From an uncultured Gemmatimonadaceae bacterium (GTDB lineage: Bacteria > Gemmatimonadota > Gemmatimonadetes > Gemmatimonadales > Gemmatimonadaceae): a stretch of DNA of 64,000 bases. The notes below the pieces were generated by a model. The model was not told the DNA's origin. It ran no database searches and saw only the letters and a list, made by a program, of their open reading frames with translations. How positions within the stretch are numbered: position 1 is the stretch's first letter; the number at the start of each line of letters is the position of its first letter. Positions 1 to 64,000 of the stretch are shown here, one piece after another. The position numbers and the translations under genes are program-made. The stretch lies in contig CAWGJO010000021.1 in assembly GCA_963822945.1 (NCBI GenBank), forward strand, positions 288,001-352,000, given 5' to 3'.

Positions 1-331
1 TGGTGGCGAGGCCGGTGATCACGAGCGTGGAGAAGGCACCCAAACCGGCGCCGGCAAAACTGCGACTGGAACGCTGGACGGCGGCGCGCCCCGCAGCGGC
101 GGTCATCAACAGCAGCACCCCGGCGAGCACCAGCGGCTGCTCGATGCGAAACACCCATTGAAGCACGTAGCCCACGAGCAGCAGCTGAACCACGGTGCGA
201 ACCGACGCCACGGCCAGCTTGGACTCGAGCTTCAGGCGGAGGACGACGCTCACCAACCCCGCGACGAGCACCAGCGCCGCAGCGACGGACAGTTCGTACG
301 CCCCGAGGGGGATAGCGCCGCGCTCAGGCAT
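1..331 (-). CDS. fetB: ABC transporter permease, FetB/YbbM (UPF0014) family; runs off the window start
   Basis: Manual translation MPERGAIPLGAYELSVAAALVLVAGLVSVVLRLKLESKLAVASVRTVVQLLLVGYVLQWVF; the RxxVQLxxxGYVLxxxF motif; start overlaps the stop of the upstream ATPase. Confidence 0.8.
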   Translation of the reverse strand, partial: MPERGAIPLGAYELSVAAALVLVAGLVSVVLRLKLESKLAVASVRTVVQLLLVGYVLQWVFRIEQPLVLAGVLLLMTAAAGRAAVQRSSRSFAGAGLGAFSTLVITGLAT

Positions 332-965
332 GATCCAAGACGTCGATCTGGCGCGCGGTCCAACGCCGGGTTTGGGCGGAATCGTGGCTCACGATGATGG
401 CGGCGAGCTCCCTCTCCCGGGCGCGCCGGCGCACCAGCTCCTCGACCCGCTCGACGGCTTCGGCGTCGAGCGCGCTGGTGGGCTCGTCCAACAGCAGCAC
501 ATCCGGCGAGATGCTCAGCGCGCGGATCAGGCCCACGCGCTGCTGCTCGCCGACGGACAGCGTACGCGCCTCTTGCTGCAACACGTCTTCAGCGAGTCCC
601 AGCCGTGTCAGGAGCTCTGCGAGCTCTTTCTCGTCCGGCTCCCCGGCCACGCTCCGGTAGCGGAACGGACGCAGCAGATTGTCGCGCACCGTCCCATCCA
701 AGAGCACAGCTCGCTGCGCGACGTAGGTCACGCGCCGGCGCCACTCGGGCCAAGGCCAATCGCCTGCTGCTCGTCCCCGAAGCCGGACGCTTCCGCTGTC
801 CGCGTCCCGGAGCCCGGCGACGGATCTGAGCAGCTCCGTCTTGCCGCTGCCCGAAGGGCCCGTCAGGCCGACCAGCTCGCCGCCCTCCAGGTCCAGCGAC
901 ACGTCCCGCATGAGAACGCGCCCCGGCACCGAAACGGCAACGGCATCGATCTCGAAGAGCGCCAC
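324..965 (-). CDS. fetA: ABC transporter ATP-binding protein, FetA/YbbL-like
   Basis: Walker A GPSGSGKT, signature LSVGEQQ, Walker B LLLDEPT, H-loop VSHD; coupled to fetB-like permease. Confidence 0.85.
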   Translation of the reverse strand: MALFEIDAVAVSVPGRVLMRDVSLDLEGGELVGLTGPSGSGKTELLRSVAGLRDADSGSVRLRGRAAGDWPWPEWRRRVTYVAQRAVLLDGTVRDNLLRPFRYRSVAGEPDEKELAELLTRLGLAEDVLQQEARTLSVGEQQRVGLIRALSISPDVLLLDEPTSALDAEAVERVEELVRRRARERELAAIIVSHDSAQTRRWTARQIDVLDHA

Positions 966-1023
966 GCCACGTGCCTATCACGCGCTCTTTCGGGAGTCAG
1001 CGCGGGGTGATAGCAATCGTCAC

Positions 1024-1716
1024 ATGCGCCATTCGTGGTTCCTACCGCTCGCCATCGTGCTGCTCGGCACGTCCGTGGCCTCGGCGGACGTCATCCCCAG
1101 TGGCCGGAAGAGCGTGCGCCTGTCCATTCGCGTGGATGCTCCTGGGGTTCCAGCCGGCAAAGTGCTGGTCCTCGCCCATACTTTTCGAGGCGCCGATCGC
1201 ATCGTCCCGGGCCAAGTTGCCAAAGTCGACTGGCATCCGATGGGCGGCGCGATGCAACTCGTCGCGGTCGACTCCGGCGCGGCCGACAAGCTCGCAGCGC
1301 TACAGAAGGACATGAATCGCGAGGCCGCCAACGCCATCACCGATGCAGGCGAAAAGTGCGGCAAGCCCTTCCAGGGCGTCCGCACGGTGCCGGACACCAT
1401 GACGGCGGACGAGATCCGTTGGGTCTACCGCGTGAGCTTCTCGCCACAGGGCTGCGCCGCGGACCTGGTGCGCACCGAGTACCTGGCCGAGGACGGCACC
1501 CTGGTGGAGGCGGAGGGGGGCGACGTCCCCGAGACACCGCCCAGCGTTTCGGCCGAGCCCAGCGCTCCCACACCAGCGCCTGCGCCGTCGCAGGCCGCAC
1601 CGCCGCCCGCCAAGAGCGGCTGCGGCGCGTGCACCGCCACGCGCGCGCCGCTTCCCCTCGGCGCTCCCCTGGCGTTGTTCTGCGCGGCTCTGGCCTGGGC
1701 GCTGCGTCGCCGCTGA
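1024..1716 (+). CDS. Secreted hypothetical protein with MYXO-CTERM-like C-terminal anchor
   Basis: Signal peptide MRHSWFLPLAIVLLGTSVASA; Pro/Ala linker; tail KSGCGAC...LALFCAALAWALRRR. Confidence 0.7.
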   Translation: MRHSWFLPLAIVLLGTSVASADVIPSGRKSVRLSIRVDAPGVPAGKVLVLAHTFRGADRIVPGQVAKVDWHPMGGAMQLVAVDSGAADKLAALQKDMNREAANAITDAGEKCGKPFQGVRTVPDTMTADEIRWVYRVSFSPQGCAADLVRTEYLAEDGTLVEAEGGDVPETPPSVSAEPSAPTPAPAPSQAAPPPAKSGCGACTATRAPLPLGAPLALFCAALAWALRRR

Positions 1717-2361
1717 CTACGGTGCCTGCGGAAACGTCGCCACGGCAAGGCTGCCTTGGATGACGCCCGCTTGAAGCTCGTCGACGGGTTGTGCGCTGGC
1801 GGCCACGACGCCGCTCTGAAGGCTGGGCACCAATGCGAACAGCATCGTCGAGAAGGTCGCGTACTCCGGAAAGGGCTGCCAGGTCCCTTTCAGCTCCGGG
1901 CGCGTGGTGGCCGCCAGGATCTGCATGGGCCCGACGGCGCCGCTGTTCACCATCAACCAGGCTTTGGCCGGCAACGTCTCGCTGAACTTCCCGTCCGCCG
2001 TCGAAAATCCGAGAGTCAGCCCCGCGATGGCCACGCGTCGATCCGCGACCTGGTGGCTCTGGGATTCGAACGGCGGATAGCACGTCGCCGCCGGAGCATC
2101 GGGCCACGCGATTGTCACGCTGACGTCCGTGGGATCAACGGGCTGTCCCGACGCCGTGATGTACGCCAGGGTGGAGTCCTGCGCGTCCACCCGCTGGTCC
2201 AAGATCGATTGGCCTGTGAGACCAGCCATCCCCTCGCACGGGTCGCTCAGCGAGGCCAGCTGGTGCCCTCCGAACTTACCGCCGTCCGACGCCGCATCGT
2301 CGCTGCTTCCGCAGGCGATCAGAACCGGGAGCGCGAGGAGGGGCGCCAGGCGTTCGAGCAT
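1717..2361 (-). CDS. Hypothetical lipoprotein
   Basis: MLERLAPLLALPVLIAC lipobox-like start; open frame to 1717. Confidence 0.6.
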   Translation of the reverse strand: MLERLAPLLALPVLIACGSSDDAASDGGKFGGHQLASLSDPCEGMAGLTGQSILDQRVDAQDSTLAYITASGQPVDPTDVSVTIAWPDAPAATCYPPFESQSHQVADRRVAIAGLTLGFSTADGKFSETLPAKAWLMVNSGAVGPMQILAATTRPELKGTWQPFPEYATFSTMLFALVPSLQSGVVAASAQPVDELQAGVIQGSLAVATFPQAP

Positions 2362-2378
2362 GAACCAGTGTACCAGTC

Positions 2379-3567
2379 TCAACTGAGAAAGCGGCATGCC
2401 CGTCTCACCAGGTCTATCCCCGCGTCCAGGGCCAGGACCTGCTCCTGATTGGATTGCCTCAGCGACAGCGAACGGTCCCGCGCCTCCCGGGCGCCCACCA
2501 CCACGAAGAACGGCACCGCCGCTTCGTGGGCGCGCGCGACACGACGCGCGAGGGAGTCCCTACCTGGGTCCAGGCGTGCCCGCACGGAACATCGCTGGAG
2601 CGCTTCCAGAACTTCTCCAGCGTAGCTCTGCTGCAGCTTCGGAAATCGCAGTCACCACGACCTGGTCCGGCGCGAGCCACGCGGGCAGCACGCCGCCGTG
2701 GTGCTCGAGTAGCACGCCCAGGAAGCGTTCCACGCTGCCGTACAGCGCCCGGTGCAGCATTGCCGGCCGGCGCCGCGCACCTCCCGAGTCCACGTAGTGG
2801 ATGTCGAAGCTCTCGGGCAGCACGAAGTCGAGCTGTATCGTCCCACACTGCCACGCCCGACCGAAGCAATCCCGGAGCGACAGCTCGAGCTTGGGCCCGT
2901 AGAAGGCTCCGGCTCCGGGCTGCTCCGTGTACTCGAGCCCGGCCCTCTCGGCGCTGGACGCCAACAGGGCCTCGGCCCGATCCCAGATCTCATCGGAGCC
3001 GGTGCGCTTCTCCGGCCGGAGTGACAGTGCGACCGCCACGTCGTGAAACCCGAACGCCGCGTAGAGATCGAACAGTCCCCTCAGAAAACGCACGACCTCG
3101 TCCTGGATCTGGTCCGGCGCGCAAAATACGTGGCCGTCGTCCTGGGTGAACTGCCGCAGGCGAAACAGGCCCTGCAGCGTGCCGCTGGGCTCGTCTCGAT
3201 GCACCACGCCGAGCTCGGCAAGCCGCACCGGCAAGTCGCGGAAGGATGCCGCCCGGCGTCGGAAGATCTCCACGTGCCCGGGGCAGCTCACCGGCTTGAG
3301 CGCCGCCTGCTCCGCCTGGAGCACGAACATGCCTTCGGGAAAGCTGTGCCAATGGCCGCTTCGCTCCCAAATCGCCTTCTTCAGGAGCTGCGGTGTGCGC
3401 ACTTCTTCGTAGCCCTGACGCTCCAGCTGCCGGCGCGCGGCCAGCTCCAGCTGTCGAAACAGGGACAAGCCCCGGGCGTGCCAAAACACCATCCCCGGTG
3501 CCTCTTCCTGAAAGTGAAAGAGATCGAGGCGCTTGCCTATTTGCCTGTGGTCGTTGTCGTCGAGCAT
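2379..3567 (-). CDS. thrS: Threonine--tRNA ligase, short form (catalytic core + anticodon-binding domain, no N-terminal TGS/editing domains); frameshift near 2620
   Basis: DHRQIGKRLDLF, WERSGHW, KPVSCPGH, GLFRLRQFTQDDGH, GAFYGPK, WQCGTIQLDF, HRALYGSVERF; anticodon domain continues in ORF 2379-2585. Confidence 0.92.
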
Positions 3568-3622
3568 GACTCGGTCCTGTCGTCTGAGGCCGGACCGACG
3601 GAGCTCCTGGTGGCCAAATGCC

Positions 3623-3651
3623 AAAAGCCCCGTCGGTTTCCCGGCGGGGCT
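3623..3651 (-). terminator. Attenuator terminator hairpin in the thrS leader
   Basis: Minus strand AGCCCCGCCGG-GAAA-CCGACGGGGCT then TTT; 11-bp stem with one mismatch, GNRA loop, short U tract. Confidence 0.75.
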
Positions 3652-3673
3652 GATTTCACGAAGCGTTTGGCCG

Positions 3674-3745
3674 TTACCGCGCGCGCACGAAACCGTTCCC
3701 GCCGAAGCAGGTCGTGGTCGTCGTGGTCGCGGTGGCGCGTTGCAT
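3674..3745 (-). CDS. Thr-rich leader peptide (23 aa) of the thrS attenuator
   Basis: Manual translation MQRATATTTTTTCFGGNGFVRAR*; 7 Thr codons among codons 5-12; directly upstream of the terminator and thrS. Confidence 0.85.
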   Translation of the reverse strand: MQRATATTTTTTCFGGNGFVRAR

Positions 3746-3753
3746 TGCGTCGA

Positions 3754-3784
3754 ATTCTTTGCGACATCTGCCCGCGTCTGTCAA
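3754..3784 (-). promoter_or_regulatory. Possible sigma70-type promoter for the thrS leader (near-leaderless transcript)
   Basis: TTGACA (3784-3779) then AAGAAT (3759-3754) after a 19-nt spacer; ATG 8 nt downstream, no SD. Confidence 0.4.
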
Positions 3785-3870
3785 GCCGAACCCCGCGATT
3801 TGCCCCGGGATCGTCCCCAAACTTGCGCGGGTGGCCCCCCCTCGGTACACCCGGGCGGTTGCGGAAACCG

Positions 3871-6512
3871 ATGCAGCTCAAGGCCTTCGTCAAGCAGCGC
3901 GCGCCGCTGCTCGCCGTTGCCGCCGGCCTGGGGTTCGGGGTGCGCTGCGCCGCGGAGCGTCCACCGGCGCGATCCCTCGAAGGGCTGGCGACCATGCTCG
4001 GCCATGCTTCGGGTACCGTGGTGGACCCGCGGGACATTCGCTGGGAGCCGAGCCCGGGCTTCCTCTCGGAGACCTTCTTCGGCCGGAAGATATTGTTTCT
4101 TGGTGCCCAGGCCAAGGGCAAGCCGCGGGACGTGTACCGCGCCGCCGTGCGCGTCACGCTGGACGGCAAGCCGATTGGTGTCCGTCAGATCCGAAACCTC
4201 ACGGACACGCCCTTGGGCGACGACGCCGGCCTCGAGGTTCGCGACAACGTCGCGGCCTTCGCCACCGTCGCCTTCGGCAGCATCCAGGGCGTGACACTTC
4301 TCGAGCTTTCGGGCGTCAGGCCCGAGGACCGACCCCGGAGCTCGTTCCAGCGGGCGCTGCAGGCGGTCACGTCGTTCCAGGAGACGGGCAGCTCGGATGG
4401 TGTGGGCCGCACCGACGTAGTGCTGGAGCTACCCGCGAAGCAGGCCAAGCTGGTGCTCGATCCGCCGCTCTTGCGCGTGGAGATCGGAGAGCAGGGGCGC
4501 AGCCTGGTGCTCGACACGCGCACACGCGAAGCTCACCGCCGCCGAGGGCGGCCAGGCCTACGCGGCGCGCGCCGAGGTGCACCGCCAACACGCAAAAGCC
4601 GTTGGTGTTGTGGGGCGTCGACACGGTGCGCGCGGAGGTCGGCCCCGGACCCATCGCCTGGCTGGAGGACAAGGTGTTTGGCGCCAAGGACACCGTCCGG
4701 CGCACGACATTCAAGCTGTTCTCGAACAGCGGGGACAAGAACCAACTGAAGGGTGACACGGGCGCGGACACCGTCGCGCGAGTGCTCGACGCCTCGGAGT
4801 TGAAGGACGGCGACAACTGGCCGCCGCCGCCGATTCCGTCACTGTGGAAAGAGCTGAAGCCCGGCGAAGGCGAGTGGCAACCGGTACAGCTGCCGTTCTT
4901 GCGCCCGTTGCCGGGAACGGATTCCAAGGCCGGCAAAGCACCAGCCTACTTCTACAAGACGTTCATTCGGCCGGACTCGGAACGCCCCTACTCCGAGGTG
5001 ATGCTGATCGCGATGGACATGCGGCAGCTGGAGCTGGGCATGCAGGCGGGCTTCGAGGACCCCAAGCCGCTGGCGGGCCCCCCCGGCGACGGGCGGCTGC
5101 CGCGGGACAAGGACGTGCAGGACCGCATCGTCGCGACGTTCAACGGCGCCTTCAAGACCACCCACGGCAAGTACGGCATGATGGTGAACAAGCGCGTGCT
5201 GTTGCCTCCCGTACCGGGCGCCGCGACGGTGACCGTGACCGACAGCGAGGATGTCGGCCTGGGCAGCTGGCCGCAATCCGAGGACATCCCGGACAACATC
5301 GTCTCTTTCCGCCAAAACCTCGACCCGCTGGTGGAGGACGGCGTGGCCAATCCGACAGGCCGATACATCTGGGGCTGGCAGCTCTCGGGTACCAGCGTGA
5401 TGACCCAGCGCACCGCGCTGTGCGTCACGCCCGGCCGGCCATCTCTACTACGCCTTCGGCTCGGAAATCGACGGGCCCACGCTGGGCAAGGCACTGCGCC
5501 AGGCGGGGTGCTCCTACGGCATGCACCTCGACATGAATCCCGGCCACTGCGGCTTCGTGTTCACCGACATCGTCGACATGCGCGCCAAAGAGTTCAATCT
5601 CAAGAAGGCGCACGAGGACATGAAGCTGGACCCGGGAAGTTCGTGCGCTGGAGCGCCAAGGACTTCTTCTACGTCATGGTTCGCAACCCCGTGCCCAAAG
5701 ACCCGAGCCGCGTGCAGTGGAAGCCCGACGGCGGCACCCAGCCGGCGCCTTCCTGGCTGCCGGGTGTCTTTTCCGCACGGCTGCGCATGGGCAATCTCGA
5801 CGTGGACTTGGAAAGCTTCGAGCCGGGCCGCGTGGAGTGGCGCGTGCGGGCCGGCAGCAAAGAGCCGAGCATGGAAGGCGGCGTGAAGAAGAAGCTCGAG
5901 CTCAGCGGCGACGAGCAGCACAAGGTCATCGCGGCCATCAACCTGGGCCACACCACCGAGGTGACTCGCTACGGGCTGGCTTTCGACGGCAAGCCGGCGC
6001 TGGATCTGCGCAGCGCCTACGCCACCGTGGTGGTGGCTCCCCATCGCGCGCCCAAGCTGTTGCCGCCCGGCTCGCAGCCGGTGCTCAAGATCGACGAGGA
6101 AGCCGTTCAGCTGCCCCTCCTGGCCGAGGACGGCAAGCTCACGGAATACGCCTTGACCCACGGGCCCATGCGCCTGCGCGGCGCCCTGTGCGTGGCGTCG
6201 GGACGCGTGCTGGTCGCCCGCGCACGGCATGACTCCAGCGATTCCCTCGCCGCAGCGCTGCTCCGCACCGGCTGCAAGCGCGTCGTCGAGCTCGACCGCG
6301 GCTCGCAGCACCCCGCGTTCTTGCATCGCGCGGGAACCAACACGCCCCCGCTGGCCGGTTACGAGACGACGGTGCTGTACGCCTTGGGCCACGGCATGGT
6401 TCCCCACGCGTTCCGCTGGAAGGCCGAGGGCGCCGTGCCCAGCACCAAGCCGACCGGCTACGACGTCCCCCACCCGAAGCCGAAGAAGCGAGAGGTCGCG
6501 AAAGCGAACTGA
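3871..6512 (+). CDS. Large exported protein with two phosphodiester glycosidase (NAGPA/DUF2233)-like repeats; frameshifts near 4530, 5430, 5630
   Basis: N-terminal hydrophobic segment; repeat 1 ATFNGAF...QRTALCV...GMHLDMNPG; repeat 2 AAINLG...LRGALCV...VVELDRGS; pieces in ORFs 3043, 3714 and 5521. Confidence 0.55.
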
Positions 6513-6581
6513 TCATTTTTGGCTCTCCTCACACCTTAGTGGGTGCGCTTTTCGAACGCGGCGTCGACGGTGGCGCTGAAA

Positions 6582-7743
6582 TCATCCTGGAACGAGCAAC
6601 GCGAACGCAAGGCGGAGCAGCTCTTCCATGGACAAGGAGGTCTCGTCGCGCGCCACGTTGGCCACGACCTGCTTGCTCTCGGCCTTCTTGAAGCCCGGGC
6701 CAGGAGCGCGGCGAGGAGTTTTTCCCGCTTCTGCTCCACGGGATCCAGCTCGGCTGGCCCCGACTTTCGCTGGCGCAAGTCGATCGCTCGCTCCACGGGC
6801 TCCCGGCCGAAAACCTGTTTTGCGTGATGTAAGTTGTGCTCTCTGACAGAGCAGCCGGCTCTCGTCCGCCTTGCCGCTGCCACCGAGAGCTCGCGCGCTC
6901 GACATGGTCGTACTGAAGGAACGCCTTGGACGTGCAGCGCACTCCGTCCTCCGAAACGAAGGCGCACTGCGCGTCGTCCCGCTCGTACACCTCGCGCTTG
7001 TCTTTTCGCGACGGGCTGCCGTCTTTGGTCCCCCGAGAGCACCGTGTCCGGTCCGTCTTGCCCCACTGCTTGTTCTCGAGCTCGCGGATGAGCGCATCCA
7101 GGGCGCGCTCAATCACGATCTCGAGCTCCCGGCTCACGTGGCTCATCAGATTGCGCGCGTGCTCGAGCTTGTCCCGGAGGCGCGCGCTTGCCGTGAACTG
7201 CACACCGAAGCGCTCCTCGGAAAGCGGCTCGACCTGCGGCCGCGGCCCAGCGGGCGCGCCGTCCAAGCCCAGGTGGCCCTGCTCGCCTTTCGGCGACAGC
7301 GGCTGCACGCAGTCTGGGACGTCCGGCTTCGGGAACCAGCGAGCCAGGATCTCGCGAATTGCCGCCTTCGTCTTTCCCGCGGCTTCCTCCAGGAGTTTCT
7401 CATGGTTTTCCGCCGTCAGGTGAGGCGCGAGGAGCGACAGTCCCGACAGATGCAGCCTGCCGTCGGCCAGCATCTCCAGCACCAGTGGGTACCGGTGCGC
7501 CGAGCGCGTGCCGGAGATGGCGCGATGCGCGGTGCCCTCGCTCATGCCGAAGCCCCGCACGCAGAAGTCGAACATCGACGAATAGCCGCGAAGCAGATGC
7601 AGCTCGCGCGCTTCGATCACCGCGAGGTGCGCCAACAAGAGTGCCGTCGCTTTTCGCCGCTCGCCGTTGGCGGACAGTGCGCTGGTCCAGAGATCGCGAT
7701 CAGAAAGCTGCGTCAGCGTGGCAACCGATTCGTGCAATGACAT
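6582..7743 (-). CDS. DUF222-like/HNH endonuclease protein with RuvA-C-like tail; frameshifts near 6890, 6840, 6700
   Basis: LAHLAVIEARELHLLRGYSSMFDFC...GRLHLSGLSLL; HNH region VYERDDAQCAFVSEDGVRC...LQYDHV..ALGG...RLLC..HNLHHA; tail GFKKAESKQVV; GGAGG SD. Confidence 0.75.
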
Positions 7744-7784
7744 GAGGTCCTCCCCAGGGTTGTCTCCGGCATATCACGGTGAAA

Positions 7785-8055
7785 TTCGCCCTCGTGAGCG
7801 GCGCGCCAGCGCGCTTTCACGACTGCGAACCCTTCGAAACTCGATTTCGCTTCGGAGCTCCATTCACGTGCGCGTGAGCGCGAACAACGCGCGCCTCCCG
7901 AACGAGCGACGAAATCGAAACGCCGCTCCCGCGACGACCCGTCAAACAAATTCGACAGGGCACGGTCGATTTCGCGCGCCGCTTTCCATGCGCATCAGTC
8001 GACCGGGGCAAGGAAACGATGGTGCGCTCGCACGCCCCACCCCAGGAGCGCGCCA
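7785..8055. ncRNA. Candidate structured RNA in the non-coding part of the IS-like element
   Basis: Stems TCGTGA/TCACGA (7792-7797/7817-7822), TCGATTTCG/CGAAATCGA (7841-7849/7910-7918), CGGTCGA/TCGACCG (7963-7969/7999-8005), TGGTGCGCTC/GAGCGCGCCA (8020-8029/8046-8055). Confidence 0.35.
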
Positions 8056-8115
8056 CGCACCCGGCCATTGCCACGACCTGTTTGCCCACCCACGAAGATG
8101 TGAGGAGAGCCTTTT

Positions 8116-8171
8116 TTTGTTGGTCCGGCGCGACGTCCGTCGGGCCGCGGCGCTTCCGCGGCGAACCAACA
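8116..8171. repeat. REP-like palindromic repeat, copy 1
   Basis: TTTGTTGGTCCGGCGCG ... CGCGGCGAACCAACA imperfect inverted arms. Confidence 0.65.
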
Positions 8172-8247
8172 TCCAAACGCCCCGGCTCGCATTCCAAGGA
8201 GCACGGCGGCATCGCGCACCCGAGGGTGATGGCGTAGCCTCGCCGTC

Positions 8248-9279
8248 ATGGAACCGTGGTCCCACGAGTACGCGGGCCGCATCGAGGAGATCGTCTTCGA
8301 GAGCGAGCTATTGAAGGATAACCCTCTAGGCGACCCACACGTCCGGCCGCTGTGGGTCTACTTGCCGCCCGGCTACGACGACACGCCCAGCCAGCGCTAT
8401 CCGGTGGTGTATGCGATCCAGGGGCTCACCGGGCAGCTGGACATGTGGAAGAACCGCTATCCGTTGCGCAAGAACTTCCCGGAGCTCGCCGACCAGCTGT
8501 TCGCGGCAAAGAAGGCGCCGCCCTGCATCGTGGTGTACGTGGATTGCTGGACGCGCCTGGGCGGCAGCCAATTCCTCGACTCCCCAGGCACGGGCGAATA
8601 CCACAGCTATCTGTGCAACGAGGTCGTGCCCTTCGTGGACGACAAGTTCCGCACGCTGCCGAGCGCGGCCCACCGCGGCATCATGGGCAAGTCCAGCGGG
8701 GGCTACGGAGCCATGGTCACGCCCATGCTGCGCCCGGATCTGTTCGGCGGGCTCGCGACCCACGCCGGAGACGCGCTGTTCGAGACCTGCTACCAGCCGG
8801 CGTTCCGCGATGCCGTTCGCGCGCTGCGCGATCATTGCGACGGTAGCTTCGAGGCATTCTGGGCACGGCAGCGCACGTCGACGCCACTGCGCGAGCCGTG
8901 GGAGATGCATCTATTGAACGACTACTGCATGGCTGCTTGCTATTCGGCGGAGGAAGACGGCACGGTCCGGCTTCCCTACGACACGGCCACCGGCCGGATA
9001 ATCCCGGAAATATGGGAGCGTTGGCTGGCGTGGGACCCGGTTCGGATGGTGTCCAAGCATGGGCCTGCGTTGCGCGGCCTGCGCGCCATCTACATCGACG
9101 CCGGCCACCGCGATCAGTACTTCCTGGATCTCGGGGCCGAGGCGTTCCGCCGGGAGCTGGATGCCATTGGCGTGGGCGAGGTGTACTTCGAGTTGTTCGA
9201 CGCGACCCACTCCGCCATCGAGTACCGCTACCCGCTAGCCCTCCGCTATCTGGCCGATCGCCTCAGCCCCGCCCCCTGA
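8248..9279 (+). CDS. Alpha/beta hydrolase, enterochelin-esterase-like putative esterase
   Basis: VYLPPGY, nucleophile elbow GKSSGG, IYIDAG..D, C-terminal His. Confidence 0.85.
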   Translation: MEPWSHEYAGRIEEIVFESELLKDNPLGDPHVRPLWVYLPPGYDDTPSQRYPVVYAIQGLTGQLDMWKNRYPLRKNFPELADQLFAAKKAPPCIVVYVDCWTRLGGSQFLDSPGTGEYHSYLCNEVVPFVDDKFRTLPSAAHRGIMGKSSGGYGAMVTPMLRPDLFGGLATHAGDALFETCYQPAFRDAVRALRDHCDGSFEAFWARQRTSTPLREPWEMHLLNDYCMAACYSAEEDGTVRLPYDTATGRIIPEIWERWLAWDPVRMVSKHGPALRGLRAIYIDAGHRDQYFLDLGAEAFRRELDAIGVGEVYFELFDATHSAIEYRYPLALRYLADRLSPAP

Positions 9280-9362
9280 AAGCGTCCGGACGAAGCCCGC
9301 GAGGCGTCCGGACAAACCGCGGATTTCCCCAAAGAACACCGCAAAAGTCCCGGGATTTGCCC

Positions 9363-9378
9363 TGGCACGGGGACTGCT
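9363..9378 (+). promoter_or_regulatory. Probable sigma54 -24/-12 promoter
   Basis: TGGCACGGGGACTGCT (GG-N10-GC), just upstream of the ATG at 9392. Confidence 0.55.
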
Positions 9379-9391
9379 TTGGACACTCCCC

Positions 9392-10507
9392 ATGCGCATC
9401 CAATCCCTGCTCGGTCCCCTCGTCCTCGTGGCCCTCGCTTCCGGCTGCTCCGCGGCCACGGGAGACCCGACCGAGACCGGAGAGGGGACCGGACGCGCCG
9501 CCGAGCGAGTCAGCCAGGTCTCCAGCGCCTATTGCAGCATCCAGGTGAGCGGCCACGGGTCCGTGGACATGGAGCTGGACTACCTGCCGCACGTGATCGC
9601 TTGCGAGAACAACGGAGCCGGACTCGAAGCGTTGAAGGCGCAAGCAATCGCTGCGCGCAGCGTGGCCTACTACAACATGGCGACCCAAGGCTCGATCTGC
9701 GATGGCCAAGGGTGCCAGGTCTACAGCTGCAGCAACAAGCCGGGCCCCCTGCACTACCAGGCCGTGGCCGAGACCGCCCAGCAGTACTTGTCCTATTCGA
9801 ACATGCTCACCTACGGCTTCTACGTGGCCGGGGACTCCGGCGTGTCGGGTCCGGCCTGCGTGGATAGCGGCGGCTCCACCACGAAGTGGGTGACTTTCAA
9901 CGACGGAAAGTCCGGCACCAGCGTGACCCAGACGAAGCTCGGCTACGTCGGTCCGCCCGGCTTCGGCCAGAACCGCGGGTGCATGAGCCAGTACGGAGCG
10001 CGCTGCCTGGAGGACAACGGCCACAACTACGTGGGCATCCTGCGCTTTTACTACGGCAACGACATCAACGTGATCACCGCTCCCGGCAACTGCGACGTTC
10101 CGACCGTGGATCCCGGCACGCCCACGCCGACGCCGGACCCGACGCCCGAGCCCACTCCGGAACCCACGCCGGATCCGGGCGGCACGCCTCCGGCGCCGAG
10201 CGCCGGCTCCTGTCAGGGATTGTGCGGCAGCCCCAACGCGGCGCCCGGCTCGAGCCCTAGCTGCTACTGCGACGACCAGTGCACCGGCTACGGCGACTGC
10301 TGCCAGGATTTCACCGCGGCCTGCGGCTCGACACCGCCCGCACCGCCGCCGGAACCGACCCCCGCGCCCTCGCCCAGTGGCGGAAGCTGCATGGGTCAGT
10401 GCTGGAGCTCGACCCCCGCGGCCGGCTCGAGCCCCGCTTGCTACTGTGACGCGTCTTGCATCGGTTTCGGCGACTGCTGCGCCGACTTCGTGCCCGCCTG
10501 CCTGTGA
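9392..10507 (+). CDS. SpoIID/LytB-domain lipoprotein with Pro-Thr linker and two somatomedin-B-like domains
   Basis: Lipobox LASGC; YLPHVIACE..LEALKAQAIAARS, CQVY, GCMSQYGA, ILRFYY; SCQGLCG...CYCDDQCTGYGDCCQDF and SCMGQC...CYCDASCIGFGDCCADF. Confidence 0.8.
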   Translation: MRIQSLLGPLVLVALASGCSAATGDPTETGEGTGRAAERVSQVSSAYCSIQVSGHGSVDMELDYLPHVIACENNGAGLEALKAQAIAARSVAYYNMATQGSICDGQGCQVYSCSNKPGPLHYQAVAETAQQYLSYSNMLTYGFYVAGDSGVSGPACVDSGGSTTKWVTFNDGKSGTSVTQTKLGYVGPPGFGQNRGCMSQYGARCLEDNGHNYVGILRFYYGNDINVITAPGNCDVPTVDPGTPTPTPDPTPEPTPEPTPDPGGTPPAPSAGSCQGLCGSPNAAPGSSPSCYCDDQCTGYGDCCQDFTAACGSTPPAPPPEPTPAPSPSGGSCMGQCWSSTPAAGSSPACYCDASCIGFGDCCADFVPACL

Positions 10508-10513
10508 CAGTCG

Positions 10514-12822
10514 CTAGCGGCCGAGCGCCTCGGCGCGGTTGACGATGCGCGGCGTCAGGAAGATGACGAGCTCCCCACGGCTGTCGCTCGCGCGACGCCG
10601 CTGGAAGAGCAGCCCGATCAGCGGAATGTCTCCGAAGAACGGCACCTGGTCGTAGGTTGCGACCGGTGTTGCGTGTGAAGATACCGCCGATCACCGCGGT
10701 GTGACCGTCCATCACCAACAGGTCCGTTTCCGCCTCACGCTTGAGGATGGTCGGATCGCCGCGAGGTGACGTCTGGTTGAAGTCCGGCTCGTCGCGATTG
10801 ATCTTCACCTTCATGCTGATGCTGCCGTCCGCCGTCACGTGCGGCTTCACGAGCAGCTGCAGCTTCGCTTCCTGGAAGGTCGTCTGCACGCCCTGAGCAC
10901 TGATCTGTGAGAACGGGATCAAGGTGCCCTGGCTGATTCGCGCCTGTTGGTTGTCCATCGTCAGGATGCGCGGGCTGGACAGAATCCGCAGCATGCCGCT
11001 GGACTCCGCCGCTGACAGGCGAACCGCCAGGTTGATGGTGTTGTCGATGGACCCGAAGGAAAGCCCGATGGCGCCGCCTTGTCCGGTACCGACCGTGGCG
11101 GGCAGGTTGACCGCGAAGTTCGGATTGGGAACCGAGTTGGAGAACGGCGACAGACCCGCAGTGGGCGTGTTCGAGTCGCTGGCACCACCTACCAGACCAA
11201 CGGAGTTCGGAAACACCAGGCCCGTCGAGTTGCCCGTGGCACCAGAGAAGGTGGCGTCACCGCCCCACTGAATGCCGACGTCGCGCAGATAGCGGCTCGT
11301 AGCCTCCACGATGCGCGCTTCGACGAGCACCTGCGGTGTCTGAGTGTCCAGGGACCGCGTTAGCTCTTCGATCTGGTTCAGGTTGCCAGCGACGTCGCGC
11401 ACGATCATCACGTTGGTGCGCTCGTCTACCGCGATGGTCCCGCGTTCGACTGAGCAGATCCTTGGCTCGCGCTTGGATGTCCCCGGCGTTGGCGTAGCTC
11501 ACCGGAATGAGCCGCGTCTCGATGGGAGCGAGCTGCATTTCCTGCTTGCGCCGCGCAATGGCCATCTCGCGCTCTTTCTCCAGATCGGAGAGCGGTGCCA
11601 CGCGGATCATGTTGCCCTGGCGCACCATGCCCAGGCCTTTGGCTTGAAGCACCACGTCCAAAGCCTGATCCCAGGGCACGTTGCGCATGCGAATCGTGAC
11701 GCTGCCCGACACGTTGTCGGCGGTGACGATGTTCACTCGACCGACGTCCGCGAGCAGCCGGAGCACGTTGTGAACGTCAGCGTCCTTCAGGTCCAAATCG
11801 ACACGGCGGCCCGTGTAGCGTCCGCGCGCCTGACCCAGGATCCCAGGGCTGACGGCGGCGGCTTCGTCGCCCGCCGTTCGCTCCACGGCGCCTTCGGCAT
11901 AGCCGTCGTGAACCTTGGGAATGTCGGCGAATTCCGGCTCCACGTAGACCGTGCGCGTCTTGCGCGCGACGCCTCCATCGCGAGCCACGCCAGTCACGCT
12001 GGAAGGCAGCGCGCCGGGCTTGTAGAACGACCAAACCAGGCTGTTGCCGCGCTTGGCGACGTGATTTTCCGACTCGCCGGCCTCGACCTCGATCACCACC
12101 TCGTCGCTGGAGCCATCGGGCGCGTAGCTGGACACCGCGTTGATGGTTCCGCCAAACGCCGTGGCATCCAGAGTACGCGTCAGGGCCTTGGGCAAGCTGG
12201 CGCCGTCCAGCACCAGGCGCGCACGGTTCTTCCCGCTCTTGCCCAGCCGATAGCGCACGCCCTGCGACAGGTCGATCACGACGTCGTCCTGACCCGCCTT
12301 GTGCTCGAAGCGCACGTCGGAGACCCGCGCCACCCCGGTGGGGGCCTCGGGCTCCGCCGCTTTCAGCGTGATGGGCTTCTTCTCGTCCAGCACGCCGAGC
12401 TTGCCGGGCTTGAAGACCACGACCAGCTTGGTGCCTCGCACGCTGACCGAGTACTTTGCGTCCTTCAGCAACGTGACGAGCACACGGGTCGTCTTGGACC
12501 CGGCGTTGTCGAAGGTCTGGGCGAGCACGCCGCCGATCACGCCGGCGTGCTTGGTAACCGCTCCGGGTGCCCCACGGATGTCCGCATCCGGCACGTCGAT
12601 GATGAGCCGCTTGCGTTGCTTGTCCAAGCGCGCGGAGAACGTGGGCGCCGCGGTGAAACTCACAATCACCTGAGCGGCCCCGGTATTTCCCGTGGGCGCG
12701 ACTTGAATTCGAGTCGCATGCCTCGAGGCGCTACCAGCCGCTTCGGCGCGGCTGGGCGTCAGGATGGCAAGCGCCAGGCCCAGAGAGAGGGCGCTGGTAA
12801 GACGGGGCGAAGTCCACCTCAT
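10514..12822 (-). CDS. pilQ: Type IV pilus secretin PilQ; frameshifts near 11450 and 10650
   Basis: AMIN-like N-terminus; RVDLDLKDADVHNVLRLL, VPWDQALD, QVLVEARIVEA, SSPRILTMDNQQARISQG, PFFGDIPLIGLLF..ELVIFLTPRIV. Confidence 0.93.
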
Positions 12823-13005
12823 GGTCAGGCTCCGATCAACGGAATGGCCGATAAAACGCTGTTCAATGGTTCTGCGACCATTCGACGCGAAATCCTAACT
12901 GGTGTGGCCCATCACGAACAAATTCCGAGCCTTTCGTGACGACGCTTAGTTAAGTGGCGGTCCGCGAGCACACCCTCGCCAGCGCAGGTACGCCGCGCGC
13001 GACGC

Positions 13006-13608
13006 TCACTCGCCGTCGACGACGGTGCCTTCGGGGCGCAGTGGAATGACGCGTGTCGCGCTGGGAACGTCAGGGTTCTTCGGATCTTCACGCACGAGAA
13101 CGATGTCCCCGTCGCGGATGCGGTCTACTCGCCAGTTAATCTCGTAAGAAGCTCCCGAGCCCGTCCCCGCTTGAACCACCTCGGGCCGACCGATGTACTG
13201 GCCACGCTGAACGACATGGCCCTTGCCGGTCGGATCCACCAGCATCGCCTTGGCGGGGTGGATACCGGTGACGATGCCGATGAGCTTGAGCTCGTCGACG
13301 TTGTACTGATCCAGCAACACCTCGCGCTGCGACTTCACCTTGCCGCGGGCCTCGTCGACGAAGGTGTTCGCATAGGACCGAAACGGGTCTCGGCTTCGCT
13401 CGTTCTCCGCGAATTCTGCCTCTTGAAAGTCGATCTTGGGGGGCGTGACGGCGCCATCTCCGGCGCCGCCGTCCACCGCTGCCACGGCCTTGGCGGATCC
13501 AGCAGGCCCACCACCGCCGCTGGTTGGCTTGGCGATCTCTTCGGCGCAAGCCGTGACGGATACGGCAAAAATACCGAGAAAAGCGGCCCGAAGCCAGAGC
13601 GCGCTCAC
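13006..13608 (-). CDS. pilP: Type IV pilus assembly lipoprotein PilP
   Basis: Lipobox VTAC, RDPF motif, ELKLIGIV..AMLVDPTG; GTG start overlaps the pilO stop. Confidence 0.88.
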   Translation of the reverse strand: MSALWLRAAFLGIFAVSVTACAEEIAKPTSGGGGPAGSAKAVAAVDGGAGDGAVTPPKIDFQEAEFAENERSRDPFRSYANTFVDEARGKVKSQREVLLDQYNVDELKLIGIVTGIHPAKAMLVDPTGKGHVVQRGQYIGRPEVVQAGTGSGASYEINWRVDRIRDGDIVLVREDPKNPDVPSATRVIPLRPEGTVVDGE

Positions 13609-14228
13609 TTCTTGGGCCCTCCCGGCTGCTGTCGCTGGTCGCGTTTGTCCACCTTGCCCTTGCCTTCTTCCAAGGCGCGGAATGCCGTAGCTAGCACCTC
13701 GACCTTCACGTCCACCTCGTCGCCTTCGGGCTTGGGGTCCGTGATCGAGATGTTCTCCATGTTGATGATGCGGTCCAACTGCCCCACCCCGTAGAAGAAC
13801 TTGGCGACCTGGTGAAAGCGGCCCGTTAGCTCGAGCTTCATGGGGACACGGGCGTAGAACTGCTCGGGGATCTCTTCTTGCGGCGTCCAAGCGGAAAGGC
13901 TCACGCCACTCACGTTTGCGACGGACTGAAGTGAGCTCAAGAACGACGGGTACTCGGTCGTGGCCGGCAAGATCTTCTGGAGCTCACGCTGACGCTGCTG
14001 CCGGTCCGTGAGCTCGGCGAGATCCTTTTGGTAGGCGAACTCGTTCTTGCGCGCCTCGGCGAGATCGCCGCGAAGCTGGCGTTCGCGTCCTTGCGCTGCC
14101 TTGATGCTGCTGGCGAGGTCACCGTAGAACACGACGAAGTAGGCCACGCCGACCAACACCAAGAGGCCGGCGCCGATGCCGAGCTTGGCCAGCAGGGGCA
14201 GGCGGGCGAGGCTGGATTCCTTGGCCAT
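13605..14228 (-). CDS. pilO: Type IV pilus assembly protein PilO
   Basis: TM + coiled coil, ILP...E, FYARVPMKLELTGRFHQV, LDRII; operon position. Confidence 0.92.
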   Translation of the reverse strand: MAKESSLARLPLLAKLGIGAGLLVLVGVAYFVVFYGDLASSIKAAQGRERQLRGDLAEARKNEFAYQKDLAELTDRQQRQRELQKILPATTEYPSFLSSLQSVANVSGVSLSAWTPQEEIPEQFYARVPMKLELTGRFHQVAKFFYGVGQLDRIINMENISITDPKPEGDEVDVKVEVLATAFRALEEGKGKVDKRDQRQQPGGPKK

Positions 14229-14866
14229 CAGTACCTCACCTGGGCTTCCAGCTGGAAACGTACGACTTCCAGGCCGGAGTCCTTGTCCTTCTCCGTTTTG
14301 GCCGGGAGCAGCCGCACGTCGAAGAAGTAGCTGGACAGATTCATCCGCCGCGCGAGCTCGCTGACGTCCTCGCCGTCGCGTGCGACGCCTTCGAGGCGCA
14401 CGTTTCGCTGCTGCTCCACGAATCTAGTGAGCCACAGTCGGCGCGCGTCCCATCCCGGGTTGTAAACCGCCAGTGGGTTCTCTTTGCGGATTTGGGCCAG
14501 ACGATCCGGGTCCACGCTGGGCCCCCGTCCCGGCGTGAGTATCCGGGCGAGCTCGAGCATCACTGCCGTAGGACCAGTGCGGGCGCTCTGCAGCTTGGCG
14601 ATGGCATCTTCCCGAGCACGGAGCTGCTCCAGCTGCTCCTTGACCCTCGCGTGGTTGGCTACCGCGCGCTTGGACGTCTCGATCTGGTTGGTCAGCTCCG
14701 CGTTCTTGCGGTTCTGATCCTTGAGCTCTTCGCTCTTGATGCCGTGGAACACGAACAAGCCACCGGCCTCGAAGATGAAGAGCACCAGAACCACGACCAG
14801 CCACATCTGGCTGGCTTCGGTTCGCTCAGCCCGCTTCTTCTGCGGGAGTAGATTGATTCTGATCAC
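14228..14866 (-). CDS. pilN: Type IV pilus assembly protein PilN
   Basis: N-terminal INLLP motif, TM, coiled coil. Confidence 0.92.
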   Translation of the reverse strand: MIRINLLPQKKRAERTEASQMWLVVVLVLFIFEAGGLFVFHGIKSEELKDQNRKNAELTNQIETSKRAVANHARVKEQLEQLRAREDAIAKLQSARTGPTAVMLELARILTPGRGPSVDPDRLAQIRKENPLAVYNPGWDARRLWLTRFVEQQRNVRLEGVARDGEDVSELARRMNLSSYFFDVRLLPAKTEKDKDSGLEVVRFQLEAQVRY

Positions 14867-15940
14867 GCCCGGCTCTCCTTTTCCTTACGGAGCGAGAGCC
14901 CCAGGGCGACGCCGAGCTGAGCCGCACGGCTCTGCAGCACGTTGGCCGCCACTTCCTTGGCGTCCACGATGATGCGTTCCACCGGGGACCAGACCTCGGT
15001 AGGAACGCGAGCCCTGCGCTCGACTGCTTGGGCCAGGCTGCGACAAATTCGCGGTGCCGCCCGTCACGAAAATTCGGGTAATTTCTGCTTCCCCGCTGGT
15101 AGCCATGAAGAAGTCCAGACTGCGCTGGATTTCGGCGGCAATCGCGTCGGAAACGGACTCGATGATCTGCACGACTTGCTGCGGCACCATGCCGGCGCGA
15201 TACGGGTCGTTGGGATCTGCGGGCCCCCCGCACTTGTACGCTTCGGCTTGCTCGAAGGGCACACCGAGCTGCTTCTGGATTTCGTCGGTTATGACGTTGC
15301 CACCGTTGGCGATTTCCCGCGTGAACGCACTCACGCCACCGGCGATGATGTTCAGCGACGCCAGGCTGGCACCCACGTTGATCAATGCGATGGTGTTGTC
15401 CGGCGGCAAGCCGCGGGAGAACTCGAACAAGTTCTGCACCGTGAAAGCGTCGATATCGCAGACCACGGGCTTGAGCCGCGCGTCGCGGGCGAGCTGCGCG
15501 TAGTCGTTGATCTGATCGCGCTTTGCCGCGACCAGGAGCAGGTCCATCTGGCTCGCCTCGGGGCGCCGCCTGAGAACCTGGTAGTCCACCTGCACGTCCT
15601 TGATGTCGAACGGAATGTGCTGCTCGGCTTCCCAGTGAATCTGCTCGTCCAGCTCCGCCTGAGTCATCATCGGCACGGTGATCTTGCGGATGATGACGCT
15701 CTGGCCGGAAACGCTGATGGCGCATTCCTTCTGCCGGATCTTGGAGTCGTGAAACACGCGCTGAAGCGTCTCGATGACATTCGAGGCGTCCATCACCTGA
15801 CCATCCACGATGGTCTGCGGGGCGAGCGGGGCAAAACCGAGGCGCAGAAGGCTGGGCCCTTTCCGGGTCTCCTTCAGCTGGCAGACCTTGATCGAGCTCG
15901 TCCCGATATCGACCCCGACCAGATTCTTCCCTTCGCCCAT
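14863..15940 (-). CDS. pilM: Type IV pilus assembly protein PilM; frameshift near 15040
   Basis: VGVDIGTSSIK, EAEQHIPFDI, EIQRSLDFF, VTGG; the C-terminus LGLSLRKEKESRA* is in another frame. Confidence 0.93.
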
Positions 15941-16169
15941 TTCGCCTCGATGGCCGCGGGTGTCCCGGGACCCGGGGTCCCAAACACTCCTTTGGAGATT
16001 ACCGGGACAAACTTTGGCACTGTCGGAGTAAAGACGCCAAAAAAGCGGGACTGGATTGCACCGTTAATGTCCGGGCAGCCACCCCGGCCCTGCCCCGCCG
16101 ACATCATCCTCCGCTTTTTTGGGCTTTCGGCCGAGGCGTGTAAGAGCTATCCGCCGAAGGCTCGACCCG

Positions 16170-17171
16170 ATGCCCAGACTGGCGCCCGTCCTGCTACTGA
16201 CCCTGATGTCCGCCCTAGCTGCGCCCAGTGCGCTGGCAAAGGCGAAGCATGAAAAGCCCACGGCAGTGCGCACGCACGTCGTGTACCCGGGGCAGACGCT
16301 CGGGATGATCGCCAAGCGCTATCGCATCAGCGTGGACGCTCTGTGCCGCGCCAACGGCATCCGGCAAAAGAGCCCGATCCGCCCGAAGCAGAAGCTGGCA
16401 ATCCCCCCGCCAGACGACAAAGACGGCAGCCAAACGGCCGAGAAGCTGGCGAAGGCCGAGCACGCCACCAAGACTCACCGAGGCAAGAAGGCTGACAAAG
16501 CCGGGAAAGCCGAGCCGGCCACCAAGCCGGCCAGCTTGCACTTGTCGCCCAAGAAGGCGAAGCGGACCAAGAAGGAAAAGGACCCCTACGCCCGCCGCCC
16601 CCGCCGGCGTGGGTACCTGGACCTGACCAGCTTCAGCGGAAAGTGGCGCGGGTACGCCGTGCGCAAGGGCAAGGTCACCAATCAGGCGCGAGCTGGATTC
16701 GATCGCGTGCTGGCCTCCTGGCGCACTGGGCAGCGGGAGCACATCCACGAGCGGCTGATCCGCATGCTCACCAAGGTCAGCGACCATTTTGGCGGCCGCC
16801 CGATCAAGGTGATCAGCGGCTACAGGCCGTACCGGCCCACCCAGTACACCCCCCATTCCCGCCACAACGCGGGCCATGCCGTCGACTTCCACATTCCGGG
16901 CGTACCCAACGAGGTCGTCCGCGACTACTGCCGCTCTCTGCCCAAGGTCGGCGTGGGCTACTACCCGAACTCCACCTTCATCCACATGGACGTGCGGGAG
17001 CTGCGCACCTACTGGATCGACTACTCCGGCCCCGGCGAAGCGCCGCGCTACGCCAACTCGAAGGGGCAGGATCCTGCGCTGTCATCCAAGAAGGCGCCGG
17101 AGCACGACGACGGCGACGACGACAAGCACGACGGCCCGGCCCAAGGCACCAAACCGGGCAACGACGGCTAA
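16170..17171 (+). CDS. LysM + peptidase M15A (DUF882/YcbK-like) secreted cell-wall peptidase
   Basis: Signal peptide; LysM HVVYPGQTLGMIAKRY; ISGYR, SRHNAGHAVDF, GVGYYPNSTFIHMDVR. Confidence 0.85.
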   Translation: MPRLAPVLLLTLMSALAAPSALAKAKHEKPTAVRTHVVYPGQTLGMIAKRYRISVDALCRANGIRQKSPIRPKQKLAIPPPDDKDGSQTAEKLAKAEHATKTHRGKKADKAGKAEPATKPASLHLSPKKAKRTKKEKDPYARRPRRRGYLDLTSFSGKWRGYAVRKGKVTNQARAGFDRVLASWRTGQREHIHERLIRMLTKVSDHFGGRPIKVISGYRPYRPTQYTPHSRHNAGHAVDFHIPGVPNEVVRDYCRSLPKVGVGYYPNSTFIHMDVRELRTYWIDYSGPGEAPRYANSKGQDPALSSKKAPEHDDGDDDKHDGPAQGTKPGNDG

Positions 17172-17513
17172 GCCTTCACGCGCTTGCGCTTGATGACGCG
17201 CTCCGGCTCTGCTCGCACGATGGCATTCGTCTCGGCGTCGCGGTACCGAACCTGACACGTGAGCTTGCCGCCGGGGGCGAACAGGCTGGCAGCATCGTCG
17301 TACATGTAGCGAATCTCCCTGCGCAGCCCTTCTTTGGCGGCTGTTTCCGCTTCTGGAGAGTCCTCGTCCGTGCGCCACTTGCCGATGTGGGGCGGCAGCG
17401 CCTCCAGCTTGCCCAGCCGCTGCTCGGCGAACCCGGGCACCTCGCGCAACATCAACCCCAGGTACAGGGCCACGGCCAGCCACCGCCAAGATCACCAAGA
17501 ACGCAACGAGCAC
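17168..17513 (-). CDS. Small hypothetical membrane-anchored protein (probable frameshift near 17480)
   Basis: ORF 17168-17473 plus a hydrophobic start MLVAFLVILAV in an adjacent frame. Confidence 0.5.
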
Positions 17514-17552
17514 GGCGGGAGACTACGACTTTTCGCCGGCGTTTTCCAGGGC

Positions 17553-18175
17553 TCAGTTGCACTGGGCCTGCGCCTGAGCCTCCCAGTTGTCCGAGCACGT
17601 GCCCGCCACCACGAATTGTTTGCCGGCACCGCTCCCGATGGTGCAGGTGCACGTCATCGAGCCGGGCTCCACCTGGCATTCCGCAGCCCAATTGACGTAT
17701 TTGCCCACGCAGCTCGCACTGCAGCTGGTCGCCGAACCGCCGCCGCTGCAGCTCGGCAGGCAGGATTCCAACGCGCTCATGAGTGGCTTGCATGCGGGCG
17801 GCGCAACTGGATCGCCACTCTGGTCACAGACCATCCCCTCCGCCAGCAAGCACTGGAGTGCCTGCCGAAGCTCGAGGGTGCACTGGGCCAGTTCGAGCCT
17901 CGGCGACGCTTTCGGTCACCTGAGCGTTGCAATCGGTGAGAGCGCAGGGCAGCGCTTCCACTTGTTTGCACAGCGCGTCGATCTTGGAAGGGATGTCGCC
18001 CCCGGACCCGCCGCTGCCAACCGCTCCCCCTCCGCCACCGCCACCGGCTCCGCCATTCCCGCCGGTCGCTGTGCCACCGGCCGCAGCCCCCGGCGCCGCC
18101 CTCCGCTTTGCCCCCACAGGCGGTCAACACGAGCGCGGCGAGGAGCGCGCCAAAGCCCAATCGCTGCTTCCCCAT
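17553..18175 (-). CDS. Gly-rich/Cys-rich lipoprotein; frameshifted
   Basis: MGKQRLGFGALLAALVLTAC lipobox; Gly linker and Cys-rich C-terminus across ORFs 17777, 17824, 17553. Confidence 0.6.
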
Positions 18176-18232
18176 CGCGGGGATTTTCCCACTGGACTGT
18201 CGCGGTAACCAGACAATCCGCATAATCCGGCG

Positions 18233-19098
18233 ATGGCGGCAGGAAAAAGATGGCTGGGCGCAGCCAAAGAAGTCACCCGAGATGCTTTCAGGATGTTCTC
18301 GGAGCGCGGCGCACGCTTGCTCAGCGGCTCGATCGCCTTCTACGCCCTGGTCTCCGTGGTTCCCATTCTGGTCATCGCGCTACGCGTGGCAGGCTCCTTC
18401 GTGAACGACGCGGCGGCCGCCTCCGCGCTGCGCTCCGATCTCTCGCGCTGGGTCGGCGCAACGGGGCGCAAACACGGTGCTGTCGCTGGTGTCGACGGCC
18501 CAGCACCACACGGGCTCCAGCTGGTCTGGCGCGCTGAGCGCTGTGGTGCTGGTCTACGCGTCGACCCGGCTCTTTTCGCAGCTGACCCGCGCGCTGGACA
18601 TGCTGTGGCAAGTCGAGACGCCCGGCTCGAAGCACGGGCGTCTGGGCGACGGTGCGAAGCCAGCTCGTGCGCCGCTCCTTGGCTTTCGTCATGGTACTCG
18701 GCGATCGGGTTGCTCTTGGTCGGCGACACGCTGTTGCACATGGGTTTCGCCGCATCGCGCCAGATCGGAGGTTGAACGCGACTGAGGTCTCCAGGGCGCT
18801 GGAGGCGACGGTATCGCTTTCAGTAGCCGTCGCCCTGTTCTCTCTCATGTTCCGCCTACTGCCGCAGGCGAAGGTCACCCTGGGCGACGCTCTGCTCGGC
18901 GGCGCCGTCACCGCGCTGCTCTTCACCGTCGGCTCCTTGGCCATAACCGCCTACGTGACGCGCAGGGACGTGTCCCTGTACGGGGCCGCCAGCAGCATCG
19001 TCATGTTGCTGATGTGGGTGAACTACAGCGCGCATGTCTTCTTCTTGGGTGCATCATTCACCTGCGCTCACGCTCGCAGGCGCGGCAGCCTGCGCTGA
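18233..19098 (+). CDS. YihY/BrkB family membrane protein; frameshifted
   Basis: SGSIAFYALVSVVP, FRLLP, YGAASSIVMLLMWVNYSAHVFFLGA. Confidence 0.8.
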
Positions 19099-19166
19099 GC
19101 CGCTCCTGGCTTTTGCAGGGCGGCGGCGGGTTGACCTCGGACGGCCGCGCACCATCCACTAGCGAG

Positions 19167-21089
19167 ATGACGTCGAGCAACGACGAATCCCGAGCAGTTG
19201 CCCTCGGGCTCTTGCGCGAGCAATTTCCGACCCCGGACTCGGTAACGGCCGAGATCGCCCAGCCTCGAGGGAGAGCTTCGGCTTCCCAAGCCGACGGTTC
19301 ACGTGCTGAGCGACGTTCACGGCGAGTTCGAGAAGCTCCGGCACGTCATAAACAACGCCTCCGGCTCGCTGCGCCCCTGGTGGAGCAGCACGTTCGCCGA
19401 TCGACTTTCCGCCGAGGATCTTCGAGAGCTTCTTACGCTGGTCTTCTATCCCAGCGAGACATTGGAGCGGATCGAGGCCTCAGCTTCCGGACTCCGCGGC
19501 ACGCGCTCGACGCTTCGAAACCCGACTACGCGAGCTACTGGAGCTGGTAAGCAGGTTGGCTCGGGCACGCCCGTTCGATCACGTCCGGAGCGTATTTCCG
19601 AGCGAGTACCAGAAGTCTGCTGGAGGACCTCGTGTTCGAGCCCTCGCTCCGAATATCGAAAGCAATACGTCGATGGGGTCATCGACGCATTGACCACCCA
19701 AGGCCGCGCGGCACACTTGCTGCGCATCGTGGCGCGCGTTCTGCGTAACCTCAGTGTGGACGAGATCGCCATCGCCGGTGACTGCTACGACCGCGGGCCC
19801 GCGGCGACATGGTGGTCGACTACCTCTCTCAGCAACCCAACGTGCGCATCACCTGGGGAAATCACGACGTCGCTTGGATTGGCGCGGCGTCTCGGCCACC
19901 GCTCGTTGATCGCTCACGTGCTCAGAATCTCACTCAGATACGGGCGCACCGCTCAGCTCGAAGAGGGCTACGGAATAACGCTATTGCCTCTCGAAGCCCT
20001 GGCGGACGAAGTCTACGGGGACGACCCGGCCGAATGCTTTGCGTCCCGGGGAAGCGGATTGCGCCCCGGCGTACCCTGGCGCGAATGCAGAAGGCCGCGG
20101 CGATTTTGCAATTCAAGCTGGAGGGCCGGGTCATCGCGGAATAACCCCGCCTTTCGACATGGATGAGCGCCGCTTGTTGCACCACATGGACCTGGGCGCG
20201 AAGAACGGTGGCGATCGACGGCCGGCGAATGGCGCTCAGGGACACGCATTTCCCGACCCTCGACATGCGCGATCCTTATGCGCTGACCGAGGCCGAATCC
20301 GCCTGCATCGAGCGCATTCGGCGCTCGTTCATGGCCAGCCAGCGCCTGTGGAATCACGTCCGCTTCCTGGTGGACCGAGGCAGCATGTACCTGGTCCGAG
20401 ACCAGCACTTGATCTTCCACGGCTGCGTGCCGGTGAATGACGCCGGTGAGCCGCTCTCCCTGATCGTCGACGGTTCTCCCCGGCGCGGACGCGCTTTGTT
20501 CGAGGCGCTGGAAGCAGTGGTGGCCCGAGCCGTGGAGCACCCGAGCCAGCCCGACCTCGACCTGCTCTTCTACTTGTGGTGCGGCCCCCGTTCGCCCCTG
20601 TTCGGCAAAGACAAGATCACCACCTTCGAACGAGACCTGGTCGCAGACGAAAAGAGCCACGTCGAGCTCAAAAACCCCTACTTCCGCTTGATCAACGAGA
20701 AGGACTTTTGCAGACGCATCCTCGACGATTTCGGCGTGAGCCCCGAGCTTGGGATGATCGTCAACGGTCACGTTCCCGTGAAAGTCGAAGCAGGTGAAAG
20801 CCCACTCAAGCGGAGCGGCATGGCGGTGACGATCGATGGCGCGTTCTCGGAAGCCTACGGTGACCATGGCTATACACTCGTGCTGGACGCCCACGGGACT
20901 CGCTTGGCGTTGCACCATCACTTCGAGTCGGTCGCCCTCGCGGTGGAACAAGGCATCGACATCATTCCCGCGGTTTCGGAGCTCCGGAACTTCGCGCCCC
21001 CTCGCACGCTCGGAGACACGGAGCAGGGCCAGCTCTTTCGAAGCCGAATCGCTCTGTTGGCGAGGCTGTCCGATCGCCACGGCAGCTAG
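19167..21089 (+). CDS. fbp: Fructose-1,6-bisphosphatase class III; several frameshifts
   Basis: LSDVHGE...INNASG, GDCYDRG, WGNHD, FHGCVP, YLWCGPRSPLFGKDKITTFER, IVNGHVPVK..GESP, IDGAFSEAY..GYTL. Confidence 0.88.
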
Positions 21090-21122
21090 TCGCCGGGCCT
21101 CCACCGTGACACTCTTCGGGAC

Positions 21123-22131
21123 GTGAAGCGTCTACTATTGGTCGGCAACCCGACCGCGCAGAGCGGCAAGAACAGTGAGCGCATCGAGGCGGCTCGCAAG
21201 CTCTTCCGCGAGTGTGGCGTCAAGGCCGAGCTGTTTTCCACGCTGCCCGGTGGCGCCACCATCGCCGCCCTCAGCCAACATCTGGACGAGAGCGGCGACG
21301 GCACCGTGGTCAGCATGGGAGGCGACGGGACATTTCCGCGAGGTGGCGGCGGGGATCCTGGGCTCGCGTCGAGCGGCGGATATCGCCATGGGCATGCTGC
21401 CAACCGGCACTGCCAACGACCAGGGCAAGAGCTTTGGCCTGTCCGCAACGCCGGAGGCGCTGGCGGACAACGTGGACGTCGTGTGCGCCGGCAAGGAAAC
21501 CAAGCTGGATGCCGGCGTTCTGTGCAACGTGGCAGCAGACGGCTCACTCCACGAGCGCACACTGTTCTTCGACTCCGCCGGTTGGGGCCTGTCAGCACGG
21601 GTGCTTTCCGTGCGAAACCAGGATCGGGAAACGGTGGCCGCGCTCGGCCCGCTGAAAGAAATCTACCGGGACCAACTGGTCTACGCGGGGGCGCTGCTCC
21701 GAACATTCCTGGAATCTCAGATCATCAGCGACAAGTTCTCTGCACAGATCACGGTCGACGGCGAGCCTCACTCGTTTTCTGGTCTCACGGATCTCGTGAT
21801 CAAGGGCACCCGCGTCTATGGCGGAGCCTGGGTCTTCGACCAAAGCAGCCGCCACGACGACGGACAGTTCGAGCTGATCGTGTTTCGAGGCAAGCGGGAG
21901 TGGGTCAGCAAGGCCATCGTGGATCTGGACGGCAATCCCATCACGGAGGAGATGCTCAACGAGATCGGCGTCGAGCACTCCAAGCCCATTCGCGGCCGGA
22001 GCTTCGATCTCCGGCTGGCACCCGAAGGCGAGGTAGAGATCTTCGCCCAATTGGACGGCGAGGAGCACGCTCCGAGCCCCCACGTCCGCGTGGATGTGAA
22101 CGCCCGCGCGCTTCGCCTGATCGTTCCTTAG
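21123..22131 (+). CDS. Diacylglycerol/lipid kinase family protein; frameshift near 21330
   Basis: NPTAQSG, GGDGT, LPTGTAND, QLDGE. Confidence 0.85.
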
Positions 22132-22715
22132 TTACAGAGCGAGCTCGCCCAGTGGTTGCTCGCTTCGGTACACGTGAAGCCGACCGCTAGGTAGCAGCAC
22201 TGGATGTCGCCCGGCGTGTTGCAGCTGGTGTTCACCAGGGGCGCGACCGCAGGGCAACATTCGCGGGCCTGCAAGGTCTTCCACACGTACGCCCCACCCG
22301 ATCCCCCCGGGACGCAGCGCATGGGCTTTTCGGGCGCGTGCCCATAGCAGCAGGCCAGCCCCTGCTGAGTGCAACCCGAATCTTCTCCAGGCTTTTCCTG
22401 CGGGCAGCCGGTGGCACCGGCGGCCCCGTCCACGCTGGCGTCGCCGGTCTGCCCCCCGTTGCCTCCCGGCCCACCGCCGGCGCCGGATGCGCCGGCGCCG
22501 CCAGCACCGCCACCACCCGTCGCGCCGGCGCCGCCGGCACCGCCCGTGGCGGTCGTGCCTCCGCTAGCGCCGCCGCCTGCGGCGCCGCCGGTCGCAACGG
22601 CACCCGCCCCCGCCGCGCCACCGGAGTGCGACGAGAACTCGTCACCCGAACCGCAACCGGCCACCCATACCGTCATGGCCCACGCCGAAAGACCTGCGAG
22701 CACCCGCCGCCTCAT
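22128..22715 (-). CDS. Gly-rich/Cys-rich lipoprotein
   Basis: VAGC lipobox, long G/A linker, two CP..P...C....CCY repeats. Confidence 0.65.
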   Translation of the reverse strand: MRRRVLAGLSAWAMTVWVAGCGSGDEFSSHSGGAAGAGAVATGGAAGGGASGGTTATGGAGGAGATGGGGAGGAGASGAGGGPGGNGGQTGDASVDGAAGATGCPQEKPGEDSGCTQQGLACCYGHAPEKPMRCVPGGSGGAYVWKTLQARECCPAVAPLVNTSCNTPGDIQCCYLAVGFTCTEASNHWASSLCN

Positions 22716-22921
22716 GATCGTACAGTCTAACCCAGCCTCTCGGTACGGTCCTACTGGAATGGGGGCGCACGGCATGCGCGGGCGCAATTGCCGCGCGCAG
22801 CTCGTGCGTGGCGAGATGCAACGTTGCGCCCTCCGCTGGCTTTTGACCGCGACCTTCCGTTGCGTACGCCTTTTGCATTCAAAAGGGCGTTTTTCTCGCT
22901 CGTTGAACGGAGGAGCACACC

Positions 22922-24229
22922 ATGTTCGGTCGTCCCAAGCCCGAGGTGCTGATTGCTGGCGCCGGTCCCGTGGGATTGTTTGCCGCCCTATGGCTGGCGA
23001 AGCGCGGGATTCGTATCCGTATCGTCGACGAGGAGTGGCGCGGTTCGACGCACAGCTACGCGCTGGCCCTGCACCCGCGCACCCTCGAGCTCTTGGACGA
23101 GGTCGGCCTCGTCGACCAGGTGCTGGCCGGTGCCCGTCGCATCAACCGCGTCGGGCTGTACGACGGCGCCGAACGTCGAGCCCAGCTCGACTTCTCCACC
23201 CTGCAGACCAAGTTCCCATTCTTGGCGATCATGCCGCAGGCGAGCTTCGAGAAGCTCCTGGAGGAGGCCCTCGGCAAAGAAGGCGTGGAGGTGGAATGGG
23301 CCCATCGCCTCGCCCGCATCACCCCCCAAGACAACGCCGTCGCCGTCACCATCGACACTCTGGAGCACGACTCCCTCGGTTATGCCGTCGCACACACGGA
23401 AACCATCGTGGAGCGTTCCCAGAAGCTGGACGTTCCGTTCGTGATCGGTGCCGATGGTCACGACTCGGTGGTTCGCACTCAGCTTCGGATCAAGTTCGAC
23501 GCCGTCCGTGACGCCGACGAATTCGCAGTTTTCGAGTTCGATGCCGAGGGCGACGTGCCCGACGAGGTCTGCGTCGTGATGGACCAGGGCACCACCAACG
23601 TGCTCTGGCCCATGACCGACAACCGCTACCGCTGGAGCTTCCAGCTCACGGACTTCCGTGCGCCCGGCAACTCGCGGGAAAAGGACCGGCTGCTCATGGT
23701 GGTGGGCAATCGACGCTTCCCGAAGCTGGACCCCGACTACCTGCACAGGATGATCCGCGAGCGCGCACCGTGGTTCACCGCGGAGGTCGACAAGATCCAC
23801 TGGCGCATGGCCGTCAAGTTCGAGCAACGGCTGGCGCGCAGCTTTGGCAGTGATCGCATTTGGCTCGCGGGCGACGCCGCCCACATGACGGGGCCAGTCG
23901 GCGGCCAGAGCATGAACGTTGGACTGCGCGAAGCCGCGCAACTCGCGGAGATCTTGGGCGGCAACCTGCGCGGAAGCTCGTCGAGGGACGCGCTGGCGGC
24001 CTACGGCAGTCAGCGGCAAAACGAGTGGCAGCAACTGCTCGGCGTCGGCGGGCCGCATCTGGCAACCGTAGGCGACGTGTCGCCCTGGATCTCGGATCGC
24101 ATCGACCGCATCGTGCCCTGCATTCCGGCTTCGGGCGTGCATCTCGCTCAGCTCGTCCGGCAGCTGGGCCTGGAACCCAAGGTCGCCCCGCTCGCGTCGG
24201 TTCGCCCGCCGCCCCAGAAGCACGCCTAG
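22922..24229 (+). CDS. FAD-dependent monooxygenase (PheA/TfdB-like)
   Basis: GAGPVGL, IGADG, LAGDAAH..P.GGQSMN. Confidence 0.88.
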   Translation: MFGRPKPEVLIAGAGPVGLFAALWLAKRGIRIRIVDEEWRGSTHSYALALHPRTLELLDEVGLVDQVLAGARRINRVGLYDGAERRAQLDFSTLQTKFPFLAIMPQASFEKLLEEALGKEGVEVEWAHRLARITPQDNAVAVTIDTLEHDSLGYAVAHTETIVERSQKLDVPFVIGADGHDSVVRTQLRIKFDAVRDADEFAVFEFDAEGDVPDEVCVVMDQGTTNVLWPMTDNRYRWSFQLTDFRAPGNSREKDRLLMVVGNRRFPKLDPDYLHRMIRERAPWFTAEVDKIHWRMAVKFEQRLARSFGSDRIWLAGDAAHMTGPVGGQSMNVGLREAAQLAEILGGNLRGSSSRDALAAYGSQRQNEWQQLLGVGGPHLATVGDVSPWISDRIDRIVPCIPASGVHLAQLVRQLGLEPKVAPLASVRPPPQKHA

Positions 24230-24241
24230 CGGGGTAGCCCG

Positions 24242-26917
<2,676 letters not shown>

Positions 26918-27049
26918 CGACGCCTCGAAAGCGCCATCATCCTTCACTTCCGTTCGCCTTCCCACCGGCTTCTTGTCGGTTCATCGCGAACAGCCCGCGG
27001 GACGTCCTCGAGACTAGCGCGCGATGGACCGACCCCCTGCTGCCGGGGC

Positions 27050-28874
27050 TCAGGCTTCGTGGCTGGAGCGATTGAGACGGCGATCCAGGTCGAAAGCAGC
27101 GCTGATCAACGCCAAATGCGTGAAGGCCTGCGGGAAGTTGCCGAGGTGCTCGCCGGCCGCCCCCAGCTGCTCCGCATACAGTCCGACGTGGTTCGCGTAG
27201 CCCAGCATCTTCTCGAAGTAGAAGCGCGCTTTCGGCCAGATTGCCCGCCCGCGACAGGCACTCCACGTACCAGAAGCTGCAGATGGAGAACGTGCCTTCT
27301 TCCCCGTGCAGGCCGTCGGAGGCCGCTTCGCCCACCCGGTAGCGGTAAACCAGCGAGTCCTCTACCAGGTCACGCCGGATGGCGCGCATGGTGCTGAGCC
27401 AGCGGGGATCCGACGGGCTGATGAAGCGCATCAGCGGCATGGTCAAGCTCGCCGCGTCGAGAGTCTTGCTGCCCATGAACTGGACGAAGGCTCCCAGCTC
27501 GGAGTCGAAGAAGTCACTGTGGATCTGCCGGTGGATCGCGTCACGAGCTTTGAGCCAGCGGTCGAAGGGTGACGGCAAGCGAGCGCTTGTGCGCCAGACG
27601 CATTGCGCGGTCCAGCGCCACCCAGCACATCAGACGCGAGTACAGGAAGTGTTGGCGGCCGCCGCGAACTTCCCAGACGCCCTCGTCGGGCTGGTTCCAG
27701 TTTTCGCACACCCAGTTCACCAGGCGCGTCACGTCTTTCCAGGCGTCGTAGTGGATCGGATCGCCGTACTTGTCGTACAGGTAGATGGAATCCATCAGCT
27801 CGCCGTAGATGTCGAGCTGGAGCTGATCGTACGCCCCGTTTCCGATGCGCACCGGCGACGAGCCACGGTATCCCTCGAAGTGAGTCGAGGCTCTCCTCCG
27901 TCAGGTGCCGGCGACCGTCCAAGCCGTACATGATTTGCAGCGCGCCGCCGTCGGTCAGCTCGCCGGTGCGCTCTTCCAGCCAGCCCATGAAACTGGCGGC
28001 CTCGTCGGTGAATCCCAGGCGCAGCAGAGCGTACAGCGTGAACGAAGCGTCGCGGATCCAGGTGTAGCGGTAGTCCCAGTTGCGCACGCCGCCGATTTCT
28101 TCCGGCAGGCCGAAAGTGGGCGCGGCGACCAGAGAACCGTACTTCTGCGAGGTCATCAGCTTGAGCACGAGACGCGGAGCGGTTGACCATCTCCCGCCAG
28201 CGCCCCTTGTACTGAGAACGACCGATCCAGTTGCGCCAGAAGCTGGAGGTCATCTTGAACGCCTCCGCGACGTAGTCAGGACGCCGCGGACGGCGACGGC
28301 TCGCCGGGCACGACCTCTTCCAGCACCCAAGGCGAAGATTCCGCCGGTCCTCAGCTTGAACTCGGCCACCGCCGCGCCGTTCTCGATGCGCACGGGCACG
28401 GGCGTGCGCAGACGCAGAACCGTCTTGTCCGGGCCTTCGGAGGCGAATATCACCTCCCCCTTCTTGGTTTCGACCTTGTGCGACGCTCGGCCGTAGTCGA
28501 AGCCTGGGATCGCAGACCATGCGGAACGCAACCTCGCCGCGCACCGTCTTGGCGCGCCGAACGAGGTTGTGCGCCCAGCCCACTTCCTCCACAGGCATGA
28601 AGTCGCTGACCTCGGCCACGCCCTCTTCGGAAAGGAAGCGGGAGAGAAGGATGTTGGTGTCCGGCAGGTACATCTGCTTCTGCTTTGCGCCTTCCAGCAC
28701 CGGCGCGAGCTGAAAGCGCCCGCCTTTCTCGCGATCGAGCAGCGCCCCGAACACGGTCGGCGAGTCGAACTCGGGGAAGCACATGAAATCGATCGACCCA
28801 TCCATGCCCACCAGGGCCACGGTGTGCAGATCTCCGATGACGCCGTAGTTCTCGATCGGCTGGTAGCCCTGCAT
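27050..28874 (-). CDS. GH15 glucoamylase/trehalase; many frameshifts
   Basis: [63 protein letters not shown]. Confidence 0.88.
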
Positions 28875-29153
28875 CGTTCGACTCTCTCCAGGTTGACGGG
28901 ACACTCGCCCCCAAGTGTGAAGGTCGTATGAAATTGGCCGCTTCGTCCACCGTCAATCCGTTGCATCTTGCAGCGGGGGTCCTTGCTGCTCGCGTGCACA
29001 GTGCTCGCCCGCGCGGTCGCGTGTTACCGAGAAGGCGGGGCCCGAACGCGCCGCGCCGGGCCCGGGATGCTCCGTGGAGCACCGCCTGAAGGGGATTCGA
29101 TGTGTCCGAGATGTCGGACGCATGGCTCGCGCAGAAGACACCAAAGGAACGAC

Positions 29154-30605
29154 ATGGGCTCAATCGACAGTTTGGAACCGAGCGTATTCGTAATCTTCGG
29201 CGGCACCGGCGACCTCGCGCGTCGCAAGCTGCTGCCCGCCCTCGCACGTCACTTCGAGCAGGGCACGTTGAAAGGACGGTGCGCGGTCGTAGGCGTCTCG
29301 CCGGACACGTCGGTGACCGACGATTCCTATCGCGACCTGTCTTTGAAAGCGCTGTCGGACGCCGGGCTCGACAAGAGCGCGGTCGAGCTCTTGAACGACA
29401 GCCTCTATTTCCAGAGCATCGGCAAGGGCACGAAGGACGACTACCAGAGCCTGGCCAAGCGGTTGGACGAGATTCGGAAGAAGCACGACCTTCCCCAGAA
29501 CTACGCGTTCTATTTGGCGCTACCACCGGGCGCGGTGCCGGGGGTGGTGGAAGGTCTCGATGGCGCAGGCCTCAGCAAGCCGCAAGGTTGGTCGCGACTG
29601 GTCGTCGAAAAGCCCTTCGGCAGAGATCTCGCGTCGGCCAAGAAGCTCAACGCGCTGCTCCACGAGCATTTCAGAGAAGATCAGATCTACCGCATCGATC
29701 ACTATCTCGGGAAAGAGACGGTGCAAAACTTGTTGGTGTTCCGTTTCGCGAATGCCATTTTCGAATCACTGTGGAACCGTGAGCGCGTTCAAAGCGTGGA
29801 AATCCACGTGGCCGAAGATCTCGGCGTGGGCACCCGCGCCGGCTACTACGACAAGAGCGGCGCCACGCGGGACATGCTGCAAAACCATCTGACCCAGCTG
29901 CTGACGCTGGTCGCGATGGAGGTTCCGACCTCCTTCGAGGCGGACGCGATTCGACACGAAAAGATCAAGGTGCTCAAATCCGTGGCCCCCATCGAATGCG
30001 ACCGCGTAGTTCGAGGCCAGTACGCCGCGGGGCAGGTGGACGGCCGCAATGTGCCCGGCTATCGCGACGAGGCCGGCATCGACGACGATTCGCAGACGGA
30101 TACGTTCGTGGCGCTGGAGGTGTTCGTGAACACCTGGCGCTGGAAGGGAGTACCGTTTTACCTGCGGACCGGCAAACGCATGAAGCGGCGCTCGACGCAG
30201 ATCATCGTGCGCTTCAACGACGTGCCCGTCAGCTTGTTCCAGTCCAAGGGCCTGGCTCTCGACACGGCGGACATCTTGGTGCTCACCCTGCAGCCCGACG
30301 AAGGGTTCAGCCTGCACTTCGACGTCAAGGAGCCCGGCGAGCCCTTCCGACTCAAGCGCATCCCGCTCGCGTTCCGCTACAAGGACGAATTCAAAGACAT
30401 GCCGGAGGCGTACGAGACGTTGCTGCTCGACGTGCTCGAAGGCGACCAGACGCTGTTCGTACACGCCGACGAGGTGGAAGAGTCGTGGCGCGTGTACACA
30501 CCCCTGATCGAAAGCCCGCCGCCTTTGCACCCCTACCCCGCGGGCTGCTGGGGACCGAAGGAAGCCGAACACCTCCGGGTTCCGGAGGGGGATCTGTGGC
30601 GCTGA
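29154..30605 (+). CDS. zwf: Glucose-6-phosphate 1-dehydrogenase
   Basis: GGTGDLARRKLLPAL, EKPFG, RIDHYLGKE, GVPFYLRTGK; AAGGA SD. Confidence 0.97.
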   Translation: MGSIDSLEPSVFVIFGGTGDLARRKLLPALARHFEQGTLKGRCAVVGVSPDTSVTDDSYRDLSLKALSDAGLDKSAVELLNDSLYFQSIGKGTKDDYQSLAKRLDEIRKKHDLPQNYAFYLALPPGAVPGVVEGLDGAGLSKPQGWSRLVVEKPFGRDLASAKKLNALLHEHFREDQIYRIDHYLGKETVQNLLVFRFANAIFESLWNRERVQSVEIHVAEDLGVGTRAGYYDKSGATRDMLQNHLTQLLTLVAMEVPTSFEADAIRHEKIKVLKSVAPIECDRVVRGQYAAGQVDGRNVPGYRDEAGIDDDSQTDTFVALEVFVNTWRWKGVPFYLRTGKRMKRRSTQIIVRFNDVPVSLFQSKGLALDTADILVLTLQPDEGFSLHFDVKEPGEPFRLKRIPLAFRYKDEFKDMPEAYETLLLDVLEGDQTLFVHADEVEESWRVYTPLIESPPPLHPYPAGCWGPKEAEHLRVPEGDLWR

Positions 30606-31332
30606 GCGCCGATGCTACGCCCACCGTGCGCCTCGAGGCCGACGGGGAAGCCGTGGCGCGGGCAGCTCTAGAGCACGTGATCGAAGCCGCCACCGCCGCC
30701 GCGCAGGAGCGCGGCACGTTCCGTATCGCGCTGGCCGGCGGCAGCACTCCGCGACGACTGTACCAGTTGCTCGCCTCGCCGGAAGCATCGGGCCGCATCG
30801 ATTGGAGCCGCTGGCAGATCTTCTTCGGCGACGAGCGAGCCGTGCCTCCGGATCACGAGAAGAGCAACTACCGAATGGCTCGCGAGGCGTTCCTCGACAA
30901 CGTGCCCATCGCCGCCGACAACGTTCATCGCATCCACGGCGAGCTGCCTCGCGAACAAGCGGCTCGCGCCTATGCCGAAACGCTCGGCACCGAGCCGCTG
31001 GACCTGGTGCTCCTGGGCATGGGTGACGACGGACACACCGCCAGCTTGTTCCCCGGCTCGCCCGCGCTGGAGGAAAAGGAGCGCGCCGTTGTCACCAGCG
31101 AGAGCCCGGTACCACCGCGGGAGCGCGTATCCCTCTCGCTGCCGACCATCGATGCCGCGCGTGCGGTGCTCTTCCTGGTCACCGGTGCGGGCAAGGCGGA
31201 CCGCCTCGCCCAAATGTTGGGCGAACGAAAGAGCGGCGCGCCGAAGCTCCCCTCGGCCCGCATCGCCCCCAAGAGCGGGGAGCTTTTTCTGTACGTGGAC
31301 GAAGCTGCCGCACGACACATGGAGCAGACCTC

Positions 31333-31336
<4 letters not shown>
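30596..31336 (+). CDS. pgl: 6-phosphogluconolactonase
   Basis: [32 protein letters not shown]. Confidence 0.95.
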
Positions 31337-32986
<1,650 letters not shown>

Positions 32987-32995
32987 GGAGGGCCC

Positions 32996-34168
32996 ATGGC
33001 AAAGTCTCTACTAGAGCAACTCAAGACGATGACGGTGGTCGTGGCAGACACCGGCGACATCAATTCCATCGAGCGCTTCAAGCCTCGGGACGCCACCACC
33101 AATCCGTCGCTGATCTCTGCTGCGGCGCAGATGGCCGAGTACGACGACGTGGTGAACGGCGCGCTTCAGTGGTCCAAGAAGCGCGCGGGAGATGGCGCTG
33201 ACGAAAAGCAGATCGTCGACCGCGCCATCGATCGGCTCAGTGTCGAGTTCGGCCTTCGCATTCTGAAGATCGTGCCCGGCCGGGTGTCCACCGAGGTGGA
33301 TGCGCGGCTCTCGTATGACACGCAAAAGACCATGGCCAAGGCCCGGGAGCTGATCTCGCAATACGAAGAAGCAGGCGCTTCACGCGACCGCATTCTGATC
33401 AAGATCGCTTCCACCTGGGAGGGCATCGTCGCGGCGGAGCAGCTCGAAAAGGAGGGCATTCACTGCAACCTCACGTTGCTGTTCGGCATCCACCAGGCCG
33501 TCGCCTGCGCCAACGCCAAGGTGACGCTCATTTCACCGTTCGTGGGCCGTATTCTCGACTGGCACAAGAAAGAGACCGGTCGGGACAGCTACCCCGCGCC
33601 CGAGGATCCGGGCGTGATCAACGTCACGCAAATCTACGAGTACTTCAAGCACCACGGCTCCAAGACGGAGATCATGGGCGCCAGCTTCCGGAATACCGGC
33701 GAGATCACCGAGCTGGCCGGATGCGACTTGCTCACCATCTCGCCCAAGTTGCTCGAAAAGCTGGAGGAAGCCACTGGCGACCTACCGCGGAAGCTCGACG
33801 AAAAGCGTGCCAAAGAGAAGAGCATCGAGAAAATCGAAATGAACGAAAGCGTCTTCACGAAGATGCACGAGGCCGACCGCATGGCGAAGGAGAAGCTGGC
33901 GGAAGGCATCGAAGGATTTTCCAAGGCCATCGTCGCGCTGGAGAAGCTGCTTCAGGAACGCCTCGCCAAGCTGGACGGGCGTGAGAAGGTCGGCTCTGCC
34001 GCGCTGCAGATGTTCTCCGTGTACGACCTGGACGGCGACGGTGCCATCACCCGCGAGGAGTGGGGCGGCACGGACGCAGTATTCGATGCGCTCGATCGCG
34101 ACGGCGACGGGCGTATCACCCCGGAAGAGCTCGCCGCCGGCGTCGGCGCGGCTCATTGCTTGAAGTGA
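32996..34168 (+). CDS. tal: Transaldolase with C-terminal EF-hand pair
   Basis: [44 protein letters not shown] and [12 protein letters not shown]. Confidence 0.95.
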
Positions 34169-34196
34169 CCCCGCGGCCACCTATTGGAGAGAGCTC

Positions 34197-35603
34197 ATGG
34201 CAGACAAAGCAGCATTTGGAATGATTGGTCTCGGGGTGATGGGCAAGAACCTGTCCCTCAACATCGCCGACCACGGGTTTTCCATGGCGGTGTGGAACCT
34301 CGAGAAGGACATGATGATGAAGGCGGTGGAGGGCACTCCTCTGCGCCCCAACGACACGCTGAAAGACCTCGTGGCAAACCTCGAGCGTCCCCGCCGAATC
34401 ATCCTGCTGATCAAGGCCGGCAAGCCGGTGGACTCGGTGCTCGAGCAGCTCGCCCCACTGCTGGAGCCTGGAGACATCGTGATCGACGGTGGCAACTCCT
34501 GGTACCAGGACACCCAGCGCCGCGAAAAGTGGATGGCCGAAAAGAAGCTGAACTTTTTCGGCATGGGCGTGTCCGGCGGTGAGGATGGCGCGCGCCACGG
34601 TCCCAGCATGATGCCGGGCGGCAAGCGCGAAGCCTACGAGCACGTGCGCCCCATGCTGGAGGCGATCGCCGCCAAGACGGACTCCGGCCCGTGCGTCACC
34701 TACGTGGGACCGGACGGTGCCGGCCACTTCGTCAAGATGGTCCACAACGGCATCGAGTACGCCGACATGCAGTGCATCGCCGAGGCGTATCACGTGCTAC
34801 GCGAGGTCGGGGCCATGCAGCCGCCGGCGCTGGCCGAGGTGTTCCAGCAGTACAACTCGGGACCGCTCGAGTCCTTCCTGATCGAGATCACCGCCAAGAT
34901 CTTCACCGTCAAGGATCCCAAGTCCGATGGTTGGCTCGTCGACAACGTATTGGATCGCGCCGGCCAGAAGGGCACCGGACGCTGGACCGCCCAGGTGGCC
35001 CTGGAGCAAGGCGTGGCCATTCCGTCCATCGCAGCGGCCATCGATGCGCGCGTGCTGTCCAGCATGAAGGAAGAGCGCACCCGAGCCAGCAAGGTGCTCA
35101 AAGGAGCCGCGGGCCAAACCACGGTGGAAGAGAAGAAGAAGCTCGTCAAAGACGTCCACGACGCCTTGTTGTGCTCCAAGATCTGCGCCTACGCCCAGGG
35201 CATGGCGCTCATCGCCGAGGGCTCGCGCCACCACGAATGGAGCGTGGATCTGCGGGAAATGGCGCGCATCTGGAAGGGCGGCTGCATCATTCGCGCGCGC
35301 TTCTTGGACACCATCATGAAGGCCTACGAGCGCACTCCCAAGCTCGACAACCTGCTGCTGGACGAAGCCATCCACCAGCAAGTCCAAGACGGACAGCAGG
35401 CCTGGCGCCGCATCGTCGCCCTGGCCATGGGTCACGGTATTCCGATGCCCGCCATGAGCGCCAGCTTGGCCTACTACGACAGTTACCGCTCCGCGCGACT
35501 GCCCCAGAACCTCACGCAAGCTCAGCGTGACGCCTTCGGGTCGCACACTTACCAGCGCGCGGACGACCCGCAGGGTCCTTTCGTCCACACTGACTGGTTG
35601 TGA
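34197..35603 (+). CDS. gnd: 6-phosphogluconate dehydrogenase, decarboxylating
   Basis: GLGVMG, IDGGN, VKMVHNGIEY, QKGTG, QAQRDAFGSH. Confidence 0.97.
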   Translation: MADKAAFGMIGLGVMGKNLSLNIADHGFSMAVWNLEKDMMMKAVEGTPLRPNDTLKDLVANLERPRRIILLIKAGKPVDSVLEQLAPLLEPGDIVIDGGNSWYQDTQRREKWMAEKKLNFFGMGVSGGEDGARHGPSMMPGGKREAYEHVRPMLEAIAAKTDSGPCVTYVGPDGAGHFVKMVHNGIEYADMQCIAEAYHVLREVGAMQPPALAEVFQQYNSGPLESFLIEITAKIFTVKDPKSDGWLVDNVLDRAGQKGTGRWTAQVALEQGVAIPSIAAAIDARVLSSMKEERTRASKVLKGAAGQTTVEEKKKLVKDVHDALLCSKICAYAQGMALIAEGSRHHEWSVDLREMARIWKGGCIIRARFLDTIMKAYERTPKLDNLLLDEAIHQQVQDGQQAWRRIVALAMGHGIPMPAMSASLAYYDSYRSARLPQNLTQAQRDAFGSHTYQRADDPQGPFVHTDWL

Positions 35604-35610
35604 TCGAGGG

Positions 35611-35654
35611 TTTGTTGGTCCGGCGCGCGCACGGTTCCGCGCCGGACCGACAAA
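35611..35654. repeat. REP-like palindrome, copy 2 (may also terminate transcription between convergent genes)
   Basis: TTTGTTGGTCCGGCGCG-N10-CGCGCCGGACCGACAAA. Confidence 0.7.
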
Positions 35655-35660
35655 CAAGAT

Positions 35661-36021
35661 CTACAAGCTCTTGCCGTCGACGGCAGTGACGGTCAGCCCG
35701 TCGAGGTCGACGTCCGCCAGGCAGCGCACGTTGACGGCACGCACCTCCGAACCGTCCTTCTGCTTGCCGCGAGCAAAGGGGCGGATGCCACAGGTCTTGC
35801 AGAACTGGTGGGCGATGGTCTTGGTGTGAAAGCGATACTCGGCGAGCTCGCCCTCGCCCGAGAGCAGCTCGAAGTGTTCGAGCGGAACGAAGGTCAAGAG
35901 CGTCGCCGCCTTGGAACAGATTCGAGCAGTTGCAGGACACGACCATGGCAAGGTCCGTGGTGGCGCGGAAGCGGACCTTCCCGCAGTGGCAGGCTCCTTC
36001 GTAACTCTTGGGGTCTGACAT
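35661..36021 (-). CDS. GFA/CENP-V family protein; frameshift near 35920
   Basis: YEGACHCG, CNCS.C, FCKTCGI, AVNVRCL. Confidence 0.85.
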
Positions 36022-36064
36022 GGTGCCCATTTTGGAGCCGCAGAGCCCGGCTCGTATTGTAGAA

Positions 36065-36907
36065 ATGCGACACATGCCGGCAGCGGTCACGACCCACGGA
36101 ATCCTGAATCCCGAGGCCGGCGAGGCGCATTTCGAGCTCACCCGTCACGAGCCGTCGGCGGCTCTTCAGCCATTCGTGGAGCGATATTGGATAGTGCGCT
36201 GGGACTTGCGGGGGCGTGCACCCTACGCGCAACAGACCCTGCCGCACCCCTGTGTGAACTTGGCATTCGAACGCGCGGGCTCGGGGGTGCATGGCGTGGG
36301 AACCAAGAAGTTCGTGGCGCAGCTCGAAGGCGTGGGCCACGTCGTGGGCGCCAAGTTCAAACCGGGAGGCTTCTATCCTTTCGTCCGCTTCGACATCTCT
36401 CGGCTCACGGACCGGGTGGTTCCGGTTCAAGAGCTGTTCGACGTGGACGGGCCCGAGCTGGAGCGCCAGGTCCTTTCGGCCAAAGGCGCGGACCAGGCCG
36501 TCGCCATCGTGGAGGATTTCCTGCGCCGTCGGTTACCCGATCCGGATGAGAACGTCGCAACCGTGGCAGACGTGGCCACCCTGGCACTTCGTACGCGGAG
36601 CATCACGCGAGTCGAGGAGCTCGCGGCGGAAGCGGGGCTTCCGGTCCGGACGCTGCAGCGACTGTTCCGGCGCTACGTCGGTGTGAGCGCCAAGTGGGTC
36701 ATCCGCCGCTATCGCGTGCACGAGGCCGCGGCGCTGGTCGCGAGCGGCGAGGCGCTCAGCTGGGCTGCCTTGGCCCATGACCTGGGCTACGCCGACCAGT
36801 CGCACTTCATTCGCGACTTCGAGTCCCAGGTGGGGCAGACGCCAGCGCGCTATGCGGCGGTCTGCAGAAACGCCGGCACCTACAAAAAGCGCGAGCCCCC
36901 CGCCTAG
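36065..36907 (+). CDS. AraC family transcriptional regulator
   Basis: RTLQRLFRRYVGVS, LGYADQSHFIRDF. Confidence 0.9.
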   Translation: MRHMPAAVTTHGILNPEAGEAHFELTRHEPSAALQPFVERYWIVRWDLRGRAPYAQQTLPHPCVNLAFERAGSGVHGVGTKKFVAQLEGVGHVVGAKFKPGGFYPFVRFDISRLTDRVVPVQELFDVDGPELERQVLSAKGADQAVAIVEDFLRRRLPDPDENVATVADVATLALRTRSITRVEELAAEAGLPVRTLQRLFRRYVGVSAKWVIRRYRVHEAAALVASGEALSWAALAHDLGYADQSHFIRDFESQVGQTPARYAAVCRNAGTYKKREPPA

Positions 36908-36943
36908 TGAAAGACGGGGGGCCACGCGGGTCACGAATGCCTA

Positions 36944-39793
36944 CTAGCGCGGATAGGGCGGCACGTAGGGGTTCGTGATGTTGTGGGCCTTCTCCACGCT
37001 GAAGTCCTTACCCGGGCCGTGGCAGGTCCCGCAGGACTCCTGCTCGTCCCCGTTGTAGGGATCCGCAGGCGTCGGGTCGAAGGTCATCAGCTCACCGTGG
37101 GCCTTGTCTGCATCGCTGTCGTGACAGGCCATGCAGGCAACGCGGGCCGGCTTCTCGCTCCAGGAGGAGCTGTCGGAGTGGCACTTCTGACAATTGCGCA
37201 CATCTTGCGGGAAGATGACCAGCGGGATGTCCGCTTGCTTCGTCGAGCTGCTGCCGTGGATCTCGGCAGGGTTCTGGACGTAGTTCGCGAAGTGCATGCC
37301 GTGCACGCGACGGGAGATTGGCGCGGCGCCGAAGCCCATGTTGGAGCGCCCGGAGGCCGCGAAGGCACCCCAGCCGTCCACTGGGTCGCCGGCCATGCGG
37401 TCATCCGCGGCACGACGGTAGTCGTGGCAGCTGCCGCACAGATCGGTGTCCCATTCGTAGTTGCCGTGGATGCCGCCCTGAGCGGACGTGTTGTGGCAAT
37501 CCAGGCAGTTCGTCGCGATCTTCTTTTCCTCGGTGGCGGTCCCGACCTGGAAGTTGATGAGCTTCCAAGCGCGGGGGTTGGGACCGGTGCGTACCCACAA
37601 AGAGTAGGTGCCGGGCTCTGCGTTGGCCACGTCATCGAGCTGGTAGGTGATGTTCCCGGCCGACCAGGTCACCTTGGGATCGTCCTGCGTGGCGTTGGTG
37701 TGCTGGTAGATCGGGTTGGCAGCGTACGAGCTCGAGCCCGCGTGCGCTTCGTGGACGCCCACGCCGAGGCCCAGCGCGGTACCGACCGTGCTGGCCACGA
37801 CCTCGAGGTTGTTCTGCCGTGGACTGGGATGCGCCATGATCTCGACGGCATCGCCCTCTTCCTGCGCGAAAGCCACGGCGGAGAAGGACGAATCACCATT
37901 GAGCCAAGCCGCGACCTCGGCAGCCGTCGCGCCGGCCTTCTTGACCGTCGCGTCCGTATCGATGGTCAACGAAGCCGAACCCACCTTGAGCTGCAGATCC
38001 GTGGCGGCGCTCAAGTCCCAGGGCCCTGCCCCGCTGGTCACCGACGCGCGAGCAGCCGACGTGAGCTGCGGGATACGCCGAGCGCGCGGGCCGTTGATGA
38101 ACAGGTACGAGCTCGAGAAATCGCTAGCACTCTGCTTGACCGTGGTGTGATCGATGGCCGTACCGCCGTCCTTGATCACGATGGTCACGACCGGCGCCTC
38201 ACCGGGCACGTAGTGCGTGCCGTTGGCAGGCGAAGTCATCGTGACGTCCAGCGTGTACTTGGGGGCGAGGTCGGCGACCTCGTGGGCAGAGGCAATACCG
38301 CTCGACGTGTGGCACGTGGTGCACTTGGAATCGTCGGTCTGCGCGCCACCGTTGTGACTCTGGATCTCGCAGTTCCCAGTGGTCGTGTTGCACTCGCCCT
38401 TGCCGTAGGTCGAGGTGCAATCCAGCTTGACGGTACAGGCGGTGTTGCCGGTGGCCTTGCCCAGCACCCGGCCGGGAGTCAGGTTGCCGGTGGCCCAATC
38501 CAACGAGTCGTGGCAGGCGCCGCAAGCCAAGCGGCTGGGCTTGGTCTTCCACGAATCGTCCTGGTGGCACTTGGTGCAATTCTTGATGTTGTACGGGAAG
38601 GCCAGATCCAGATAGGCCTCCATGTCGCCCCAGTCCGGGTTCGTGTTGAACTCGGAGAGCAGCTCTTCGCCCATGTGCAGGCCGTGAACGCGGCGCACGA
38701 TGGCGTCGCTCAGATAGGCGCCCGTCGCGGTGGCGGACCACTCGGAGTTGTCGGCGCAGATGTACTTCGCCGGGGACCCACCGGCACTGACCGGCTTGCT
38801 GCCATCGGCGCACACGCGAACCGCCGCGTAGCCTTCCTGGTTGTGGCAGTTCTTGCACGTGTCGATGGGCGCCGAGTCGATGGCGGGGCTGCCCGTGGGG
38901 CTGTGGCCCGGGTCGACGTGGTGCATGTAGTACTGGCCGTTGGCCGCACCCTTGTGGCAGGAATCGCAGCCGCCTTCGACAATCTTGGCTTCCGGCGTCG
39001 CCGTGCCAATTTGGACGTCCACCTGCTCGAACTTCTCGTCGAGGGGGAAGTCCTTGGGAGTGGCGCGCAGCCCGATGGTGTACGTCCCCGGCTCCTCGTC
39101 CGTGACGGGCTCCATCGTGTAGGTGAGGATGTTGCCGTTCACGACCAGATTCGCGTTCGTGGTGGTGAGCAGGTTGACGTAGTGATGCTCCGACGCGGAC
39201 CGGTCCGTGGTGGTGTTCAGGAGCTTCACCGCTGCGACGGTCTTCAGCACGTCCTGGGGACCGCTCATGTACAGGGACAGCGTCGAGAAGTCCGCCATCT
39301 CCAGGGGCAGGCCCGCTTTGTCCTTCAGCTCGAAGGTGACGACGATCTTCTCACCCACGGCGAAATCGGTGGAATTGGCCGGCGGGGTGACGGTCGGAAC
39401 GACCTCGAGACCGGGAGTCTCCCCGGCGTTGAGGCCGGGCTTGCCGGGCTTGGCGACGCCGCCATCCCCGTCACTGACGGTCACGCTGGTGCCGTCATCG
39501 CACTTGATGGTCTTGGTGCCATCGCCGTTGTCGGTGACGGTGCAGCCGCTGCCGGCATCGCCCGTTGCGCCGCCCTGGACGGTGACACTGGTGCCGTCTT
39601 CGCAGCTGATGGTCGAGGTACCGTCCCCGTTGTCCGTGACGGAGCAGCTCGTGCCCGCCCCCGCCTCACCGGCCGGCCCGGCTTTGCCAGGCGCGCCGTC
39701 GTCCGCGGCGCATGCGCCGACCGCCAGTGCGCCAGCCAATACGACGGCCGCGCTGATGGGCCAGCCCACCATGGATGACTTGACCTTCCACAT
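36944..39793 (-). CDS. Decaheme c-type cytochrome lipoprotein, OmcA/MtrC-like
   Basis: Lipobox AVGAC; ten CxxCH in two groups of five (CDSCH, CKNCH, CTKCH, CGACH, CTTCH; CLDCH, CGSCH, CQKCH, CMACH, CGTCH). Confidence 0.85.
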   Translation of the reverse strand: MWKVKSSMVGWPISAAVVLAGALAVGACAADDGAPGKAGPAGEAGAGTSCSVTDNGDGTSTISCEDGTSVTVQGGATGDAGSGCTVTDNGDGTKTIKCDDGTSVTVSDGDGGVAKPGKPGLNAGETPGLEVVPTVTPPANSTDFAVGEKIVVTFELKDKAGLPLEMADFSTLSLYMSGPQDVLKTVAAVKLLNTTTDRSASEHHYVNLLTTTNANLVVNGNILTYTMEPVTDEEPGTYTIGLRATPKDFPLDEKFEQVDVQIGTATPEAKIVEGGCDSCHKGAANGQYYMHHVDPGHSPTGSPAIDSAPIDTCKNCHNQEGYAAVRVCADGSKPVSAGGSPAKYICADNSEWSATATGAYLSDAIVRRVHGLHMGEELLSEFNTNPDWGDMEAYLDLAFPYNIKNCTKCHQDDSWKTKPSRLACGACHDSLDWATGNLTPGRVLGKATGNTACTVKLDCTSTYGKGECNTTTGNCEIQSHNGGAQTDDSKCTTCHTSSGIASAHEVADLAPKYTLDVTMTSPANGTHYVPGEAPVVTIVIKDGGTAIDHTTVKQSASDFSSSYLFINGPRARRIPQLTSAARASVTSGAGPWDLSAATDLQLKVGSASLTIDTDATVKKAGATAAEVAAWLNGDSSFSAVAFAQEEGDAVEIMAHPSPRQNNLEVVASTVGTALGLGVGVHEAHAGSSSYAANPIYQHTNATQDDPKVTWSAGNITYQLDDVANAEPGTYSLWVRTGPNPRAWKLINFQVGTATEEKKIATNCLDCHNTSAQGGIHGNYEWDTDLCGSCHDYRRAADDRMAGDPVDGWGAFAASGRSNMGFGAAPISRRVHGMHFANYVQNPAEIHGSSSTKQADIPLVIFPQDVRNCQKCHSDSSSWSEKPARVACMACHDSDADKAHGELMTFDPTPADPYNGDEQESCGTCHGPGKDFSVEKAHNITNPYVPPYPR

Positions 39794-40000
39794 TTGCCTT
39801 CTCCATTCGAGCGCACGCAGCAATCGCGCGCGTGCAAGCACGTGGCTCCGCGCGGTAGCAAGAGTCGGGCCCACCAACACGCGAACCTTTCGCGCGTAAT
39901 TCGCGCAGTCTTGACGTCGCGCTACGGAGCGCCGGCAAGCTTTGCTCGCACTTTGAGAAACGTGACGGCGGTCAAGCGGACAGGACCGGGCACGCGAAAA

Positions 40001-41267
40001 TCATTCGGTATTCGCCGCGGGATCGTTGAGCAGAGAAATCGCGAGGGAAGTCAGCGCCGGAAAATCGTCTTCCAAGCTGGTGGCGTGCTCCGCGATGGCG
40101 GGAACCTCGGAGGGGGCCAGACCGCGCCAGAAGACCTGCCAGCCGGGCAGCCGCAGCATGCCGTCGCACACCGTGAGGTACCAGGCAGCGGTGGGATTGC
40201 CGGCGCGGGTACGCCAATAGAGCCGGGGAAAGTCCCGCGCCAGCGCTTGCCACAAGTCCCTGCCCACGCCCTCGCCCTGAGCCAGGGGCTCGACGGCGAA
40301 CTTGGACAGATACGGAGCGCTGTGTGCCGGCGTGCACGACGGCCGCGCCGCGAAACTCTTGCTCCACGTAGACGGCCAAGGGTTGCTTGTCGAAGAACTG
40401 CGTGAGCAGCGGATGACCGAAGCTCGCTTCCAAGAGCGCACCCAAGCGCCGTCGGTCCAAGTTCTCGTAGCCATCACGACGCTCGATGGCGCTACCGCGC
40501 TTCACCAAGGTGCCGGCACCCTTCACCGTGAACAACTCGCGCAGCAGGTCCAGCGGCGTGGTGATGCTGACCACCAACCGACTCGGCTCCGCGTGGGACA
40601 GGAGCTCTTCGACGTGCGCGAGCAACCGCGCGTCGGACTTACCCAACAAGGAGGCGAGCAGCTCGTGATCCGTACGTAGGTTGACCAACGACAGGCTGCT
40701 GCCCTCGATCGGCATCAGGTGGCGTTGCGCGACCTCTCGTCGCCGATCGCCGTGGACGTGCAGGCCTCCATGGCGGCGCAACAGCACGAGCTTGCGTGTC
40801 GCCAGCTCCGATGCCAAGCGCCCGACCCAAGCCAGGCGCTGTCGCATCTCCGTGCCTGCGCCGTCGTCGACCACGATCAACGGCGTGGCGCCCCGCTGCA
40901 AGCTCTCGCGCAAGGCGTCCGCCAGGCCGGGGTCGCTGGCAACGTGCCGAGAGCCGGACATCCGGGCGGTGGTCAGGCGTCGCTCCAGCCGCGCCAGGCT
41001 GGTCTCGGCCGTATCCGGATCGAACAGCCCCACGAGCACCGGAGCGCACAACCCCAGCTCCCCGAGGAATCGGAGTTGCTCGACGAACCCGCCCAGTCCT
41101 TGGCGCACGACCGGCGCACCGGGCGCGATCAATGCGAAGCTCTCTTTGGGCAACCGGCGGAAGAGCTCGAGGTACAGCTCCGCTTCGGAGCGGCGCCCGA
41201 CGCTCTCCAAGAACGTCAGCACTGCGTCCGCGGCCGGAGCAGGCGGGGGCTGAGACGGAATGGCCAC
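40001..41267 (-). CDS. N-acetylglutamate synthase, AAK-like + DUF619/NAT (vertebrate-like NAGS); frameshift near 40320
   Basis: LLRELFTVKGAGTLVKRG, YLSKFAV...QGEGVG, WRTR..NP...WY. Confidence 0.75.
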
Positions 41268-41336
41268 GAAGTGACCGTACTATGCCGGTGCGGGGCCCCT
41301 CGTCCAAGCGCTGGCTTCCCGCTACTATCGCACGCC

Positions 41337-43100
41337 ATGCAGGTTGGCCTCGTCACGTCACCGGGGGTCCTCGGCCAGTTCGTCGCCCGAGCAATCGCGC
41401 CGGCGGGACACGAGCTGCACGTGGCCCCGGACCTCGAGGCCCTGATGGCGCAAACCGAGTCCCCACCCGAAGTCGTGCTGTTCGCACCCATTGTCGGGGG
41501 CGAGCCCGCGGCGCGCGCTCTGGCGCGGGCGGAGAAGGCAGGCCTGGCACCGGAGCGCGCGATATTTCTCGGACTGGAAGTCGCGGAATGCGAGGAGGCG
41601 CGACGCTCGGGGTTCTTCCAGTCGATCCAGATGCCGTTTCAAGCGCAGGAGTTGCTGCGCGCCATTGAAAGTTCGGCAGAAGGCAAGCTCACGGTGTTGC
41701 TCGCCGACGACAGCGAGCTGATCCACAAGCACACGGTTCCAATTTTGGAGGCGGCTGGCTACGTGGTGCAGCAAGCGTTCAACGGCAAAGAAGCCCTCGA
41801 GGTCATCGAACGGGAGCATCCGGACCTATTGCTCACGGATGTGGAAATGCCCGAGCTCGACGGATTTTCGCTGTGCCGCACGCTGAAAGAAGACGAGCGC
41901 ACGGCCAGCATTCCCGTGGTGATCTGCTCCTCTTTGGGAGAAGCCGCAGATCTGGAAAAGGGCTTCGACGCCGGCGCGGACGACTACCTGGTAAAGCCGG
42001 TGGTGCCGGAAGAGCTCGTCAGCCGCCTGCACTCCTTGCTGGCCACGCGCATGGTGAGCGCGCGGGAGCGCGTGTTGGTCGTGGATGATTCCGCAGCGAT
42101 CCGTCACCTGGTCGCCGATTGCCTGCGCCGCCAAGGATTCCGAATCGAAACCGCCGTGGACGGCCAAGACGGGCTGGAAAAGGCGGTCGCGGCACCGCCG
42201 GAGCTGGTGCTCACGGACTATGACATGCCCCGCATGACCGGCTTCGAGCTGGTCCACGCCTTGCGCCACGACATCAAGACGCGCGACGTGCCGCTCGTCA
42301 TGCTGACGGCGCGGGATTCCAAACGAGACCAGGCGCAAATGCGAGCGGCTGGGCTCACCAGCTACCTGGTGAAGCCGTTCACCACGGACAAGTGCATCGC
42401 CATCGTGGAGCGCGTCTTGGCGGAGTCACGCTTGTCCCGCTACAAGGAAGCGTCGCGGCTGTACATCAGCGAAGGGGCGGTTCGGGCGGCGGAAGAGCTG
42501 TCCATGAGCGGGGCGATGGGCGACATCCGCGCCAAGGAAGTCGACGCCACGCTGCTGTTTTCCGACATCTCGGGCTTCACCAGCATGAGCTCGAAGATGA
42601 CGCCCGCGGAAGTCGTGGCGATCTTGAACGAGGCGTTCGACGCCTTGTGCATCGTGATCAAGGACCAGGGCGGCGACATCGACAAGTTCATCGGCGACGC
42701 CATCATGGCCGTGTTCGAGGACCGGCCGGATCTCGACGAGCCACACGTGCTGCGCGCCGTGCGCGCTGCTTGGGGCATGCAACGGTCGCTGGACGTCTTC
42801 AACGCCCAGCGGGAAAAGCCGCTGATCATGCGCATCGGTCTCAACTGTGGAAACGTCGTGCGCGGCGATATCGGCTCGCGTTTCGTGCGCCGGGACTACA
42901 CCTGCATCGGCGACGTGGTCAATCGCGCCCAGCGCCACGAGTCCAAGGCGCCCCTCGGAGGCGTGTTGATGAGCGCGTCCGTGTACGACCGCGTGGCCCC
43001 GCTGGTCAAGGCGGAGGAGATGACCGGCTTGATGTTCAAGGGCATCGACGAGCCGCAGAGCGCCTGGGTTCTGCAGGGATTCGTGGATCGCGAGTCCTGA
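41337..43100 (+). CDS. Multi-receiver class III adenylate cyclase (degenerate REC-REC-REC-cyclase)
   Basis: LADDS..TDVEMP, VVDDS..TDYDMP; FSDISGFT, DKFIGDAIM, DYTCIGDVVNRAQR. Confidence 0.88.
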   Translation: MQVGLVTSPGVLGQFVARAIAPAGHELHVAPDLEALMAQTESPPEVVLFAPIVGGEPAARALARAEKAGLAPERAIFLGLEVAECEEARRSGFFQSIQMPFQAQELLRAIESSAEGKLTVLLADDSELIHKHTVPILEAAGYVVQQAFNGKEALEVIEREHPDLLLTDVEMPELDGFSLCRTLKEDERTASIPVVICSSLGEAADLEKGFDAGADDYLVKPVVPEELVSRLHSLLATRMVSARERVLVVDDSAAIRHLVADCLRRQGFRIETAVDGQDGLEKAVAAPPELVLTDYDMPRMTGFELVHALRHDIKTRDVPLVMLTARDSKRDQAQMRAAGLTSYLVKPFTTDKCIAIVERVLAESRLSRYKEASRLYISEGAVRAAEELSMSGAMGDIRAKEVDATLLFSDISGFTSMSSKMTPAEVVAILNEAFDALCIVIKDQGGDIDKFIGDAIMAVFEDRPDLDEPHVLRAVRAAWGMQRSLDVFNAQREKPLIMRIGLNCGNVVRGDIGSRFVRRDYTCIGDVVNRAQRHESKAPLGGVLMSASVYDRVAPLVKAEEMTGLMFKGIDEPQSAWVLQGFVDRES

Positions 43101-43145
43101 GCGGGATGGAACGACCGAAGCAGACGTGCTAGCCGACTGGTCGTC

Positions 43146-43760
43146 ATGAAGAACACGCGAGTATTGGCGCTCGTGGGCAGCGTGGTCAGCCTCGCCGCCG
43201 TGGGAGTGCTGTCCGTCCCCCGCGCCGAGGCGGATCCTGCGGATGCCAGCCGCTACCCGTACGATCCGGTATGTGCCTGGGGCCGCTTGGCGAACGGCAA
43301 GGGAATGTTGGTGCGCTGCATCAGCCGGGAGGAAGCCCAGAGCTTGGCCAAGAACAAGCCCCCCACGCCAACACCGGGCAAGCCGTCCGCCCCGGCCAGC
43401 GCCAGCGCTGAGCCGGACGCTCCCGCGGCGAACGCGGCGGTCTTGGCGTCCATCGCCGGCGTCGCCGCGGATCAAGGACAGCTGCCCTTGGCCGCAAAGA
43501 AGCTGAGCGTCGCGCGCGACAAGTTCGCGGACTGCGTGAAGAACAACGGGGGCCTGTCGCACGACAGCGGCGAGGTCCAGGTCCGCTTCCTGGTACGCGG
43601 ACGAGGTCGGGCCGAAGGCGTCTCCGTGCAAAAGCGCGTCGGCGTGTCGTCGTCCGGTGCGCGCTGCGTCGCAAACGTGGTGGATCGTCGCTTCGTCGGC
43701 GTGCCGGAATCTCCACTCGTTGGCGCCACCGTCACGGTGAAATTCCGCACGAAGCCCTGA
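43146..43760 (+). CDS. Secreted hypothetical protein with TonB-C/AgmX-PglI-like C-terminal domain
   Basis: Signal peptide; Pro linker; FADC...GEVQVRFLV...ARCV. Confidence 0.55.
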   Translation: MKNTRVLALVGSVVSLAAVGVLSVPRAEADPADASRYPYDPVCAWGRLANGKGMLVRCISREEAQSLAKNKPPTPTPGKPSAPASASAEPDAPAANAAVLASIAGVAADQGQLPLAAKKLSVARDKFADCVKNNGGLSHDSGEVQVRFLVRGRGRAEGVSVQKRVGVSSSGARCVANVVDRRFVGVPESPLVGATVTVKFRTKP

Positions 43761-43807
43761 ATGCTGCAGCGCTAGCGGAACCGGGCCCGGCGTTCTATGG
43801 TCGGCTC

Positions 43808-44857
43808 GTGACCGTACGCGTCCTCATCGTCGACGACTCCGCGTTCATGCGTGGAGCGATCGCCCGCCTGCTGGGCGGAGATGCTCGCTTCGAGGTCGTG
43901 GGACAGGCCAAGGATGGCGAGGAAGCCGTCGAGCTCGCGTCGGAGCTGAAGCCGGACGTGATCACGATGGACTTCAACATGCCGGGCATGAACGGCGCCG
44001 AAACGACGCGGGCCATATTGGATGCCCGCGCGACACCCATCGTCATGCTCTCGGCTCACACCCGCGAAGGCGCGACGGCCACGGTCCAAGCGCTGGCCGC
44101 GGGTGCGGTCGACTTCGTGGAAAAACCGGACGGCGAGGTGAGCGCCAATCTGGCCAAGATCCGCGAGGCGCTGACGACGCGACTCCTCAGCGCCGCGGGC
44201 GCAAACGTCCAGACCGTCGTGTCAGCCCCGGCACCGGAAGGCGCGACGTCGTCCCGGCGCATGGCGCGCGCGGCCCTACGCCCCATGCCGGCAGGCCTTC
44301 GGGTAGTCGTCGTCGCCGCCTCCACCGGCGGCCCGGCTGCTCTGGTGCGCCTGCTCCGCACGCTCGCCCTGGGCGACAACGCCGCGCTGCTCATCGTGCA
44401 ACACATGTCTGCCGGCTTCACCGAGGCGCTGGCGGACCAGCTGTCGGAGTCCGCTGCGTTCCGCGTGCGGGAGGCGAGCGCGGGGCTCGAGCTGACTCCG
44501 GGGGTGGCGCTCGTCGCGCCCGGCGGTTCCCATCTGCTCATCGAGCGCAGTGGGCGCATCGCGCTTTCCGACGCCCCGCCCGTCCACGGCGTAAAACCCG
44601 CGGCGGATATCACGCTCAAGTCCGCCGCAGCCGCTTTCGGCGCGCGCTCCGTTGGCGTCGTGCTCACGGGAATGGGGCGAGATGGCGCCCTGGGTCTGGC
44701 CGCCGTCAAGGCCGCCGGCGGTCGCACCATCGCCCAAGACCGAGGCACCTCGACGGTGTTCGGTATGCCCAAGGCTGCGGTCGAAATGGGCGTAGTGGAC
44801 GAGGTGCTCGCGCTCGACCGCATCGGTCGCGCGGTGAGCGATCTCGTGGCGAGCTGA
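43808..44857 (+). CDS. cheB: Chemotaxis response regulator/methylesterase CheB
   Basis: REC (IVDDS, MDFNMP); ASTGGP, VQHM, LTGMGRDG, VFGMP. Confidence 0.93.
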   Translation: MTVRVLIVDDSAFMRGAIARLLGGDARFEVVGQAKDGEEAVELASELKPDVITMDFNMPGMNGAETTRAILDARATPIVMLSAHTREGATATVQALAAGAVDFVEKPDGEVSANLAKIREALTTRLLSAAGANVQTVVSAPAPEGATSSRRMARAALRPMPAGLRVVVVAASTGGPAALVRLLRTLALGDNAALLIVQHMSAGFTEALADQLSESAAFRVREASAGLELTPGVALVAPGGSHLLIERSGRIALSDAPPVHGVKPAADITLKSAAAAFGARSVGVVLTGMGRDGALGLAAVKAAGGRTIAQDRGTSTVFGMPKAAVEMGVVDEVLALDRIGRAVSDLVAS

Positions 44858-44860
44858 ACC

Positions 44861-46717
44861 GTGCCCGAGCCGACGCAAAACCCCGTGGCCGAGCAGTACA
44901 CTGCCCGAGACCGGCGCTTCAGTGCCGAAGCCGAATCTCTGGGCAAGCGCTCCCGCTTGATCTCCAACCTGAGGGGCGTGTCCTTCGGGGTTCTGGTGAT
45001 CGCCGGTCTGTTCGCTATGTTCGGAAGCACGCGTGTGGTGCCCGGCGTGCTGTCGCTAGTCGGCGGCGTGGCGTTCTTGGTGCTCGTCATCGTCCACGCG
45101 CGCGTGATCGAGCGGGAGGACGAGAAGCGACGTTACGCTCGAGTGAATCGCGACGCCCTGGCCCGCTGCACGGGGCGCTTTCGCGAGCTGCCCGAGAATG
45201 GCGCCCGCTTCGCCGACGCGGCGCATCCCTATGCGGATGACCTGGACGTGTTCGGCCCAGGCTCGCTGTTTCAGCGGGTCTGCGTGGCTCACACACGCTT
45301 CGGCCAGGCTGCTCTCGCTCGCCACTTCGCCGAGCCGGCAACCTTGAAGGACGTACAGGAGCGGCAAGAAGCGGTGCGCGCCCTCGCTCCGGAGCTCGAG
45401 ACTCGGCAGCGCTTTGAAGCTCACGCCTTGGCGGCGGTAGACGCTCCGGTCTCCGAGAACAAGCGAGCGCTCCGAGCTGCGCCGGACCCGGAGCCCCTGT
45501 TGGCCTGGGCCGAGGGGGAGCCCGGGCTTTCCGCGAGCCCGGCCGTGGTGTGGGCGGCCCGGCTCTTGCCCCCGATTACCCTCGCCGGCTTCGTCGCCTC
45601 CCTGGGCTTCGGGCTGCCCTCGTTGTGCTGGGCAATCCCGCTGACCCTCCAGATCTTGGTGAACCTGCGCACGCGGGCCGAGACTTGGCGGGTCTTCTCC
45701 GCCGTGTCGTCCACGGAGGGTGCCTTCCTGCGCTACGGAGCGATGCTCGAGATCCTGGAGAACCTGCAGCTGCCGTCCAAGCTGCTGGGCGACATGCGGG
45801 AGCGCGTGAGCGCCGGAGGCCACAAGCCCAGTGAGTCGATGAACGAGTTTCGCCGAGGCGTCGGCTGGTTCGATTTGAGACACAACGGCTTGGTCCACCC
45901 CTTCGCCAACGCGCTGCTGCTCTGGGACGTGCACTGCTCGCTCAAATTGGAAGCGTGGCGGCGCCGCTCCGGGCGCAACGTACGAAGCTGGTTCTCGTGC
46001 CTGGGTGAGCTGGAGGCGCTTTCCAGCCTGGCGGGTCTGGCCCACGACGAGCCTCAGTTCGCGTTCCCCGAGGTCGTGGAAGACCAGGCCATCTTCGAGG
46101 CAACGGAGCTCGGCCACCCCCTGATCGACTCCAGCCATCGGGTCCCCAACGACGTCTCCCTGCCCCACGCCGGCACCGCCATGTTGGTCACCGGCTCCAA
46201 CATGTCCGGCAAGAGCACGCTGCTTCGAGCCATGGGGCTCGCCGCCGTGATGGCCATGGCCGGCGCGCCCGTGTGCGCAAAACGCCTACGTGTCTCGCGC
46301 TTCGCTGTCCGCACCAGCATTCGCGTCAGCGACTCGCTGGAGCGCGGCGTCAGCCACTTCTACGCCGAGCTGCGCAAGCTCAAGGCGGTGATGGACGCCA
46401 CTGCTGGGGACCTACCGGTGTTCTTCCTGTTGGACGAAATTCTGCACGGTACCAACTCGCGAGAACGCCAGATCGGTGCTCGCTGGGTGCTCGGGGAGCT
46501 CCTGGAGCAGGGCGCCACCGGAGCCGTCTCCACCCACGACATGGAGCTCTGCCGCCTCCCCGAAGCGCTGATGGAGCGCGTGCGCCAAGTCCACTTCCGC
46601 GAGAGCGTGGAAAACGACAAGATGACGTTCGACTACCGGCTCCGACCCGGCTCCGTCAGCGAAGGCAACGCCCTGAGACTGATGCGAATCGTAGGACTTT
46701 CCGTGCCGCTGGAGTGA
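44861..46717 (+). CDS. Membrane-associated MutS-related ATPase (domain V)
   Basis: TM segments, YADDLDVFG, TGSNMSGKST, SHFYAEL, LDEILHGTNS, STHD. Confidence 0.85.
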   Translation: MPEPTQNPVAEQYTARDRRFSAEAESLGKRSRLISNLRGVSFGVLVIAGLFAMFGSTRVVPGVLSLVGGVAFLVLVIVHARVIEREDEKRRYARVNRDALARCTGRFRELPENGARFADAAHPYADDLDVFGPGSLFQRVCVAHTRFGQAALARHFAEPATLKDVQERQEAVRALAPELETRQRFEAHALAAVDAPVSENKRALRAAPDPEPLLAWAEGEPGLSASPAVVWAARLLPPITLAGFVASLGFGLPSLCWAIPLTLQILVNLRTRAETWRVFSAVSSTEGAFLRYGAMLEILENLQLPSKLLGDMRERVSAGGHKPSESMNEFRRGVGWFDLRHNGLVHPFANALLLWDVHCSLKLEAWRRRSGRNVRSWFSCLGELEALSSLAGLAHDEPQFAFPEVVEDQAIFEATELGHPLIDSSHRVPNDVSLPHAGTAMLVTGSNMSGKSTLLRAMGLAAVMAMAGAPVCAKRLRVSRFAVRTSIRVSDSLERGVSHFYAELRKLKAVMDATAGDLPVFFLLDEILHGTNSRERQIGARWVLGELLEQGATGAVSTHDMELCRLPEALMERVRQVHFRESVENDKMTFDYRLRPGSVSEGNALRLMRIVGLSVPLE

Positions 46718-46720
46718 AGC

Positions 46721-47242
46721 TCAGTCGGGCACGGGCAGGTCGAAGCGAACGACCACCCGATCCCGGAGCTTGATGGCGCCCAGGAGTGCCTTGAATGGCT
46801 TGATGCCCCAGCGGGATGGCACGAGCTCGACCTCGCCCTGGAGGCGCCCGTCTCGGGCTCGAGCCTCGAAAGCGACGGGATGCACCTGACCCACCATCCG
46901 GAGCGCGCCCTCCAGGTGATGCCCGGTCTCCCGCTCGCGCCCCTCACCCTCGAACGTCACTTCCGGATGCTCGTCCACTCGAAGGATCTTGCTGCGAATG
47001 TTGCCGGTGATCTCGCTCTTGTCGCGTTCGCCCAGAGTTCCTGGCTGGAGCTGCCCGTCCCGCATCGCGTCGACCACCACCAGACTGGCTGGGTAAAACC
47101 GGGCCGAAACGTGCTGACCGTCCGTTTCGACGTCGAAGCGCTCGACTCGAAGCAGCAGATCGTGGGCTACTTTCGACAGCAGCCCCTCCTTGAAGGTGAG
47201 TACTTCGACGACTCCACCCGACAGTGGTGCTAGGTCAGCCAC
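46721..47242 (-). CDS. YceI family protein
   Basis: TFKEGLLSKVAHDL, L..DEHPEVTF, WGIKPF..LLGAIKLRD. Confidence 0.7.
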   Translation of the reverse strand: MADLAPLSGGVVEVLTFKEGLLSKVAHDLLLRVERFDVETDGQHVSARFYPASLVVVDAMRDGQLQPGTLGERDKSEITGNIRSKILRVDEHPEVTFEGEGRERETGHHLEGALRMVGQVHPVAFEARARDGRLQGEVELVPSRWGIKPFKALLGAIKLRDRVVVRFDLPVPD

Positions 47243-47342
47243 GCGCGGACCCTGACGCGAACGCACCGAGGGGTCCAGTCCGGCCCCTGGGCCCGCTAGC
47301 CGGGAGCGCCAGGTTGTGGCAATCCATGGGAAATGCCCAAGC

Positions 47343-47372
47343 TTGACGACAAAAAGTCCTGGGCGTTAGCCT
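47343..47372 (+). promoter_or_regulatory. Possible sigma70 promoter for the FHA-GGDEF gene
   Basis: TTGACG-N18-TAGCCT about 100 nt upstream of the start. Confidence 0.3.
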
Positions 47373-47474
47373 CCCACGCGGGCGCTTGCGTGGCGAGGTG
47401 CGACGCGGAGGGGCCCCGGAAACCGATCGCAAGCTCATGGTTCTAGGCGTACGGCGTCAAGAGGCAATCCCTCC

Positions 47475-48374
47475 GTGAGCGAGTTCGACGAAAAGACACG
47501 AGTCACACAAGTCGTTCAGCGCCCGCCATCCGACGATGGGGATACGGGCAACGACTGCCTAGTAGTGATCTACACGAAGGAGCCCGGGCTGCTCGGAAAG
47601 CGCTTCGTGTTGGACAAGAACCCGATGGGTATCGGTCGCGGTGCGGACAACGCCATCGTGCTCGAAGGCGACTCTGTTTCGCGCCGGCATTGTCACATCG
47701 AGCGGCGGGGGAACCGTTGGTACGCCGTGGACGACGGTTCCACCAACGGCACGTACCTGAATGAAGAGCAGATTGCGCGGGAGGCGCTGCTCAACAACGG
47801 CGACCGCATCAAAGTCGGTCCCAGCATCTTGAAGTTTTTGACCGGCGCGGACGCGGAAGCCAAGTACCACGAAGAAATCTATCGGATGACGATCGTGGAC
47901 GGCCTCACGCAGATCCACAACAAACGCTACTTGTACGAAGCGCTGGAGCGCGAGGTGATTCGCGCGCGTCGCCACGAACGTCCAGTCAGCCTGATCATCT
48001 TCGACATCGACTTCTTCAAGCGGATCAACGACCAGTACGGGCACCTGGCGGGCGACTACGTATTGCGCGAGCTGGCACGGGTGGTCCAAGGTCGAATCAG
48101 GCGCGACGAAATCTTCGCCCGCTACGGCGGCGAGGAATTCGTCATCGTGCTGCCGGAAACGCCGCTGGAGGGAGCCACCTCGCTGGCAGAAAATCTGCGG
48201 GCCCGGGTGGCCGAGCACAGCTTCGTGTTCCAGGGGGAGCGCATTCCGACGGCCATCAGCATCGGCTGCGCCCTGCTGACGGAAAGCGACAAAACGGCCA
48301 CGGATCTGATTCAGCGGGCCGACGAGAAGCTGTACGAGGCGAAACGCGGCGGCCGGAATCGCGTGTGCTACTGA
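47475..48374 (+). CDS. FHA-GGDEF diguanylate cyclase
   Basis: FHA IGR, SRRH, GSTNGT; DIDFFKRINDQYGH, RRDE I-site, RYGGEEF. Confidence 0.93.
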   Translation: MSEFDEKTRVTQVVQRPPSDDGDTGNDCLVVIYTKEPGLLGKRFVLDKNPMGIGRGADNAIVLEGDSVSRRHCHIERRGNRWYAVDDGSTNGTYLNEEQIAREALLNNGDRIKVGPSILKFLTGADAEAKYHEEIYRMTIVDGLTQIHNKRYLYEALEREVIRARRHERPVSLIIFDIDFFKRINDQYGHLAGDYVLRELARVVQGRIRRDEIFARYGGEEFVIVLPETPLEGATSLAENLRARVAEHSFVFQGERIPTAISIGCALLTESDKTATDLIQRADEKLYEAKRGGRNRVCY

Positions 48375-48389
48375 GCCCGGCCGGCTGGC

Positions 48390-49766
48390 GTGCTAAATGC
48401 GCGCCCCGTGAGCTTCAGTGAGCTACCCCCGCCGCCGGAGGAACATCCGGGTCAGGACGACCCCGCCCTCCGAACGCGTCCCCCGGGTCCCGCTTCCAGG
48501 ACCTGGCTGACCCGCTTGGCGCGCACGGCGGCCCCCATGGGTCCCGCTGCCGAGCGAGGGCCCAAGGGCGGCATCCAAGCGGACGTGCCCCCGTGGACCA
48601 TCGTCTACGCGACGGCCAAGGGCAGCAACGTCCTGGACGTGGACGGCAATCGCTACGTCGACTTGGTGGCCGGCTTCGGCTCGCTGCTCCTGGGGCACGG
48701 GCACCCCCGCGTGCTTCGCGCCCTGGAACTGCAATCGTCGCGCCTCTTGGTGGCGCTCGGCGACGTGTACCCGGCCGACGCGCGCATCGCGCTGTCGGAG
48801 CGATTGGCGGCGCTTCACGTCGACCCGAACGCCAAAGTGATTCTCGGCCAGTCCGGCGCGGACGCCGTGACGGCTGCCCTCAAGACCGCCCAGCTCGCGA
48901 CCGGCCGCCCGGGGGTGATCGCCTTCACCGGCGCCTATCATGGCCTCTCCTATGCGCCGCTCGCCGCTTGCGGCTTTCGCGAGAGCTATCGCGAGCCGTT
49001 CGCCGCGCAGCTCAATCCCCACGTCCATTTCGCGGACTTCCCCCACTCAGCGGAAACGCTGGATGCCACGCTGGAGCGGGTTCGCTCGCATCTGGCCCGG
49101 GCCGACGTGGGCGCCGTGCTGCTCGAGCCGATCCTGGGGCGTGGCGGCTGCGTGCTGCCCCCGGAGGGCTTCGCCGCGGAGCTGGGCCGCCTATGCCAGG
49201 AAGCCGGCGCGCTGTTGATTTCGGACGAGATCTGGACCGGGCTGGGTCGCAGCGGGAAGCTGCTGGCCGCGGGGCGGGACGGCCAGTTCCCGGACATCGT
49301 GTGCCTGGGCAAGGGCCTTGGCGGCGGACTGCCCATCAGCGCCTGCATCGGGCGCGGGGACGTCATGGCCGCTTGGCGCCAAGAGGGTGAAGTGGTGCAC
49401 ACGTCGACCTTCGCGGGCGCACCGCTGCCCTGCGCCACGGCGCTGGCCACCCTCGACGTGCTGTCCAAAGAGCGCTTGCCGGCTCGAGCATCGGAGCTCG
49501 GCGCACGCTGGCTCGGCGCACTCGAAGAGCGGCTGGCCTCGGCCGGCATCGAGGCCCGCGGAAGTGGTTTCATGATCGGCATCGACTTGAAGCGTCCCGG
49601 CGCCGCAGGCCGCTTGATGCACCGTTTGCTTCAGCGCGGCTACCTCACGAGCACCGGGGGCACGCAGCGCAGCATCCTGGTACTGACGCCGCCGCTCAAC
49701 ATCGCCGAAAATCTTCTGGAGGGGTTCACCGAAGCGCTATGTGATGCGCTGGAGACACCCACATGA
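48390..49766 (+). CDS. Class III PLP-dependent aminotransferase
   Basis: DVDGNRYVD, GAYHG, SDEIWTGLGRSG, LGKGLGGG, LTPPL. Confidence 0.9.
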   Translation: MLNARPVSFSELPPPPEEHPGQDDPALRTRPPGPASRTWLTRLARTAAPMGPAAERGPKGGIQADVPPWTIVYATAKGSNVLDVDGNRYVDLVAGFGSLLLGHGHPRVLRALELQSSRLLVALGDVYPADARIALSERLAALHVDPNAKVILGQSGADAVTAALKTAQLATGRPGVIAFTGAYHGLSYAPLAACGFRESYREPFAAQLNPHVHFADFPHSAETLDATLERVRSHLARADVGAVLLEPILGRGGCVLPPEGFAAELGRLCQEAGALLISDEIWTGLGRSGKLLAAGRDGQFPDIVCLGKGLGGGLPISACIGRGDVMAAWRQEGEVVHTSTFAGAPLPCATALATLDVLSKERLPARASELGARWLGALEERLASAGIEARGSGFMIGIDLKRPGAAGRLMHRLLQRGYLTSTGGTQRSILVLTPPLNIAENLLEGFTEALCDALETPT

Positions 49767-50887
49767 GCGGACAACAGCTCGCCGAATCCGACGCCCTACA
49801 CGCTCGCGTCCAGGCGTTCGTGCGTGAGCCGGGAGACCAATTCGACGAGCTGGCTCTGGCCATTGCCCGCCACCAGGCGCGCTACTGCCCCGGCTTTGCG
49901 CGGCTGGTGGAGGCCAAGAGCTCGGTCCTGGACACGGTCGCGTCAATCCCCGCGGTCCCGGCCGACGCGTTCCGCTTCTCGCGGGTGGCTTGCCATCCGG
50001 CGGAGCTGGACGCCGTCCGTTTCCAGACCAGCGGAACCACCGCTTCCGCCCGCGGCACCCACGCCCTTCGGCGCACCGACACCTACCGGAGGATTGCCAT
50101 CGCCGGCGGGCGCCAAGCGCTGGTCACGTCCTGGCCCCAGCGGCGCGTCGTGGTGGCCCTGGCCCCGAACCCGGGCTCGCCGCCCAGCTCTTCCCTGGGT
50201 TTCATGATGCGGGCGTTCATGGAGGAACTGGATGGTCGGGCCCTGGTGTCCGACCCCACCGGAGCAGCGTTCGATCCCGATTCGCCCGCGCGCTGGCTCT
50301 CGAGCGCCCGCGGTATCGACATCCAGGGCCTGAGCCGCGCCGCTCTGATCGCCTTGGAGCGGCAAGAACCGCTCTTGGTGCTGTCCACGGCCTTCGCCCT
50401 GAAGGCGCTGCTTGACGAGCTGGGCGGCAAGAAGCTGCGCACGCCCAAGCAAACCGTGGTGATGCAGACCGGGGGCTTCAAGGGCCGCACCCGTAAGATC
50501 GCGCCCGAGAAGCTCCGCGCCCGCGTGGCGCGCGTTTTCGGCATCCAGAAGGAGCGCGTCGTCGGCGAGTACGGCATGACGGAACTGTCCAGCCAGCTCT
50601 ACGAAGGCACCGTCCCTGGCGCAGAGCTCGCCGGCGAGCCCGACGTGTACCTGCCGCCACCATGGCTACGGGTCAACGCCGTCGACCCGGTCACGCTCCG
50701 CCCGGTGCCCGACGGCGAGACCGGCATCGCCCGCTTCGTGGATCTGGGAAATGTGGATTCGGCCATCGCCGTCGTCACCCAAGATCGCATTCGCCACCGC
50801 GGCCTCGGCATCGAGCTCCTCGGCCGTCGCCCCGGCGCGCCCTTGCGGGGCTGTTCTCTGGCAACGGAAGAGCTGCTCGTCGGTTGA
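49763..50887 (+). CDS. LuxE-family acyl-protein synthetase
   Basis: FQTSGTT, MQTGGFKGR, EYGMTELSSQ, LLGR...RGCSL. Confidence 0.85.
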   Translation: MSGQQLAESDALHARVQAFVREPGDQFDELALAIARHQARYCPGFARLVEAKSSVLDTVASIPAVPADAFRFSRVACHPAELDAVRFQTSGTTASARGTHALRRTDTYRRIAIAGGRQALVTSWPQRRVVVALAPNPGSPPSSSLGFMMRAFMEELDGRALVSDPTGAAFDPDSPARWLSSARGIDIQGLSRAALIALERQEPLLVLSTAFALKALLDELGGKKLRTPKQTVVMQTGGFKGRTRKIAPEKLRARVARVFGIQKERVVGEYGMTELSSQLYEGTVPGAELAGEPDVYLPPPWLRVNAVDPVTLRPVPDGETGIARFVDLGNVDSAIAVVTQDRIRHRGLGIELLGRRPGAPLRGCSLATEELLVG

Positions 50888-50967
50888 TTGCGCCAGCCGG
50901 CGCCGGCCCGCCGTTTCGCACTCAGGTCTCCGTTCTGGATCGCAGTAATCCGAACGAGGTTGTTGGG

Positions 50968-50990
50968 TTTGTTGGTTCGGCGCGGAACCG
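50968..50990 (+). repeat. REP-like repeat, copy 3 (half unit)
   Basis: TTTGTTGGTTCGGCGCGGAACCG. Confidence 0.6.
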
Positions 50991-51413
50991 TTAGGTGCAG
51001 TCCATGTTGCACTCGAGGGTGTCGTCCGAGTCGCACCAACACGTGAGACTGCAACAGTCGGCACCGAAGCAGTCCTCGTAACAGACGTTGACGCCGCCGC
51101 ACGCAACCCCGGGGGCGCACAGCCCGACGTTACCGCTGCCGCTGCCGCGCCCGCTGCCGCCCCCGCCGGCGCTGCTGCGCCCGCCAGCGCTGCCGCCCCC
51201 GCCAGCGCTGGCGCCCCCGCTGCCGGCACCCGCGGCGCCCCCGCCCGCACCCGCACCCGCGCCCGCAGCGCCCGCACCTGCGCCCGCGGTGCCCGCACCC
51301 CCGCTACCCGCAGCCCCGCCGAAGCCGTCGTCCGTCTCCCCGGCGGATCCACACGCCGCCGTCAGCCCAAGGCAGAACACCGCAGCCAAGCCCCAACCGG
51401 GTCTCCCGCTCAT
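50991..51413 (-). CDS. Small Gly-rich/Cys-rich lipoprotein
   Basis: LTAAC lipobox, G/A linker, 10-Cys C-terminal domain; GGAGG SD. Confidence 0.7.
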   Translation of the reverse strand: MSGRPGWGLAAVFCLGLTAACGSAGETDDGFGGAAGSGGAGTAGAGAGAAGAGAGAGGGAAGAGSGGASAGGGGSAGGRSSAGGGGSGRGSGSGNVGLCAPGVACGGVNVCYEDCFGADCCSLTCWCDSDDTLECNMDCT

Positions 51414-51472
51414 CGATACCTCCGAATAAGAAAGCTAAGGAAGCGCCTTTACGGCGTGCGCTTCCCTTCTTC

Positions 51473-51487
51473 GCAAGTGACGTGCCA
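51473..51487 (-). promoter_or_regulatory. sigma54 -24/-12 promoter
   Basis: Minus strand TGGCAC-GTCAC-TTGC, matching the core consensus, 60 nt upstream of the lipoprotein start. Confidence 0.7.
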
Positions 51488-51624
51488 CGCGCGGATCTGC
51501 CGGAGACCATCACCCCCGCGGGGGCGCTCCTCTGATCGCGCTGTCGCGGTACTGGAGTCGCGCAACCACAGTCGACGCGGACCACGGGTCAGCCATCAAA
51601 AGAGCCGACCGAGTACGCGCTGGC

Positions 51625-52572
51625 TCAGGCACGGCCGTATTCGAAATCCGCCATCACATCGCTGTCGCGAATCACGCACTCTCGCGGTGCGATGGAGCTC
51701 AGCGGGATGCGACGACCGTCGGCGACGGCGTCCAACGTCGCCAGCGCCTCCGCCCACAGGGTCTCGGCGAAGCGAGCACGGAAGAAGCCGAAATGCCCCA
51801 CCTGGCGCTGGCCGAGATCGACCGGCGCCATGCGGCGATGCACGACGGGGGCGGAGCTCAGCGCCGCCAGCATCTTCTCGACCGACTGCCTGGGCGCATA
51901 GTCGTCGTCGGTGAAGCTGTAGAACACCGATGGGCGATCGAAGCGTGCGAAGCGCTGCCGAGCGTCGCGAACGTAGCCCATCAGATAGCTCGGATGCAGA
52001 CACCAACGGCGCCACTCGAGGGCCACGCCCGCGGGCAGGTCGCTGCCCAGGCCGAACTTGCCGGGCAGGTAGCCATAGGTGGCGGTGAGCGCGGGCACTG
52101 CCACGTTCCACAGACCGGCCAGGCGCACCCGCGCCGCGAGCGGCCAGTGCCCGTAGTACCCGAGCTGAGCGCCAACCAGGAGCGCGGCGTTCACGTCTCG
52201 GAGCTCGTCACACAAGCCGATGAGCTGGCCGCCGAAGCTGTGGCCGACCATGACCAGCGGCCCCTTTCCCGCCAGCTCGCGAGCCTTGTCGTGGGCGGCC
52301 TTGGCGTCGAAGGCCCAGTCCCGCATGTCGGCATCGAAGCCTCGGAGCTCCGGCGGCCGCGACTCCCCCACGCCCCTGAAGTCGTAGGTCAGCACGCGGT
52401 GCCCACGGTTCTGCAGGTACTGGGAAAACCCCCGGTAGTAGCGTTGCGGCGTGGCCGTAGCCCCGTGCAGCACCACCGTGCTCTTGGCGGCTATTGCCGG
52501 CTCGTACAGGTGGGCGCCGAGGGGATAGCCGTCATCCACGGTGAGCACGATGGTTTTCTCGACAGCGGGCAT
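51625..52572 (-). CDS. Alpha/beta hydrolase
   Basis: YDFRGVGES, GHSFGG, FTDD, GHFGFF. Confidence 0.85.
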   Translation of the reverse strand: MPAVEKTIVLTVDDGYPLGAHLYEPAIAAKSTVVLHGATATPQRYYRGFSQYLQNRGHRVLTYDFRGVGESRPPELRGFDADMRDWAFDAKAAHDKARELAGKGPLVMVGHSFGGQLIGLCDELRDVNAALLVGAQLGYYGHWPLAARVRLAGLWNVAVPALTATYGYLPGKFGLGSDLPAGVALEWRRWCLHPSYLMGYVRDARQRFARFDRPSVFYSFTDDDYAPRQSVEKMLAALSSAPVVHRRMAPVDLGQRQVGHFGFFRARFAETLWAEALATLDAVADGRRIPLSSIAPRECVIRDSDVMADFEYGRA

Positions 52573-52660
52573 GGTCGCCTCCTTCCAATGACACCATTGG
52601 GCAGGAGGCGACCGATCGCCCGCTGCAACACTGCAGGTCGAAACTGCAGATTCGCGGCGC

Positions 52661-53758
52661 CTACTTCGCCGGCGCCGGCGTCGTGTCCGGAGGGGTCGTC
52701 GGCGCGTCGTCGTAGGGCAGCTCGATGCTCGGCCCTGTCCAGGTCGCGTCCTCGCTCATGACTTCGGCTCGCGCGCGCCGACCATTGAAGCCGCCCGGCA
52801 TGGGCATCGCTCGCATGTTGCCGCCGCCGCGTCGCATCGGATTCTGCAGCCGCCCGCCACGGCCGCGCCGCATGGTCGTCGCCAGCTTCTCGCGCTGCTC
52901 CGGCTTCAAGATCGCGGTGATCTGGTTCATCAGCGCGATGCGCGCGTCCATTCGCTCACGCATCTTCTTCGGGTCCGGCCCCATGGAAAGGTCCAGCTTT
53001 TTCGCGTCGAAACCATCCTTCTCAAACGCATCCAAGAGGGCGGTCGTACGCTTTTCGGACTCTGCGCGGGCGTCCGCCTTGTTCTTCTCGGGGATCACTT
53101 CCTTGACCAACAGGGGCTCCAGCTTCTTCTGCTGGGCATCGTCGAGCGACAGGTCTTTCGTCATGCGCTCCAGCTTGTTCTTGGCGCGGGCCTTGGGCTC
53201 GGGCTTCTCCGGCCGGTCCTTCGGCGTGCGCTCCGCGCGGTCGGCCATTCGCTTTCGCACGGCCGCCACCACCGTCTTACGCTGCTCCGGGGTCAGCGCC
53301 GCGTACAGACCGTCGAGGGCCTCCACTTGCTTTTCCATGCGCGCCTTCATCGAGCGGTCCATGGATTCGTACATGGGCGCCAGCTTGTCGGTCTCGATCT
53401 TCCCGGCCCGAACGCCCTCCATCACCGTATTCTGATAGTCACGCATCTCCTTCATCGCGCCAGACGCATCGCCCCTCATCTTCGCCTCGACGGCATCCAA
53501 TTTGGCTTGCTGCTCCCCTTCGAGCTTCAAGTCGTCCGCCGCAGCGAGAAGCATCCCCACGGGACCGCTGCCTCCGCGACGACCACGGGGGCGGCGGGGG
53601 GTGCGCTGCCGTCTCGTGCTCGCATTCGGTGCTGGAGCGGTCTGGGCTGCCTGCGTCGCGCTAGTGGCCTCACCGCTGGGCTTGGGCTGCTCCTCGCAGC
53701 CGAGCAACAGCCCACTCGCAAGAACCAGCGTCAGTGCGCTCGTCGAAAACCTCTTCAT
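52661..53758 (-). CDS. Spy/CpxP-like (LTXXQ) periplasmic lipoprotein
   Basis: LLLGC lipobox; LTPEQR and LKPEQR motifs; helical, Met-rich. Confidence 0.65.
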   Translation of the reverse strand: MKRFSTSALTLVLASGLLLGCEEQPKPSGEATSATQAAQTAPAPNASTRRQRTPRRPRGRRGGSGPVGMLLAAADDLKLEGEQQAKLDAVEAKMRGDASGAMKEMRDYQNTVMEGVRAGKIETDKLAPMYESMDRSMKARMEKQVEALDGLYAALTPEQRKTVVAAVRKRMADRAERTPKDRPEKPEPKARAKNKLERMTKDLSLDDAQQKKLEPLLVKEVIPEKNKADARAESEKRTTALLDAFEKDGFDAKKLDLSMGPDPKKMRERMDARIALMNQITAILKPEQREKLATTMRRGRGGRLQNPMRRGGGNMRAMPMPGGFNGRRARAEVMSEDATWTGPSIELPYDDAPTTPPDTTPAPAK

Positions 53759-53933
53759 CGTCACGACCTCCTCGGAACGCGAAGCCTACACCCCATCCGT
53801 GCGCCTTCGTTAGCGTCCAAGTCGAGCGCGACAACCCCCGAATAGTACACGTGTTGTCGCACCGCTGGCCGCTCCGCGCCGCGAGCGCTAGGCTGCTCGG
53901 GCTCGGATGCTTGGGGGGTTGAACCCCACGCTC

Positions 53934-54815
53934 ATGCTCGACTGGAACGACCTCAGGACCTTTCTCGCCGTCCACCGCTCGGGCAGCCTGGCGCGCGCGG
54001 CCAGCGTGCTCGGGATTAACGCGACCACGGTTGGGCGGCGCCTGGCCGTGCTCGAAGACGAGCTGGGCGCGAAGTTGTTCGACAAGACGCCGGACGGCTA
54101 CTTGATCACGCGAGCGGGGCGCGATCTGCTCCCGCGCGCCGAACGAATGGAGCGAGAGGCGCTCGCTGTGGAGCGTGAGGTCGTCGGAGCCGACCAGCGT
54201 GCGGCCGGGACCGTTCGCGTCAGCGTCACGGAGACCATCGGAACACGGTTCATCGCTCCACACTTGCACCGGTTCGCGAAGGAGTATCCCAACATCACCT
54301 TGGACCTCTCGTGCAACTCGCGCTCCGTGAGCTTGTCGCGACGCGAAGCCGACGTCGCGCTCCGGCTCGCCAGACCTCGCGAAAACGACGTCGTGACTCG
54401 CCGGCTGTCCAGTGTTCACCTGTCGCTATACGCGTCGAAGGGCTACGTCGCTCACCGTGGTCAACCCGCGGATCCGGACCACGACCTATCCGGCCACGAC
54501 GCCATCCTTTTCGCGGACAGTCGGCCGTTTTCTCTGGAAAACGCCTGGTTTTCTCGGCGACTTGGCGGTGCCCGGGTGGTGCTCCGCTGTGACAGCGTGA
54601 GCTCCATATTCAGCGCAACGACCTCGGGCCTGGGCATCTCTCTGCTGCCCCGGAGCATCGCGGAGGCGGAGGCGGAGCTGACCCGCATCGAAACCGAAAC
54701 CGAGCCCGAGCCCCGAATCATCTGGCAAGCCGTGCATCGCGATCTCGCTGCTTCCGCCCGCATCCGCGCCGTTCTCGACTTCCTGGGCAGCATCATCGAC
54801 GGCGGCAGAAGATGA
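53934..54815 (+). CDS. LysR family transcriptional regulator
   Basis: WNDLRTFLAV..GSLARAA...TVGRRL..LE..LG..LF; READVALR. Confidence 0.92.
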   Translation: MLDWNDLRTFLAVHRSGSLARAASVLGINATTVGRRLAVLEDELGAKLFDKTPDGYLITRAGRDLLPRAERMEREALAVEREVVGADQRAAGTVRVSVTETIGTRFIAPHLHRFAKEYPNITLDLSCNSRSVSLSRREADVALRLARPRENDVVTRRLSSVHLSLYASKGYVAHRGQPADPDHDLSGHDAILFADSRPFSLENAWFSRRLGGARVVLRCDSVSSIFSATTSGLGISLLPRSIAEAEAELTRIETETEPEPRIIWQAVHRDLAASARIRAVLDFLGSIIDGGRR

Positions 54816-55870
54816 GTGAGGCACGGCAACAGCGAATCGACCGGGTGCGGCGCTTGCTGGAAGCAGCAAGGCGCATCGCGGATCCACAAGACGTCTTTGG
54901 CAAACGGGCACGGCAGGAGCTCCCGAAATCCACCGGCCTTTCCCCGGAAGGCGTCGAGCTGGCGCTTCGACACTGCCTGGAGGTCGACGCGACGGACGCC
55001 GAGCTCGAAGCCCTCGTCGCCAGCGTGGTACCCGCCACCCGCAGTCACGTACTGCTCGCCGCCAACGTATTCGTCGCACCGCTGCGCGCCATCGCGCTCG
55101 CTCTGGCCCAAGCGCCGCGCGTCGAGGTGCGCGCATCGCGTCGCGAGCCCGTGATGGCCGGACTGCTGGTGGAAGCGAGCCGTGGTGCGTTCCGTCTGAC
55201 GGAGGAACTGGCACCGTCGCCGGGAGACCACGTATGGGCCTATGGCTCGGACGAAACACTCTCCGCACTCCGAGGAGAGCTGCCCGCCGGCGTAGTACTG
55301 CACGGTCACGGCTCCGGTTTTGGCGTTGCTGTCGTGCAATCCCACGGCAGCGACCTGTCCGAGGCGGCGCGCGCCCTCGCGCTGGACGTGACCTTGTTCG
55401 ACCAACGAGGCTGTCTCAGCCCTCGCGTCGCCCTGGTGGTGGCGGACGAGGAAGATGTCAGGCTTTTTGCTCGCGAGCTGGCCTCGGGTCTGTCCCAGCT
55501 GCACCACGACGTCCCACGCGGCAACCTGGGCCCGGAAGAAGCCGCCGACGTCACGCGTTACCGCGACACGATGACGTACGCCGGAGAGCTATTTCCGGCG
55601 GGCAAGGGCGTCGTGGGGCTCGACGTCGGCGGCAGCGTGCTGCTCGCGCCGGTCGGACGCAACGTCCACGTGGCGTGCGTCCAGGACGTGGAGCCCGCGT
55701 TATCCGCCTTGGGTGCGGCTGTAGCCGCAGTGGGTGTCGCCGGACCGGTGTCGGCGCTCACGGAGCGGGTGCTGCCCGGCGCGAGGCTTTCTGAGCTGGG
55801 CAAGATGCAGACACCGAGACTGGATGGCCCTGTGGATCGTCGCCCGGCGTCACTCGGCGAAATCCTGTAA
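54812..55870 (+). CDS. LuxC-family acyl-CoA reductase
   Basis: AYGSDETL, LHGHG, FDQRGCLSP, R...LGKMQTP..DG. Confidence 0.8.
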   Translation: MSEARQQRIDRVRRLLEAARRIADPQDVFGKRARQELPKSTGLSPEGVELALRHCLEVDATDAELEALVASVVPATRSHVLLAANVFVAPLRAIALALAQAPRVEVRASRREPVMAGLLVEASRGAFRLTEELAPSPGDHVWAYGSDETLSALRGELPAGVVLHGHGSGFGVAVVQSHGSDLSEAARALALDVTLFDQRGCLSPRVALVVADEEDVRLFARELASGLSQLHHDVPRGNLGPEEAADVTRYRDTMTYAGELFPAGKGVVGLDVGGSVLLAPVGRNVHVACVQDVEPALSALGAAVAAVGVAGPVSALTERVLPGARLSELGKMQTPRLDGPVDRRPASLGEIL

Positions 55871-55917
55871 CCCCTTCCCACGTTGACCGCGGCCCAAAGC
55901 TCGATTCCCATGCACTG

Positions 55918-57885
55918 ATGGTGCGGCTGCCACGCTTTGTCGTGCCTTGGCTGACGGGCCTCACGGTCGCGGGCATCTTGGTCGGGGCATGGGCGCTCCT
56001 GCGGGGGGCGGAGTCGCGCACGCTCGAGCTATCCACCAGTGTGGCGGCCAGTCAGGCCGCTCCACGCCTTGCCGACTACGTGGCCGCACGACTGACAGTG
56101 GTATCGAGCTTGGCCGGCGAGCGAGCTCAGCACGACGAGATGACCACCGAGGACTTCGTTCGGCTCGCACAGATCTTGGAGACGTCCTTTGGCGGCCTCC
56201 TGGCAATCAATTGGATCGATGCAGACGGGGTGATCCGCATCGCCGTCCCCGAGGCCCGCAATCGCCCGGCTCTCGGGCGCAACGTCCGTAATCATCCCCA
56301 GGCAGCTCCCTTCTTTCTCGAGGCGGAGCGAACCAGGAAGCCGATTCTCACGACCTCCCTCGACCTGTTTCAAGGCCCACGCGGCGTGGTGAGCTACTTT
56401 CCCGTTCACCGGAAGGGGCATGTCGTTGGTTACGTGAACGGCGTGTTCGACTGCGACGAATTCGTGCGCAGCTGCCTGCGAGAAGGCGTGCTGGATTGCT
56501 ATCTGTTGCGAGTTTCCGACGAAGGAGGCCGCATCTTCGAGTCCCCCGGCTTCGGTCGCACCGGCAGGCCCGTGGCCAGGGCCGAGGCGCGGGTCGCGAA
56601 TCAGACGTGGTGGGTCGAGGTGGAGCCGGGGCCGGCTCTACGCGAGGCCAGTCATTCTCGAAAGACGGATCTCCTGTTCGTGCTGGCGGCGGTGCTCGGC
56701 GGGGCGGTGTCGGCACTGACTCGCAGCTGGCTCGAGCGACGTCGCGCCATGGCCAAGCTCGAGGAGGAACGCCGGCAGCTGGAGCAGCAGATGGTCGAAT
56801 CGCAGAAGCTCGAGGCAATCGGCCGGCTGGCGGGGGGAGTGGCGCACGATTTCAACAACCTGCTCACCGCGATGATCGGCCATGCCGAGCTGGCCAAGCG
56901 CACCAAAGGCTTGCCCGAGCAGGTTCAGGAAGACCTCGGGGTGATCGTCGACGCAGCACGACGCGGCGCGGAGATCACGCGAGACTTGCTGACGTTCTCC
57001 CGCCGAGACGTGGTGCGGCCGGGCGCCATGGAGGTGACGAAGGAGGTAAAGCGGCTCGTGCCCATGCTCGAGCATCTGCTGCGAGAGGACGTGTCCCTCG
57101 AGGTCGAGCTCGACCACCAAGCCGGCACGGTGCACATGGATCCTTCCCAGCTGGAGCGCGCATTGATGAACCTGGTCGTCAACGCGGTGGATGCCCAGCC
57201 CGACGGCGGCCGCGTCAAGCTCGCCGTTTCGCGGGAAGGGGACTCTTTCGTCCGCGTGGCCGTGACGGACGACGGTGAAGGCATGTCTGAAGAGGTCGCG
57301 GCACGCGCATTCGAGCCGTTCTTCACCACCAAGCCGGCCGGCAAGGGAACCGGGCTCGGCCTCGCTTCGGTTTACGGCACGGCCCGTCAGGTGGGCGGTG
57401 ACGTCACCCTCACCACTCGACCGGGGCACGGCACGACTGTCGCCTTGCTGCTACCGGCCGTGACCGAGGTCGACGACGAAGTTCCCCAGCGCAACGAGTC
57501 CGCCAAGTCGACCGAGCGCCTGAAGCTGCTTTTGGTGGAGGACGACGACGCGGTGCGCGGACTCGCCCGTCGTATTCTGGGCTGGGCTGGGTACGATGTC
57601 ACGGTGGCGACAGACGCCGCGCAGGCCCTGACGCTGGTGGAGAACGGAGCCGAGCCCTCGATTCTGGTAACGGACCAGGTCATGCCGGGCATGCGCGGCC
57701 ATCAGCTGGCCGCCAAGCTCCGCGACCGGCTTCCGGAGTTGCGAGTGTTGGTCTGCTCCGGGCATGCCGGCGACCTCGTCGACGAAAGCGCGATCCAGGC
57801 CCTCGAAGCGAAATTCCTGCAGAAGCCCTACACCCCGGACCAGCTTCTCGACGCGCTAGCCGAGCTTTCGCAATCCCGCGGTTGA
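55918..57885 (+). CDS. Hybrid sensor histidine kinase (CHASE-like, HisKA, HATPase, REC)
   Basis: VAHDFNNLL, NLVVNA, DDGEGM, FFTTK..GTGLGL, TDQVMP. Confidence 0.92.
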   Translation: MVRLPRFVVPWLTGLTVAGILVGAWALLRGAESRTLELSTSVAASQAAPRLADYVAARLTVVSSLAGERAQHDEMTTEDFVRLAQILETSFGGLLAINWIDADGVIRIAVPEARNRPALGRNVRNHPQAAPFFLEAERTRKPILTTSLDLFQGPRGVVSYFPVHRKGHVVGYVNGVFDCDEFVRSCLREGVLDCYLLRVSDEGGRIFESPGFGRTGRPVARAEARVANQTWWVEVEPGPALREASHSRKTDLLFVLAAVLGGAVSALTRSWLERRRAMAKLEEERRQLEQQMVESQKLEAIGRLAGGVAHDFNNLLTAMIGHAELAKRTKGLPEQVQEDLGVIVDAARRGAEITRDLLTFSRRDVVRPGAMEVTKEVKRLVPMLEHLLREDVSLEVELDHQAGTVHMDPSQLERALMNLVVNAVDAQPDGGRVKLAVSREGDSFVRVAVTDDGEGMSEEVAARAFEPFFTTKPAGKGTGLGLASVYGTARQVGGDVTLTTRPGHGTTVALLLPAVTEVDDEVPQRNESAKSTERLKLLLVEDDDAVRGLARRILGWAGYDVTVATDAAQALTLVENGAEPSILVTDQVMPGMRGHQLAAKLRDRLPELRVLVCSGHAGDLVDESAIQALEAKFLQKPYTPDQLLDALAELSQSRG

Positions 57886-57894
57886 GACGAGCCG

Positions 57895-59475
57895 TCAGCG
57901 CTCGAGCGCGGACATCACGGTTTTTTTCGGGCGCACCCGGTAGAGCAGGCTGCGCAGCGGGGCCTCCGCCATGATGCCTTCCCAAGTCCGACGTCGAGGC
58001 CGCTTCATCTGGTCGGCGAGGGCGTCCGGAAAACCGGTTACGGGATCCGTGTCCTCGATCAAGATGGCGTGTTGGTGAATATTGCCGTCGCCCTTGCGCC
58101 CCTGAATCGCCACCACGTCTCCGGGCCGAAAGCGGTCGGCGTGCTCCACCAAAAACGAGAAGAACCGCTTGCGCTCCGCGAACTTCACACGCTCTTCCTG
58201 GGGAAAGCGAAGATGATCGAACACCTCGGGACTTTCTTCGGCATACTTCTCGAAGGCGAGCACGCCTCGGCGGTTCTTGATGCCCAGCTCGTTGAAGTCC
58301 AGCGACCCGACGTCGCGCGCCGGCTCCTCACCGCGTGGACGGTACCAAGTGCCCGACGCGCGCTCGTAGCTGTCTAGCACGAACTCCACGCAAACTTGTG
58401 GCGGGTGCGGGCGACCGCTCGCGTCGTACACCGGGTAGCTTTCTTCGTCGAAGCTGAAAGCGGACTGGCCATTCAGGTACGCCCAACGCCACGCGGGACG
58501 GAGCTGGCCGTCGCGGTCCGCGGTTTCTTCCTGCCGCGGCCGATCAAAGGGCAACGCCTCGCTGAGCTCGTGATCCACCGCCCCTCGCAGCCGAGCCAAG
58601 GCCCGCCGGTGAGGTGCATCGGAGGCGATCCACCGCTCGAAACGCTTGCGACGCGCGGCGGGCTCCGCCAGACAGCCCAAGGACAGCTTGGCGCCGTCAC
58701 TGTCGAGCAGCGCCGTCGCCCACTCGCCGCTGAAGCGCAGCTCGGCGATCAACCCGCGCTCGGCGCGCCACGTGATGCGCGCGCGGTCGAAGCCGAGCTC
58801 GTGAGCCAGCCCACGGAAATCACGATGTACCGGTGCATCCAGCGCCGACCGAGTCGTCGCCACGCGATCGCCAAACAGTAGCTCGGCCGTGCGCCCGTCG
58901 GCGTGGCGATAGCGTGGCCTCTTGCCGTCCACGCGTTCGAGCTCGAAGACCTTCGCGCCGCGGGCCAGGTAGATCTTGTCTTCCTCGAACAGATCCGGGA
59001 GCTCGAGCCGCGTCACGAGCGCCAGGGCTTCGACGGGGTCGTCCGAGTACACGTACCCCTGGCGCAACAGCAGTGCGCGCAGCGTCGCTTTGTTGGCGCG
59101 ATGACGTAGCTTCGCGCCACGCACGCGCCGAAAGGGCGAGCCCTTGGCGAACGCGCGCCGCGTCTCCCTCGCTGCCTCGGGGAGCTCCGAATCCGGCGTC
59201 ACGGCGGGCTCGCTCACGAACACCATGGGCTCGCCCCGCGCCCGGCCGAGCACCTCCGCGCGCCGCGCGTCGAAGCCCGGAGCTCCGGGCAGCTGGGGCT
59301 CGCTCCGGAGCTCCGCCATGCGCGCCCGGCAGTCCAAAAGCTCACTGTCCACCGGGGTGGCCGAGCTGGACGCGGCAGGCGCCGCGTGGGCACTGCCCTC
59401 GGCCCGGTCCGGCAGGCTGCGGCAGCCCGCCGAGGTGACGGTCAGGGCGGCGATGGCGAAGACGGCTCGGCGCAT
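57895..59475 (-). CDS. Hypothetical lipoprotein with possible C-terminal papain-like (NlpC/P60-type) domain
   Basis: TSAGC lipobox; QVCVEFV...PGDVVAI...HQHAILI. Confidence 0.6.
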   Translation of the reverse strand: MRRAVFAIAALTVTSAGCRSLPDRAEGSAHAAPAASSSATPVDSELLDCRARMAELRSEPQLPGAPGFDARRAEVLGRARGEPMVFVSEPAVTPDSELPEAARETRRAFAKGSPFRRVRGAKLRHRANKATLRALLLRQGYVYSDDPVEALALVTRLELPDLFEEDKIYLARGAKVFELERVDGKRPRYRHADGRTAELLFGDRVATTRSALDAPVHRDFRGLAHELGFDRARITWRAERGLIAELRFSGEWATALLDSDGAKLSLGCLAEPAARRKRFERWIASDAPHRRALARLRGAVDHELSEALPFDRPRQEETADRDGQLRPAWRWAYLNGQSAFSFDEESYPVYDASGRPHPPQVCVEFVLDSYERASGTWYRPRGEEPARDVGSLDFNELGIKNRRGVLAFEKYAEESPEVFDHLRFPQEERVKFAERKRFFSFLVEHADRFRPGDVVAIQGRKGDGNIHQHAILIEDTDPVTGFPDALADQMKRPRRRTWEGIMAEAPLRSLLYRVRPKKTVMSALER

Positions 59476-59507
59476 GCTCTCACCCAAAAACGCCGTCGGG
59501 CGCCGGC

Positions 59508-60218
59508 TTATTCGCCGGCGGCGCGTTCGGCCTCGAAGCGCGCGAAGTGCGGCTCGAGCGCCTCCATCACGCCGCCCGCATCGTCGACACACACCGGGAT
59601 CTTCATGTCCTGCGCGTTGGCCAGACCTGCCTCCACCATATTCTTCTCGGCCCACACCACGAGCTCGCGCCACATGTTCCCGACGAAAATCAGCGGCACA
59701 CCGGATACGTGACGCACCTGCAAGAGCTGCCACACCATCATCGTCTCCAGCGTCGTTCCGATGCCGCCAGGCATGATCACGAAGGCGTTGGAGAGGCGCA
59801 TGAACTGCGCGAGACGCGAATAGAACGTGCGGTGGGTGTACAGCTTCTCCACGAATGGATTGGCGCCCTGCTCGAACGGCAGCTCGATACGAATACCGAT
59901 GGACCGCGTGCGGTTCTGCGGATCGCCGAGATTCTCCCCCTCGTTGGCAGCTTGCATCAGTCCGGGACCTCCGCCGGTGACGATGTCTGCTCCGCGCGCC
60001 GAAAGCCGGGCCGCGAGATCCTTGACCTGCTCGTACGCGGGAGTGTCGGGCTTCGTGCGCGCCGAGCCGAAGATGGCGACGCGAAAGAACTCCTGCCGCT
60101 CCGGGCGAATGCGGCTGAGGTCGTTGACCACACTCCAGAGTTGGTCCACGGCGTCTTCCACGACTTCCATCGTTTCCTGCGTGGTGCACACCAGACGGTT
60201 GAGCTCTCCGTTCTTCAT
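59508..60218 (-). CDS. LOG family nucleotide phosphoribohydrolase
   Basis: IFGSAR, TGGGPGLMQAANEG, LPFEQGAN, PGGIGTTLE. Confidence 0.9.
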   Translation of the reverse strand: MKNGELNRLVCTTQETMEVVEDAVDQLWSVVNDLSRIRPERQEFFRVAIFGSARTKPDTPAYEQVKDLAARLSARGADIVTGGGPGLMQAANEGENLGDPQNRTRSIGIRIELPFEQGANPFVEKLYTHRTFYSRLAQFMRLSNAFVIMPGGIGTTLETMMVWQLLQVRHVSGVPLIFVGNMWRELVVWAEKNMVEAGLANAQDMKIPVCVDDAGGVMEALEPHFARFEAERAAGE

Positions 60219-60230
60219 GCCTTCCTCCTG

Positions 60231-60995
60231 TCAATCGGCAGCGATCCGCACCACACCGCCGCCGACGGGGCGGTCCAGCGCGCGGCGCAGTCCGCGGCGC
60301 GCTTGCTCGAACGCCCGCGCCCCGCGCTCGAGGCGAAAGGGACCCACCCGCGTCAGCCCCTCCACCACCACGGCCACGAGCCCCGGTTGCTTGGGTGCGT
60401 CCAGCGCCGGGCTGTTCTTCTTGCGCCACGGCGAGCGCGACGCCAAGTGGTGATGCAACACCCGCGTGCCCGGCGGCAGCCCAGACAAGCCCGGCCGATC
60501 CAGAATCCCGCCGTCGAGCAGCGGCCTCCCCTCGTGCCAAGTGGGGTGGAACAGGCCCGGCAGCGTACAGGAAGCCTGGATCGCCGGAGCCAACGGTCCC
60601 GAGGCGATCACGCGAGTGCCACGGCCGAGCACGTCGTACACCGACAGCGCCGCCGGCACCCGACAACGCGCAAATTCCGTGACGGGCAAAAGCCCCTCCA
60701 ACCGCGCTCGGAACAGGCGCCCGCGGAGCAATCCGAGACCGGGCCGCGGATCCCAGAAATCCTCGCGCCGAAGAGCGAAGAGCTCATCCCGCAGAGAGGT
60801 CGCGTCGAGCCCCGCGGCCCACAGCCCGCCCACCAGCGCCCCCGCGCTGGCACCGGAGATCCGCTCCGGAGCAAGCCCGGCATCCTCCAACTCGCTCACG
60901 AAACCAGCGTGGGCGAAGAAGCCGAAGAACCCGGCGGACATGGCCAAGGCGAACGGCTCTTGCTGGAGCCACTCGCGCAGCGTCGGCTGAGCCAA
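60231..60995 (-). CDS. Patatin-like phospholipase
   Basis: SAGFFG..AHAG, GASAG, ASCTLP, DGG. Confidence 0.85.
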
Positions 60996-60997
60996 GC

Positions 60998-62298
60998 TCA
61001 GTCCTCCGGACGCCGCTTGGAAAACGGAGGTGGGAACAGGCGCTGAGTGCTCTCGCCGCTGAAGTCGAGGCCGTCCCTGCCGCCACCCGGCGCCCGGAGC
61101 AAGAGCGTCGCTTCGTCCAGCCTCAAGCTCTGCACCTGACCCAGGCGCCACAAGAACTTCACGCCGATCACGGGGTTCGCCTGGAACAGCGGATACACCG
61201 CGTCCTGGTCGAGGACCAAGAGCCGCGTTGGCTCCAGTGTCTTGACCGTGGCGGTACGCGGTCGATTGGTGAGCAGCGCCATCTCGCCGAAGTGACTCCC
61301 ACTCGACAGCGTAGTCAGCCGTGCGCCGCCCTTTTCCACACTCACGCGACCCGCCGCGATGATGTATAGCGCCTTGCTGGCTTCCCCCTCCGCCAGCACC
61401 GTGACGCCACCCTCCAGCTCCTCGGTGCGCAGGGCACTGGCCACCTCCAAGAGCTCCGGGTACTCCAGCTCCCCGAACAGCTCCATGGCGGAGAGCGCGG
61501 AGAGATCCTCGTACACCCGGCTCAATCGCTCTTCCCCGGCGGCGTCCTCGGCTTCGATGTGCACCACCACGGCGGTGATGTTGTCCTCACCGCCGCACTG
61601 GTTGGCGTAGTCCACCAGGCGATCGGCAATGCCCTCGCCCTCGATCAGGTCCCCGAGGCCCTGACTCGTGTAGTCGAAGTAGCCGTGCAGTCCGTCACTG
61701 CACACCAGGTAGGCATCTCCCGGCAGCACGTCGAACTCCAATGTGTCCACCTGAACCCGTTCCTGCGGCCCTACCGCGCGCATCAACAGGTTCGACGGGA
61801 ACGCCTCCAGCGCCTGCTCCCGGGTGTAGCCGCGCATCATGGCATCCGCCACGAAGCTGTGATCCATGGAAAGCTGGTGAAGCTGCCCGCCGCGTTTCAG
61901 GTACAGCCGCGAATCCCCCACGTGCGCCAACACACCGCGCTGCCCGCGAATGGACAGCACGGTGCAGGTGGTGCCCGCCCCTCGCGCTTGTGGATCCCGT
62001 AGCCCAAGCGATGCACCGCCGTGTTGGCGGCCTCGACTGCTCGGCGCAATACCTCCACGACGTGCGCCGCCTTGAACGGATCCAGCGGCTCTTCGTGGCT
62101 TTCCGCCTTGCCCAGCTCCGAGCGAACGGTTTCTTGGATTGTCTCGGCCGCCAGCGCCGAAGCTACTTCCCCCGCAGCGTGCCCGCCCATCCCATCGCAC
62201 ACGACATAGAGGCCGAGATCGTCGTCGACGAGATAGCGGTCCTCGTTGTGGTCTCGCCGCCGACCGACGTCGCTCTGCGCCTCCGCTCGGATTTTCAC
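60998..62298 (-). CDS. PP2C/PPM Ser/Thr phosphatase with C-terminal cyclic-nucleotide-binding domain; frameshift near 61990
   Basis: [47 protein letters not shown]. Confidence 0.88.
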
Positions 62299-62368
62299 GG
62301 ACACAAGATAGCCGACGCGTCTCGACGCCCAAAGCATCGCATCCGGATGCGGAGAATTCGGGGGTCTT

Positions 62369-62391
62369 TTCGTTGGTCCGGCGCGGAACCG
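62369..62391 (+). repeat. REP-like repeat, copy 4 (half unit)
   Basis: TTCGTTGGTCCGGCGCGGAACCG. Confidence 0.6.
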
Positions 62392-62454
62392 ACGGGGTCC
62401 GCGGATAACGGATGTGCGCGGGCGAAGCGCGACGGTTATCCTCGCCTCGCATCG

Positions 62455-64000
62455 ATGTGGTGGAGGCAGAGGCGCAGGGACCCACCCGGCGAGCTGGCAC
62501 GTGCGCTCGCGTCGGCGACCCGCGCGCGGATCATCGAAGGCGGCGTGGCCGATGGCAAGGCCCTGGGCCAGCGCGTGGCGCTGGAGCTCGAGGGCGAGCA
62601 AGCTCGAACGCTCGCAGAGTACCTGCGTGTCGTTCCTGAACAGCAGCCGTTTTACTGCATGTGTCGTGGCGACTGGGGCATCGAGCTGTACGCCGGCAAT
62701 TCTCGTCTGGTGACCATCGGCCTGCATCACGGCCGCTCCATCCGCGTGGACACCTGGAGCTCCGACGCTCTACTGGCCGACGGCGAAGGGCTGCTCCGGT
62801 TTCTCGCCCAGCGCGGGCTCCGCGAGCCGCTGACTGCTTTCGAAGCGGATCGCGCCGCGGCGGCTCGCTTCGCCGATGCGCGCGCGCGTTGGCTGGCCGC
62901 GACCCCCAAACCGCTCGTCGACTTGCTGAGCGCCCTAGAAGGCGCAGGCCTGCTGAAGCCCAAGAGTGAAGGGGTGCTGGAAGCCCTGAAACGACTGGAG
63001 GATTCTGGCGCCGAGCCGACCAGCGCGCTGCTCGCCTGGTACGCAGCGGGGCTCGGGCCGTGGAACGGCTTCCCCAGCTACGAGGGCGTGGCCTGTGCGC
63101 TGCTGGCGGGGCTCGGCGCTGAACGCGTCGCGCGCGCAGCCGAAGCGACGACCAACGAAAGCGAGCTGTTTGCGGCGGCGCGCTTCTTTGCGCGCTGGGG
63201 CGCGCCCCCGAAAGAGCGCCGACTACTGACCCCGGCGCTGGCGGAGCGCCTGCGCGCGGTCACCCAGGCGCGCGGCGATGCCGATGCCCAGACCCGGATC
63301 CAGGCGGCACTCGCGCCCCTGGATGTGCCGGCAGACGGCCCCAGCCTGGGACGCGCGGAAAACGATCGGGACTTCGCCTTCGTGGTGGCCGTTAACCTCC
63401 CCACTCCCCGTCCGGCGCTGGTTGTCCTCGACGGCAGCGAGCTGGTGCTCCTGGAAGGCGGACAGCGTCGCGTGCTCCTAACCGGGCTCCGCTCCGTCGG
63501 GGCCGTCGCCACCAGCGGCCCCCGCGTCGTCTTGACGCGACTCGACCGCTGCGAGGTCGTCATGGTGGATCCGAAAAGCGGCGACGCAGAGACCTTGGCG
63601 GAGAACGTCTCCGAAGCTCGCTGCCTGGCGGTTTCGGGCGAGCGCGTGGCGTGGATTGAGAAACGGAACGGCTGGCTGGTCCGCGAGCTGGGGCGCGACC
63701 AACCCTGGGCCAAGGTGGACGATCGCGCTTGGGATTTGCGGATCGCGGGCGCCGCCCCGGTGTGGGGGCGCGCGTACTCAGGGGTGTTCGGAGTTGGCCA
63801 GCGCTACGAGACGGAAATCGTCACGGTCGGCTCCCGGGGCAAGGTCAAGACGCTGGCCCGCTTCACCGGCGACGAGAACTACGTGTATCCGCGGTTCGAT
63901 GCCGACGCGACACGCATCGCCTGCCTCACCGGTCGCGAGGTGACCCTCGTGGATCGCGTGAGCGGCACGCGGCGGCCCTTGGGACTGGCGCGCCGGGTGG
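62455..64000 (+). CDS. Hypothetical protein, runs off the window end
   Basis: Manual translation of the N-terminus MWWRQRRRDPPGELARAL...FYCMCRGDWGIELY...IGLHHGRSIR..WSSDALL; absent from the ORF track, consistent with no stop before the window end. Confidence 0.6.
   Translation, partial: MWWRQRRRDPPGELARALASATRARIIEGGVADGKALGQRVALELEGEQARTLAEYLRVVPEQQPFYCMCRGDWGIELYAGNSRLVTIGLHHGRSIRVDTWSSDALLADGEGLLRFLAQRGLREPLTAFEADRAAAARFADARARWLAATPKPLVDLLSALEGAGLLKPKSEGVLEALKRLEDSGAEPTSALLAWYAAGLGPWNGFPSYEGVACALLAGLGAERVARAAEATTNESELFAAARFFARWGAPPKERRLLTPALAERLRAVTQARGDADAQTRIQAALAPLDVPADGPSLGRAENDRDFAFVVAVNLPTPRPALVVLDGSELVLLEGGQRRVLLTGLRSVGAVATSGPRVVLTRLDRCEVVMVDPKSGDAETLAENVSEARCLAVSGERVAWIEKRNGWLVRELGRDQPWAKVDDRAWDLRIAGAAPVWGRAYSGVFGVGQRYETEIVTVGSRGKVKTLARFTGDENYVYPRFDADATRIACLTGREVTLVDRVSGTRRPLGLARRV

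Follow-up and report, generated by a model that had tools for sequence, protein, structure and literature searches.

A transposase-less element with ISL3-type ends around an HNH nuclease gene in an uncultured Gemmatimonadaceae bacterium

A passage of PMC3129680 defines mobile insertion cassettes (MICs) as IS-type ends around a non-transposase gene, without a transposase and with presumed movement in trans. For the ISL3 family, the end of ISArsp7 is given as GGCTCTTCGCGG... with an 8-bp DR (Table 3, PMC6305408). A section of PMC10589994 places REP13E12/HNH/DUF222 among repetitive elements near insertion sequences (ISs). In the TnpB/IscB systems (IS200/IS605, IS607), a nuclease rides a transposon and is not its transposase. 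A known MIC is the IS231-derived MIC231 of Bacillus cereus.

The locus was compared with each of these systems. The window, which is the whole stretch of 64,000 nucleotides analysed, contained a 1.6-kb mobile element at 6521-8111 (1591 bp) with ISL3-type terminal inverted repeats (TIRs) around an HNH gene. As in MICs, IS-type TIRs flanked a non-transposase gene, no transposase was found, and movement in trans by a cognate enzyme is presumed. Unlike MIC231, the ends were of ISL3 and not of IS4/IS231, the duplication was at most 5 bp, and the cargo was a nuclease whose relatives were also the sole cargo of IS630-derived shells. The element shared with ISL3 ISs (ISArsp7, IS1557-like elements, and the plasmid copies L084 of Arthrobacter and L083 of Rhodococcus) ends of the form GGCTCT(C/T)CT...GTGG(G/A)T of about 28 bp, A/T-rich sites, a size of about 1.4-1.6 kb, and a gene oriented from the IRL-like end. 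However, the DDE_Tnp_ISL3 gene was absent and no 8-bp duplication was seen. In the case of REP13E12 of mycobacteria, a helical domain at the N-terminus ahead of HNH and dispersed multi-copy genes were similar, whereas the window protein did not reach Pfam DUF222 and had an additional RuvA domain III tail. The HNH domain was nearest to that of IscB/Cas9 (NCBIfam, fold), and the nuclease likewise rode an element without being its transposase. In contrast to TnpB/IscB, neither a split RuvC domain nor an omega RNA was found, Rfam detected no guide RNA, and the host elements were DDE, not HUH/serine. No account of HNH genes lying between the ends of an IS was found in the literature searched. The element is probably a non-autonomous ISL3-family derivative, that is, a MIC in which the HNH gene replaces the transposase and which is moved in trans.

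Boundaries of the element and its HNH gene

The initial annotation had described a 28-nt inverted repeat around a single gene, and this was confirmed. The left TIR GGCTCTCCTCACACCTTAGTGGGTGCGC (6521-6548, plus strand) lay on the 3' side of the HNH gene and the right TIR, read inward as GGCTCTCCTCACATCTTCGTGGGTGGGC (8084-8111, minus strand), on its 5' side. They were complementary at 25 of 28 positions, and each arm started with GGCTCT. Among 100 dinucleotide shuffles of window positions 6000-8700, no 28-nt inverted repeat had more than 22 matches, so that none of the shuffles reached 25. Both ends abutted TTTTT, as had been noted: a T5 run adjoined the left end (6516-6520) and a T7 run the right end (8112-8118). 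The T5 run and the first five T of the T7 run formed a candidate target-site duplication of at most 5 bp. At the right end, TTTTGTTGGTC was target DNA because it was also present in the empty site described below. The insertion point was an A/T-rich intergenic T-run, 4 bases past the upstream gene's stop codon.

The HNH gene was the sole convincing gene inside the TIRs. It was a pseudogene on the minus strand at 6582-7743 (start at 7743, TGA at 6582-6584), as defined from its frames against the intact 386-aa relative P0004, from Pfam, and from the fold. Its orientation was the direction that an ISL3 transposase would have. A short untranslated spacer of 33 bp (6549-6581) separated the true stop codon from the left TIR. 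On the other side, a 340-bp leader (7744-8083) lay 5' of the start codon within the mobile unit. In the metagenome contig L042, its outer 143 bp adjoined the TIR and were 78% identical, and metagenome depth stayed high as far as ~8079. No sigma-70-like promoter was found in the leader. A search of 6300-8400 with Rfam, including the leader, gave nothing at E<=1 and thus no known RNA family, and a PADLOC search found no defence system.

Compared with P0004, aa 1-282 were read in one frame with 93% identity. Three frame changes followed aa 282, namely 1-base insertions near 6896 and near 6842 and a 1-base deletion near 6696 (approximate positions). The insertion at ~6842 was common to a second copy in the genome (copy 2) and to the foreign protein P0002. 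Copies of the gene without the three indels of the window were found in metagenomes. Judged by its three frameshifts, the window copy is dead, and judged by the metagenome sequences, intact copies are present in the environment.

The intact form, with 383-386 aa, was predicted to consist of a ParB/KorB-like helical DNA-binding domain, a small RHH-like unit, HNH, and a RuvA domain III tail. In structure comparisons of the model, the first domain matched ParB/KorB-like folds with Z of 6.4-7.0, the HNH domain matched McrA (Z 7.4) and the HNH of IscB (Z 7.1), and the tail matched RuvA domain III (Z 8.2, rmsd 1.2). The tail had already been described as RuvA-C-like, and Pfam RuvA_C was detected on the frame-shifted tail with E 6e-6. 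When the model of the whole protein was searched with Foldseek, nothing was found at E<=0.001. The top row was a TasH complex (E 0.097, TM 0.16-0.20), and in this model comparison the match probably covered only the HNH domain.

The sequence data agreed with an HNH assignment. At E<=1, Pfam HNH or HNH_5 matched 28 and 26 of 34 relatives, with 6e-5 as the best value. Residues C260, C270, H280, C299, and H302 were invariant, N303 was nearly invariant, and the beta-beta-alpha-metal core with conserved His/Asn/Cys of the HNH superfamily was present. The nearest NCBIfam model was guided_IscB, which scored 21-29 bits against a cut-off of 175 through the HNH part alone. More than 2160 homologues of the protein were found. 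As first reported, there was no DDE, HUH, or recombinase domain by Pfam in the three window ORF pieces. The description of the N-terminus as DUF222-like was only weakly borne out: PF02720 was found in 2 of 34 relatives (best E 4e-4) and in neither the window ORFs nor P0004. One copy in the metagenome-assembled genome G521 gave E 0.003, with 17.3 bits against a cut-off of 24.4.

ISL3-type ends and mobility of the unit

The origin of the ends was traced through a scan of metagenome contigs with a TIR 22-mer, which found two contigs (L042, L043). The first 26 nt of the right TIR were identical (26/26) to the end that preceded an ISL3 transposase gene in L043. The L043 ORF carried Zn_ribbon_ISL3 (5e-11), HTH_Tnp_ISL3 (7e-12), and the start of DDE_Tnp_ISL3. 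Full-length relatives of this transposase had 411-414 aa, and the relative P0121 scored 322 bits on NCBIfam transpos_ISL3 (cut-off 180). Annotated ISL3 ends were GGCTCTCCTGACGTAAGTGTGGGT on the Arthrobacter plasmid and GGCTCTTCTGCCATGAATGTGGATG on the Rhodococcus plasmid. They followed the pattern given above and were located in A/T-rich 8-mers, and the left TIR matched the Arthrobacter IRL at 18 of 28 positions. The window TIRs thus had the length (about 20-40 bp) and the GGCTCT start of ISL3. An ISL3 subgroup of the L043 type would have ends like GGCTCTCCTCACA.

The targets resembled those of ISL3 in composition. All 8-base stretches seen beside a TIR end were A/T-rich, though the genome had 68% GC. 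These were TCATTTTT, TTTTTTTG, AGATTTTG, ATTTATTT, CAAAAAAT, and CAAAATGA beside TIRs of the HNH elements and ATTTCGAT beside the ISL3 end of L043. The two plasmid ISL3 elements (Arthrobacter, Rhodococcus) had perfect 8-bp duplications, ATATTTTT and TAAAGTAG. In the window, the 8 bases directly to the left of the element (TCATTTTT) were not the same as the 8 directly to its right (TTTTTTTG), and the A/T-rich duplication was at most 5 T, with a length that the homopolymer leaves uncertain. This difference from a perfect 8-bp duplication runs against the ISL3 reading; slippage could mask a longer duplication, yet the mismatch is real.

No ISL3 transposase (PF01610) was matched in the 88%-complete assembly, in which a positive control was detected, and the best match of the L043 N-terminus to the assembly had only E 0.11. 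Repeats are often missing from assemblies. The absence of the cognate transposase was therefore weak evidence in either direction. A tblastx search for transposase remnants in the element and in copies 2 and 3 gave only noise typical for high-GC DNA. The 33-bp left spacer, considered as a 3' remnant of the transposase, had no convincing match to ISL3 C-terminal tails (...HP, ...LP). Only about 30 bp per end were common to the element and real ISL3, so the ends may have been acquired and do not by themselves establish ISL3 descent.

Metagenome data showed that the unit was a discrete insertion. A joint 6515->8112 was found in two of the four runs (X1-X4), in one contig of X2 (shorter side 70 letters) and one of X3 (46 letters); both were low-depth Logan contigs (2.1, 3.1) aligned at 85% likeness. 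Empty-site alleles had been proposed as a check, and these were such alleles. The joint skipped 1596 bp, corresponding to the 1591-bp element plus 5, and 4-5 letters were ambiguous. In all four runs, depth over 6540-8079 was mostly ~10-64 (bins 3.2-64.3), and flank depth outside 6386-8233 was 0-7, except for one X1 bin at 10.3. In the case of X4, 5 of 18 flank bins were covered, all at depth of at most 2.6, and a different flank was seen at 6521.

Other copies were found at other sites. The 17-mer GGCTCTCCTCACAYCTT had exactly four occurrences in the 3.97-Mb genome, and a single contig held them all; at 3 mismatches, there were 3 more matches, which was not above the reversed-pattern control (5). 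Copy 2 (C21:270432-270977) was a 3' fragment of ~550 bp, 93% identical, with a TIR equal to the left TIR letter for letter. A solo end (G000:C21:195323-195383) comprised 61 bp, 82% identical to the first 61 bp of the element. Contig L042 held the leader and TIR, the same unit in another context, and P0002, from another assembly, read through into TIR codons. These results meant that IS ends with a passenger gene and without a transposase had moved as a unit, as seen from the empty site, copy 2, L042, and the X4 flank.

The search among relatives gave few matches. The other same-family genomes (0 of 150) contained neither the element DNA, apart from short chance matches, nor the protein at E<=1e-10. 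A class-level TIR scan of 401 genomes found only this genome and one match with 2 mismatches. In three same-genus genomes, the flanks were not shared as DNA and the flanking proteins had no convincing orthologues; no empty site was readable there for this reason. Nine distant HNH loci had no clear TIRs (11-mer seeds, repeat search). Three Krumholzibacteriales HNH copies had a common 5' boundary with no inverted partner found, and L029 had a 37-nt inverted repeat of 73% around its HNH gene.

It was also considered whether the HNH gene had landed in an ISL3 element or MITE at this locus only, or whether the repeat was a chance or regulatory palindrome. The single full copy in this genome and the absence of the gene from the 150 same-family genomes would fit such an event. 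The shuffles, the empty site, the greater depth of the element over its flanks in all four metagenomes, and the recurrence of TIR-HNH junctions in copy 2, L042, and P0002 were against it. The composite unit recurred at other sites, which refuted a one-off landing, and we regard this explanation as extremely improbable. Of the two findings that the initial annotation had combined as a refutation, the TIRs did belong to a common DDE IS family, but the HNH gene was not confined to this locus (copy 2, L042, X4, P0002).

The proposed reading as a non-autonomous element mobilised in trans with a nuclease as cargo was supported by the ISL3 ends, the lack of a transposase, and the polymorphic insertion. 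Two ISL3-type 28-bp TIRs enclose the HNH gene and its own 340-bp leader, which stand where the DDE transposase would be. An ISL3 transposase from an intact relative would have inserted this unit in trans into an A/T-rich T-run. We infer that the moving agent was the ISL3 transposase and that the HNH gene rides along as a selfish passenger.

Related HNH genes in IS630-type shells

Relatives of the gene were found between the ends of a second IS family. G521, of 8.8 Mb, contained ~25 homologous HNH genes between IS630-family ends in the orientation of a transposase; the homology amounted to 40% identity over 341 aa (E 2e-67). Its cognate TIRs gave 43 matches, against 0 for the control. They agreed at 23 of 25 and 20 of 25 positions with the two ends of a 1037-bp IS630 element in G540, which carried DDE_3 (1e-32) and HTH_Tnp_IS630. 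The TIRs of the G521 homologues were thus shared with a transposase-bearing element, and TA flanks were present. IS630 elements target TA in CTAG. Judged from these sequences, one nuclease family stands where the transposase would be in two DDE families that are unrelated to each other, ISL3 and IS630.

In three full G521 elements, HNH was the only ORF between the TIRs. None of the pairs formed by the 43 cognate TIRs enclosed a transposase, except for an IS110 inserted in a MITE, and the ends of the sole IS630-type transposase element in G521 were different. MITE derivatives occurred beside the HNH elements, and both were numerous. Five MITEs shared one common deletion junction at different loci. 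The G521 subfamily had no RuvA tail. No MITE homologues were found in relatives of G521, and Rfam gave nothing on three G521 loci. Given the many elements and MITEs without a transposase between their TIRs, the HNH protein may have a role.

One such role would be that of the transposase itself, in an autonomous element of a new class. The window element and the three full G521 elements each had HNH as their single ORF between the TIRs, and no DDE gene lay between G521 TIR pairs apart from the IS110. However, the TIRs belong to bona fide DDE elements with their own transposases, and one protein family would need to recognise two unrelated TIR types. In addition, the A/T-rich targets were checked to be a signature of ISL3, and TA-in-CTAG flanks are a signature of IS630. 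We know of no HNH nuclease with strand transfer activity. This reading is very improbable, and the initial suggestion of a new class driven by its HNH protein was not borne out. The cassette with ISL3-type ends shows no new transposition chemistry.

The maintenance half of the same suggestion is unlikely, though less easily dismissed. By analogy with TnpB/IscB, a DDE transposase would move the element in trans and the HNH protein would act as a protein-only maintenance or drive nuclease. Cleavage would fall on the emptied donor site or on intact copies of a rival IS, recombination repair would then copy the element back, and the RuvA domain III tail would recruit RuvB. Homologous HNH genes with the position and orientation of the transposase in both ISL3 (here) and IS630 (G521), which are unrelated DDE families, the combination of a ParB/KorB-like DNA-binding fold, HNH, and RuvA domain III in one protein, and the lack of a cognate intact IS in HNH-element-rich genomes were consistent with this. 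On the other hand, the tail was absent from the G521 subfamily, and the ~30 bp of IS sequence flanking the cassette is short for homology-directed conversion. The five MITEs with one junction at different loci had spread without the gene in cis, and many copies, including that of the window, were pseudogenes. It is doubtful that the DNA-binding HNH family, often with a RuvA domain III that would recruit RuvB, specialises in living on DDE ISs as their parasite or partner, repeatedly seizing transposase slots and promoting its own retention or spread through cutting of empty donor sites or intact IS copies and recombination repair. If true, the family would be the protein-only equivalent of TnpB/IscB in transposon maintenance.

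Significance of the cargo

Transposase-less cassettes between IS ends are already known, so that the transposition of the window element is nothing new in kind. The cargo is the unusual part: a single nuclease family is the sole gene in derivatives of two unrelated DDE IS families. This HNH family reached ~25 copies in one genome (G521) and gave rise to MITEs. In annotations, such elements appear as 'hypothetical protein' or 'McrA', and IS finders overlook them. The intact relatives P0004 and P0005 make the maintenance role directly testable. Should the nuclease prove to be more than cargo, the TnpB/IscB idea of a nuclease that preserves its transposon would extend to cut-and-paste DDE elements and to a protein-only recogniser.

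Terminal repeats and insertion site

The 28-nt inverted repeat described by the initial annotation was real. Its arms at 6521-6548 and 8084-8111 bounded a 1591-bp element and had 25 complementary positions. Region 6000-8700 was shuffled 100 times with dinucleotides preserved. Among 28-nt inverted repeats whose arms lay 200 nt or more apart, the highest score was 22 matches, and 0/100 shuffles reached 25. Both arms started with GGCTCT and adjoined T runs, as had been noted; there were five T on the left and seven on the right. A 22-mer of the repeat was scanned against metagenome contigs and gave two contigs, L042 and L043. L043 contained the same 26 nt outside an ISL3-type ORF, about 140 nt from its start. 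This ORF showed Zn_ribbon_ISL3 (5e-11) and HTH_Tnp_ISL3 (7e-12), with DDE_Tnp_ISL3 in the next frame. Its full-length relatives were 411-414 aa, and one of them, P0121, scored 322 bits on the NCBIfam model transpos_ISL3 (cut-off 180). Two plasmid elements carrying the annotation 'ISL3 family transposase' had the ends GGCTCTCCTGACGTAAGTGTGGGT and GGCTCTTCTGCCATGAATGTGGATG and perfect 8-bp duplications, TAAAGTAG and ATATTTTT. For ISArsp7 (ISL3), Table 3 of PMC6305408 gives the ends GGCTCTTCGCGG... and an 8-bp DR. The window repeat matched the Arthrobacter IRL at 18/28 positions and fitted the annotated ISL3 end pattern. Judged by their sequence, the terminal repeats are ISL3 ends. Past about 30 nt, no shared sequence was found between the window element and L043. 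Just outside the ISL3 end of L043, at 1120-1486 on the minus strand, a second transposase-like ORF was represented by its C-terminal portion, with the motif TNVIERINEEFRRR, which we take to be IS256-like. The L043 region would then be an IS-rich patch.

Four public metagenome runs, from marsh, salt marsh, marine sediment and soil, supplied contigs that were aligned to window 5000-9600 at 85% likeness. An empty-site allele, with 6515 joined directly to 8112, was found in one contig each of runs X2 and X3. These contigs were shallow (depth 2.1 with 70 letters on the shorter side in X2; depth 3.1 with 46 letters in X3). The empty site read GATCA, seven T, GTTGG, and its joint omitted 1596 bp, with 4-5 letters fitting either side. 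Because the joint skipped the element plus one TTTTT, the duplication was at most 5 bp; the earlier statement that its length was ambiguous in the homopolymer held. The eight bases that close the left flank did not match the eight that open the right flank, and the 8-bp duplication canonical for ISL3 was therefore not seen. A simple reading as ISL3 is weakened by this, though slippage in the homopolymer is possible. Summed contig depth over 6540-8079 was mostly about 10-64 across all four runs (bins 3.2-64.3), and flank depth outside 6386-8233 was 0-7, except for one X1 bin at 10.3. In the soil run X4, 5/18 flank bins were covered, each at depth 2.6 or less, yet a different flank was present at 6521. 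The window element is a discrete, polymorphic insertion.

The eight-base flanks at all ends seen of the window-type HNH element and L043 were A/T-rich, as in the two annotated ISL3 targets. GACCA(A/G)CAAAA, read toward the repeat, adjoined three independent ends (window, a second copy in the genome, and the loose end in X4) and in the window was part of the empty site. It may be a sign of target preference over and above A/T-richness. Upstream of the element, 3714-6512 (+) held a 932-aa ORF whose long Arg/Pro-rich stretches looked out of frame, and the neighbouring frame at 5521-5886 read like a real protein. This pattern suggests compensating frameshifts, from either a pseudogene or assembly indels.

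The HNH gene and its protein

The sole convincing gene inside the element was the HNH gene, as first described, on the minus strand with its start at 7743. A protein collection search scored 8000 candidates, of which more than 2160 were relatives at E<=0.001. Most of these relatives belonged to MAGs of Polyangiaceae or other Myxococcota. The intact forms P0004, P0005 and P0008 were 383-386 aa long. The window gene matched P0004 (386 aa) over residues 1-282 in a single frame at 93% identity. Three frame changes followed, near 6896, 6842 and 6696, and the gene stopped at TGA 6582-6584, with 33 nt between this codon and the left repeat. The window copy is therefore a pseudogene. The frameshift near 6842 was common to the window gene, copy 2 and P0002 from another assembly. 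The extra base at 6896 was absent from metagenome contigs in all four runs, and the other two indels were absent in some runs. Given these contigs and the intact relatives, intact copies exist elsewhere.

The RuvA-C-like tail was recovered: Pfam RuvA_C hit the frameshifted tail of the window gene (E 6e-6) as well as 28/34 aligned relatives. HNH was found on 28/34 and HNH_5 on 26/34, but the proposed DUF222-like N-terminus was only weakly borne out, with DUF222 on 2/34 only. An AlphaFold model of P0004 from the 34-sequence alignment (mean pLDDT 82) was compared with about 48,000 PDB representatives. In this model, residues 334-386 resembled RuvA domain III (Z 8.2, rmsd 1.2 Å, 48 residues), and 238-316 resembled HNH nucleases (McrA, Z 7.4; IscB HNH, Z 7.1). 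Residues 28-138 resembled ParB/KorB/Spo0J DNA-binding domains (Z 6.4-7.0) and 179-230 small MazE/TraM-like units (Z 5.4-6.2), and both likenesses may reflect only a common helical arrangement. PADLOC gave no match, and the closest NCBIfam model to the HNH protein was IscB, with a score far below the cut-off.

Other copies and the search for a transposase

The source genome (3.97 Mb, 45 contigs, 88% complete, ~68% GC) contained the repeat 17-mer at exactly four sites, all on contig C21: the two window arms, 270976 and 195326. The window itself is C21:288001-352000. The extra repeats, at 195326(+) and 270976(-), faced each other at a distance of 75 kb; they may once have delimited a larger unit, or may reflect a rearrangement. 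Copy 2 (C21:270432-270977) matched the 3' 550 bp of the element, repeat included, at 93% identity and was truncated 12 bp from the end of a neighbouring gene. A solo end (C21:195323-195383) kept 61 bp at 82% identity. L042 was a further copy of the unit, in which 143 bp of leader (78% identity) ran into the repeat and then a different A-rich flank. Evidence for recurrence of the repeat-plus-HNH unit came from copy 2, L042, the read-through tail of P0002 and the aligned metagenome contigs.

PF01610 had no match in the assembly, with controls positive, and no relative of the L043 transposase was found there (best E 0.11). The HNH gene was found in 0/150 other genomes of the family at E<=1e-10. 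The window flanking genes had no DNA match and no convincing protein orthologues in 3 genomes of the same genus. The nearest HNH relatives carried a Polyangiaceae label. Mis-binning or horizontal acquisition of contig C21 is possible.

The window element, now decayed, is probably derived from ISL3 but non-autonomous, and of the mobile insertion cassette type, like MIC231; it would be mobilised in trans. With ISL3 ends and no transposase found, the earlier reading as a non-autonomous element with nuclease cargo stood, and no support emerged for the alternative of a new class driven by the HNH protein. Mobile insertion cassette is the ISfinder term, as the definition in PMC3129680 has it.

The same cargo in IS630-type shells

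Genome G521 (8.8 Mb, source of locus L032) gave 47 matches to the HNH protein, about 25 genes, and thirteen copies examined had 88-95% DNA identity. The G521 protein had no RuvA tail and shared 40% identity with P0004 over 341 residues (E 2e-67). The terminal repeat differed from that of the window: (C)TACAGCGTCTTTCCATGGCCTGGAAC at the 5' side of the HNH gene and, read inward, (C)TACAGCGGCTTTCAGAGACATGGAAC at the 3' side. The pattern occurred 43 times in G521 vs 0 for the reversed control. Three full elements were 1749-2081 bp. Five MITEs (423-783 bp) all consisted of full-element positions 1-512 and 1916-1981, and thus had one common junction. No transposase belonging to the end pairs was found between them; one 2245-bp pair held an inserted IS110-family gene. 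This frameshifted gene (DEDD_Tnp_IS110 5e-8, Transposase_20 2e-21) lay at 485-2729 of L085 (G521:C28:20500-23700), which by sequence is an IS nested in an IS630-type MITE.

A relative, G540, had a 1037-bp element with the ends TA-CAGCGGCTCTCAGTGACATGGAAC and TA-CAGCGGTTCTCCATGACTCGGAAC, encoding a transposase with DDE_3 (1e-32) and HTH_Tnp_IS630. IS630 elements target TA within CTAG. The ends of the G540 element matched those of G521 at 23/25 and 20/25 positions, and its transposase had the orientation of the G521 HNH gene. No sequence was shared beyond the ends.

In L088 (G521:C11:272900-276900), the left repeat and HNH element leader preceded another open frame, of ~1000 aa, instead of the HNH gene, possibly promoter donation or another cargo. 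In L066, a G521 element, the ~200 nt between HNH stop and right repeat (1815-2060, minus strand) held many short GC stems capped by UUCG-like loops and resembled a structured RNA; Rfam gave no match. One Krumholzibacteriales MAG carried three copies of a distant 347-aa homologue without RuvA tail (L031, L033, L037). All three had the same sharp 5' boundary (CTTGACAGCTCTGAAAC...), which followed T-rich flanks and lay ~300 bp ahead of the start codon. Two of the three ran off contig ends, and the search for an inverted partner was negative.

Shells of two unrelated DDE families, ISL3 and IS630, had the HNH nuclease family as their sole gene, which a single chance capture does not explain. In the open-access literature searched, no account of an HNH gene flanked by IS ends turned up. 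That the HNH protein is itself the 'transposase' of the element is scarcely credible. Simple homing by gene conversion was disfavoured by the short IS-derived arms and by the spread of gene-less MITEs. By analogy with TnpB and IscB, which help their own elements persist, the nuclease could act alike, and that it adds such a maintenance role is rather unlikely. In one of the two shells, the IS630-type shell of G521, the family was abundant and parent of MITEs. The nuclease may be a hitchhiker that has done very well.
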